Part shown: in pieces, positions 1-64,000 of the stretch
How positions within the stretch are numbered: position 1 is the first letter of the stretch
Layout of the letters: the number at the start of each line of letters is the position of its first letter
From: Hyphochytrium catenoides
Lineage: Eukaryota; Protista; Hyphochytriomycota
Assembly: GCA_900088475.1 (NCBI GenBank)
Contig: FLMG01000154.1
Span: 182,744-246,743 of the forward strand
Direction of reading: 5' to 3'
Length of the DNA stretch: 64,000 nucleotides
Notes under the pieces: generated by a model
Told to the model about the DNA's origin: nothing
Seen by the model: only the letters and a program-made list of their open reading frames with translations
Database searches by the model: none
Made by a program: the position numbers and the translations under genes

Positions 1-3000
1 CGACATGCGTATTTGTGAGGGCTCCGAATTATCACACAGACTTACCAGGGCATCTATTGGCCTTTCTTTGACATAGAGGAGAGAAGATGAATGGGGGGAC
101 GAGTGGTAGCAGCGAGCATACTCCGCAGTGACGAGGGAAAGGCTCAACTAAGGGAGAGATGAGGGACGGCTATGAAGAAGATAGGCCTAATGTGCCCACG
201 GACGAATCGAGTAGAGAGGGATAATAGAGGCAGAAAAAATGATAGCAATGAAAGAGGAGAAACGTATCGAAGCTTAATGGACTGACCGAATAATAACCGG
301 CATTGGCCCTGGTTCGTACTGTCCCCAAGTCCATCGGATGGCGGATGACTGCATAATAGTCTGGACACATGTCCAGCTCTGAGTCCACTGGGCGGGCGAA
401 GGGCGCCTAGCAAGAGCGAATGGCAAAAAGAGCTTAGTGATCCTTGTGTGCCGCCCGATACAGAGCGCTCCGTGAGATGCATGAAAACGCAAGGAAGCAA
501 GATGAGGAGAGGGTAATCAAGTTCAGCAGGAAAGGACTCGATGGTCATTCAGTGAATGGAGATCAGCACTGGGGCTGCGGCTCTCAACGCTACTTCGGAC
601 TTACGGCAATCTCCTCTCGAAGTAACCTCTCCACTATGTCCGTACATAGCCTTTCTATGATCATCTGCTCTCTTTGTTCTCTCACTTCATCTGCGTCTTG
701 TGCTAGCGGTTCAGCCGGTATGTAGCTAAAGTCTAAGCCCGTCAGGGCCTTTCCAATATCCAGCACCTCTGAGGGAGAAAGGAGCTGGATGCCAGAAGAG
801 GGAGTCGGAAGCAGCGTCTCCTCTGGCTCAGAAGTCCGTGAGAATCTCCTTTCTGCCCTTATGGACCTAAGTGAGTCGCAGCCAGGCAGGACATATAGAA
901 CGAGTGTCAGTGAACGAGGTACATAGAGTGGAAAAGCACGTCTCGTCTGCCTGAATAAGAACAGAGAGCAAGGGGCGGGGGAGGAGAGGGAGAGAACAAA
1001 GAATGAGAGATAGGGCGACAGAGGCAGTCGTAAAGGGCGATGCACTTGCTAGAGATAGTCCAGAGGATTATTAGAATGTCAAAGGCTGTGTCTCATTTGC
1101 ATGCAGACATTAAATGAGGTCTTCCACCTTACCTTTGAGAGACGACTGAACCTTTCGGTGTCACTTCCGCTGTCCGACTTCTTGTCTTTCTTTCCTCCTG
1201 GGCGGTTAGCTAGAAGGAGAGAGGTCAGATAAGGTTATCAGCTGCACACTTAGAGCTGGATTAAGAGAAAAGCTGCTTGAACCGACAGAGGATATTTTTG
1301 ATATGCCTACCGGTTTTTCATCTGTAAGTTGGCTCCTAATGCTGGCCACCGCCACCCTCGCTGACTGTCTGGCAGGTAGCAGAGCACCCAGAAAGGTGTG
1401 TCGTCGCTTTTTCTCTGCAACCTTTGCAGCTGCCTCCTGTTCATGATAGATCTGGCCGAGCCGCTCGACAAGGCTAGGACAAGGAATTGTTAGCGCTGGA
1501 TCAAAAGAGAAGAATGGGGACCTGTCTTGATATCCATCTGAGACTTTCCCAGCTCTCCTCAGGGTTATTGCATCCACCTACAATCGTCACTCACAGGCTA
1601 TGTCTCCAGCTCTTGTCACCTTCGTCAGGGCTGCCTCTGAGGTCCTTGATCAGCTGCTCCAGCTCTTCCAAACTAGTGGACACGACCGTCCACTTCCGTG
1701 TGTTACCTCCGTAACCTAGGACAGGATTGCAGTGCATGTTATGAGTGAACGTATGACTAAGACAAGCGGCGAGTCAGACTCCTAGCAAGATATACCGGAA
1801 GTCGACAATTGACACGCTGGCACAGGAGGAAGTGAGTCTTGTTGCTCCCAAGCAAAACCTGTCATCTTCGGACAGGGCCCTACCTGCGAAGAATGGAGGG
1901 GCCGGTGGAGCCTGGGCGAGTCGCCTCTTTACGAGCTCCCTTTCTTTCTTGAGGGCTTCTAATGCAGCTTCTGCCTGCAACTCTTCCCTACTCTTAGCTT
2001 CCTCTTCCTCGCCTTCTCCATCGTCCTCTCCTATCGCTGGACCATTCCCAGATCGCCTCCTCTTCTGTGGCTGATAGCTCTGTCTTCCCGTCCTCCTTGC
2101 CCCTCTCGGACTCGGCCTTTTCACAGGTGTAGGGGGCTTTGGCTGGGTCCTCCTGGGGATTCTCTGACTTCGTCTCTCTCCCCTTGCAGGAGGCTGCTTG
2201 GCAGGAGACATAGAAAGGGGTGGCGAGCTTATTGTGGAGCTCCTCCTTCTTCTCACAGGCCATCCTTGAGCCGCCTTAACCAGGCAGTCCATGCATTTCC
2301 ATCCTTTATCGTCTCTGCCGCAATCTACTGGTGGACGAGAATCCAACGAAGAGGGAAGCTTCCCACAGTCTATACAGACGAGCGGTGATGGCTCCTCCTC
2401 GTCCATATTTTGCTGTTCTCCCATTTGCTCTTTCCCATCCTGGCACTCTGTCCCTTGGTGGCCTTCCGTCCGGGTTCCGTTTTGGGGCGCATCTTCAACT
2501 ATCGCACAGTTGTCCTCTTCCCCTTCATCTCTCACTTCTTCTTCACCTTTGTTCTCGTCTTTTTCGGAGGAGGAAGAGGCAGACGATCCATCCTCTGCAT
2601 AACTAACCTTTGGACGCTTCCGCAGCCCTATTGCTGCTGGGAAAGAACTAGTTGATGGCCTCTGTTTGCCTTCCTCGACATCTTCTTTCTTCTCCTGCCC
2701 TTCTGGTGAAAGGGGTAGTTCCTGTGCCTCTTGTTCTTCTTGAAGTGTTGGCTTCTTGAGAGCCTCTCCTACGGGCTGGCAACCGATAAGTAAGTGTCAC
2801 AGTATATTAGGGTACGGACGAACGGGACGCACATCAAACGGTAGGGCTGGGGACAGGAAGAGGCGATAGGCACAATTAGTGCTGAAGGCGGGAAAGTGGA
2901 TGTAAGCTCCAAGCACTCCATGGAGAAAAGCTAAGTACGTGGCTGCACTCCTTTTACCTCTGCCTGCCCGTTGTCTGTCTGCTGCTCCTCATCGCCACTG

Positions 3001-5421
3001 CTATCACCCTGAAAATCCCCTTCTGGACAGACAAGGAGGATCTTGGAGGCATTTGCTTTCTTAATGGAATACTTCACAATCGCCCTCTCTCTTTTCCATA
3101 AAGGAACCTCTTCGCGATAGACCCAGCAGTGGTCGCCAAAGTACCAGTACATATGACCATTATCATCTTCTCCCAAGGGATCTGGCCGCTAAGATTAGGG
3201 GCGAAAACGAGGTGTAAACGTAAGGTGGAGAAATGTTTCGGAAGGTGAACACATTCGCAGCCCTTGATGTGCCATGCACTAAGGAGGCCATGGTTTGACG
3301 GGTTAACTCCCAGATAGGGGTAAAGGCGATGAGACCATAGCCTGGGTGTCAAAAGTCTTGCAAAAGTTAAATCGTGTTTCTTACCAGCATAGCCATTAGG
3401 GGGTTATTTAAATCCTTTCCGAGGTGCTGGACCGCGTCCTGTATGGAGCTACTCTCCTCCACCTTCCAATGGCAAAGGGCGTGCAGGAGTAGAACGCGGT
3501 TCTGTATGTCGAGTTGCTTATAGTCCTCTAAGCCATCCAGAGGGTTCTGTCTGAACCAGTGCCGCCACTTAAGCTTCACACGGTGCCACAGAGACCGCTG
3601 CCAGCTCTCTCTCCTATCGTTGGGGTGAAGCGAAGCATGTGAATGGATGAGATGGAGGAGCGGCAGCAAGACGGAGTTGCAGAGGAGCAGGCAAACGAAT
3701 ACTCGAGAGCTTGGCAAAGCGTATCTAGACCGTACATCTTGTCAAGAGAGTTCTCGTACGACTCCTTACACAGCCGTGCATGAACCTCAATCAGCAGCGC
3801 CGCCTGCTCAGAAGTAGAAGGTTGAGAGCAGATGGTCGAGTAAGAAGGTGTCGAATGGAACGGCCGTAAAAGGGTTGAGAAAGGCAAGACACCTCTCCTA
3901 ACGTTACCTGCGGGCCCCAGCCGTTCTCGTAGTTCAGAAGTGCTTGTTCCAGGTCCTAATAAAGGCGACAGAAACCGGGAGTTGGTAAGTTAGAGAGCAA
4001 TAGGTCATGAGGTCAGCCAGCTATCGGCCCCGGTTTAACAGTCACATATGAAGTCTTTAACAGATTATCACCGAGGTCTTGCTGCATAAAACGGTAACAA
4101 AGGTCAAGGCAAAGGTCCAACCCAGATTGTCCAAAGGCCAGTACGACCAGAAGTAGCCAAAGCTTCTGATGAAGAACAAGGAGGGTCCTGAAGGACCGAC
4201 CCGTCTTAAAGGTGACATTGAGAAGACGGTGAGATAAAGGAAGAAAAGGAATACCTGTCTCGATATTTCAGGAAGCCTGAGCTGTTTCTTGAACGCATTC
4301 AGTACCATGACTACTTCTGCGAGCTCATACATACCACGGACTATGTCCAATGGAGAGCGGTCCTCATCTCTCTCTCGCCTGTCAGCTCCATCAAAGCAAT
4401 ACAGTGGCTTTCTGCTATCTGTAAACGTGATGAGGTCCTCCGCCCAATCTTGCATCTCTTCTTCTCCCTCTTTGGGTGACGGAGCTGAAGGTTTAAGGTC
4501 TTGTCTGTCCTGCAGCATCCCTTCTTCAGCCACTTCAGCGTCCATCTCCGTGGCTTCCTCTTCAAGACTGCAAACCGTACTTTGGGGCTTGACGTGTCCC
4601 ATGAGCCCTTCCTTAGCTTGCACTGAGGCTAAACGCTTCCTCTCGTCCTCGGTTGCCTCCTCTTTTACGTTCGGTTTTCCTTCTTGTAGGCCAACACGGT
4701 GCCTGTCTTCGCTCTTGACGGCCGCAGCTTCAAGCTTGACATCTTTAAGCTCTGACTTTACCTCTCCCTGCCGTGGACCCCCACTACCTATCTTTCCTTT
4801 GTTCAAAGAATGCTCTGATGTCTGAGGTCTCTCCTTCTGTCCTTCCGCCTCTGGCTCTCCGACTCTCCTTAATCCAGTGCATCGGTTCCTAGCTTCCGGG
4901 CCACGTTGAAGCGTCCTTAACTCTTCAGTCCCTTCCCCTTGCTCCTGATCGGCTCTCTTCGTGCCCTGCTCCACTTCGGCATGACCCAATTTAGCGTCTT
5001 CGGCACTGTGGTTAAGCTGCTCCGACTGCTCTTCATTGCCTATTCTTTGTTGAGTCTTCGGTGCCTCCTCCCTCCTGCTCTCCTCCTTAGACCATTCTTC
5101 CGTCCGTGGCTGAAGGTTGTCAATCCGTTCCTGAGCATCTATCTCCGGCCTTCGCCCATTACTCTGGTAATCGCTGGCTTGGTTGGGGGCGCCCAGCTGG
5201 CCGTTATCAGAGTTAGTCGATTGGCGACTAGAGTTGGCCACCCCCTTGAAGTCCCTGTGCTCGCCCCTCTCTACTTCAGACGTTGGGCTGCGTTGTGCTG
5301 TCACTGGCAAAACATTGTCCCCTATATGCTCTTTGTCTAACCGTAGCCCAGAGGGTGGTCCCATGTTTGCCTCCTGGGCCAGGGAGTCGCTGCTAGTTGG
5401 ACTCGTCTGTTCGCCCTCCAT
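1..5421 (-). CDS. DDT/WHIM-domain, degenerate PHD and bromodomain chromatin protein (CECR2/BAZ/RSF1-like ISWI partner); multi-exon, 3' end runs off the window start
   Basis: Exon 1 (5421-4255) is acidic low-complexity and ends in DDT-like ELAEVVMVLNAFKKQLRLPEIS. WHIM1-like YKQLDIQNRVLLLHALCHW (3367-3717 ORF). WHIM2/WSD-like PLGEDDNGHMYWYFGDH (~3180-3130). CIDC...WKCMDC Cys cluster. Bromodomain PVDSELDMCPDYYAVIRHPMDLGTV (388-290). Confidence 0.85.
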
Positions 5422-5567
5422 CGCTTACACTCTAGCTCTGCTGCTCAGCCGCGAGGACGCGAGCAGAGGTATGGATGGAGAAGGAGTACACCATTGACCT
5501 CGTCATTCTTCTCCTCTTTCATCATACTAACCTCATAACCCGATGGGACCAGGCATAGCGCCCGCCG

Positions 5568-5627
5568 AAAGCACCTGCTACCGACGGAGCCCTAACTAAA
5601 GCACCTGCTACCGACGGAGCCCTAACT
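5568..5627. repeat. Perfect 30-bp tandem duplication (aaagcacctgctaccgacggagccctaact x2)
   Basis: Two identical copies at 5568-5597 and 5598-5627, upstream of the bromodomain gene start. Confidence 0.95.
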
Positions 5628-5939
5628 AGAGCAAGAGAGACGCTGATGAACCTCTTCCGAGACGGAAGCCTGTTGGCCTTTTGTTTCGCTGCTTCTCCAC
5701 TTTAACCTCTTGACTTAGGCCAGGCCCCTCACTAGCCGGGGGGGTGGTTGTCCTATGAACGGCTCTTGCTGCTGCAGTGACTTTTTCAACGCGTAAGGAT
5801 GATGCCTCTTGCCTTCACTGGAGCTTCCGTGGTGCTTCTTGTGCCTTCTCGTACGGCCTGCGTCCATGGAAGGTGAGAGGCGAAGAACGCGCAGAAGCAT
5901 GATGGATGATGGGAGAGTAGGGCAGCGCAGGGGCTAGAG

Positions 5940-6080
5940 CAAGACAGATAGACAGACAGAGAGGACCGAGGCAGGAGACAGAGGAGAAAAAGCAGGTAGG
6001 AGATGAGAGAAAGAAGGAAGTGGAAGATAGAGAGAGATAGACAGACAGAGATAGAAAGAGAGAGAGAGAGAGGAAGGAGT
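5940..6080. repeat. (GA)n-rich microsatellite / purine tract
   Basis: Directly visible; it generates spurious Leu/Ser ORFs. Confidence 0.9.
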
Positions 6081-6379
6081 GAAAAGGGAGGGAACGCCAA
6101 ACACACCAAAAGGTCAAGTTCCATCAGGAGGGAGGGGGGTGTAGTAATGCTTTCCCTTCACACAAGCCCTAGGGATAAGCTTGGATGGCATAGTGATACG
6201 CCACACACTTTCAAACCTATGGGACTCATGTCAAGATCCCTCAGATCTGATCAAGGGAGGGACCTCCTTTAGTTAATCATAGATTGATTGATCTTTATGA
6301 TAACTGTTCCCTTGATGGATTGGTACGTAGGTCTCATTCAGGGTCTCATTCAAGGTGTCCAAGGTCCAAGGTCTCCTCA

Positions 6380-6484
6380 ATCTCTCGTCTCTTTCGTCTC
6401 TTTCGTCTCTTTCTCACTCTCTCCATTCTCTCTCTGTCACTCACTCTCTTTCTCTCTCTCTCTCCCCCTCTGTATCTCTCTCTG

Positions 6485-6518
<34 letters not shown>

Positions 6519-6530
6519 ACTCTCTCATGC
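6380..6530. repeat. (CT)n-rich microsatellite
   Basis: Directly visible. Confidence 0.9.
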
Positions 6531-6950
6531 TTTCTCTTGATAGTGACCACAACAGGGATGAACAAGGAGCTGTGAGGTGACTCAACAGATCTGCCACACA
6601 TCGTTAAGTCGGGCGGAAGGAGGAAGCAGGAGATGAAGACGCTTTGGGATAGCAGCCATAGAAAGGTCTTCAGGAGTAAAGTCAAATCTTGGTGGAAAGC
6701 TCAAGCCAGCTAGAGCACAAGGATGATGCTTCTGAAACAGCTAGTCTAGGAGACTCCATCATACAACATAGCGTGTCTAGTTGCGCATGATTGTAGAAGA
6801 GGCACTATAAGCTGCTAAAAAAGGTGCTGCAGACTTTGAATAGAAGAGGAGAAGGACGTTGCTCAAACCAATAGTAGAACTATCTCGCTGACTTGCCCAA
6901 TTGCCTGCGTGCTAAGCGCAATTGAGACTGTACTACTTCAACCCTTAACC

Positions 6951-8258
6951 ATGACGACAGCAGGGTTGACACTGCACTGGAACCCGCGACTGGTTCACCT
7001 TCTCAAGGACAAGCTAACCAGTTTTGCACGGGCAGGTGCAGCCAGGCGAGCGCTACCTTGCTCCAGCCCAAAGCCCAGTCCACAAACCTCGTTTGGAGGC
7101 AGCCATCTCCTACAGTATCGATGGAGCAGTTCGCCTGGATCGTGGTCGCCCGGCACTTGTCGAAAGCGGCCCTTACTCTCCTCAACCGCAGGCTTCCTGC
7201 CAGAACTTCGTCCTAGTGAACTCGGACACAGATATCTCAGCACGGGTTCCGCGTCCAGCCGCCGAAGACCTAAGAAAAGGGTGACAGAGAACGGTGTAAA
7301 GACGAAACTCCAGCTTCAGGATGTTCTCGTCTACCAAGTAGAGAACAATAAGTTCGGCACTTTGCGCTTTGCTAACGGCGCAGTTGCACTTCAGTTCTGG
7401 ACATCAGCGCTTGCATCTGGTATCTGGTTGTACAAAGACTTCAATCAAGTGGTGGCTGATCACGTCTTGCCTGAGGTATGACCTCGCAGACTATCGCTTT
7501 ACCCACCATCTGCTGCTGCACGCACGTACCTTGTGTTCTACCCAAAATCTCCATCTCTCCGGTTTACGCTTGTAGTTGCGTCTACATCTGCTAGCATCTA
7601 ATACTGAAGTTGCTAATAACTCCTCTCTACTAGCAAATTTTTCTTTGGGGTGCTTTTGGAGCAGCTTCGGGTACGTGCTACGAGCGACCAGGTCACTACC
7701 TTTTCAGACAGTAATCACGTTTTTTATCCTGCACAGCCATCCTCTTCGCCGGGCTCTCCTATGTGAACAAGCGTATCGCTACGAGTATCAAGGTGCGGGC
7801 ATTTATCCCAGTAGTCTCGAGAAGAAAAAACGAAAGCGCCGGTGCGGCCCAGGACTTTCGACTGGAGTCGATAGCGGTAACAAATAATGCGCTTTTTTCT
7901 AAGCAGGAGCAAGTTATTCTAGCCAAAGGTAGTTGCCCTGATGAATGCGTCATCCTACGTCTTTCAGGCTTGCGTCTTCATTCTTTGCCTAGGGTATCTA
8001 TCCGGCGTTTACCACTACAGTACCCTCATTCCCATTGTCGATTCCGCAGATATTGTTGGAGGCAGCATCCATCCGGAGGACCAGGATAGGCTATCGCGAA
8101 TAAGGTTGAGTTCTGGTGATAGCCTCCTCCTCTACCTTCCCGGAGGAAATATCCGCGAAAAGACTATGTTGCGAAAGCTAGCGGACTTCGTAAACAGTCG
8201 CGTTCCTTCAGCCACAGAAGGTGACCAGACATCTGTAACACGACATCCCACTGCATAG
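6951..8258 (+). CDS. Putative mitochondrial inner-membrane protein, TMEM223/TMEM186-like (two TM helices), about 4 exons
   Basis: Arg/Ser-rich, acid-poor presequence-like N-terminus, then DVLVYQVENNKFGTLRFANGAVALQFWTSALASGIWLY (TM1). Spliced exons give QIFLWGAFGAAS / AILFAGLSYVNKRIATSIK (TM2). Final exon is ORF 7941-8258. The family call rests on recalled architecture only. Confidence 0.45.
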
Positions 8259-8439
8259 AGAGGTGAGCCAGCACCATGACGATTTCAGCTGTTCCGGCAG
8301 ACAGCAAACTAGGCTATTATTATCCCATGAAAGGGCACCGCCCACAGTACCACCAGCGTTGCTGATGGGATTGGCCCACTGGCTTCCGTAAGAGACACAT
8401 TGTAGATGGAAGGGATGGAAAATAGGAAGTGAGCATTCT

Positions 8440-9221
8440 TTACCCACGTTGTACTTCAAGAGTGGTCTCTCTCCGCTGTGCTTTATGGTCGAGGCGGTTC
8501 CCTCTTGCACTCCTCTTCACCTCGATCGACAGCTAATTTCCTACACTTCCTATGTCTAGCAGACCTCTCTCTGAGACTCTACATATCCTATTCGATCTTG
8601 GTCTTGTTCTTACAGTCCTCGAAGACGGCTGTCCACTCGACTCTGCTGGCACCTCGTTACCTGGTGGAAGAGCGATCTTTGGTTTGCAGCGCGTACATCT
8701 AACGGGCATGTGAGGATGTCTTGATGTCTCACATCGAAGGGATGAAGGACAGAATGGCTTTTCACCACGAAAAGAATCAATTTGCATTCTGAAAGAATCA
8801 ATGTCATTGATCTGTAATCTTAACAATAATCGCTATCAGTGTGGTAGTTACCATAGTCTGTAAGATGCTCTTCTCGAACCTGATCAACAAGAGGAGGAGA
8901 TGATGATGGAGATACACTCAGGATGTCCATCATACAACGGCACGCTAGATAGAGATACATGGTATGAGACAGAGGGACGAAGAGATGTGGCGATAAGGTA
9001 AAAAAGAGATAGGAGGTTGTCAGAAAGAGTAGGATAGAGCTGCTCACCCAGAGCAGCTTCATCCGATAAGACACGTGGATTGTGCTCTTCATCTTCTATC
9101 ATCGGCTGAAGGCCCTGCAGCTCAGTCTCTCTCTAACCTTTGTACGAGTGACTTCCCTTATGATAGAGCGTCCGACTGCCACGGGGAAAGCTCACACCAC
9201 AGGTCTTTCTCCAGGTGACAT
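8440..9221 (-). CDS. Hypothetical small protein (~110 aa, 5 exons), divergent from DNAJC3
   Basis: Phase-consistent GT-AG joins give MSPGERPV-RETELQGLQPMIEDEEHNPRVLSDEAAL-ACRCMMDIL...EEHLTDY-DVRAANQRSLFHQ-LSIEVKR...QRG*. No recognisable domain. Confidence 0.3.
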
Positions 9222-9293
9222 CTGTCTTCTCCTCTTCGACGGAGGGAGGAAGTCTCGGCCCCAAATACTTGGGAGAAGCTCAGTCCTGGCATA

Positions 9294-12200
9294 ATGCTAG
9301 TCTTCGTTGTAGCTGTCCTGCTGGTACGTTGGTATCAGATAGTACCATGGGTTACTGATGAGCTAAGCAGGCTTTCAGGTTGCAGTTGCGCCTGGCCACT
9401 GTCAGAGCGCCAGCAGCACGGATGGCCTCAGCTTGGGCAAAATCCGTGCAATGGCCGACACCGCCTTTATCAACAGTCAGGATGACGAGGTGCGTAGGTG
9501 AAGACGTGGAAGGGAGCACCGCGCCCTAGCTTATGAAAGTGCTGTGTAGGCCTACAAGCTATATTCTCAAGCTATATCGATGGACCCTAAGAATGAGAAG
9601 ATGTACTATCAGGTATAGCAGCTTGAAGGCACGCGGCCCTACCTCTCTCTTACCATTGGCGAACGGTTGTCCGTCTCCCATCTCCCCCTGCAATCTCTTC
9701 GTGATTATCAGACCGAAAGAAAGTCCAGCGCTCACATCTTCTCCAAGATTCCATCTCTCTTCCACCTTCATCCCAATCGTTTGGCGTCCTGGTCCTTTCC
9801 CCGTTCACCCACCTCGATTGCTCTCTTTCCTGCGCTATCTCCTCCGCTTGTCTTGCTTTATCCTCAATCTTCGCAATGAGAGGTCGCGGCAGCTGGTGAT
9901 ACTAATGCGTCGGTCTCATGCTCTAGCGCTTTCGAGTTCTCCTCCGGCAAAGGAAGTTTAGCAAGGGAATCAAAGACCTTTCGTCTGCTATAGAGATCAA
10001 TCCCAAGTTTGCTACAGTAAGTAAGCTGTGCTATCACCCGCTCTTTCCTTCCTCTCTTCTATCGCCATCATGACTATCCCCTATGTCGCTAGTCGTTCCT
10101 GTTTACCACTGGCCTCTTTCATTTCGATGTCATCTCTGTCTTAGGCATGTTCATCCGCTGGCTTTCTCTACAGCTCTCTCTACTATTTCCTAGTGTCTAA
10201 CCCTAGTTCCCGGGCTAGGCCTACAACCAAAGAGGAAGGTTATTGAAGATGCTTGGGAATTGTGCAGAGGCCAAAGCTGACTTTGAAAAGTATCGCAGGT
10301 ACTCCTGTCAGTCAACAGACTCCCACGATCTCTTGTCTTTGTGTTTGATCCTTCTTGTCTTGAGGTACTTCCGGGGTGCGCGGGGGCTGATTGACCCTTA
10401 GGTGAAGCGCCATGCCTAACGTTTCCAATGTTCTCCCATCGCGTGTCCCACTTTCCAATGCTCTATTAGTCTCGAAAGCAAAGCGTCAGTGGAGAAGGAG
10501 TTAGATGGTGCAAACCGCTGCATGAGTCATCTAGCAGCAGCCGAGCAAGCCCAAGCTAGAAATGATTATACCAGAGCTTACGCAGAGCTATCGGCAGTCC
10601 TGGAGGTAGCCACTAGTAGTGAGAAGCTTCTGCTGCATCGAGCCATGGTTAGGTATGAGCAAGAAACCCTCGACTCAATTCTTGAATAACTCGGCTCAAT
10701 ATGTCAATACCTTGCTCCTGAGCATTGGTGACCTTCCCTTATTGCTTTCATTTGCTTGTTCTACCTCCTCATGCCATCCACTGATGCGTCCCACAATCTA
10801 GCCATGCACTGGGTAACGTTTACGACATGCTGGAAGATACTCGGCAAGCTCTACGTTTGGACTCTTCTAATGTCCAGGCGCTGCAGCTCCGTGGCACAGC
10901 ATTCTATGAGGTACATTCGCACTCGATTCGCACGTCTCTGTCGTCCCAGTCTGTTATATCCCACTTACTAAATGACTGCAACTGACCCTTCCTGCCTATT
11001 GGCTCTCCAGCTTGGGGATCAGGAATCACTGGTGAATGCCTTCAACGTTTATCGCAAGGCCCTGGTGTACGACCCAGACCACAAAGGTATCAGGGGCGAG
11101 TATCGAAAGGTAAAGACAGAGCTTTCTTTTTCGGAGTCCTCTTCCTGCACTGTTCCTTGATCTGGTACATCTTTCTTAGCTCTTGGTGTTTCCGGCCTCA
11201 CACGTTTACATCTATTCACTAATAGACTTCTGGTCGCCTCATTTGTGCCCTCAGCTGAAGAAGCTGATCAAGCTCTTAGAAAATGGCAGGAAGGAGTTCG
11301 ATAGTGGCAAGTAAGTGAGGTGCACCTTCGCTCAGTCAAGTGTACAGTTCCTGACGTAGCTCTCAGCTGTTTTATATTCATAACTTATCAATCCCGCCAT
11401 CAGTGTCAGAACTTGCATACTATTGCTGTGTGGCAATAGCGCATACGCTCGGTTCAAAAGGGCATAACCTTCATCTAGCTAACCTGCTTTATTCTGGTTG
11501 TTGTAGGTACAAGGACGCTGTAGAGTCCTTTGAAGACGCTGCTTCCATTGACCCAAGCCACATGATGACTCAGCGTGAATGCCGGCTATTTATATGCAAG
11601 AGTCAAGTGAAACTCTCGCAGCCAAAGGATGCAAGAACTAACTGCCAAAAGGTGTTGCCATAGCTCTTCGCCTTTCGACAAGATACGCATCTCCTCCTCC
11701 AAGCCCAGTCCTACTCCCACTCCATAGCTCTTCGCCTCTCGACAAGATACGCATCTCCTCCTCCAAGCCCAGTCCTACTCCCACTCCTAGCACACCCCAT
11801 CTCTGCTTGCGTCTGCGTAATCAGCATCGTGGTGCACAAAGAATTATAACGTTAACTTGGACTGCTCAGTCACGCCGCCGCTAATTTAGGCGGTTCCTTT
11901 TCTCAGGCTAACCTTTTCTGCCTTGCGCTTTATGCGCCATGGGGGTGCAGGTCTTAGACTTGGATCCCAACAATGCGCAGGCCCACGCCCAAATGGGAGA
12001 GGTTAGCATTCTACTGGAGGAATATGAGGAAGGCGTACGATGGTACAAGAGAGCAAGCGAACTCAACGAGCGGGATGAAGAGGTACACCAAAGCCCAGGG
12101 CAGCGTAATTTCTTTCATTGCCACTTTTACTTCTAATAATCGCGGACTGTGCTTACTGTAGCTATGTTCTGACTGTTCCTTCCCTTAGCAACCCGCATCT

Positions 12201-12976
12201 GAAAGGCGAAAGCCTTCCTTCTGCTATCTCTTGCACTGAGTCTGTGGCCTATAATGTCTTCACACTTGCTCTCTTCCTGTGGATGACGCTTAGATACAAG
12301 AAGGGCTTCGAAGGGCTGAGGCTGCGCTGAAACAGAGCAAGAACAAAGATTACTATAAGATCCTTGGTAAGTGTCTGCGACTAAGATCGAAAGGAGATAT
12401 GCAGGAACCACAAGAGGATAGCTTTAGAGGGACAGGAAGAGTTGCTCTTCTTACCATCAGCTACACCTTTAGGTGTATCGCGCAGTGCCAGTCAGAAGGA
12501 AATCAAGAGTGCTTATCGCAAGATGGCTCTTAAATGGCACCCAGATAGGACTCAGGAGGTAAGAAGCATAAATTCTAGGTTGTCAATAGTCGGTAGAAGA
12601 TCAGGATGACGATCCAAATCTGCGTCCTTGTCGTTGCACAGGAGGAGAAAGAAAAGGCAGAAAGGATGTTCCAGGATCTGTCTGAAGCTTATGAAGTGCT
12701 TTCCAATGAAGGTCAGCGCGATGAACAAGTCTTTTGCCCGCCAGGCGCTCTTCAGCTTTATGTTTCCTACCTTGTCCACGATTTTACCGTCTCTGAACGT
12801 TTGAGCGAACTTCTAAAGTCTTGTCTGCTCTTCATCTCGCATCGGCAGAAACCAAGGCAAAGTACGACCGAGGTGAAGATGTATTCCAGCCAGATCAGCA
12901 ACGAAGGGGACATGGTTTCCACGGGCATCCTTTCTTTCATGGTGGCCAACAGTTCCATTTTAGCTTTGGTTTCTAG
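9294..12976 (+). CDS. DNAJC3: DnaJ homolog subfamily C member 3 (P58IPK): signal peptide, TPR repeats, C-terminal J domain; about 14 exons
   Basis: Signal peptide [10 protein letters not shown]|[11 protein letters not shown] exons ([63 protein letters not shown]). J domain [33 protein letters not shown]...[13 protein letters not shown]-terminus KYDRGED...[17 protein letters not shown] (stop ends 12976). Confidence 0.92.
11659..11786. repeat. 64-bp tandem duplication (1 mismatch) in a DNAJC3 intron
   Basis: catagctcttcgcct(t/c)tcgacaagatacgcatctcctcctccaagcccagtcctactcccactc occurs twice. Confidence 0.9.
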
Positions 12977-15355
12977 TTTGACAGATACAGTAAAAAGACA
13001 TCAATGTCCTCTATGCGTCCTCTTTCTCTCTTCTCTCCCTTCGCTTTGAGTCTCTGTCCCATCACGCGTCTTTACTACTCTCTCTTTGTCTTTACTTCTC
13101 TCTTCAAAACCAGCAGCACATTTTACATAAACGGCTATCAGTTGTCAGGAGAAAAATCCAATTCTAGCCTTTCTTTCTTCTCGCAAAGCTTTTCTTTTTT
13201 TGCCCTGTCTTCTGACTTCCTCCCCTGTCTCTCTATCTCGAGCTTACACTTCTTTCCTTTCTGTCTCTACGCTCATCTCACTGCACGCCTCTGCAGACCA
13301 CATGCTTTCTCCTTCAGACGGTTCTGACAGCATCGTCGCGTCTCTCTCTTTTGCACTGCCTCGCAATAAGGATTGGTATATGATCTCGATCAGCCGTTAG
13401 CTTAACTTATCCTTGATCCTGTTCAAGCTTACACTTATGTAGTCCCTTGCGCTAGATTCAGAGTTCAAGGTCTTGGTCGCCAGATCTATTAAGCCTTGAG
13501 AATCCAAGCCAGAGTCTCCTTGAATATGAAAATCTCTAACTGAGAGTCAACATTTTTGTCTGGCTGTACAATCCCACCGCTAATAAGCTATGAAGCACTC
13601 ATCTTCGCAATCTGTCAAAAAGCAATAATGAGGCTCACATAGCCAAGTTCCAGCCATCTCCATCGCCTCTATCACTTGCTATTCCAATAACCTGGAAAAC
13701 AAACTTACTATTTCCGTAACATGCAAGTGCCATGACTCTTCTAAAGTGCCAATGACAGATCTCAACCGCGCTGCTGCTGATGATGAATAGAGTGTTCCTC
13801 CACCACTAGCAGCGTCAACTACAGCAGTGTCAAGGGTCAATCCTACTACCACTTCCGTCTTGGATATCGCTTTAGATGCTTTGCATGCACATGGACTTGT
13901 CCGTGGTGCTTCCATTTCTTCCCACTGTGCCACCTGTGGATGGGCCTGGTAGGCTGGACTATGTTTGGTGGCCTCCGATGATGACGAGGCTTTCGCAGAG
14001 TGGAAAGTCCACCTATCGCATACTCTGCAGCTTCGGAATGAAGTGATCCATAAGTCACTCGTCTTTCTGTCAGCACTGGTTCTTCTCTGCGCTATTGGCA
14101 TCTCTTCCCCCGTTCTTACATTGAAAGCTTTCTTGAGACTAGCTGCTGAAGTCTCATATATCCAATGCAGCAGGTCATTCCAGCTCCGAAGCAGAGCGAG
14201 AAAGAGTAGAGACGTCCCAATGACCAGTGCTCGTAGAAAGAAGACACACAGGGATCAGGGTAAGGCTTTACCGGCCAGATCAGATTCTCGGACGGCTCTC
14301 AACATTCTTCCCCATCTCCAAGGAGCAGTAGGTCCCGCATCGTCAGTAAGGTTGCCAAATGCTTTAGTGCCTTTTACTCTGGGCCTTTGAGGCCGTGGCC
14401 AAAGGACGCCGTCATTTGGGAGGAAGCGAAGCGTTTCCCAGCTCTAAGCGCCGTCCTCCCAACCATTATTCCTAGATGTTGCGGGTGATGATGTCGCCAC
14501 CCTATTCTCTACGCTGGTGTGTTCAGACGGAGGTAATATCCCTACAGCAATAGAATCATTCAGTCCCACACCGTCTTCCAGCCGTCGTTCACCTTTGTCA
14601 GCAGGAGAGGTAAACGAACGAGGCATGTGTTTAGCTCTCGCTTCTGCCAAAGGCGTCAGCGTACACTCTCTATCTCCGACCACAGAAGGACGAGGAATCT
14701 GAGAAGTACTTTGTCTTTTCTCAGCATCTACCGCGACAGACAAGGGATCACCCCTCGGCGCAGGACTTCTACTTGCTAGCGACCGAGGTGAATGACATCT
14801 TTCTTTCTATCCGTCATCAATTCTCATGTGCCTGGCCAGGGCTTTCTTCGGAGTGTGAGTTCCTCGGCTCAACACTTTTGACAAGTTCTCAGTTCTGACC
14901 TAACTCTTGAGGAGTGAGTATGTCTAACCCTTTCTGGAGCCATCTAAGTGAAAGATGCGTCGTTTGAGCTTCCCACCTTGGCCAAACTTGCGGATGATGG
15001 GAAACCCAGACGACGCACAGAGAACTATCGTGACCTTGCCGAAACCATCGACTTATCCAAGCTCTGCGCAATCCCAAGAGCGAGTCTCCGTTAAAATCAA
15101 TCTGAAAATCTTCGACTGATGAGGAATCAGTGTTACACGCTATGGGACCTGCGCGAATAACCTCTAACGGTCAGCACCGGCGCCAAGCGATACCTTTGCT
15201 GATGATGCTTTCCCTCTAAACCTCTACTTTCTACCAGTTCTAATCTCAAGGTAGTACTCCTTGCAAGAGGCAAGGTAAGTTAGGGACAACGCTGTGGAGC
15301 TTCTGAGATGGTGATCTAGGAGCAAGAAGCTGGCAGGAAGAAGCTGGCAGGCCGC

Positions 15356-18300
15356 ATGCGGACGGCAGAGCGCAGGAGGAAGAGGCACACAGAATCATCT
15401 CTCAGCGATTGCCTCTCTTCCGAAGAAGAGCTGGCTGCCTGGAGCACTTTGGACCCGGCACGGTTGAAGGCGACAACTCTTGCCTCAGCGGGGGAGCGCC
15501 ATGCCGTCGTTACTCTACTCTTGGGGCTCAGGTACGGTGCCAGAGGGCTCGTACGGCGGTACTCTTCAGATACCTGTAGATTAACTGCGATGCGCTTGCT
15601 TAGGCGGCAATGGTGCGCTGGGCTTGGGCCATTTGGAGGACGTGTCATCCCCTACCATTGTGCCCCTGGTAAGCAGTATGCCTTACTGTCAGGCTGTATC
15701 TCACCCCTGCCCATTTGTCATAACCTCTTCGATCCAACATTCATCCAGCATCTACCCTGAATATCACATCGTGACCTTAGGATCTCACCTGTCCTACATG
15801 CCCGTTCCTCACTACCTGTTTGGTATCCCCGCCCTCTTGAACTTACTCATCTTCCCTGCCCTTTTCCGTAGCCCATCGAGACCGAACTGACTGGGATCTG
15901 GACCAGTGGCTGTCATACCTTGGGTGAGTGCCGATAAGTGGGAGATACGCAGAAAGAGTGCTTCTCAAGAAAGAAGTGTAGGCAAGACAGGAGCGCAACC
16001 CCCTCGAACAGGTTTCTAATCAGAGGACCTAGCTGTGACAGGTGATAAGAGGAGACTGTTTGCATGGGGAGAGAACCTCTTGGGCCAAATAGGAGACGAG
16101 AAGGGAGCCGAAAGAGTCCTCGTCGCAACCTGCGTGATCACTTCAAGGCCTGAGGTCGTTTGCTTCATTTTCCTTCTCCTGCTGAACCGTTGTCCACGAA
16201 TCTTCTTCCAAGATCCGCTTACGGATAACTTTGCTACCCTCTCCTCCTCTCGGGTTCCAGCTCTTTGGGCACGCTCTATTCCTGTTTCCCCGGCCCTAAT
16301 AATCCTCCACTATTCTGTGGCAGCTGAGATGTTCCTCGCCCTCTTTCGGGCATTTCATCTGCTAGGACCCAACCTTTCGAGTTCAGGCAGTAGCTTGTGG
16401 CTGGCAGCATTCTTTGCTCGCCGTGACAAAAGACGACGGTCAGGTCGCGGTCTATATGAGTGGAAAGGGAACCCCTAAAGCGAAGCATGAGTCTAGACCC
16501 GAGCCTCTTCCTACCGGTATGTAGCACTTCTCTGTTAGTCTTCCATGAGCTCTCCTGGACCTTCGCTATCTTGCATTGTCTCCGCTACATCCGCAGCCGA
16601 ACTTCGTGGTCGGGATTTCTTCTAGATGTATGCTATTGTGCTTTCTTTGTTTTACTTGCAGACGCCCCTGCCTCCGCGCCAATAAATGCACTTGGCCTAT
16701 TCCTTCAGGTGAAGTTTCTCTTAAGTTTCATTGTAGTTCTATCCTTAAGCGCTTAGCCTGCGCCATCAGCGATAGATGCTGCTTACCTCTTTGCTGCGTA
16801 TCGTTTTAGTTTGGAGGAAGGTGCCATACCCTATATCGAACAGCGGTAGGCGCCAGATCTTGACTATAGCTTGTGGATGGAAGCACAGTCTGGTCAGCAC
16901 GTCAGACGGTGAGGTGAGGCGTCCCGATAGCGTAGGCTTGGTGTGATGCTTTTCAAGGACTTCTTAGGCTGCGGCAGAGAACAGCCAGAGCAAAGAGATC
17001 CCATAGAATGTCGAGAGGAATGGAATCAACTGATACCATGGGTAAAAGCTACAGGGAGTAAGACGAGGAGTTTCAGTTGACACCCAGAGGGATAAAGTTT
17101 TAGAGTATGCCCTGTCGGCCTGACTGCTGCTCCACAGGTGGTGGGCTGGGGAGGGAACCAAAAAGGGCAGCTGGGAGTCGACCCGAGAGTGTTTGGGGAA
17201 GTGGCTTCAGCAGACCCAATACTAGTGGAGACTTTGAAAGGAAAGACAGTTTGCAAAGTCTTCTGCGGATGGGAACATTCAGGCGCTATTAGTGATGCTG
17301 GGGAGGTGAGTGGTCCCTAAACAATAGTTGTTGTGCCAAGATGTGTGGATAGTGCTATAATGCTTGGATCTTTTGGCACATGGTCCTTCTACATCTCTCT
17401 TTTGATAACTCTCTTTCCAACTGCTAGCTTTCAGCTGTTTTAGTCCATATTGACTCGGATCCTCCACTCATGGCCACTGATAATACGTCCGAAGGTTTAT
17501 GTGTGGGGTAGCAACAAGTTTGAACAGCTCTCGTTGTCTCCTCATGTAAGAGCCGTCTACGTCTTATCAATGAGGCTTAGCTTGAGCCTTAGTAGTTCCG
17601 TCAGGGAGAAAGACCTGAGGTGCGGGTGAGGGCAACGCATGTGCCGCAGAAAATGACCTTCTCCAGGGAAGACAGAGTGCACATCATTGAGGTTCGTCCC
17701 TAACCTAACTGCTTTTCGTAGCTCGCTTTACTCCTAATGCTCAAAATATGAGGGTAGTGAGCGGAACTGCCTCGCGGCTTTTCCCTTGACAAGTACAACA
17801 ACCACGTCCCTTGGGTCTCTCTCTCCATCCGTATAGGCTTTAGCTCTCTGTTTCTCTCCTTTAATATAACGCGGACGGTCGCCAAGTATTGACCCTCTCC
17901 TATTTTGTCTTCCTCCAGGCGCGTAGTGGCTGGGATCACATTGTCTGTTTGGACAGTGCGAAGCGCGTTTGGAGTTGGGGAAGAGGTGATTTGGGCCAGC
18001 TTGGTAAGACCCTGGCCTGGCTGTTAGCCCGTTGTTCTTTTAATGATCTCTCCGCTGTCCATTCGGATATGTTGCGTCTCATCCCATTGTTCCTCTGCTC
18101 TATATATACGTATAATATAGATACCTCTTCCCCATTTTCTCTGCTGAAGATTGAACATATGACTTAGGAATCGGGAGCGCAGTTTCCTGCCGCAGCCCAC
18201 AGCTCGTCACTGAACTCTTGAGTCAAAATACTCTTACTCTGTCGTGCGGCTCCCATCACACCCTGGCAGGCAAGAACGAATAGCCCAAGAGGTGCTGAGG

Positions 18301-18721
18301 TCAGCCACACCACTCACTTTCTCCTTCCAGGGACGGCAGACGGCAGAGTGTTTAGCTGGGGATGGAATGAGCACGGCAATCTCGGTAGGATGGTGGATCT
18401 GAGTACTTCACACGCGTTAGGCCTTCTCTCAAAAACGCTCTGGGTTTTGCTTCGCTCCGTCCTTCATTACTTCCGTCGCCCTTTCTGGAACCTCCTCTTT
18501 GTTGGAGCGGAAACCCTATTCACCTAGATTGCTGGTTCTTCAACCCTCATTCTAACAGAGTCTGGTCCTCTTTCTAATGATTGCTCTTAGGCTATGGAGA
18601 GTCGTCGGACGCGATATCATCTCTTCCAAAAGAAGTATCATTTCCCCAATCCGTGGTGCATAAGAGCCTTATCAGTCTGGAGGCTGGGGCAGCCGCATCC
18701 TTCGCTCTTTTCGCCATCTAA
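15356..18721 (+). CDS. RCC1-repeat beta-propeller protein (SERGEF/ATS1/UVR8-like), multi-exon; start uncertain
   Basis: RCC1 repeats: SAGERHAV, LFAWGENLLGQIG, VACGWQHSL, IACGWKHSLV, VGWGGNQKGQLG, VFCGWEHSGA, YVWGSNKFEQL, RSGWDHIV-VWSWGRGDLGQLG, SCGSHHTLA, FSWGWNEHGNLG. Ends EAGAAASFALFAI*. Confidence 0.85.
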
Positions 18722-18799
18722 AGGCTCTCGCATGGGGGAGGACTGCAGTCTTACCACAATTGAACATCAGCAATGGACAACAAATAGTGGATGCACCAC

Positions 18800-19306
18800 T
18801 TAGTAGCTAGAGGCAGAAGGCGATATCTCTGCAAGCTCCCTCTCTAATTTAGCAATCTGCTCAGCTCTAGCGATTGTGGAAGCGGAGAAATCGCCCATGC
18901 TTTGTACAGAGATGAAAACAAAGAAGACAAACAGACTAGAGATCGGAGGGACTTCCCACAGAAGCTGCAGCGTAACAGTACTGCGTCCCCAGGCGCCAGT
19001 GCGGCACCCCAAAGAAGAACGCTCCCTATGGTAAGCGCGATCACAGCCTCTCTTCCTCTTCCTTGCCTGAGATACCGCCAGAGAAGGACGACCGACGCCG
19101 CTGAGGTCATCTGGCATAGCAGAACAGAGGCAAGCACCCCAAAGTTCTCTAAAGGCCTAGTGGACAGCGTCTTCCACGTTATGAAGGCCACATATAGCAG
19201 TATTGCCCAGCATAAATAACTAAGAAATGTCTGTCATAGTGCGTTAAAACGTGACAAGCTCCAGAAAGTGCTTGTTGGCTTACCGTCCATTGGCCAATGA
19301 AGACAT
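18800..19306 (-). CDS. Hypothetical small membrane protein (~3 hydrophobic segments, C-terminal coiled coil), 3 exons
   Basis: Phase-consistent model MSSLANGR|YLCWAILLYVAFITW...SVVLLWR|ERSS...PPISSLFVFFVFISV...RAEQIAKLERELAEISPSASSY*. No family recognised. Confidence 0.4.
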
Positions 19307-19829
19307 CCGTCTGAACCTTTGATGCTTGCAGATGGTCTAGGTAAAAGGGAAAGATGCGATGCCCTTAGATGCCGCAGCGGTAAAGCAACTATCAAAAAGC
19401 ACACCTTCCAACGTCTGTGATGAGGCTAACGTCTCGATGTCCTTCTCCCTTTGAGCTGCTCTTCTCCGTCGTGACCGTAGGCCCATTTCGCTAAAGGAAG
19501 GACCTCGGCTTCCGTGGCCCTTCTGCAAATGCAACTCCTCCTACTGGCTGTAGCTATAAAGAGCCGTCAGACCAGTCCACTAAAAAGAGAGTGTTACGAA
19601 GTCCTCAATGCCCCTCGTCTGACTCCTTTGCCTGCTGAGCTCTGTGTGTCTTGAAAACTCTGTACAGAAAGCTCCATCTGGATCTGCAGCTCTACTTCAC
19701 GCCCTCCCTTCTGATTCTGACGCTTACCTGTCCGTTACTGACTCTGAAGGGTTGGGCGTTAGCGGTACACCCCATTAAAGGTAGCGGGTAACCGTCATAC
19801 GAAAGAGCCAGACAAGAGAATGGAAGCAA

Positions 19830-22800
19830 ATGAGACAGAACGACGGAGACAGTGTCAAAGAGATACTTCTAGATGGTGACGCAGATAAGCCAGATTCTCC
19901 AATGATGTCCTCATTACAAATCGAGACAGAGATCGAGACAGAATGGGAGAGAGGTATAACAAATACCCCTCCATTCTCAAGAGACAGAGAAATGTCTCCA
20001 AAGGAACGTCTCACACGTGTTGACGGCAGAGAAAGGTAAGAACTCACATCTGCGGCCGGGTGATGATAGAGAAACTGATGGCAGACCACGGGTAGCACTG
20101 AAGGGGCATTCGGCCAGACTGTAAGAGAGAAGACGAAGAGCAGGGAGGAGCCGAGGACTGGGTGTGAGAAGGAAGAGAAACAGAAGACGCGCAGTGCAGC
20201 CGAAGTGCGCCGAAAGTGCTGTGTGCTTCCGTTTGGGACCCAACGAAGCAGGAAGACTCCACCACGGTTACGGATGTCTTTCTATGGGTCTTCATAGGCA
20301 GCCCGCACCATTCCTTTGTGTGCGATGCTTCCCCCTCATTCGACTAATTGGCATAGGCCAACAGGCCGGTTTGATGATTGAAGTGGGCCCAGGAACAAGG
20401 TGCACGGAGTCATGAGCCAGAGGTAGGAGACCCATTGTTAAGGCTCTTCTTACCATATAGTATCGTCTCTTAGTCAGCTTCTTTCCAAACTATGTGGGCG
20501 TACGGCCTTTGCCATCAGAGCTCCAACCCCCCCGTCCACACCTGTTGAAGGAGGGGTGCAATGGGACACTTCTTCGTTCGCCATCCCTGGCTCAGCAGAG
20601 CTCATGCAAGAGCTCATGACAAACGGTAGCTCTGGCCTGGCTGAGAGCCTACGCAAATCTCCCTTGTTTATGAGGCCTCCCCTATCCCAAAATGCAGAGG
20701 CGAAGAGTCCTCCCTTCATGGCGCTTGACCCACGATTCTCTCCTTCTCTTTCGCCACAAAAGGAAGGGAGGGAGGAAGTGCCTCATCTCGGCCTGTCTTT
20801 TGCTGACTTTGGAAGGCACATACAAGAGAAAGATAAGGGCAAAGACAGAGAAGATGTGAGAGCCTTCCCAACATCCTTTTTCTCAAGAGAAGCGAGCGAT
20901 GCCGACTCTTCCATAGTAAGGGAAGAAGTGGGACGGCCTCGAACTGCGTCAATGGAGGATAAGAACTATGGACTAGATGAACGACAGGTAAGTACGCGAC
21001 TGCTGATCGCTTAGGGGGGGNNNNTCTTCCTTCTAGTGCTCATCTCCATTGGCACCTCTTCACCTATGTGATATCTGTGTGGGCTCTGGTATACGGCGAG
21101 GGGTGACCCCATTGCTCCTCTTCCTTTCTGCCTGCGCAGCATCAGGGGGTACTCTCGTCTCTGTACTCTGATTTATTCAACGCCCTTACGATGCCTCCCA
21201 CGTCTCCTTACGGGTTGCCTCTCCTTGTATGCGCCACGGGGCAGACGCTCCTCGCTGATCTCAACTGTACTATTTGAAAGCCCCGAATATGTCTCTCTCT
21301 CCTCTTTCCTCTAAAGCTCTGCGAACCTTGTCTTAAAAGTCCACTCTTTTGCCCACGTCTTACCTTGTACTCTCTCTCTGGTCCTCCGGGCATGATCCGG
21401 GTATAGGTCTTGATTATCATTCTGCTGGCGCAGATTTGCGGGTTCTATGATCCCACCCCGAAGACATTTGTCCTAACTGTCCTTCGCTTCTATGACTCTG
21501 GGGTCATCGACTCCATCCAATTTCTGTTTGACCTTGGATTGCTGCCTGTGCACTTTGCTCCTCCTCCTGCTTCAAGAAATGGAGGTGACAGAGCTGAGAC
21601 ATCAGGGAGAAGTGATGGGATAGAGAAAAGGATTGGGGCTCAGCTAGTGGAGAGGAATGGCAGGCCTCCTGTCACGCATACCTTTATCACCATGATCAAG
21701 GCAGCGATAGAGGAGGATGCCGTCTCTTTCCAGGGCATAGAGCCTCTCAATATGTCTCGATATCAGAGGTAGGCACTCCAATTTATGCTTTCTGCCTTCT
21801 GGCTCCTTTACTCTCCCCGTAACTGTTCCCTTCCCGCTTCTCCTTTATTCGACACGATGTCTTTCGTAGCCTTGTTGGACCGCAGCGTTCTGCTCTTCCA
21901 TCTCAGTTCCATAATAGTCACGTACTTCCCTTCCTGTAGCCCGCCATATTGTAATGCTCTATCCTCGCTTTTTAGCACTATACATCCGTATAACTTTTAT
22001 GCCGTTCAGAGAGTTTGAGGAGCTGGAGCCTTTAGGTCGAGGAGGGTTCGGCTCTGTTCACGTGGCAAAGCATCGGCTGGATAGCAACCTCTACGCTATC
22101 AAGAAAATCTCGTTCCTTAATAGAGGGTACGACGCACATGAAATAGGAGGAGATGCAGGACGATGAGAGAAATAACAGGCTAACGGACATAGTTTACTCA
22201 GAGCGAGGGTCCGTCCAAGGAGAAAGTGCTTTGACAGAAAAGAGGGTGGAATTGAGAGCTGGTAGTACGAGAATTAGGACTGCAGGAGCTTGATATGCAT
22301 CCCTCCTTTGGTCTTTTTGCTCCAGGTATTCTTCACCCCTCGTTCAGCGAGTTCTAAGGGAAGTTCAATGCCTTGCATCCTTGGACCATGCAAATGTAAA
22401 CCGCTACTATTCGGCTTGGCTCGAGCCGACGTGGCTACCATCTGCTTCTCAGAGGCCACCGACTGGAAACGTGAGAGAAGGTAAAAATTCACAGTACAGA
22501 GAACGAAAAGACCTCGGCCGCAGAGACGTACATAATGGGAGTAAGGTGATGGTTAGACCAAATATGACAATAGCATCCAGCAAGCGAGCAAAAGCTTGAA
22601 GGATTGTTTGTGGGGCGGCAAACCGGAGATGAAGAATGGTTCCTCATCTGCTTCTTCCACGCTCGTGAAGTGTCCTCAAGCATGGAGGCTTTGGAAGCAC
22701 CTGGAGATCTCGTGGTGCCGGCTAAGGAACAAAGAATGTTGGTGGCGGACTTGGACAAAGTGGTGAGGACATTCCCTGGCTCCCTTTTCCTCCACTTTGG

Positions 22801-25453
22801 GCTTCTGCTGCCAGTGTATTGTCTGCTAACACTTTCGACGAAGAAACTTCTTGTAATCTCTCCTTTGATTGTCCGGGATCTGCGATCGTCCATGGACTGC
22901 GTTTAATATCTCGATGGCTCGCCTCGCGATTTTCTGTTCTAGGTGTATACAGAAGTACACAAAAGAATTCGACGCGTGGAGAGCGCCGAGACTTTGTTCT
23001 TTCCCGACGGACCTCGAGGAGGAAGGAGAAGAGGAAGGAGGGCCGTGGGTCTCGCCAACAGATTGGTCCTCCCCCCGCCGCACCATTTTTGGAGACAAAG
23101 GTTAGTTTATATGTTGATGGAACTCCAGACCGCTGGAATTAGCAATCAGACCCAGGAGGAAGGAATGAGATGACGTCGCAAACGGAGAACGGTGCGCCAC
23201 TCACAATAGGAGGCGTGGATGCTGAAAAATCCACCAATAGGCAGAATAGCGAGTGGAGGGAGAACTCAGCTTCCTGCTTGTAAGAACGCGATAGTCTCTA
23301 AGCATTGTTTCATCAGGACGCTAGACAAAGACCGGGACTCTTCCTGGGACGTCCGCACTGTAGACAGCTATGACAGCGCGTATGACCGAGATGAAGATTG
23401 TCAGTTTCTCTTCAGGAGATCCGTGGAAAGTGACTTCACGGAGGATCTGGAGGGCAAGAAAGAAGGAAGGATAATTTTTGATCAAGAGCAGGAAGAAACG
23501 AAGGGTGACGAGGAGGTAACAGCTCAGCAGGAGTTGGAAGGCCGACAAACCGCTTTAGAGCATCACAACTTAGAGGGCAGTGATGACAATCAGAACATTG
23601 AAGAAGTCAATCGCCTCCAAAACTTCAGGTGAGTTCATCAGGTCTAATGAGGCTCTAGGTGGGTTTTCCTCCTCGCTGCAGTCATGTACATTCCATTGAC
23701 CCGTATTCGCAACGGGCGATTGCTTCCGAGATAACTCCGCTCCTCCCCAGTCATAAAGGCGAACCTTGTGCCGGTCTGGCTTTTGGCACTTCTTTTCAAT
23801 ACAATGTAACTCTGTACATACAAATGTCATTGTGTGAGCGTCGGACTCTCCATGTACGCAATTGGCTGCTGTCTTCGGTCTTCTGTTCAGTCCCGCCATT
23901 AGGGTCTTTTCATTAACTGGTGGTTTCTTCGAGGGCCTGGTGCTTTCTTCCCCTCACAGTTGCATGGGCTTTTTCGGTACTTACTGTCTTGGGTCAATAA
24001 TCTTTGTCTGACTATGTAGGACTGGTTGGACGAGCGGAATCGTGATGGCCAGTGCGCGGTAGACCATCTACTTTCGCTGAAGTTCTTCAAGCAGCTAGTC
24101 AAGGGCCTCAAACACATCCACTCGCGAAGTATTATCCATCGAGACCTTAAACCCGCCAACGTGTTCATTGGGACGGACGGAGTCCTCAAGATTGGGGACT
24201 TTGGGCTGTCGAAGCTGCTGAGTACTAGTCTTTCGGATGGTGGGCCATCTGTCTTCCTCCTACCATCTCTCTTGCTGAAAGTGCCTATTAGTCTCCCTTA
24301 TGAGCGTATTTGTCCTCCATTTCCACTAGTACACATGGACCATGCTTGAGACGCCTGTCCTCACTATCAACTGGTCAACTGTCCTGCCCTTACGATTGTT
24401 CCTCCACTAATGTGTGTTGGGGACGCACTCCTCTTTGCGTAGATCTTGAACTGGATAGCAGGGGCTACCCTATCGTTGAAGGAGAGGATCACACTATTGG
24501 TAAGCAGTTACAAGGCAGGGAAGACTTTTATTACGCGGCACTGGGCAACTGGATGGTTATGCGGATAGGATCTCTCTTTCCTTGCCAGCTATCTAGCTTT
24601 TGCCTAGCTCTCAGCTCTCCCCCTCCAGTCTCTGTCGATGTCTCATATAACCTCCAACATTGGCAGGTGTGGGCACACAATCCTATATGTCTCCTGAACA
24701 GACAATAGGGGCACAGTACAGCTGTCTCTCTGACATCTACAGTCTGGGTCTCATCCTCGTTGAGCTCTTTGTCGCCTTTCCTACGCGTATGGAGCGTGCG
24801 AACTGCTTCAGAGATCTTAGAGGGCAGAGACCGGTCATACCTGAGGTAAACAGCGTTTCCTTGTGGTCTCCTCGCAGCTACGTGGATGGATTGGCGTACA
24901 CTTGCCCTAAGATCCGCGCTGGTCTAACGAGCATTCCTTCTGCTTTGTTGGCTAGCATGGGTGCTGCTATTGTCTCCATTGGTGGCACTAGATGTGCCCT
25001 ATCTTTCCGCGTTGCTTGCTTAATAGCCTACGACTCCTTCTTTTTTTCCTCTCTATCTCTCTACAAAGTGGTATCCTGCTAGATTTGCACTATGTCACCT
25101 TGGTACATAGACTTTACTTCTCCGTTCCTGGACTCTCGCCATTCGCACCCAACTTTTTATTTCTGGTCTCTTGTTGTTATTCTCCAACCTTGTAGGTGAT
25201 GAGACAGGATTTTCCAGCAATGGCGGAGATAGCACAGCAGATGCTGTCCCCGAACCCTTCGGAACGGCCCTCCGCTGCTCAACTTCTATGCTGTGGGCCT
25301 CTGAAGGAGAAAAGTGAGAGAATTCAGCTTTTGCAGAACGAGGTGCAGAAGCGAGACGCGAGGTTACAAGAGCAGGAGAGTATAATAGAGGAGCTCAGGA
25401 AACAGCTTGCAGAACTTAGCGGCACCGCAGCTCATGCCCTGACCCCACACTAA
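19830..25453 (+). CDS. eIF2-alpha kinase, HRI (EIF2AK1)-like, multi-exon; start uncertain
   Basis: HRI-type N-terminal helical domain (IIILLAQICGFYDPTPKTFVLTVLRFYDSGVID). SRYQREFEELEPLGRGGFGSV...YAIKKI; LREVQCLASLDHANVNRYYSAWLE; long acidic insert; TLYIQMSLCE (family signature); IIHRDLKPANVF; KIGDFGLS; HTIGVGTQSYMSPEQ; SDIYSLGLILVELF..F.T.MER; RPSA. C-terminal coiled coil (IQLLQNEVQKRDARLQEQESIIEELRKQL). No TM helix, dsRBD or RWD/HisRS domain seen. Confidence 0.9.
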
Positions 25454-26326
25454 TCAATCGCGGAGTGATCAACACTCTCAGCATCAGATAGAGGATAATA
25501 ACGAGGCGGATCACCCTCGTCTGCCAAGTAAAATGTTAAAATACATGGTCCGACTCATGATGTTAACGCGAATTTTCTTGTTGTCCCCTTTGACATTCCC
25601 AAAGACGCTTATGACGGGGTTATCCTCTTCAAACTATGGCAATGTCCTTCGCTGGCATCAACATCAAGAGTCAAGAGAAACGCGCAGTGACTTCTTCTTG
25701 AGCTCTCTTTCTTGGTCTCTGGACGGATGAGACTTCCTGGCGGTGAGGCGAATCTTTCTGCCTGCATTTCCATTATTGAGAAGTGTGTATCCTTTCAATG
25801 AATGGAGCTCACAAGAACGCCGTTTTGCCTTCAGCATACCTAGGAATCTATGGTAAGTAGAGCCAAAACAATGTTTTTGTTTTTATAAGCAAGGGCTAGA
25901 TTCACCAACGGTGAGTGGGGGAGAGAAGCGCTACCCCCTTCCGCCAATATTCTTTCGGTGGCGTCGCAGACCCCGATGGGCTGGGGGTAGAATCAGAATC
26001 AGAAGGATCTTCAAGCCGTGTAGGTGCGACATTCTGCCCATAACCGTGCAGCTGCTTTTTTGGAGCTCACTGAAGGAGTGCCAGGCCTTGTCCAGTGCCA
26101 AAAAGCTCAGCCTCGACAGCTCATCATTGCGGCATTTGCTTCCACGTCCACGAGGACCAAGTCTTTCTCTGCTTTTCGCCGTATCTGATACGGTCGTACG
26201 CCCGCTTTGTGGTGTTTGGATGGGCAGCCAATAGGCAGCTTACCGAGCCATACGGCCCAGCTCTGTCCGCTTTGCATTTTAAGCATGCAGATGCCGTAGA
26301 CAAAGAGAGCGGTAGTGAGAGTGGTG

Positions 26327-29300
26327 ATGACTGCTGTCTCTGGTCTCTACGAGTTTGCTCAGAAGCATCACTTGCAGCCACCCGCGTTCTCGTTCACCCA
26401 GGAGATTGAAATAGATACTATCTATTGGCTCTGTCAAGCCACTTTTCCGGGACTGGCTTTGTCTGCTTCGAGCGCAGCGTGCCCTAGCAAGCAAGCTGCC
26501 AAGCTTGAAGCTGCCAGCTTCCTTCTGGAGATGCTTCCCCAAAAAAGAACCCTACCGGGAACTGGAGTTGTGCGTGGTGGAGGTGGAGAGAGAGAAGAGG
26601 AAGACGCTTCGGCGATCTCTAAGCTCTATCAGTTCGCACAGGCGAGGGCTATTTCCCCGCCAGAGTTCTCCTGCTTACCTGGCCCCAGCTTTTCTACACA
26701 CTTTCCTAGCTGGCAGTGTTCTGTCTCTTTGCCTAGAGCACCAGGAGGCGGTTCTCTAATTGTGAAAGGAGGAGAAAGACCAAGCAAACAGAGTGCCAAG
26801 GCCGCTGCTGCATCTGAGATGTGGACGCTTCTCCACTCTAGAAGGGCGAGCTCTTCTTCTTCCTCGGAAGTTACCACTGCTCTTTCTCCCTTAACCCATG
26901 GAAACGGGACGCAACGTTCTTCTCTATTCAGAGAGTTAGACCATGTCACGCAAGAGGAGGGAGAACTACGAAGCTCTTCCGTCCCGCAGCAGAGCCCCGT
27001 TAGCCAGGTCATGCACTTCACACAGATGCACAATTTGAGAGCCCCCACGTGTGACTATAGGATTGGACCCAACCCTCTAGGACTTACGCCTTTGCATCAG
27101 TGTATCATGTCCTTAACATTAATCAGGGAAGGGAGAAGTGGTCTAGACCTAGGAGGAAATGGGAGCCCTTTAACAAATGGAGCAACCGTGATATCGGCAA
27201 CGAGTGGCTTTCATAGCACTAAACGAAAGGCAAAGGAAGAAGCTGCGTCAAAGCTTCTTGAAGAACTTACTCGGCACCAAGAAGGATCGGTGCACGAAGA
27301 GTCTCCGACGGTCGCATCTTCTATTAGAGCTGGAGAAGTGCTCCCGTCATCTTCTGCTATTATCAGGAGAGAGACTGTCTCCAGAGACATGTCCCGCAGA
27401 CTTCAAAGAACCAGTTATAGCGTGGCAGTGGAGAGAGTGGAAACCGACGTGGGATTTGTAGCTCGAGCCTCCTTCTCCTCTCTTTTTGCCGAGGGAACAG
27501 GTCGGTCCAAGAGCCACGCCCAAGAAGCTGCCTTGTCAGCTCTGGAAGCAAAGGTCTCAATCCAAGAAGGCAAAGAAACGGAAGAGGAAGGTAAAGGGAG
27601 CTGCTGCGAGGGGGGTAAGCAAAGAGGGAATGAGAAGAGAGAGCAATGAGAAAGGGTTGGACACCAAGCAACGGAGAGGAGGAAAAATCAGCGTTGCTGG
27701 ATTCGTGACTCCGCTTTCTACTCTGATGGTTGCCGATGTACAGTGCTATCTCAGTTGGTTCTTCCGGCTTGCATCTTACAAGTCTCATACCTGCTCTAAC
27801 TATGCCTACGACCGAGCTCCGCCGTCCATGATGTACATTCTGATCTATCCTGGAGCCTTGATTCGAGTATCTTCCTTTTACTCTCTCCCTCTCTCTCTCT
27901 CTACTCACTCTTCTTTTGTTTCTCGCTTCATCTTTCTGCATCACTTCCTTCCTATACCTTATGTGGTAGGGCCTCCAGCTCCATTCGAAGAACGCCCGTA
28001 CCAGACTGAGCTTGTCGGGATGGCCCTCCGTCGAAACCTTATAGTCTTCCTACCTACGGGCACAGGGAAGACGTTTATTGCCATTCAGACAATCAACAGG
28101 CTGGCAGACGAGGAGAAGCGTGCTCCAAGAAAAGTGATGATGGATGGCTCTCTCTCTTTCTTCCTCTGTAGGACTGTCATTCTCACGCAACAGCAGGCAG
28201 AGAGGATTAGTAAAAAGACAGGTAAGACGTGGTGTCGGAGAGGTACAGTCGGCCCTTCATGACTATTTTCCTTACTCCCTTTGCAACTTGCCGCCTGTTC
28301 GTTGCTGCTCTTTCACGCACGTTGCATGCCATAAGGACGCGGCTATCGAAGTTATTCTTTAGGGTTTCTAACCTAGTTTTCTTCGATCATCGTGCTCCCT
28401 CCCTGGATTGGGGGTTAGACCTTGTTACCAAAGCCTACTACGGGGAAATGAACGTCGATCAGTGGTCAAAAGCGGACTGGGAAAGAGAGTTTCTCTCGGT
28501 GGACGTTTTCGTCATGACTCCTCAGATTCTCCTCGACTTGCTTGACCGAGCATTTCTCTCACTGAGACATTTGCGTGTGCTCGTTATGGATGAGTGCCAC
28601 CACTGCTCTCCTAAGAAAAAGAACCCAGAGAGTGTCATCTTCTACCGACATTTCTGGAGTAGTAAGCTTGGGACCTTGTGCGGTAATCAAGGAGGGATTG
28701 AAAGACCAGATGGCAGCAGCAAGCCGCGGGTATTAGGGCTTACAGGGACACCTTTTGATCCTAATCAGCTTAAAGAGTTCTTGGGGAGCTCTCTGGCTAC
28801 CTGCAGCGCGAAATACTTAGAGCAAGTAGAGAAGCACATAGAAAAAGAAGTGGACACGCTCTATTTCCCAATTTCCACTAGTTGGCACGCGCTCAAGGAT
28901 AAAATGGAGAGGTAAGGCTCTCGTTCTAGCTGAACATTTATGCTTTTGTGCTTCCGTATTCTTGTTTCTTGTCCAGCTCTTCTTTCAACCCGACACCTTG
29001 CAAGCTATCTGTCCTCCCACCCATGCAGTCTCCTACGGCAGTCATCAGTCTGGGAAGGCAGTCATCAGCCTGGGTTGACAGTCGCACAGCTTACGGGCCA
29101 ATCTGGAGCTTATGACCTGACCGTATCATTTCTTTTCTCCAACGCTAGGCTTCGATGCAATCTTGGATCTGCTGCCGTGGAGATCATGGAAAAGCTGGAC
29201 GATTTCTCATCGCCAGCTGAAGAGCTTTTAGAGTCCGTGTCGCACAACTGGGAAGACGTCTTCGAAGCCGGATCAGAAGAAGGTGCGTTCATTGGCCGCC

Positions 29301-32300
29301 ACTGCCAGTAGCCATCTTGGCTGGCGGTCTCATCGAATTCCCATAGGAAGGATGCTTGACCAAAAGTTATCAACTTCTCTTCTTCCTCTTCCACCCGTCC
29401 ATTTTGGTGCCCTCCATTTCACAAGGTCCTCTTGCGGTTTGTGCTGGTCAAATTTTTGCCCTCACTTTATTGTCGTCAGCCTTCATTTGGTCGGCTCTCG
29501 CTGGCTCACTTGCAATCTACTTGTTACTTTTTTCAATTGGACTCCCAGATTTGTCCCCTAAGGTTTGGAAGCTCCTTGATATCCTGGATGCCGAGCTCCA
29601 CACATGGGGCAAGCATTTGAAATGCCTTGTCTTCCTTAAAGAGACTGTGCATGCGTTAGCGCTTGCATTGATTGTGCAGGTGCGCTTATGATTGGCTTCG
29701 AAGTCCCAATCCTTCTACGCTTCCTGTTGTGTTCTCATTCGATGTCATAGCCGTTCTCCGAGCCAATCGGTCTCTTTCCTGCGTCATTACTTCCCATCAT
29801 CCTTGCTGCAGCGTGAGTCCAATAGGTCGGGTGACATCTCTGATTTAATCACTAGGCCTATCTGAGGGCTAAGTGGCCTGGATTGGGCTGTGACTACGTG
29901 GTGGGGCAATCGCGAGAGGTGAAGCTCCGGGCTCACCGTCAAGCGCTCGTGGTTGAAGAGTTCCGCAAAGGTTGTAAAGCAAGAATTCCAAGATTTGGTT
30001 CTATATATTTCTAGTTGCTTTCTCTCTGCAGCAGTTGCCCTAACAACAGCCCTATATCATTTCCATCGCTGATACTTTATGCTTTTTATTACCTGTTCTG
30101 TACTAGCCATTGAATGTCCTGAACTGGCCCTGCCGGCACTCACATGCTCCATAGGTAAAATTCAGGTACTGGTGTCCACTTCCGTAGCCGAGGAGGGTGT
30201 GGATGTTCCTTCGTGCAATCTCGGTAAGGCTTCGTAATTGTCTAGAGTTGAACGTTGGGGGATCACCCTCTTCTGCGACGGCGTATTTCTGTCATTTTTG
30301 CACTTTTACGCTTCCATAAGATGTGCGGTGGTCAGAGATAGGCTCAGCGACAAGAGGCAGGGTAGAGGATCTTAGATGGACGTCGTGCACGTTGCCTAGA
30401 ATGCCTTGAAGTTCTCGTGCCCAGAGTTGTGCTCATAATCCGTGCTCATCCACACTACGTCAAAATGCGGCAGTCGTGGCGTTCGATGACATCTTCAACC
30501 GCTACCAGTACCACCAACAAATTGGCAGACTGAGGAAGAAGTCTTCCCGAGCTGTCATGTTCCAGACGCTAGAACAAACGGAGAATAGAGTTGAGCAGGT
30601 AACTTATCCTTGAAAGGTCTATTATTCTAAGCCTGGCCATGTCATCCTCTACCTAGATGGATGACTAAACAGCCACCTGTGGCGTCCTGCAACCTGAGAA
30701 GTCTGTCTGAGACCGAATCTCTTATCATTGTATCATCACCTGTGTTTCCCTTCTCATCTACCTATCTATACCTTCTTCTGCCTCAGTTCCGTTGGCGTTC
30801 GTCGTTCATCCTATTCTTATCTATAGTGAGGCTCTCCCAATCCGCCGCATCACGCACTTGATCTTCTCCTATGTTGGTGCCCCATGCGCTTTGAACATTA
30901 AGCTTCTTTCCCGACGCTTCTCTCATATATGCCAGGCCAAGCGTCATATGGTGGAGGCCAAACGCGAAGCTATCCCGGCAGATGCAACTGTTCTTGAGGA
31001 TGTAGCGGAGTTCATCTCGCATCCTACCACCGCTTTCCACACCGATCAAGGGGCAGAGCTTAATATTGATTCCGCCATCCGCCTGCTTTATAACATCTGC
31101 TCCAAACTTAGGAAGGATACCTTCGCCCGTTGGGAGCCCAGTTGGGACTATGACAGGGTACGACATCCTCCGTCTTGGCGTCTGTCTCTTTACTCCAACA
31201 CACTGCTTCCTTTCCTATGATAAACTCCCTTTTTGGGCCTTGTTACCATATCCTGATTGTCCTTCGAGACTTCTTGGGAAAGCAACTTGCTCTCTTCAGT
31301 GACCTGATCTTACGTGGGCCATTGCTGTTCGGTCAGAACTGTCAGTTCCGTCCTCTGCCCCTTTATATTTGCTGAGTGAATGGTTCCTATCTCCACTTAC
31401 TCAAATAACTGCCTGCCCCTTACCTTTTCGGTTGTGGGTGCCTCACTCCGTTCCCTTTTCTTGAAAGAGTCTCGCCTTTGTCCTCTCACACGGCTCCGTC
31501 GCCCTCTCTCGCAGGTCACGGGAGAGCTGGCGCTCTACTTGCCCAAGACACTGCCACTCAGTTCCCTGGTTTTAAAACAAGAAGTACTTGTCTCCCTTCC
31601 GAGAAGCAAGCAGCAGTTGGCCTTCAAAGCTTGTAAAGCCCTACACGACGAAGGAGTCATCGATGACCATCTGCGTCTTGTACCAGGGCTTCTTCCCTTG
31701 AGGACGCCTCCTGTTCCTAAGAAGGAGAGGGCTTACATCCGTGCTTTGTTGCCTCCTCGTACTTTGGCCGGCAGAGAGGCTTATACCTCAGCTGAGACGA
31801 TGGACCATGCAAGTGAAGAGGCTATGCGCTTCTATCGGACTGATTTCATTCTGCAGCAGTCGGCTGGTGAGGATGCCAGCGGCAATGCGCAAACCCTGTG
31901 TCCTCTGTATTTCTTAACGCTGTCCCGCCTGAATGATGACGCTTTCTCTTGCACGACCTCCTGTTCACGGCCCTTCCGCTTTCACGTAAGTGGAACTGGC
32001 GAGACAGTGTCACTCGCCTCTGTTACTCGCGAGAACTGTTTTAACTTCTCGTGGCTAACTTCTCAACGGGAGAGCCTCGAAGAAGGTGATTTCGTCATCC
32101 CGGCTTCTGCTAATGCCGAAGAAAAAGCGGCAATTGGAGGAAAGTACCTTGTAATGAGAGGACCGGACTTCGAAAGTAGCGTTCACGAATGGGACCTCAG
32201 CAATGAGGAGATTGAAGATGAGTTGAAGGAAGAAGAGCAGGAGGGACACGACGAAGCGGAAGAGGAGAGAGCTGCAGGCATTGAAAAGGATAAGCCCTAT

Positions 32301-34648
32301 CAGATTCTGCGAAGAGAAGCAGCATTGAGTGCGGAAGAGCTTGAGGATAAGAGAAGACGCAAGGAATCTGCTTTTATTGAAAATGTGTGCAAGGAGTTTG
32401 AGCAGTGCCTCAAGACCTCTGAGCTGAGAGACATGAGAACCTTCTGTTCAGAGCTCTGTCTGCTCCGTGCGGCTCTGTCGGACAGAGTGAATGGGCTGCA
32501 TCTCTGTGGTGGGAGAGAAGAATGTAGGAAAGGAGAAGGAGACATCGGCTGTGCACGACGAAAACGATGGGACTATCAGGCGTTAGAGTATCTCGGAGAT
32601 AGGATCTTGAAGATTGTGAGCTCCTCTTTCCTGTTCCTCTCTCTTCCTGGTGCCTCAGAGGGCAAGCTAACCTTCTCAAGATCCAAGCATATCTCCAACA
32701 ACTTCCTTGCAGCGAGAGTCAATCGTGAGGGTCTGCAGAGCTACCTCATGAAAGGATCTGACAAATGGCTGCCTCCTCTATCGTATACTCCTCTTCCGTC
32801 CTCTTCACTCTCCAGTCAATACGAGGAGCCCGAGGACCAGAGTGCCAGACCTGTTAAGCTCAAGTCTGTGGCAGATATTGCTGAGAGCTTGATCGGCGCT
32901 GCATGCGTGGAGAGAGGATACGAGGCTGCTTTGTCTACGATTATCTCGGACCTGAAGCTCTTGAGCCTTCCTCATCTCTCCTCTTCGTCTATTTCTTCGG
33001 ATTCTTCCCCTTCCCAGCTCTTTCGTGCCATGGTCAGTCAGTATCTCAAGGCTGACATAGAAGACGGGAAAGGAGGCATCTTCGAGCTAGACAATGAGGT
33101 TCTGAAATTGAGGAGAAGGAAAGCGGCTGTTTCCCGCCTAGAGGATGTTCTCTCTTACCGTTTCTTGCAGCCGTCTCTTGCAGCTACTGCTCTCACGCAT
33201 ATCTCCGAATGTGACCCTGTACTGGGGGAACAGTACGCTGGAGGTTGTCGCTGCTTTGCCATCTTTGTCTTCGCTCTTCACCATTTATATTAAGAACTCT
33301 TCCGCCTAACACCCAAGGTCTCGTACTGCCTCTTGATAGGGTCTACGGGCTGGCTCTACCCTAAGACTCTTGCTCTCTTATGCTTTACCCTTGCACTTGT
33401 CATGGTCCTGTCTCGTTTTCTGCTCGAGGACTCCACTTTCCGTCTTTACGTGCGTATTAGAGTCTAACTAATGGTTGTGCTGACTGCTGAATGTCTCCGT
33501 AGTTCCGTCTTATGAGCGACTGGAGTTCCTAGGGGACGCAATGCTTTCCGGAATTTTAGCGGAGTATATGCTGAAGGAATTCCCAAATGTATGACGAGGG
33601 GGAGACAAGACACAGCGACCCACGGCACACGAGGGGGTATCATGTCAGGGTCAAGGCGGGTTATCATCTGAGAGAGATGTGCCTGTTGGTCTAGCACTAG
33701 GTTGTTATAAGGAGGGGCACCAAGTCTCAAGAGCATTTCGTCTTCAATATGGCCAAGGGACGGGGAAGAGTAGAGCCTGAGATGAAAGCTACCCTGCAGC
33801 TGATGGCGTCGATATTGACTAGCTGCTCTCCGTTTCTTTCTTGCCTTCTCGTCTGCTAGAGCACCCCCGGTACCTATCATATAAAGGAATCTGCCTGCCT
33901 AAAGAACCAGAACCTGGGCAGTGTCGCGATAGCATTAGGCTTGCACAGGATAATTCTCCATGCCTCCCCAACTTTGGAGAGAGCGATTGACCAAGCTGAA
34001 GCCTGGTGGCAGGGCAATGGAGGCGCTGCAGAGAGGAACATCGATCAAGAGGAAGTCTCACCGATAGAAGGAGGGTTGAGGGAGCAGGAGGTGGAGGAGG
34101 ATTTGGAGCTCCCTAAACCGCTTGGAGATGTCCTGGAGGCAGTTGTCGGCGCATTATATGTTGATTGCCAGCTAGACTATGAGGTCTGCAAGGAGATACT
34201 CTGGAAGAAGATCATGCCGAAGATCCTTGAGATAGGTACAGGTCTCTTCTGGTCTTCTCTTTTCCCTGCCTCTCTCTTGATAAAGTATATAAGCAATCGG
34301 CCAATCTCTCACTTTCTTGACAGCTCCTTATTATTTGACAGTTCCTGACGATGTCGTGTTACTCCTCCGTCAGGCATCACCTCGGATCCTGTCAGTGATC
34401 TCTTCACCTTACTACAGGAGAAACGTTGGAAGTATAAGGAGGAGGTTGACTTCAAGCGAGACAAAGACGCCAGGAGGAAGCAAAGAGATGGCCAAACGCA
34501 CCCAGATGATCTATGCTCCTACTCGTTTATCATTGAGGGAAAGAGTTATACTGGTGTTGCCTCATCAAAGCATTGGGCAAAGAAAAGAGCAGCCAAGAAG
34601 GCGCTGCTTGCCCTGGGTAGTGCTCTAACGGAGAGAAATCTAGCTTAA
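26327..34648 (+). CDS. DCL: Dicer-like endoribonuclease with four N-terminal dsRBDs: (dsRBD)x4-DExH helicase-DUF283-RNase IIIa-RNase IIIb-dsRBD, ~1,750 aa, ~13 exons
   Basis: Approximate exons: 26327-27590, 27970-28221, 28419-28911, 29149-29282, 29549-29679, 29856-29970, 30154-30223, 30474-30598, 30936-31157, 31515-33210, 33503-33588, 33860-34235, 34374-34648. Motifs: RPYQ, LPTGTGKT, DECHH, LGLTGTP, LSPKV, STSVAEEGVDVPSCNLVV; DUF283 (AIRLLYNICSKL..D / AFKACKALHDEGVIDDHL); IIIa YQALEYLGD...ADIAESLIGA; IIIb YERLEFLGD...GDVLEAVVGALYVD; terminal dsRBD DPVSDL...SSKHWAKKRAAKKAL. Confidence 0.92.
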
Positions 34649-35449
34649 TCATACTGCTAGATATGAGACGGAGAACTCTCAAGCCCGTCGACGTCTCCTT
34701 GTAAAATGCCAGTTGATTGGTCATATTTGTTCTGTACGTGACTATTAGATGAGAATTTTGCATTGTATTCGGCAGTTCTGTCTCGTCCTCTCTGAAGTCT
34801 TCCGTCTACGCCGACTGCGGGTGAGCTTAAGTAGGGTTATTGTCCACCGACCATGACGCACTCCCTGCCGTGCACTGCCGCCCCACATCGACAGAATAGC
34901 TCTCGCTCTCTAGTTCCATGGCCATCATACCAAGACCAGAAGAATGCCCTTCTAATGCGGAGCTCTCAGCCGATGCCTCCTTCCCCAGCTCTCGGTTCGC
35001 GCTGCTGCTGGCTCCTCCGTAGTAAGAAGATAATGACTAGTCCTCCGCCTGCCTGGCAGCAGCACCAGCAGTGCTCCTTGCCAACAAGATCTTCTTCGAC
35101 TTCAACCGGTTTGCCTCTTCATCTTTCTCGAAACCGTAATAAGCCAGATTCAGCCACAAAGGGCCTCCAGCAATCATTAGGATTCTTCATTCATTTTCGC
35201 TTTGTAATCGTAATTTAACAGGCTGGAGGTCGTCGAGTTGGTAGTGGATGATGAGTTGTGCCGATTTTGGGTGGGGGAAGAGCTGCATTATTACTTCCTC
35301 ACAGGGAATATAGAGCATATAAGTTTGACATCAGGCGGCAATATTGCGTTGTAGCACAGCGAATCCGTTTTATTGGTTTGGGAGAGAGAGAGAGAGGATG
35401 GCTTGCTTTCTGCTCTTTTGGACCGCAGGCTAGACCAGCATGTTCTGAT

Positions 35450-35481
35450 TCTCTCTCTCTCTTTGTCTCTCTCTTTGTCTC

Positions 35482-35512
<31 letters not shown>

Positions 35513-35580
35513 CTCTTTCTTCCTCTCTCTCTCTTTCTCTCTCTCAATCTCTCTCTCTCTTCTGTCTCTTTCTCTCTTCT
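35450..35580. repeat. (CT)n microsatellite
   Basis: Directly visible. Confidence 0.9.
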
Positions 35581-35936
35581 CTGTCTGGAGCCTCCCTATT
35601 TCTTACCTTGTTTTGCTCGACCTCTTTCTGTCAGAACAGTTCCTTTCTTTATCATAGGAAGGTATCATCGACATCACCTAAAAGCTTTTATAATCTTTCT
35701 ATTTGTGGGAGAGTCTGGAATAAGTCTGTCTAATAAGCATCGAGGGGCATGTCATAGAGAAGAAACTGCGTGCAAGCTACATTTCTCCATTGGCGGCCCT
35801 TGCGATAGGCCAATACTGAGCCCCACGATGGTCCTTAAGTGAGAGGGACGAGGGCGAGAGCTGCGTGCCTCATTCAAGACAATAGGAGGAGACCGATACT
35901 GAGGAGAAGGAAGCTCTTCCATCCAACATCGGAGAC

Positions 35937-36160
35937 ATGAGTTTCCAGTCCTCGGCTTCACAAGAGCCGGTTCCTGGCCGAAGTGCCATCGCTGACATTG
36001 GTGAGAGACTCAGAAGTGTCGAGCGGGAAAGAGGACAGCGGAAAGAGGACAGGGGAGAGTAAATCAGAGAAGAGAGGGAGAAGAGAAAGAGAGTGAGAGA
36101 AAGAGAGAGGAAGAGGACAGAGAGAGGGACAGACTGAATTAGATAGAGAGACAGAGAGAG

Positions 36161-36197
<37 letters not shown>

Positions 36198-39100
36198 CAC
36201 AACCAGGAAGAACAGGAAAGAAAAAAGCACATGGATATGCATTCTGACGGCCCAATGCACAGAGTCATTCCAGAAGACGTCCTTGCTGCTTTATGTAGCC
36301 TCTCTAGGTAAGACTCAGCCTGTCTTCTGACCGCCAGGACCCGGTGCCTCGTGACAAAAGGCTTCCATGCGTTCTGTCTACCTCTTCCCTGCACACCACT
36401 AAGGGACTTGTTCCTTTCGGCAATTCTCTCCTCCCTCACTTTATCTTTTAGGGCTTGTTGACAAGACAAGGGAGCTACTCGCTGGCGGGCTGTCCGTGAA
36501 CTCTAAAGACTACGATCACAGAACCGCTCTTCACCTGGCAGCCAGCGGTAGGGGAGCTTGCGCCCAATTTTTCCGTCGCCTCATGTCCATGGACTGCTTA
36601 AGGCGACTGAATACCCGTCTGTCTTCAGCTTCTTTTCACTATCCACCTCTGTCTGTCCAGCTTTCCAACACATGACATGCTTGTGCCTACTCATGCCCGT
36701 TATCTTTGTGGTTGTAGAGGGTCAAGTTGAAGAAGTCAAAGTGCTGCTCGAACTGGGGGCAGATGTGAACGCCAAAGACAGATGGGGAGGGACACCTCTT
36801 CAGGATGCTATTAGGCATAAACACGATGAGGTAACGGATAGACCTAGAGAGGACTAAAGCCTGCTTAGGATAGTGTGGCTTTTTCTTCCATCTCGTCTTT
36901 CTTAGATGGAGCTGACCAATGCAGTCCAGTCTTCCATAGCAGAGGCTACACGCGACTTTTGTTAGTTCGCGGCCTCCTTCAGTGGGCCCCGCGTTGTGGG
37001 ACTGCGAGTAATGAAGAATCGCCTTTAACACGCTACAAACACCCCCCCGTCTTGTAGGTGGCCAAGATCCTAAAGTTACGGGGCGCGGCGGTAGATAGTC
37101 CATTTATTTCCGAGGTCATGTGCGCAGCAGCGGGACAGGGAGATCTTGACGAACTGAGGCGTCTGGTAGAGAATGGAGCGCCAGTAGGATCAAAGGACTA
37201 CGATAGGAGGACGGCATTGCACTTGGCGGCATCAGGTTCTGTCCCTCTCCTCTATCAGGCGCTCGCTGCCGTCCTCTTGGTTCGTTCACCTTCAACCTTA
37301 TATGGGTGGGATTGTGCACCTTCCTGGAACTCTATTCCCCACTCTTTCGATATCTGGAGTTGTATAGCATTTGTGGCCTAAGATGATGCCTTGTTTGCTC
37401 CATTCGGTAACACTTACACTAACACTGCACAGAGGGGCATCTTAAGCTCGTGCAATATCTGGTAGAGAGTGGTGCAGATCTTGATGCAAAGGACAGGTGA
37501 GATGCATGAAAAGCAACCTCCGTTGTCCTAGCCTACTCCATGCCACCCAGCTCTCGGATCCCAACCCTTCAGACCTTTCTCTCATGCATTCTACTAACTG
37601 GGCTGTCTTCTCATTCGTTTCAAGATGGGGCTCGGCGCCTCTGGACGATGCTCTGCGGTACAAGAAGCAGGAAGTGGCAGGTATCTTAATCCCCTTGGGG
37701 GTGCTGTTGCTCTCGGGCTGTTACTGTTGGAAGCACCCCTCAGTCTGTCCTGCTCTTCGCCGTTTACTGAACCCGGCATCCTCTCCAACTCGCAGATTAC
37801 CTACGAAGCAAGGGGGCCACCATGAATGGGGTCTCTTCTACAAAGGCACAGGATCTCTGCAACGCTGCTGCTATTGGAAATGTGTACGAGATGTGGTGCT
37901 TCTTTTTCTTTATTTTGTCATCTGATGCTCTTGTCCAGCGATGACGTACTGCGATTGCTTAAGGAAGGGGTGCAGCCTAATGATCATGACTATGACAGAA
38001 GGACCCCACTCCACATTGCAGCTGCGGGTAAGTGCTTTAGACTTATACTCGTCTCTGATGAGAGGCGTTCCTTCGGAAGGTAGACCCAGTTCCCTGACGT
38101 TTGTCGATTTTTAGAGGGTCAGCTGGAAGTAGCTAAGGTTCTTCTAGAGAACGGTGCGAACGTAAACGCTTTGGATAGATGGGGAAATACTCCCCTATCT
38201 GAGAGTAGAAGTGGAAAGCATAAGACCATTAGCCGCCTTCTCTCTTCGAAAGGTGGCCGGATGGCTACTAGTAGAGACAATAATAACTGGGAGATAGGCC
38301 CTTCCGAAGTAGAGTTTCTGGTGAGACTGCTTATACTCTATTGGCTCTGAGTGCGCTCTGTTGTCCGCTTTTAGACTTAGTGTCCTAGATATGAACGCCT
38401 TATCTCGTAGAATGACGGTTCTCTAATGCTATTACGTCCTCTCCCCTTACTTCTTACTTTCAGGACGAGATAGGAAGAGGAGAGTTTGGAACGGTGAGAC
38501 TTAATTCCAGGCCAGCTTCTCAAAAGCATATGTGGTTCCCCCCTCTCTCGTCACTAAATACTAACTACCTCGGATTGTCTCACTTAAAGATCTATCGCGG
38601 CAAATGGCGAGGCCTGGAGGTGGCAGTAAAACGAATTCGAGTGGATTTGGCCACAGACAGGCTCCAGCTCGCCCTCAAGGACTTACACAACGAAGTGGCA
38701 CTGATGAGGTAGAAGAAACCATAGGATGGGGAAAATATGAGGTTTAAGTTTAATTAGACAGAGAGATATGCAACAGGAAAGACTGAAGGTGACGAGACGG
38801 AGGGTGCGGTCAATTTGATAGGTTAGAGAGCGTAGGGATACAAAGCACCAAAAAAGGGAGAGAGCTGTGTGTATGTGTGTGTGTGTGTGTGTGGAGGCGG
38901 GGGCCATGCATCTAGGGAGCACCGCGCCAGTAAGCTCACTGCGTTCCTCTTTCTCCGCATCACCAAGCACCTTTCGGCATCCGAACTTAGTAATGCTATT
39001 GGGCGCTTGTCTGAAGGACCAGCCCTTTCTAGTGCAAGAGTTCATGCCGAACGGAGATCTCCAACATCTTCTANNNNNNNNNNNNNNNNNNNNNNNNNNN

Positions 39101-40398
39101 NNNNNNNNNNNNNNNNNNNNNNNNNNNNNNNNNNNNNNNNACCGAAAGCCCCCAGTTGTCCACAGGTAAGAATTTCTACGGTTGAGCGGGAGTCATAGGT
39201 GAAACGCAGAGGATTATAAAACAGAGGGACAGCGGGATACCAACGGCTAGGGAAAGGCAAAGAATTTGTGGAGGAAGTCGTGTTATGGCTGAAGACCATA
39301 CTGAGGCTCATTATTGGGCGGAGGCTTGGGTATAAGGCACAAGTAAAGCGTTGTCAGGCTTGTGCTCGCTAACTCAATGGTACAGAGACTTGAAGCCGTC
39401 CAATTTACTTTTTGACGGCGATTTTCACCTGAAGGTAGGGAAGATTACTGCAGGACTGATACTTGGTCATCAAGGTCTAGGTGGTCTCATCAATTTTGCT
39501 CTTCGAATGGTCAATGACATGCAGATCGGCGACTTTGGTCTTGGGAAGATTATTCAAGACATGCAGGATGAGGAAAGCGTCCATCGAGGGAAGAATACCA
39601 CATACAAAATGACGGGAGAGACCGGCAGCTACAGATGTAAGCACGCTACGGCCGAAACCCTCTGACCTGAGAAAGGCCGAACACCTCTGACGTGATGGAG
39701 GGTTTTACTAACTATGGCCCCGTCTAATTGTCGTTCTTCTCTAGATATGGCTCCGGAGGTCTTCAGGAACGAAAAGTACAATGAGAAGGTTGATGTGTAC
39801 TCGTAAGTAGTGGATTCTTGGCTGTGTGTCCAATCTTTAGAGCGTTACTGGTCAATAGCATCAATAGGTCGAGCGATTGCGCGTCACGCTTGGCCACTTA
39901 CTCGAATCTTTTGAACATATCTCTTAAACGACCTTAGGTATGCAATCATTCTTTGGTACATGGCCTGCATGCAAATGCCATTCGGAGGGATCAATCCGCA
40001 GGAAGTAGCGGCCAGGGCCGCACTCGAGCATCACCGGCCCGATGTGTAAGTGGAAGCGCGGTCCTGATCTCCTTAACACTTATTCCATAACGAATCCCTC
40101 TAGCTATAAAGGGATACAGGCTCCTCCCATTTAGCCATTCCTAGATACTCTGTCTGTCTCTTTCTCTAGTTAAATGTCTGTCTCTTTCTTTAGTTAAGTG
40201 AGGCTCATCCTTTGGCCCTTCTTAAACTTTCCTTATCTCAGGACGAAGGTTGACATTCCCGTCTTGGCTAAGATCATTGAGCGAGCCTGGGCCCCTTCTC
40301 CCGGTGACCGGCCCTCTTTCAACGAGATTCTAAGTATCCTTGAGCCCGCCAGCGAGAGGAGCAACAGTGCCAACAAAAAGAAATGTACACAGCAGTAA
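35937..40398 (+). CDS. Ankyrin-repeat tyrosine-kinase-like (Raf/ILK-like) protein kinase with about nine ankyrin repeats; includes an assembly gap; start uncertain
   Basis: Three copies of the module (DYDxRTxLHxAAxEG...DRWGxxPL), then WEIGPSEVEFL-DEIGRGEFG, WRGLEVAVK, FRHPNLVMLLGAC, VVHRDLKPSN, IGDFGL, MTGETGSYRYMAPE, KVDVYS, RPSFNEIL. Ends KKKCTQQ*. Confidence 0.92.
36060..36195. repeat. (GA)n microsatellite (intronic)
   Basis: Directly visible. Confidence 0.9.
39074..39140. other. Assembly gap (N run) inside the kinase domain
   Basis: 67 Ns between GDLQHLL and RKPPVVHR. Confidence 1.
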
Positions 40399-41535
40399 AG
40401 CAACTGATCGACCAGATGTATGTAAGGGGATAGAACACCCTCGCCATCAAGACATTTAGACATATGTCTCACAGTATCATAAACATGTATGGCACACTTC
40501 TCCAGGCGGGTCTTTTTCGGCAAGCACTCCAAGGAGAAGACGACGGCTAAACGTCTTAGGCAAGTGTCTAGTCAAAGTTTTTTTCCGTAAGAGGTAAAGA
40601 GAGGAGAGGCTTGGCCATAAGGAAGCACCAGCAATCTGAAAGACCTGGCAATGCAAGGTCAATCAGTATCAGGCACCAAGGCATTGGCGTACAAGGTTAT
40701 GTCTTGTACGAAAGTTGCGGCGAGAGCAGGAGAGTAGAGGACCAGGGTAAGGGCTTGGCCAACCCAGGTCACGTCTCGGGCGATCAGTAATACAATGATA
40801 GAAAGGGGTTCCTATGATTCTTACTGGTGCATAAAAGTAGGAACAGCAAACATAGGGTTCCAGGCTTTGTAGCACCTCTAGGGACCTTTCTACTCCTTTC
40901 TCTAGTTCTTGGTCACTTGGAGCCAAGCGGCAGCAAAGATCGTGCTGTTCGGGTCGTTATCAGTGTCTTGACAAGTAGTTCTATCCATCTCCAGAATAAC
41001 GGACAGATCTTTCTTTATAGTTACTATAAAAGAACACCAACAAAAAGAGAGACATATCTGACACTGATCTGGGTCATCGGTAACCGAATATTTCCTATAT
41101 GATAACCAGTTTGGACGCTCTGTTCTTTTCTCCGCGTGCTGATACAGGCGTACAACTGAACTCGTCACAAACCACAGTTGTACAAGTACGACGGGTGTAT
41201 CCAGAAGTTTCTCCCCTTACAAGGGGTTCAGAATGTAGGTCGCCCTGTGTTGTGGAGCGAAGGGAAGCGATTGATCGTTCGCTTGCGTTCGCAGATGTCC
41301 CACGCCGCGCCGCGCCGCCAGCGATCGATGATGGCCCTTGCTGGCCGAGCTTGCACAATGCCAGAGCTCTAAACCAGCCCCTTGTCGTCTGCTTTGGATC
41401 GTGGGCTCCTATTCACCGTTCCTTCTTCCTTTGATCTGGTCTGCTTATCACGAGAGTTGGATCCGGTCTGCTTAAGATAAAACCGACACGTCAGGCATCC
41501 TCATCATCATCATAGGTCCCTCCCCAAGCGGAATC

Positions 41536-44500
41536 ATGGTGTTTTGTCCTGAGTGCGGCAAAGATGCTGGTGATAGGAAGTTCTGCGGAGAGTGTGGCTA
41601 CTCGTTGAAGGCGTTGCGGCCCGTAACTGCCGTTGAAGTGGACGATGATATCCCACCACCTCCACCTCCTCCCCCACCGCCACGTCCTCCCTCTGGCTGG
41701 AACGCAAGTAAAGGTGCTATTGGAGGCATAGGCGGCCGCAGAACTACCTCTGCGGCGCCCCCACCTCCTCCACCCCCGCCTCCTCCTCCTCCTCGTCCTC
41801 CAGTGTCAGTTATGGGTGGACCCGGGGTTAATGGAGTCGCCAAGTACGGTCCAAAGGCCGTAGCAGTCAGCGTTTCCACGACTCCTGCTACCGCAACAGG
41901 TAGGAACAACCACTTCCATGTATACATTGATATTAGGGGCCATCTTTGCTAAGTCGTACCGCTTGAACTGCACGTACCTAGCGGTAATGGAAGTTCCCCC
42001 AGCAGCAGTTGGAGAGGAGGCTCAAGAGCTGTATAAGAAGGTTATTCGTAGAGTTAGAGAGCGCACTCAGGACGAGGAGACAGTCAAGAGTTTTAAGCTG
42101 AACTGCAAAAACTATGGCAATGGAGTGTGTACAGCGGACTACTTCCTTGGCGATCTCAGTGACCTATTGGGGACAAATACCGTCAGCGAGTTGCTCATGG
42201 ACCTTGTGCGCCTTGTGCCTTCAGAAGATAAAAGAAGGGAGCTCCTCTTTGCTTTTGCGGCAATGACTGTTGTGGGTAAGCCACTTCTCTCCTTTTGCAT
42301 CGTGATAAGAAGCGCTTCTTTCTATCTCCGCTTCCTGCTTCCAGCTGCTAAGTGTTATTAGGCTTAGGGTTGCATGGAAGTGGGTTATCCTATGACGTTA
42401 TGTTGACTTCTTTTTCAATGCGCTATCCTTCATTTCACCTCCAGATGAGTACACTCGGGATGGCTCTTCGGGCTCCTTTGAGAGCAGCTATAGGTATGCA
42501 CCCTTCGCACCACTTACTATGAGATTTCGTCTGGTTCATTCGGGCCCTCTGGTTCCTTCTCAGCATGGAGCCGTTTTCTTCCATTTAGTTGTCTCGATCT
42601 ATTTGTGATGTTTTCCTTCCTAGCCCTCGGTCAAGGTCAGGCAGTATGGGACGCGCATCTGGCAGTGGACGCTACAAGGATCATCCCACCTGTGATATGT
42701 GTGCTGCAAAGTTTGAGCTGGTTGGCAAACCAAGACACCAGTGGTAGGTACTAGTATCAAGAGCTTGAGCTTCTTCTTGGCTCCTGGCTGCCCACTCGCT
42801 ACGATCTTCTTCTTGACACCTATCCCCTAGAAAGGTGCAGCTACATGAGAGAAAGCAACTAGATTTTTGCTCTATTCTCTTCCTCTTTTGAATGTAATCC
42901 ATTCCATTGTTCTTGCCAGGTCTCCCCTTCTATCTTTTCTAGTCCCAGCTTTTCACTTGTACTCATTTGGAATCTGCCTTCTAACTATTGTTTCGTCTCT
43001 TCCTTCTTAGTCGAATGTGCGGCATATATGTTTGTGGCACATGCTCATCCAGCCGGCTATTGATACCCCCGGGACAACAGTACGCAAAGGCCAAAAATTA
43101 TCAGCCATCAGTTCCTCAACGGGTCTGTGGCCCATGTGCGACTCTGCTGCAGCCTTTGCAGGCAGATCTAGGTAGGATGGACTGCAAATCGATTATATTG
43201 GCTAATAGCTTTTAGCTTGAAAAGCAGGGAGAAGGTGGCAAACTGACAGGGGAAACAAAGGGACATGATACGTAAGAGGAGAGAGAGTCTCCAATGAAGC
43301 TTAGGCTAGAAAGAAAGGGAATTAGAGGACAAGGGAGAGCAAGGTAACGTACCCTCTCAATGCGACAAAGCCTTGTATAAGGGGCCTCGGTGGAAAGAAC
43401 GTTACCTTTCAAGGTTAAACACTGACGTCATAACTCTTTTGTCTCCATAGTTGAAACCTATGGGAACTTCAACAAGGAGAATCCACATGAGGCCAAGCTA
43501 CGCTTCCATCTGTACGTGCCGTCGGGTCTCAGAGCTTGATCATGGCTCTCAGAGCAGTCCTATCATTTTTACCTTTCAGTTTTCCTTTGAAAGCCAGAAG
43601 CTACGATAGACTCCGAAGCTACGATAGACAATGTCGACTTCCCGTCCTGATAATTGAAAACTTGTCCTTATCCTTAGTGTTCTCCCTATCCAGGCCGTAT
43701 TCGAGCTCTCTAGAGAAAGAATGCAAGAATGCTGCAGACATTTTGGGGAACTTCTTTAGGAACGAACTGGGGAGTGCCATGGACCGATCTGTGCCCACTG
43801 CCCTTCTGAAACGAGCAAGCGGGCTGGCTATTATCACTGTCATCAACGGAGGATTTCTTGTCAGGTAGCCGCCCCGTTACCCTTGTGTAACCTTCTGCAT
43901 GTTCTCGCCTGAACTCTATTTGACACACGCCCTTAAGCCTCACCTTTTTTTTCTGTGGCACTTGACCTGAAGTATGCCGTTGTTGCTGTTCGCCCTCGTT
44001 GACATCTCTCGCGTTGCTGCCACCACTACTTTAGTGGTAAGGTCGGAACAGGACTCGTGGTTGCGAAGCTACCAGATGGTAGCTGGAGTGCGCCCTGTGC
44101 TATAGGGATGGCAGGTGGTGTTCTTGTTTTGAGCTTGACCTAGCCTCTATTTAGCCCCTGGCTCTATGTGTCTTCCACTTTGACCTTTCTACTATCTTGT
44201 CTAGCCACTCTTAACCATATTAGCTACTTTCGCTTGTACACGGATCTCCGCTAGATGAGGTGTCGTCAACTGCAGTTCTTTGAAGGATTGACTCCCTTCC
44301 TATGGATATTGTCCTTCCTTCTCTGGGCCCCCATTGGTCATCAACAGTACCTTATCCACTAATCGTCAGCCACTTCTTACCATCTCTCTTCCTTGTGCAG
44401 CATACTGAGACTCTCTTTCCCCTTCGCAGGTCTTGGAGGGGGCTTCCTCATTGGTGCTGAAGTCGTGGAGTTCTTGATTATTCTGTAAGCATGCGATCGC

Positions 44501-45521
44501 CCATTCTTTGAAGAGCTCGTGAGTATAGTCTGACACGACTGCGTCGCCTGTTCTCTTATCGCCCTCGTCCTTCATTAAAACTGTTGTCTCCAAAGGGGCT
44601 CGGAGGCAGCTGTGAAGGTTTTCTATCACGGCCAAGTCAACTTAGGCGCTCAGCTGGATGTAACGGTGGGCCCAGTAGGTGAGCTAAAGAGAAGTTGGGA
44701 CACATCTTTCATAGACATATCATACTCATCTGGGCCTCTCGCGGAGCCGAGGATGATAGTAGAGGGCTAATGCTGTGTTGACTGCAATGCAATCTCCCGT
44801 TGATCTCTCAAACTCTATTCCCTTCTACAGGACGAGCCGCACGAGCTGCTGCAGCTGCCAGCAAGGGCGGTCTGGGAGTAAACTACAGCTACTCGCATGC
44901 GAGAGGCTTCTTCGCTGGAATGTCCCTTGAGGGCGGAGTTATTATCACTAGGAAAGGTGAGCCTTTGATCGCTTCTTTTGCGCTTTAAAGAGCTCATAAG
45001 AGTGAGCGGGCTTCTGAATCTCTGGTTTTCTAGACTTGAATGCGAAATTCTATGGACAGCAAGTTGAGGCGCGGGACCTCTTAGAAGGAAACTTTGAACA
45101 GCCCCGCGCTGCACAGCCATTATATGACGGAATAGTTGATGCCATGCATGGAGTGCAGCAGTATGAGGTACGACATCTACTTGAAGCTGGGACAAAGAAA
45201 GCGTGTCCTAAATGACAAGAGGAAAAGGACCAGCATGTTTGCTTACTTTAGCAGAGAGAATGAGGAGCCCTTTGCTTCCTTCACCAACCGTTGGGCACTG
45301 ATGCACGCCGTCTGCAAACTCTATCTACGTCTCTACTTTCGCTCGCGTTATTGCTCTTGCGCTTATTTTGCCGACGGCTCACGATTGCTTTGTCTCATCA
45401 GGAAGAGAGGGAGTTATCTGAGAGGAATGTTCCAACATGCCGCAGTTGTGGTTGCGATTCTTATACGAGACCTGGTGTGCCCTTCTCCAAGAAGTGCAAG
45501 ACCTGCGGCCACACTCACTAA
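41536..45521 (+). CDS. Zinc-ribbon / polyproline / FYVE / SYLF (Ysc84 actin-binding) domain protein with C-terminal Cys/His cluster
   Basis: MVFCPECG...KFCGECG; two poly-Pro tracts; FYVE CDMC...PRHQC|RMCGIYVCGTCS...RVCGPC. SYLF: ASGLAIITVINGGFLV|SGKVGTGLVVAKLPDGSWSAPCAIG, GGGFLIGAEVVEF, YSYSHARGFFAGMSLEGGVI, NAKFYG. Last exon CRSCGCDSY...KCKTCGHTH*. Confidence 0.88.
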
Positions 45522-45676
45522 TCTGTGACCCTCTTCTCGGTTCTTTTTCTATTGTACAGATCCTTTGGGAGTGACGTCTTGCTCTTCCTCTTACCCCTTA
45601 GTTTACCCCTTAGAGTCACGCAACCTATTTCCTCTAGCAGCCTTCCAGGCTAGACTGCCGACTACTATATTTATCT

Positions 45677-48045
<2,369 letters not shown>

Positions 48046-48189
48046 GGACTAGATGTTTAAGAGAGAACAAGGGTATACTCGCCTTAATTTTGCAGAGCCA
48101 TAGGAGTAGGCACCATGATGGATATTCGGAGCTGGGCTCAGCTAAGAACAGCCCAAGAGAGCAAGAGAAGACCAAAAACGAAGCAAGAC

Positions 48190-50063
48190 TTAGGAGCAAC
48201 CTGACCGGCGGCAACTTACGTTTTGTAAGGCCTTATCCCTTCCCGCGTTAGACTCGCTATCGGCTTTGGTCTCGGTAGCGAAAGCGAGCCCAGCTCTAAC
48301 AAATGATTGAAGCCCGATCTTCCGCTGCAGACCTCCAGACGACGAGTAAGAGGGTTTGTCCATACTATGAGATTCTCGCCTTTCGCCCTCTTTGTTAGGT
48401 CTTCTTTCTGAGTTGATGTGGTCTGCCTCATGAGGCATCGTAAGCTACATGGGACAGAGCAGACCGAAAGCACCGGATCAGCCTGCTGTTCGAAAGCTCC
48501 TCACTTCCGTCTTGCAAGATAGAGTCTTCTCGCTTTTTAACTTACATTTGAAGCCTGCCTATAGTTGTCCTCTCTTCCCGCTTCAGCCGGGTCTCCCATC
48601 CCCTTCTCTGTCCTGTTAGGGCGGAAGGAAGAGGTGCGGGGTAGCATGCAAAAAAGAGGATGGACTCAGCCTAGTACTGAGGTAATGAACCTGGACACAT
48701 CCAGAGCTGACTGACTGGCTTCCAAAGCAGGCGGCTGACTATGGAGATCTCTGGCAGGAATAAAGCTGAGCAGAAAGAATAAGTGAATAAGACCTGCGGG
48801 GAGAGGGATGACGAGTAGGATATGGGTAACAAAAAGGGTCAAAGAAGAGCTACATAGAAGAGCACATAGAAAACAATGAGCAGACCTTCCATCGACAACT
48901 AAGCGAGTCAGTAAGAAGACACTAGAAGTGGGAAACCCCTTAGGATGACAGGTGGAAATGAGCCATGCAGAGCCAACCTTGCGTTCTCCGTGAATTGTCG
49001 GCGTCTTGGCCTTGGTGGGGAGGCTTGCCCTGGAGCACTGGCCATCCATGTATGAGAAAGAGCCCAAGAGTAGGCCACAATGGGAGTGGTAAGCAGAGAA
49101 GACTTTGAGTGACAAATGAGGTAAAAGACCTTGCAAACCAACAATTGGATAGAAAGGGCAAACATCAGAATCGGATTCATAATTCAATCTTGCTTCCTTC
49201 TTACGGTTGGTCCTCTCGCTGAGGAGCTGCAGTACCCCGAGATATGGCCGGCGCAGGAAGAGCCTCTGGTGACGTTCTCACTGGCCCGTCTCTTCTCAAG
49301 GTATTAGTTCTGGCGTAGCATTTGTGGAAAGGGGAAGAAACATCAAGACATCAAGAGGCCCAAGAGGACATAGAGCGGCGTTAGATGTATGGCGAGAGGA
49401 TACAAGGAGCCGAGAGGGGTAATGCGAAATCAACGACGGTGATTAGCAGGGTGAAGGGGACGGCGTCCCAGAAGAGCGGCCGTTATATCCTGGCAAATGA
49501 CAGAGTAATCGGAGAAGGCTCCCCGGACGCAATCGGGGTTAACAAAGCTTGAAGACATAGTAAAGCAGAAGAAGACCTGTGACTATCTCTAGGATTACGA
49601 TCTGATCTCCTTCTTTCTCTTGATCCCGACGTTGACCTTCGATGGCCACGTCTTTCTCTGGATCGCGATCGGAGCCTTGACCTCCTTCCTCTCCCAATTG
49701 AACGAGACCGAGACCTAAGCACAGCGATTGTGATTGGACAGAGGTTGAAGGCGATTGAGGCAGAGAGACAGAAAGTGAGTTGGCCAAAGGGAAGCGCACA
49801 GCAAGGACGACGTGACGAGAAGCGTGTGCCAGAGCCAAGGCCAAGAGGTAGAAGCTCGGTTACCTTGTAGTAGATGTAGAAAAAAGGCGGCAAGGCAGAG
49901 AGGAAATAAGGCCCAGACCCGGCAATAGTTGAAGATCCAGCAGGAAGGCGTCTTATTACCTCCTTCTTGCCCTAGATGACCGCCTGTAGCGACGACCGTC
50001 ACGGTCCCTGGACCGCGACCTTGAGCTTGAGGAAGAGGAAGAAGATCTGTGTAATCTTCCCAT
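48190..50063 (-). CDS. Arg/Ser-rich protein (probable splicing-associated); exon structure uncertain
   Basis: RS-dipeptide exons MGRLHRSSSSSSSSRSRSRDRDG and RSRSRSIGRGRRSRLRSRSRERR, flanked by GT-AG introns. No folded domain recognised. Confidence 0.45.
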
Positions 50064-50900
50064 CTTCAAGCGCCTAACCGAACGAGACGTTTGACCTCTC
50101 CAGAGGCTTCTCCTCCTCTCACTTTGTCCACAGCTCCTTCTCTCGCAAGCAATAAAGCTTCGTGATCCACCAGTTCTTGCAACCCTAAGCAAAGCTTTCT
50201 TCTAAAACCCCTCCTGTGCGGCTTCTACTTCTCTAACTGTCCCGCCTTGCGCAAAGCGGTCTGCTTGCCTGCCTGGCTTTCAGCCTGAAGGCATCTTGAC
50301 ATGATGGCGTCACGCACTGTCCTGCCAAGGATCGTAAGTCTTCAAGTCATCAGCCACTGGGCAGACAACGGGCGGCGCTTCAAACGATGAACAATCAGGA
50401 TCTTCATCTTCCAAGCACCTTCCGAATCCTAAGTAGCGACATTCCTAGGGCATAACTTGTACCAGATTCCATCAAATGTAGTAAGAGTGATGGAACCGCT
50501 ATATTTAGAGCCTAATACCGGCTACCATGCAGAGAGAACACGCAAATCTCTGGGTTATGCGAATAACGCTAACCAAAGTGTTGAGGGGTTTTCAGTGGGA
50601 AGTGATGATGCCTTGACCAGCGGGAGCAGATGATGGAGGCAGCAAGGGCTAAGACAGACGAAGAAGCCGAGCAGTAGAGCCCTGGAAAGTGCGGATGTCT
50701 TTCAGATAGAAAGAGCCTCCTAAGCGACAGGGAAAGCTATCAGCGGAGGAAGAGCAGGCTATAGTCGCTACACATACGATAAGGCACCTCACATAGGGAC
50801 GCTACCGCGCTGGCAGAAAGGTCGCAAGCAAAGCAATTAAATGTGAGCGACAGGGAGAGCAATAGTAGCGCCGGGAAGGACAGACAAGCACGGAGAGGAG

Positions 50901-53115
50901 ATGGAGCGCGGCCCGCAGCGGGAAAAGCCTTTTCTTCGCATAGTGAAGCTTGGCGGATCCTCCATAACGAGGAAAGACGAGTTCGAGACGCTACACCCTG
51001 AAGGCCTGCAGAGCGCCGCCAAGTCTCTCGGAAGCCTTCCAGGTAGAGCAAGACTATCAAGGCGCTCCCCTTCTCTTGGACTCTTTGTATAACCCGTTAT
51101 GCCGGTACTTGGATCTCGGCCTCCCGCTTCCTTTCTCTTACCGGCTCCCCCTTTTTTCCTCCTTCCCTTTTCAACCCCGCATCTTTGTGACTCTTGACTC
51201 ATTGTAAAGCGCTGTGATTCTTTTCCAAGGACAAACCATCATAGTGCATGGGGCTGGAAGCTTTGGACACTTCCAGGCGAGTCAATACGGCATTGCCAAG
51301 GGAAATCGAGACCCGACCAACACCGCGTTCTCCTTGCTTGGTGTGGCAGAGACGAGGAGAAGCGTTACCTTCCTATCCAACGCAGTGGTATGGGGACCAC
51401 GTTGTTGACAGTGCCTTTGTTCCTTGTCCTAAATCTCTTTAGCCTTCTACTTCCATCCCCGTCGATTCTGGTTTTCTAGCTCTCCTTCTCGTTCGTCTTT
51501 CTCCTCTGAACAAGCTCTGTTGCTGCTAGCTTCGTCTTTGTCGTCTCTCATTTCCGATGTTGATATAGCTCTATGTTTCTGGTACTCTCTCTTCTAGCAC
51601 GTCAAAAGAGGTTCAACCATTGCCTCTTCTAGCTGTCTTTTTGCCTCTTGGCGTCTTTCTTTCGTTAGTACCGTCCGCCCCCGAGTCCGTTATCCTAAGG
51701 AATCCCTCTATTTCTTGACACACCGTTGTGGATAGGTTGCTGCCCTCTGTAAGGAAGGTATTCCCGCTGTCTCTATCTCCCCATTTCCGTCCTGGGTTAT
51801 GCGGGACCGACAAGTAGTGACGAGTAACAATATAGGAGACGTGAGCAAGGCATTGGAAGAGGGTTTAGTCCCGGTACTACGCCTATTTATCTTTAACTCT
51901 CCTCCATCTCGTCGCGTGACAGAAACTACTGATCTTGTAAGCTATTCTCTCTCCTTTTTTGCTTTAAGCCAACTTCTTGAAGCTCTTGGTAGCTTTGTAC
52001 CATTTGCTTACGGCTCCCTTCTCCCTTGCAATTTGTCTCATGTACATGCGGTTCCCATTACGGCAGGTTCTTCACGGTGACGTGGTCTATGATGAGCAGC
52101 GCACGTTCACGATCCTCAGCGGAGACACCATCATATCTTGTCTGGTAGAGCACTTCAGGTGGACTGAGCTATCTACCACACGTTGCCGTTGAGTTTCCGA
52201 TCCCTCTCGCTATCGCTTCTTTGCCCCTTTCAAACTGCGACTTCCCCTCTTGCTTCTGTTGTTTCCTTTCCCTCCATAGCGCTCGTGAGAGCTTCCACTA
52301 AGTAGCGTTTCTTCATTCGTTGCGTTCCTCGTTGGCCATCCTCAGTGTGGATGTGGTGGTGTTTCTTACAGATGTTGATGGAGTGTATGATCTACCTCCT
52401 TCCTCATCAGAGGCCAAACTGTTGAGTCTCATTTCAGAGCCCAAGGAACACCACGAAGGAGAGCACTTCGACTGTGAAGGGGGTGTCAGAGGAAAACGTG
52501 GTATCATTACTTCCACTGCCGCACATGACGTCACAGGAGGGATGAGAGCTAAAATCACGGTAGATAGTGATGTAACCCTACCTTAGCCGTCCCTTGGGAC
52601 TGCTCTTCTTCCTCTTTTTCTAAACGTACCTCTATCGACTCACCATCCGCCAGCTTACACCTATGGACAATAGACTTGCTCTCTTCTACGTGCGAATGGC
52701 TGCCTTTTCATGGAAATTGATCAAAATGGGTCTTCTGCTTGCTCACAACGGTAGATGGCGTTCACAATTCTTCGGACCATGGAAAAGAGAAACAGTAAAA
52801 AGCCAGCGGACACTTTTATCGGCTGCGAGAAGGAGCCACTAGTCTGCATCGCCAGGGTCGGCAGTGAAGCTTCTCACAAGGTCCTCCTGGTGCAAATGCT
52901 GATTTCTTCTTTCAAATGTGCCCTTCACGCCTTCTTCGCGCTTCTAGACCCCCAGGACAGATAATTGACAACGCTTTTTCCTTACGAAGTCCTTTCTTTC
53001 TGACTATTGGTGGCATTCGCAGGCTCTTCTTGGCCAAAGGTCTAGGGAGTGCACGCATTTCGCACTCGTTGCAAATAGGTTAGCAGTCTCCAAAAACAAC
53101 GACGGAACAGAGTAG
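50901..53115 (+). CDS. IPK: Isopentenyl phosphate kinase (amino-acid kinase family), about 7 exons
   Basis: IVKLGGSSITRK; IIVHGAGSFGHFQA (IPK-diagnostic His); GLVP|VLHGDVVYD...ILSGD; FLTDVDGVYD; DVTGGMRAKI. Confidence 0.85.
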
Positions 53116-53520
53116 ATAACTGGAGCAAGTATCAGGGGAGACCCATGGCAAGAGCAGAAATTAAAGAGTCCATCAACTGCATGAGAGGGAAGCTGCGATG
53201 TTCATGTGGCTCACTGTTTGAAGCTGGTTCGGAGGAAAGATGTTATATTATTTATTTGCTGTACGGACCACATTGTCCCCAGACTAGTTTAAGAAGAATC
53301 CGATGACTCCACATCATCGACCTACTCTTGCGAGGACGTCAGTCTTGCCTATCGCGTGTTTAGTCTATTCCTGTCTCCTTTGCCGCCAGGGTTAGAAGGC
53401 TAAGCCAGGCGGTGAACTCGCCATATGATCCTCACAAAATTTCCACGTCAAGGCACGATAGGCGATCCCTGTGTAGATTGCGAAGGATTTGTAGGTGCGT
53501 CTCTTGACTGAACTAGCTCC

Positions 53521-54055
53521 TTAACCGAAGGTGATGGAGCTCTTGCCTCCTGGAGGAGCATGGAGGCGCGTGGTAGGGCGATCTGTCAGGACGTTGCCAG
53601 CATTTTGGTTGGATCCGTTGGCATAAGCGTTTGAGGAGACCTTAGAACGGCCACCAAAAACAACATCTTGCGCTGGGTTCTCCTCACGCTTGGGAGCCTC
53701 CCTGCGAGCGTCATGCTGTTGTTGCTGCTGTTGCTGCTGGTGGTGGTAGTCCTTCTGTTGCTGCTGGTAAAATTGCTGTTGCTGTTGTTGCTGTTGCTCC
53801 TGAGACTGATAGGGCAAAAAAATTGGACGTAGATATGTAAGCAACAGAACATTAGTAGGATCAAAGCAAGGCCCGACTTACAGGAGGACGGCGTCTTCCT
53901 CCTCTCTGTGGCTGCTGAGGTGCGGCATCATCGCCCCCACCAAAGAGGAAGTTTAGCTGGGAGCTTCCTCCTGGAGGCGCATGTAGACGAGTGCTAGGAC
54001 GGTCACTCAGAAAGTTGTCGCAATTCTGCGACGTCTGATAGCCTGATCTTGACAT
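53521..54055 (-). CDS. SPIRAL1-like microtubule-associated protein with a central poly-Gln tract (exons 54055-53882 and 53805-53521)
   Basis: Two SPR1/HN1-type motifs: QNCDNFLSDRPSTRLHAPPGGSSQLNFLFG and QNAGNVLTDRPTTRLHAPPGGKSSITFG. Confidence 0.85.
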
Positions 54056-56262
54056 GGTTAATACTCTTAGCGGCGGGCTTGGGTTCCTGACGTGTCTCTA
54101 TCGTTGGCGATGGCTCTGTGGATGTGCAGCAGATTGAGTTGTGGCTGCAGTGAGCGCCGTGTCGGACAGCCGCTGTTGCTGCTTGGCCTTGGTCCTTTCC
54201 CTGGCCTGGTTCCCTTCCTGGGCAGTGTCGAACAGCTTGTGTTGCCTCTGGTTGTCGCTTCCTAGTAGGGCGGAGGCACGGACAGTGCAAGGCATCATGA
54301 GTTAGTGAGAAAGGTTTGTGAGTTTGACTAAACTATGGCTTTATAATACGAGCTGAGGATGCAAAGCTTGGGTGTGAAACCTAATGTGTGTGTGTGTTAA
54401 AAAGGTGGGCTGGTCGGTTCAAATTTCGTATCTCTCGGAAAGGTTCCCGTAGGTTTCATGGGGAAAGTATTGCAACGGCCATACAATTGCTGAAGCTTAC
54501 CCGCTTGGAAAATAAGGTAATTAATGGAATCTTCCCGCCAATTTTCAGTTGGGAAGATGGTGAGGACCTCCCCATCTCTTTGATAATAGTGATGACCAGT
54601 TCACCACATTGTGTAGGGGAGGCGAAGGCCCCCCTCTGAATAGCACTCAAAGGAGCATCGCCGGCTAACGGGGTGAGACACTCTTCCTTGATGGGCGGTT
54701 ATTCTGGTACTGTACAACCTTGCTTCCGTGTCCCATCATCTTCTGTGCTCTTCTTTCGCTCTTACTATGAAGAAGGATCATCACATTCCCTTTGCCTGAC
54801 AAGAGCTGCTGCTGCTGTTGGTTGCTGCCACTACAAGTAGTTAGAAGTTAGCGTTGCTGCTGCTGCTGCTCCTTGCAAGCTCCCACAACCTCTGTTTGTT
54901 TAACTGAGGAGAAGTCTCGGTCTCTACCGTAGAACTATCATCACTCTGCTCTCTCATCCTCCTCCTCCTCCTCTTCTTCACCATCAGCAAGAGAAAGCAA
55001 CCACACCTTCTTCTCAACAAGGCTCAACACCTCAGCAGCACTGCTGATTGTTGTATGTCATCAGTCATTCCACGCACCGCCGCACCCAGTTGCCACTTAC
55101 TCTAGCATGCTTATGTGTGGAGCAGGGTCTATCATCAAGGGGCTTTGTCTACGAGTACGGTAGTAATAGTGATGTAGGCGGGACTGTCAGGACAAAAAGA
55201 CAAGAATAGATCATGGCGGCGATCAGCAAAGAAACGAAGGTATTAGCTACTAAAGCTATCCACACTTTTGGATTGGTGCTGCTATTATTTGCCGCTTCGT
55301 GGGGTCGGTCGACTAGTGATGGTGGCAGAGGCAGGCGCGCCGGCAATTCTTAAAGCCAGAGGATCAGCCATAACTGGTAGTAAAACCCCCGTTGGCTGCG
55401 CGGCAAAAAAGCCTGTGGTCACCCCTCACGTTAATCTCCTCATGCAATGCGACGAGATCCGTCTATATAAAGCAGGTTGTGCTGTTATATGTTGACGTGG
55501 TTTCGGACCATAAATAGATGAGTTTGCGGTGCAGCAGCAATAGCTGCTATCTTGTATGCACTGCTGAGAAAAATACTGCGGCGACAACAAGCAGGAAAAT
55601 AGAAGTTATCATTGAACGGGGAGCAAAAGGGGCCCAGCTCTAATGATGCTCGAAATAGATGAGGTGCACATCCGCCAAGAACACGAAGCTGTGCTCTTAA
55701 CTTGAGGGTGGGATACCGTGGGGCAAGGTGGTCCTTACGTACCATCGTTGACAGGGGAGATGCGCTACCGTCTTTCTACCGCTACTGCCTAAGGAAATGA
55801 GCAGGAGCAATCGTCTAGTCGGAAAATTATTGTTGGTTCGGGTGGGGATCTGGTAGCAGGATGTCGAGCCCCAGGAGGAGACATGTTACCAAACCCACAA
55901 ACACGGACATCATAGTACTAGCTGAGGAGATGCAAGAGGTCATCCGAGAAGATGTGGAGGAAAGCAGGGTGAGGTTGTTACTTCTCTGTGAGGTTATTAT
56001 TGGAGGAACGAACCGACCTAACACCCTGCTGCTGCTGCTGCACCTCTTTAGAAGTTATGACGATTGGCTGTAAAGTAATACTACTAATCCAGCAGTGTGA
56101 CCTGAGCCCTTGAGAGATCTGGCGACTTGTTACTTTTCATAGCTTTCCTCCTACCTACTCTAGCTCGTTAGGGTACTTTGCCTACTATGATGATTGTGGG
56201 CCTCCTTTCCCTCGAACTCTTATGACTTCCTGTTCTCCTTTCCCCATCACGGGCATTCTTAG

Positions 56263-57792
56263 TTAACCTTTACGTTGTTGTTTGACGCTAACTAGAGAAG
56301 AAGAGGATTGGGGTGCAACCTTGCCTTTTCCTCCTGGTGGAGATTTTGCCTTCTGCTCTTCTTGAGCACACCAGTAAAGAAAGCGGTTGTACGGCCCGAG
56401 CAACATCCCATACACCTCATCTTCAACCTTGAGGAAGAGACCTGCGGGCACAGTCCCATCCTTGGAGCTGGTAACAGCCTCACGAACCGCAGCCAAAACA
56501 TTATTTCGCAGAGACGAGCTGATGTTGATCTCATACGTGACGTTGGGGGTGATATAATTCTGGACAATATCTTGTGCAGCGGCCACCCCTTCGGAGCTTT
56601 GTGACTTTAAGTTGAAGTCTTCCATAGCCATTAGGAACACCATGTTCTCCACTGCAAGCTCCCGCACCATATACTCTTTGAACTGCAACTGCGTCTCCTT
56701 CGAGGCGACGAGGTCGGTTCTCAGGTCTTTGATGTTCCGGACTTTTCGGACGCTCTCCTCTTCCTTTTTGCTGTCCCGGGACCCGCCGGATACTTGGCTG
56801 CTAGTGCGCCTGAGGGCATCCTGTCGTTTCCTAACTCTCTGAGCTGATAGTAGCAGCTGTATGGGCATTAAATATAGGTAGGGGAGAAGATATGTGCCGA
56901 TCCAAACGAAAGTGCAAAACCAGCTGAGGTTGTCAAAGATACTTCTGGTCAAGGAGCCGTCAGTGAGGAACTGCTTCAACCAGAAGGGCATCTCTAGAAA
57001 GAGGTATCCTATGGAGACGATAGATGTCACCTTTGTGACAGTTTGCGAAAGGGATATGCCTCCTGCACTTCCTTCAAATTTGCAGCGATGCGCTTCGAGA
57101 TACCGACAAAGAAGGTGCCGTTGACAACCTTAATGACGAACTGCGAGAGCAGAAAATTAAGGTGGGGTCAACAAGGGCCATATGCTCTCAGGAAGTGCAT
57201 GACGGGACAAATGTCCTACTAATAGATGTTGACCTACCTCTGAAGTACTCATTGACGTGCACCTCCAGTCATCCATAGGAAGGTTTAGGGTCTCTGCATC
57301 GCGGCTAGAGAGCCGATAAAGAGGGAAGGTCATGGTGACGACCGTGGTAAACAAGATGCCCATAATAATGAGACGATGGCCCTCATAAAGTGACCGATTG
57401 CGTACAAACCAATTGTTTAGATCTCCGGTTGCCATACTTGCCTGACATCTGTACTTTAGCCATAGATGAAGATGAGTGGTACATCCGTAGGCTGCTGTCG
57501 GGACGTAAGTTAATTGTACGGCTAGAATGTGTGCCCAACAAGGGATGCCAGGAGTGATCAGAGGATGAAGGTAAGAATAAACCGCAGTGGTCATGAACAA
57601 TGTGCTGCCACCAACGATGTGAACGGGTGCAACTGTGAGAGGAAACACGTTGCGATAAGTCCATAACTTGACGACAACAAACACAGCCGTTATGGTTAAT
57701 GCTATTTGCAGAAACCAGGCCAAATAGAAAGCCCATGACCCAGTCCCTGACGGCCAGTTTGATAAATGCGGGTTGGGAACGGTTGAAGCCAT
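56263..57792 (-). CDS. 7-transmembrane RGS protein (plant RGS1-type architecture); one intron and an apparent 1-nt frameshift near 57060
   Basis: Seven hydrophobic segments including PCW in TM3. RGS box FKEYMVRELAVENMVF...IVQNYITPNVTYEINISSSLR...LFLKVEDEVYGML..PYNRF. Confidence 0.8.
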
Positions 57793-59414
57793 GTCCCCAA
57801 TGCCCTCCTCACCACGTGCAATGGAGTCGGTGGTAGTAGGTAACCACTACGTTGCTTGAACGACTGCTCTCTCTGTTCTGGGACCTCACCAGGCAAAGCC
57901 GATGCCAACAAGGAACGGACGATGACGAAGACTGCTGATGAAGACAAATGGTAAAAGAAGTCTTCTCGATGGGTGGCTGCTTTGAGCTAGTGCATTTGGA
58001 GCGGGGAGGTGTCGTCTGATCAACAATATTATTCCTGACCTGATGTTTTATTTGGAGGAGAGTTCTCCTCACCCTGGCCTCTTTTGCCACCACCTGCTAT
58101 TGCCCATCATCAACAGAGGTACTAATCTTGCTTCCCATGCTAATGCTTCTTTTCCCTCGTTCTCTTTTTGCTAGTGATAAGATAAGCATCAGGCGAAATG
58201 CCAGTAGTAGACGGTGATGCAGGAAACAACGGTCCGTGGAACATGCCTTTCCTTATAGAACATCCTTTCTTGATTGTAGGAGGTGGCTGGAGGACCAAAC
58301 TTGACCTCTGAGTGCTATTATACTGGCCATGAGAAAGCCAAAGCCGCACCCACACAGTGCGCGTGCCCACCGGCAGCAGCAGCAACACCAACATCACAAC
58401 AAAGGAGCGGACGGAGGGAATAATCGAAGTAGTAGTAGTGTGGTTGGGGGCGTGATGACGGTCGGACGACGTGGAGGTAGGCATTCCTTTAGACAGTAAC
58501 GGACGGGAACGAACCGTCTGACCTATGGCTCACGTCGTCTTCTGGCTAACCTATCTGCTTCACAGCCTCCGCTCTCCTAAAGATCAGGGAGGCCGAGACA
58601 AGCCGTTCCCATCACCTACCCACCCGTACTCTCAGCCGTTACAGAACCATGCCATACTTTTAGCGAGCTCCATACCGGCAAAAGAATCTCAAGTGGGAAT
58701 AGACCGATTGTAGTTATCACATCTATACCTCAATTGATATAGGGAAGATTATTGCCCAAACTAACTAAATAAAATTCTTTTCCACACAAAATTGATCATA
58801 AAACAAGGCCGTAGATCAGCTCTCAGATTTCAGTTATAAAGGCTTAGAACAGCACAGGAATAACTTTTTCTATATAAAAAAGAATAAATAGAGAACCTTT
58901 GCACAGAAAGCTCAGATACATAAACCCCGAGGTACATCCTACAGTACAAGGAGAATGAATGCATCAGCTGATCTTCTTGTGGAGTGTCCTCTTATGCGCA
59001 CTGTTCCGATCTTCCTTATTCCTACAACGTACTTCTTTTGGGGATGCAGCCATCGTCAAGCCTTATTGCGCCTTCCCTTCCTTCGCCGGTTGAGAGGAAG
59101 CAGCGGCTCAGCTGAAGGCGTTTATTGTTCGCCACCAGCAAGAGAAGCAACAACTTGTCAGAAGCTTGGCCTCATCTGGTCTTATAAAAGTGTAAGTGTT
59201 TTTTGGTTGTGGCAGCTCAGATTGTGTCTTCTACTACGTGCGTGTGCTGAGATCCTTTTCAAATTATAGGGTTTGGACGCTGCTACTCTTGAACTTTTGG
59301 CGCTGCGCGCAATAAGAGAAAGAAGATCAAGCCTATTACTAGTGGTGGAAGCGTATTCCACCCACGAAGATTTGCCGGGAAAGGAAAAATATATAGCAGA
59401 AGGCACAACAGAAG

Positions 59415-60543
59415 ATGGCTAAAAAGATTACTCTCTTTGGAGGGACCGGCGGCACCGGGCTTGCATTCATCACCCAGGCTCTTGAAGAAGGCCATCATGT
59501 CACAACTCTCGTACGTAGTCAGGAGAAGCTTATGAATGGCTTGCCAGAAAAAGACAGAGGGAGTGAGAAGCTGAAGGTAGTTACCGGTAATGTCCTCCAG
59601 AAGGACAATGTCATGCAAGCACTTAGCAGTGACACTGAAGTGGTCGTGATAGCCCTAGGTAAGGTTATACCACCGTTCATCATGATGGCGAACTCCACAG
59701 CCGGATGTGTTTCTTGCCCCTCTTGACTGCTTTGCAGAGATTACTCTTGCATGAGCTAAGAAAAGAGCTTGACCCTATCGACTGGAAGTACCCTTTACCC
59801 CCCTCCCGAGCGCCGCCCGGTCCTATCTCTCCCTACCATTGAAACAAATTTTCCTTTTTATCTCTTCACAGGAAGCGCGGGGTCAAAGGACTTGAAGGTC
59901 TGTTCAGAGGGCACCAAGGTGATCCTACAGGCAATGCAGGAGGTCCAATTGCCAAAGAGCACACGCGTTATCGTCATCTCTTCCTGGGGAGTGGGAGACT
60001 CTAAGGAAGATCTCACCTTTATGGTGAAGTTCTTTGTCTGGGCTTTCATCGGAAAGGCAATTGGTAATCCTTCTCGGCTTTTATACCCTTAGGCTTTATT
60101 TGCTCCTTAATCGTGCTTAGCTCATGTTCCTTGAGATTTTCAACTGGCTCCTTTGAGCTCTGCCGTTCTTCATTAGCATCTTCTATTATTGTGCCTGGTC
60201 TCTTCTCTTCTTCTCGGATTACCCCATTCACGATCCCTTCCTGCATACTCCAACCTGGCATCTTCCAGTCAGAATTCACTCAGTTGCTTCACTTCTGCAT
60301 GGTCTCTTAGCGGACAAAGAGATTCAAGAAAAGGATATCCAAGAAAGCGGATTCGACTTCATTATCGCGAGACCAGCTGGTCTCACCAATGGCCCCAAGA
60401 CCGGAACCTATCTGGCAGCCGAGCATGTCAAGTCTGGCTCTAACCGTATCTCCAGAAGCGATGTCGCAGACTTTGCCTTGAAAAACATATCTGATGCGAC
60501 GTGGGTGGGTAAGAAGCCTACCTTGATGTATGGAAGGAGCTGA
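59415..60543 (+). CDS. NAD(P)H-binding atypical SDR (flavin reductase / biliverdin reductase B-like), 3 exons
   Basis: ITLFGGTGGTG...GHHVTTLVRS; VVVIALG; ISSWGVGDS; ADKEIQE...IIARPAGLTNGP; ISRSDVADF. Confidence 0.88.
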
Positions 60544-60878
60544 ATGAACTGGTCATAAGAAGTCGGCGAGAGACAAGTAGACCTTGCACGACTCTAGGAA
60601 AAGGCAAACTCAGACCGAGCAGTGCAAAAGGGTAACAGGTATTTGAGCTTGATCTGCTTGAAGTTCTCCTATAGATCAATACAAACTATGCATTACAGCG
60701 GACCGGGCACACATTCATTAAGCATTATTGGCATAACATCAAACACTGTGTAGAGGTGGACGGAATACTCATCAGGCAGCTGGTGTGGCCATATATAACG
60801 TAGTATTTGTGGCACGCTGCCATCCCTTAGAGTACACTTAACTGTCATGCAGAGATAGAGACATAGGTGGCAGATGCG

Positions 60879-62182
60879 TCACTGTTCGGCTGTGCTATTA
60901 CTGGTGCTTGTATCCGTAACCTGTGAGTCCAGCCTGCTACTTGTGCCAAGAGTGTTGGTTCCAGTGCTAACATGAGCAGCGTTGACGGTACTAGTTGCCA
61001 CATTGTGCCGTGAAAGAGGAGGCTTCGGAGACACGGGTGTATCTCCTCCTACTAGAAGCCTGAGGTGGTCGCAAATTACTCGTAGGGCAGCCTCATTGGC
61101 TCTCCCGGAGTGGGGGATGATGAGGTGTGATCTTCCTTTGTATGGCTCCACAAAGGTATCATGCATTGGCTTGACATGCAGTTCATACATGCGCATTACG
61201 TCTTCAGCCTTCATACCTCTGGCAACGTCTCTCTTTAACCGACGGAGAAGACGCAAATCTGAATCACAGTCTACCACGATGAAATTCAGACGAGTGAAGA
61301 AGAGAGTAGGAAAGAAATCCCGCGTTAGACCAACGATGAAACCTTGATGTACCCAAGAGGTAGCGATAGATAATCCAGGAGTAAGTGGGGCATGCATCGA
61401 ATAGCAAAGAACACTTCAAGCTGACTAAGGAAGCATACCGAAGGAAGGGTGGAGAGAAACGCTAGCGGCTGTACATGACGAAGAGAACCTTCAAAACAAA
61501 GGGCAGCAAGCTGCCATGGATGACACGAGAAAAACTGCATAAGATTGATAAAAGGACGAGGAGGAGGAGTCACCAAGTGGATGCAAGGAGGTGTGAGAGT
61601 CATTGTGCCATAGAAAACAACGTGTGCCAGGAAACAAGATCATTTCCGGCACTGCAGAGACTTAAGCACTTCAAGGATGCCCTACCGACGAAGAGGATCA
61701 GGTCCACCGCACTAACGATTCGCTCGTCGTGGAGGAGAAGAATGCCATCAACTAAAATAACGCGACCCGGAAGAGTTTCTGTTGTTTCTTGAAGTCGTGC
61801 ACAAGGGACGTAATCAAAGACGGGGATCTGGACGGGTCGCCCTTGCTTGAGCTCGTGAATATGCTGGACCATGAGGTCCATATCAAGCGCATCTGGGTGG
61901 TCATAATTCAGCTCATACCGCTGGGGGATAGGTACGTGCGTTTGGTCTTTGTAGTAAGAGTCCTGGTTCAAAGTGCACACCTGGACCGCAAGGGGACAAC
62001 CCTCTATTAAGCCATTAAGCAATTTCCTGCTGTGATCTGATATTCTTCTATCAAGCTCGGCGGCCTGGAGATAGGCCCGATCGTACCTGGTGTCTTCCCA
62101 CAGCTTCTATAATAGCGTTAGTTAAGGTAGATTTCCCTGCGCACGTGCCGCCAGCAAGAGCAATGACGTAGGGAGGAGTCAT
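60879..62182 (-). CDS. udk: Uridine kinase, 3 exons
   Basis: Walker A VIALAGGTCAGKST; LNQDSYYKD...NYDHPDALD; PVFDY; ILVDGIL; DCDSDLRLLRRLKRDVARG; VKPMHDTFVEP. Confidence 0.92.
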
Positions 62183-62849
62183 TGTTGGAAATCGTTAAAG
62201 CCCTGGCCCGTGGCGTGAAAGGCCACAGCAGCCAGCCTCAGCCGGTGCAGGATATAACAGAGCCCTTTAGACTGATGACCCAGCCATGCCACGCCCAACA
62301 GAGATCATGTAAAGCCTGCGGACTGTAAAGAAAGAAAGCTCCACTTCCTATCGAGAACTTCGCCAAAAGACTGTTCATGCTCTGCTGGAACTTCGTCTGC
62401 AGTTTCTACGATAAAGGCCTAAGCTCTGTGCTTGTGCGCTGTGAACTCTTTTCGCGTTGGCTCCCGAAAATAAAGGCAAGATCCAAGGACATATTATCAA
62501 GGATAAACAGAAGTATTATTCCTGCGAAAGTATCTTACCACTTATGAAAGATTCCTTGACTGAACTATTCCTTCAACGATTTTATCAGTTTACGAAAGGT
62601 TTCAGAGAAACCAAAGCACAGAATGAAATGTATTCTGGTTCTGGATAGAGATCTCTTTGGGGGCGGCCACAGCGCGCTCTCGGAGCTTCATTTTGTGGCG
62701 CAGTGAGCCTTTGGAACAGAGATTCAGACTCCAGATAAGAGAGCCAACTGCTGGCAGTGGGAAGCGACTTCTGAGAGTTTGAAGAGCAGATTCAAGATCA
62801 GGTGGTTCAAGGATTGATCTTCTTTTGGTTGGGCTTCACGGTGTTTAGG

Positions 62850-64000
62850 ATGAGTGACTTAGAAATGGAGGAGAAGCCAGGCTCTCCTGGGCAGGAGCAA
62901 GAAGGTCTTGCACAGGACGAGAACGTTGAGGCAGAAGTCAGAAAGCAAGATCGTAACACAGAGAAGGTGAAGGGGCGCAAGGACTCCCCTTCTAGAAAGA
63001 GAGAAAAGGAGGTAGAAGATGGAGGGAAAAGCTCAAAGAGACATCATCGAGAAGGAACAGATGACAGAAAGGACGATAGACGGGAAGGCAGGAGAGAAGA
63101 GAGGCGAGAAGGAAGGAGAGAAGAGCGAAGGGAAAAGAGAGAAGAAAGAAGAGGTGAGAAGAGAGAGGAAACGACCGAGAAGGAGGAAAGAACGGATGAG
63201 GCAGTAGAAGGTGATGTGGAGGATAAAGGTGAAACTACACCCAAGAAGTCCGAAGCAGCTGCTGACAAGCCTGAAGACGATCGTCCAGCTAAAGGAGAGT
63301 CTTCCAGGCGAGAACGTGACCGTGATTCACGCTCCAAAAGGCAACGCTCTCTGGAGAGAAGAGACTCCCGGAGCTATCGGAACCGCAGCCCAGGCAGAGG
63401 AAGTCGTTATAGACCTAGGAGTCGAAGCAGAAGCCGCAATCGTGATCGCCGATCTACCCGAGTGAGAGACCGTAGCCGAGACAGAGGCACAAGGAGCAGA
63501 AGAAGAAGCCGCAGCCCAAGGAGGAGGAGCACCAGTAGGTCTAGGAGGGACAGAAGCGACTCCAGAAGGCGGTCTTCTCGCAGTCGCAGCAGTGAGAGGA
63601 GGAGAGAGAAGAGAAAGAGAAGCGAAAGTCCAGACAAAAGCAGCACACCCGCTGGCATTCCTGCCGCACTTTCTGCTAACCCGCAGACCAGTCTGCTATC
63701 CGCTCTTACTCTCATTAATCAACTCAAGGGTACGCTACCAGGCGCTGTCAATCCGTTGGGCCTGGCAACTCTGAACACCCTGATGGGTCTACCACAAGCA
63801 GCAGCAGTGGCGGCTGCTAAGGCGCCCGCAGTGACTGCCGTAGGTGGGGGCGTTCTTCCTATTCCTCCTCCCGTGGCGGTCGTAACCCCTACAGATCCAG
63901 CCACTAAGCTACAGAGAGAGATCTTTGTGGGAAATGTGCCACCAGGGACAACGGAGGTGGCAATTCAAACCTTCCTAAATGCGGCGATGCATGAGGTAGG
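62850..64000 (+). CDS. U2AF large-subunit-like RS/RRM splicing factor (partial, runs off the window end)
   Basis: Open frame from ATG 62850 to a donor at ~63995 (absent from the ORF track because it has no stop). Acidic/basic and RS-rich N-terminus, then ATKLQREIFVGNVPPGTTEVAIQTFLNAAM, typical of U2AF65 RRM1. Confidence 0.75.
   Translation, partial: MSDLEMEEKPGSPGQEQEGLAQDENVEAEVRKQDRNTEKVKGRKDSPSRKREKEVEDGGKSSKRHHREGTDDRKDDRREGRREERREGRREERREKREERRGEKREETTEKEERTDEAVEGDVEDKGETTPKKSEAAADKPEDDRPAKGESSRRERDRDSRSKRQRSLERRDSRSYRNRSPGRGSRYRPRSRSRSRNRDRRSTRVRDRSRDRGTRSRRRSRSPRRRSTSRSRRDRSDSRRRSSRSRSSERRREKRKRSESPDKSSTPAGIPAALSANPQTSLLSALTLINQLKGTLPGAVNPLGLATLNTLMGLPQAAAVAAAKAPAVTAVGGGVLPIPPPVAVVTPTDPATKLQREIFVGNVPPGTTEVAIQTFLNAAMHEV

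Follow-up and report, generated by a model that had tools for sequence, protein, structure and literature searches.

Dicers are thought to require separate dsRBD partner proteins, and structural work is actively addressing the way in which the partner passes dsRNA on to the helicase. In the canonical helicase-containing systems, namely human Dicer-TRBP/PACT, Drosophila Dcr-2-Loqs-PD/R2D2, C. elegans DCR-1-RDE-4 and Arabidopsis DCL1-HYL1 and DCL4-DRB4, the dsRBP is separate from the Dicer with which it works. A PAZ domain, moreover, is not universal among Dicers.

Two protist enzymes, DrnB of Dictyostelium (PMC5056781) and Pt2_48138 of Phaeodactylum (PMC2724275, PMC3145265), are helicase-less Dicers that carry a single N-terminal dsRBD. 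In Phytophthora, which for an oomycete-related genome would be the closest well-studied relative, DCL1 combines a DEAD helicase and DUF283 with two RNase III domains; its PAZ is weak or absent, and dsrm is reported at neither end; in the domain diagrams of the same study, covering a broad sample, the DEAD helicase is the leftmost domain (PMC4791657). DHX9/RNA helicase A, PKR and ADAR each carry tandem dsRBDs N-terminal to an enzyme core (PMC3597700).

Here, we describe a locus of the hyphochytrid Hyphochytrium catenoides, lying in a stretch of 64,000 nt that was analysed as a whole (the window), in which an exon with three dsRBDs is probably spliced in frame to the helicase of a Dicer, giving a predicted covalent fusion encoded by a single gene. 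In comparison with canonical Dicers, the multi-dsRBD module would be covalent and ahead of the helicase, and no PAZ was detected, while the second exon aligns to the N-terminus of Dcr-2. The model shares with DrnB and Pt2_48138 a protist dsRBD placed N-terminal to tandem RNase III domains; however, those proteins have one dsRBD and no helicase, whereas the H. catenoides model places three dsRBDs ahead of a complete helicase. It resembles Phytophthora DCL1 in its DEAD helicase, DUF283, two RNase III domains and weak or absent PAZ, and differs from it in the possession of dsrm domains. Like DHX9, PKR and ADAR, it would tether tandem dsRBDs N-terminally to an enzyme core acting on dsRNA, but the cores of these proteins are unrelated (DExH helicase, kinase and deaminase, respectively) and none is an RNase III.

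Gene model and Dicer core

The Dicer gene model spans positions 26327-34648 of the + strand and consists of 13 exons, all bounded by GT-AG introns, which together form one ORF of 1,756 aa (Table 1). The order of the domains is three dsRBDs, helicase, DUF283, RNase IIIa, RNase IIIb and a C-terminal dsRBD. These domains, together with the splice signals, their phase and the open full-length ORF, are read directly from the locus.

The Dicer identity of the downstream part, already proposed in a sequence-only reading of this DNA, is borne out by the finding of two RNase III domains, a Dicer-type helicase and DUF283. The helicase is of the RIG-I-like/Dicer-type SF2 class and N-terminal in the core; it gives ResIII, DEAD and Helicase_C matches in Pfam and in the PDB it is most similar to AncD1D2 (E 2e-12) and Dicer-2 (E 5e-9). 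The GKT, DECH and QIGRLR motifs are all present, and the domain is predicted to be ATPase-competent. DUF283 (PF03368) scored 24.9 bits with a cut-off of 23.7, and 12.7 bits in a second Pfam scan. The catalytic E/D motifs of both RNase III domains are readable in the translation of the model (EYLGD...DIAESLIGA and EFLGDA...DVLEAVVGA). Pfam gave no match to PAZ in the 637-aa ORF that lies between DUF283 and RNase IIIa; since HMMs are known to miss divergent PAZ domains (PMC12663654), this does not prove absence of the domain. Homologue searches with the whole of this ORF and with the RNase IIIa region returned no protein within the length filter applied.

Table 1. Features of the predicted Dicer gene in the window (positions counted from its first nucleotide).
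Feature	Position	Strand	Remarks
Exon 1, dsRBD array	26327..27590	+	421 codons + 1 base; ATG at 26327
dsRBD1 (aa 3-70)	26333..26536	+	Pfam dsrm 21.9 bits, E 2.6e-4
dsRBD2 (aa 94-172)	26606..26842	+	Pfam dsrm 30.1 bits, exceeds gathering score
dsRBD3 (aa 221-314)	26987..27268	+	~20-aa insertion between beta2 and beta3
Fourth dsRBD-like segment (aa 349-412)	27371..27562	+	GxGxSKxxAxxxAAxxAL-type motif only
Predicted intron 1	27591..27969	+	379 nt, phase 1
Exon 2, helicase start (RPYQ, motif I PTGTGKT, motif Ia)	27970..28221	+	Pfam ResIII/DEAD
Exons 3-8, remaining helicase (DECH, TGTP, Helicase_C, motif VI QIGRLR)	28419..30598	+	Pfam and model translation
DUF283 / Dicer_dimer	30936..31720	+	Exon 9 and start of exon 10; intron 31158-31514; Pfam PF03368
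Central region of exon 10, acidic insertion	31721..32576	+	No PAZ match in Pfam
RNase IIIa	32577..32912	+	Inside exon 10 (31515-33243); Pfam PF00636 53 bits
RNase IIIb	33503..34235	+	Exons 11 and 12; intron 33589-33859; Pfam PF00636 35 bits; ERLEFLGDA motif
Exon 13, C-terminal dsRBD and stop codon	34374..34648	+	Pfam dsrm 30.1 bits

The N-terminal dsRBD array

By profile comparison, exon 1 carries three genuine dsRBDs. The whole exon matches Pfam dsrm with 64.2 bits (E 1.6e-17), and a PDB profile search with the N-terminal dsRBDs returned TARBP2, Staufen, RDE-4, R2D2, Loqs and DRB4 as top matches. dsRBD1 reached 96 bits against a custom dsRBD HMM to which it contributes itself. For dsRBD2 the AF2 model gives the secondary structure alpha-beta-beta-beta-alpha; this model was computed on the 421-aa exon from a single sequence and, with a pLDDT of 40, is usable for secondary structure only. 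dsRBD3, of which Pfam matches the last helix alone (13.4 bits), scored 23-30 bits over its full length on an HMM built without it, a value reached by none of 200 shuffles.

Four tandem dsRBDs had been claimed in the sequence-only reading, and the profile scores uphold the first three, while for the fourth the HMM, the profile comparison and the fold search were all non-significant. This segment, which is about 70 aa long and degenerate, scored 3.1 bits on the dsRBD HMM, a score equalled by 4 of 200 shuffles, and hhalign assigned it a probability of 11%; it gave no match in Pfam, and its sole matches in the PDB were Staufen dsRBDs at E 0.16. Its AF2 model is beta-beta-beta-alpha (pLDDT 63), for which Foldseek returned no significant match in the PDB. 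Of the fusion originally proposed, the Dicer, three dsRBDs, the splice positions and the phase are confirmed, whereas the fourth domain, put forward as a candidate for docking on Hel2i, is not demonstrable. The type-B dsRBD through which TRBP and PACT dock on Dicer has no demonstrable equivalent in the H. catenoides model.

The exon lies in an open frame of 449 codons, which would occur by chance with a probability of about 6e-10, and its codon log-odds, computed with exon 1 held out of the training, is +0.18 per codon in frame, whereas the two remaining frames give about 0 and -0.06. Upstream, the frame is closed by an in-frame stop at 26297-26299; if left unspliced, it ends at a stop at 27647-27649, 19 codons past the donor.

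A phmmer search with exon 1 against 1.84 billion representatives found no protein containing the exon, not even the self-protein, and gave one weak match, the EukProt protein P0001 of Rhodomonas salina (E 8e-4). This protein also has three dsrm domains, and the W-x-C signature in beta2 is conserved in both; however, its dsRBDs are joined to a poly(A)-polymerase-like nucleotidyltransferase and not to a Dicer. Exact sequence look-up returned no record for P0001 or for the 440-aa ORF that the unspliced exon would encode, searches of the ESM Atlas yielded generic Dicer or dsRBP clusters only, and a metagenome scan with exon 1 gave no match. The sole metagenome locus matching the helicase exon (L001) was discarded for its dense prokaryote-like ORFs. 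In the literature and homologue searches carried out here, no annotated relative and no paper was found for a Dicer with three dsRBDs ahead of its helicase, in agreement with the earlier impression that the architecture is undescribed.

The 379-nt gap and alternative gene structures

The junction between the dsRBD array and the helicase was evaluated with a splice-site PWM trained on introns 2-12 only. The coordinates proposed earlier for the 1,264-nt first exon, from the ATG at 26327 to the donor G/GTAAAG at 27590/27591, are correct, as is the acceptor TAG/GG at 27969/27970, and phases 1 and 2 are compatible, giving ...KETEEE-G-PPAPFEERPYQ...PTGTGKT. The donor at 27591 scores 7.6 bits and is the top GT in 27250-27969, among the top 1.6% of GTs of the window; the acceptor at 27969 scores 9.3 bits and is the sole AG above 2 bits in 27650-28010, within the top 0.5% of AGs. 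Pyrimidines make up 83% of the 100 nt preceding this acceptor, and the predicted intron is near the size of introns 8 and 9 (337 and 357 nt). Residues 5-6 of exon 2 align with residue 9 of both Drosophila Dicer-2 and AncD1D2, which places the acceptor where canonical Dicers have their N-terminus.

The final ~240 nt of the gap look intron-like: in the frame of exon 2, positions 27726-27968 give -0.25 per codon, against about 0 to -0.6 for the other introns and +0.18 to +0.46 for the exons. Unlike the other introns, the first 100 nt past the donor are 80% purine with a coding-like score. In the DNA reads, a heterozygous bubble at 27584-27773 contains 10 substitutions and 1-nt deletions at 27617 and 27694, which argues that the gap is without coding constraint; all the indels in read sets X1 and X2 fall within predicted introns or upstream of the gene. 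No joints are seen in the three DNA read sets that cover the stretch. The earlier observation that no Met occurs between the acceptor and RPYQ holds, but it overlooked that the same frame has no stop over the whole 379-nt gap (p ~0.01-0.02 by composition-preserving block shuffles) and contains in-frame ATGs at 27630, 27726, 27828 and 27831.

These features matter for an alternative that we consider possible but rather unlikely, in which a gene for a stand-alone, trans-acting dsRBP of about 440 aa (26327-27649) and a separate Dicer gene lie next to each other, head to tail, with the Dicer mRNA starting within or just past the 3' end of the dsRBP gene. Translation of the Dicer would then begin at a mini-exon formed by the ATG at 27646 and a donor at 27656 (6.4 bits), spliced to 27970 to give the short N-terminus MRKG-PPAPFEERPYQ of a canonical Dicer, or without splicing at the ATG at 27726 or 27828; in a milder variant, an alternative promoter would produce a long and a short isoform. 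The open exon-2 frame with its four ATGs, the phase compatibility of the mini-exon with acceptor 27969, the purine-rich, coding-like tail running to the stop past the donor, and the fact that known Dicers work with separate dsRBPs (PMC8138440) all speak for such an arrangement. Against it, the unspliced starts would translate the intron-like pyrimidine tract and bypass the sole strong acceptor of the region, the second haplotype puts the ATG at 27630 out of frame, and with 8 ATGs in the gap, an ATG and donor pair like that of the mini-exon should arise by chance (a rough estimate). The Dicer promoter, furthermore, would be forced into the coding or 3' region of the dsRBP, with just 0-180 nt free; the stop-to-acceptor gap measures 320 nt, in comparison with 873 nt to the upstream gene. 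The oomycete INR/FPR promoter pattern is not enriched (13 matches versus 15.9 expected), and it has one weak match 47 nt upstream of the ATG at 26327 and none in the gap.

Exon 1 could also be a decaying or non-functional remnant, for example of a former dsRBP gene, present in no productive mRNA. In fact, seven of the eight listed SNPs between samples in exon 1 are nonsynonymous, which, in this small number, gives no sign of purifying selection; the exon appears in no annotated protein of the library searched, and its fourth domain is degenerate. Nevertheless, all samples retain the complete 449-codon frame, exon 1 is free of indels in the DNA read sets X1 and X2, its three dsRBDs retain full-length profile matches, and its coding score is positive in the correct frame only, making decay very improbable. 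The exon might instead belong to the gene upstream, a same-strand neighbour closest to eIF2-alpha kinases, and thus encode part of a PKR-like protein, given that PKR pairs dsRBDs with such a kinase. This we hold to be extremely improbable: the kinase ORF stops at 25453, 873 nt upstream, the stop at 26297-26299 closes the dsRBD frame, the AGs ahead of 26327 are purine-rich without a pyrimidine tract, and the order of kinase and then dsRBDs is opposite to that of PKR.

Proposed origin, function and implications

In the single-gene reading, which we favor as the probable one, the three dsRBDs and the degenerate dsRBD-like segment would precede an ATP-competent helicase in one + strand gene, and removal of the phase-1 intron would join the dsRBD module to the helicase. 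Once tethered, the dsRBDs may act in cis as TRBP/PACT, Loqs/R2D2, RDE-4 or HYL1/DRB4 do in trans, capturing dsRNA and handing it to the helicase and to the RNase III centres. As to the origin, the layout suggests that a formerly separate dsRBP gene may have fused with the downstream Dicer: the exon boundary falls exactly at the canonical Dicer N-terminus, and a short, coding-like purine-rich tail with a stop is left just past the donor.

More speculatively, and with considerable doubt, the full-length, ATP-dependent Dicer of this hyphochytrid, an oomycete-related stramenopile, could have captured its dsRBP cofactor by gene fusion, so that three dsRBDs that bind RNA and a degenerate fourth module that binds protein would fold back on the helicase in cis. 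The product would be a self-sufficient dicing machine, equivalent to the Dicer-TRBP or Dcr-2-Loqs complex in a naturally occurring single chain.

Even if the two parts were separate genes, a head-to-tail dsRBP-Dicer pair beside an eIF2-alpha kinase would point to the cofactor of a poorly studied stramenopile RNAi system. If the covalent fusion is real, a single-chain cofactor-Dicer would offer a 1:1 construct amenable to structural and biochemical studies and a clear example of gene fusion via intron creation, and it would be evidence that the partnership between cofactor and helicase is older than animals and plants or recurs beyond them.

Gene model and domain composition

The Dicer gene was modelled from the sequence with GT-AG introns chosen so that the homology to helicase and RNase III stays in frame, and the resulting 13 exons translate into one ORF of 1,756 aa. 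Pfam scans were run piecewise, and in the model translation helicase motifs I (PTGTGKT), II (DECH) and VI (QIGRLR) are all intact, as are the catalytic motifs of both RNase IIIa and RNase IIIb. No PAZ domain was detected by the Pfam scan, including in the region between DUF283 and RNase IIIa, where a long, acidic, coiled-coil-like insertion (EEIEDELKEEEQEGHDEAEEE...) is found.

Features of the Dicer gene and its surroundings
Feature	Position	Strand	Basis
eIF2-alpha-kinase-like protein kinase	24026-25453	+	PDB matches
Dicer gene	26327-34648	+	gene model
Exon 1 (421 codons)	26327-27590	+	gene model
dsrm	exon 1	+	Pfam
Segment 4 (aa 349-412)	27371-27562	+
Predicted intron 1 (379 nt)	27591-27969	+	gene model
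Exon 2	27970-28221	+	gene model
ResIII/DEAD	exons 2-3	+	Pfam
Helicase_C	30151-30225	+	Pfam
Dicer_dimer (DUF283)	start of 637-aa ORF	+	Pfam
Region with acidic insertion	31721-32576	+
RNase IIIa		+	Pfam, 53 bits
RNase IIIb		+	Pfam, 35 bits
C-terminal dsrm		+	Pfam, 30 bits
CT/GA microsatellite-rich stretch	35258-36469
Adjacent GPCR-RGS-like ORFs	56263-57792	-	translation alone

The next gene upstream, on the same strand, encodes a kinase with a coiled-coil tail at its C-terminal end, whose best PDB matches are EIF2AK1 (HRI; E 2e-10) and EIF2AK3 (PERK), with MEK behind at 2e-6 and PKR and GCN2 also matched; given this eIF2-alpha-kinase-like character, a translation-shutoff kinase would lie 873 nt from the dsRBD array and Dicer. 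The microsatellite-rich stretch 3' of the Dicer stop (about 1.2 kb) produces spurious ORFs on each strand, 190-200 aa in length, and the GPCR-RGS-like ORFs resemble a seven-transmembrane segment and then an RGS-like domain.

The dsRBDs of exon 1

The sequence-only reading, a Dicer with four tandem dsRBDs fused in frame ahead of its helicase, proved largely correct in its observations: three dsRBDs, the splice sites and their phase were recovered, but the fourth domain was not. Exon 1 scores 64 bits against dsrm, its held-out codon score is positive in the correct frame alone, and the chance probability of the 449-codon open frame is about 6e-10. Taken singly, domains 1 and 2 reach 21.9 and 30.1 bits with Pfam dsrm, which picks up no more of domain 3 than its last helix. 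A custom HMM was also made without domain 3, from dsRBDs 1 and 2, the C-terminal dsRBD and the three dsRBDs of the Rhodomonas salina EukProt protein P0001; against it, domain 3 aligned along its whole length with 23-30 bits, a score equalled by none of 200 shuffles. A profile of these dsRBDs matched TARBP2, Staufen, DCL4, RDE-4, R2D2, Loqs, DRB4 and PKR in the PDB.

Segment 4 scores 3.1 bits by HMM, a value reached by 4 of 200 shuffles, with an hhalign probability of 11%. Its PDB sequence matches are Staufen dsRBDs only (E 0.16, beta2-beta3-alpha2 register), and its AF2 model, beta-beta-beta-alpha at pLDDT 63, gave no significant Foldseek match in the PDB. Because the fourth domain is not supported by the HMM, hhalign, PDB and Foldseek comparisons, exon 1 is counted as three dsRBDs and one doubtful remnant.

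The predicted junction between exon 1 and the helicase

On a splice PWM trained on introns 2-12 alone, donor 27591 scores 7.6 bits (training range 4.6-11.1), being the top GT within 27250-27969 and among the best 1.6% of GTs in the window, and acceptor 27969 scores 9.3 bits (training range 5.7-14.1), ranking among the best 0.5% of AGs, with no other AG in 27650-28010 exceeding 2 bits; the 100 nt preceding it are 83% pyrimidine. The two sites are phase-compatible (1 + 2). In alignments to Drosophila Dicer-2 and to the AncD1D2 helicase, residue 5-6 of exon 2 pairs with residue 9 of both, and the acceptor therefore falls exactly at the canonical Dicer start, where no ATG is present.

On balance, the junction is predicted, with somewhat better than even confidence, to place exon 1 and the helicase on one fused transcript. 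Coding potential and spacing were counted in its favour: the exon-2 frame over 27726-27968 scores -0.25 per codon, as in other introns, and the unspliced stop lies only 320 nt before the acceptor, against 873 nt for the upstream intergenic spacer. Separate dsRBP and Dicer genes, or a short Dicer isoform only, are the less probable reading, at roughly half that weight. Here ATG 27646 and the donor at 27656 (6.4 bits) match acceptor 27969 in phase and would give MRKG-PPAPFEERPYQ, a canonical short Dicer start that would also suit an alternative short isoform, although such a combination is unsurprising given the 8 ATGs in the gap. Also counted against the fusion, and missed by the sequence-only reading, is that the gap has no stops in the exon-2 frame, compared with 9 and 2 in the other frames (p ~0.01-0.02, block shuffles). 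Of the ATGs in that frame, the one at 27630 is put out of frame by the second haplotype seen in the DNA runs, and translation from 27726, 27828 or 27831 would run through the pyrimidine tract. Unlike in other introns, the first 100 nt 3' of the donor are 80% purine with a coding-like score in all frames, a further point against the fusion, although the stretch could be a relic of a former stand-alone gene's tail.

Polymorphism in DNA sequencing runs X1 and X2 is consistent with the exon-intron model and was counted in favour of the fusion. The two alleles of a heterozygous bubble at 27584-27773, at about equal depth, are told apart by 10 substitutions and by deletions of 1 nt at 27617 and 27694, a difference of about 6% over 190 nt, against about 1% or less in the flanking exons. 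All other indels in these runs lie within predicted introns or upstream of the Dicer gene. The gap is thus unconstrained. Counted against the fusion, 7 of the 8 exon-1 SNPs listed are nonsynonymous. A covalent dsRBP-Dicer fusion is predicted as plausible, and readings other than the fused transcript, separate genes or a short isoform are jointly very improbable.

Contigs in all three DNA runs follow the window as far as 26604, or from 28147 on, and beyond these points run on for >100-250 nt of unrelated sequence; extra depth is also seen at 25900-26300. A second copy that has diverged, or a repeat with GA/CT-rich stretches in common, may be the cause. These runs, which all cover the stretch, show no joints, and none links the 26604 and 28147 sides.

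Relatives and possible function

Among 1.84 billion representatives, exon 1 has one database relative, P0001 (EukProt EP00961) of the cryptophyte Rhodomonas salina, in which three dsRBDs are joined to a nucleotidyltransferase resembling MTPAP/poly(A) polymerase, whereas the exon 1 array precedes a Dicer helicase. The P0001 dsRBDs, the three N-terminal dsRBDs and the Dicer C-terminal dsRBD share a W-x-C with an invariant beta2 Cys. In the literature, N-terminal dsRBDs are reported for helicase-less Dicers only, namely DrnB (PMC5056781) and that of Phaeodactylum (PMC2724275, PMC3145265); Phytophthora DCL1 lacks dsrm and the domain diagrams of the broad sample in the same paper place the DEAD helicase leftmost (PMC4791657), the Toxoplasma Dicer is described without dsRBDs (PMC2877743), and the classes of a fungal survey are of domain losses only (PMC12663654). 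A 2023 review raises the question of further Dicer architectures in protists (PMC10328071). To judge from these reports and the search with exon 1, an N-terminal dsRBD array on a helicase-bearing Dicer appears not to have been described.

Known trans-acting dsRBPs recruit dsRNA and position it, and they modulate processive cleavage that depends on the helicase (PMC8138440, PMC9279154, PMC8277814). If fused, three RNA-binding dsRBDs would be attached some 15 residues before an ATPase-competent helicase, and an array acting in cis would increase substrate concentration locally and could substitute for a cofactor, with putative docking of segment 4 on Hel2i in the manner of TRBP dsRBD3.
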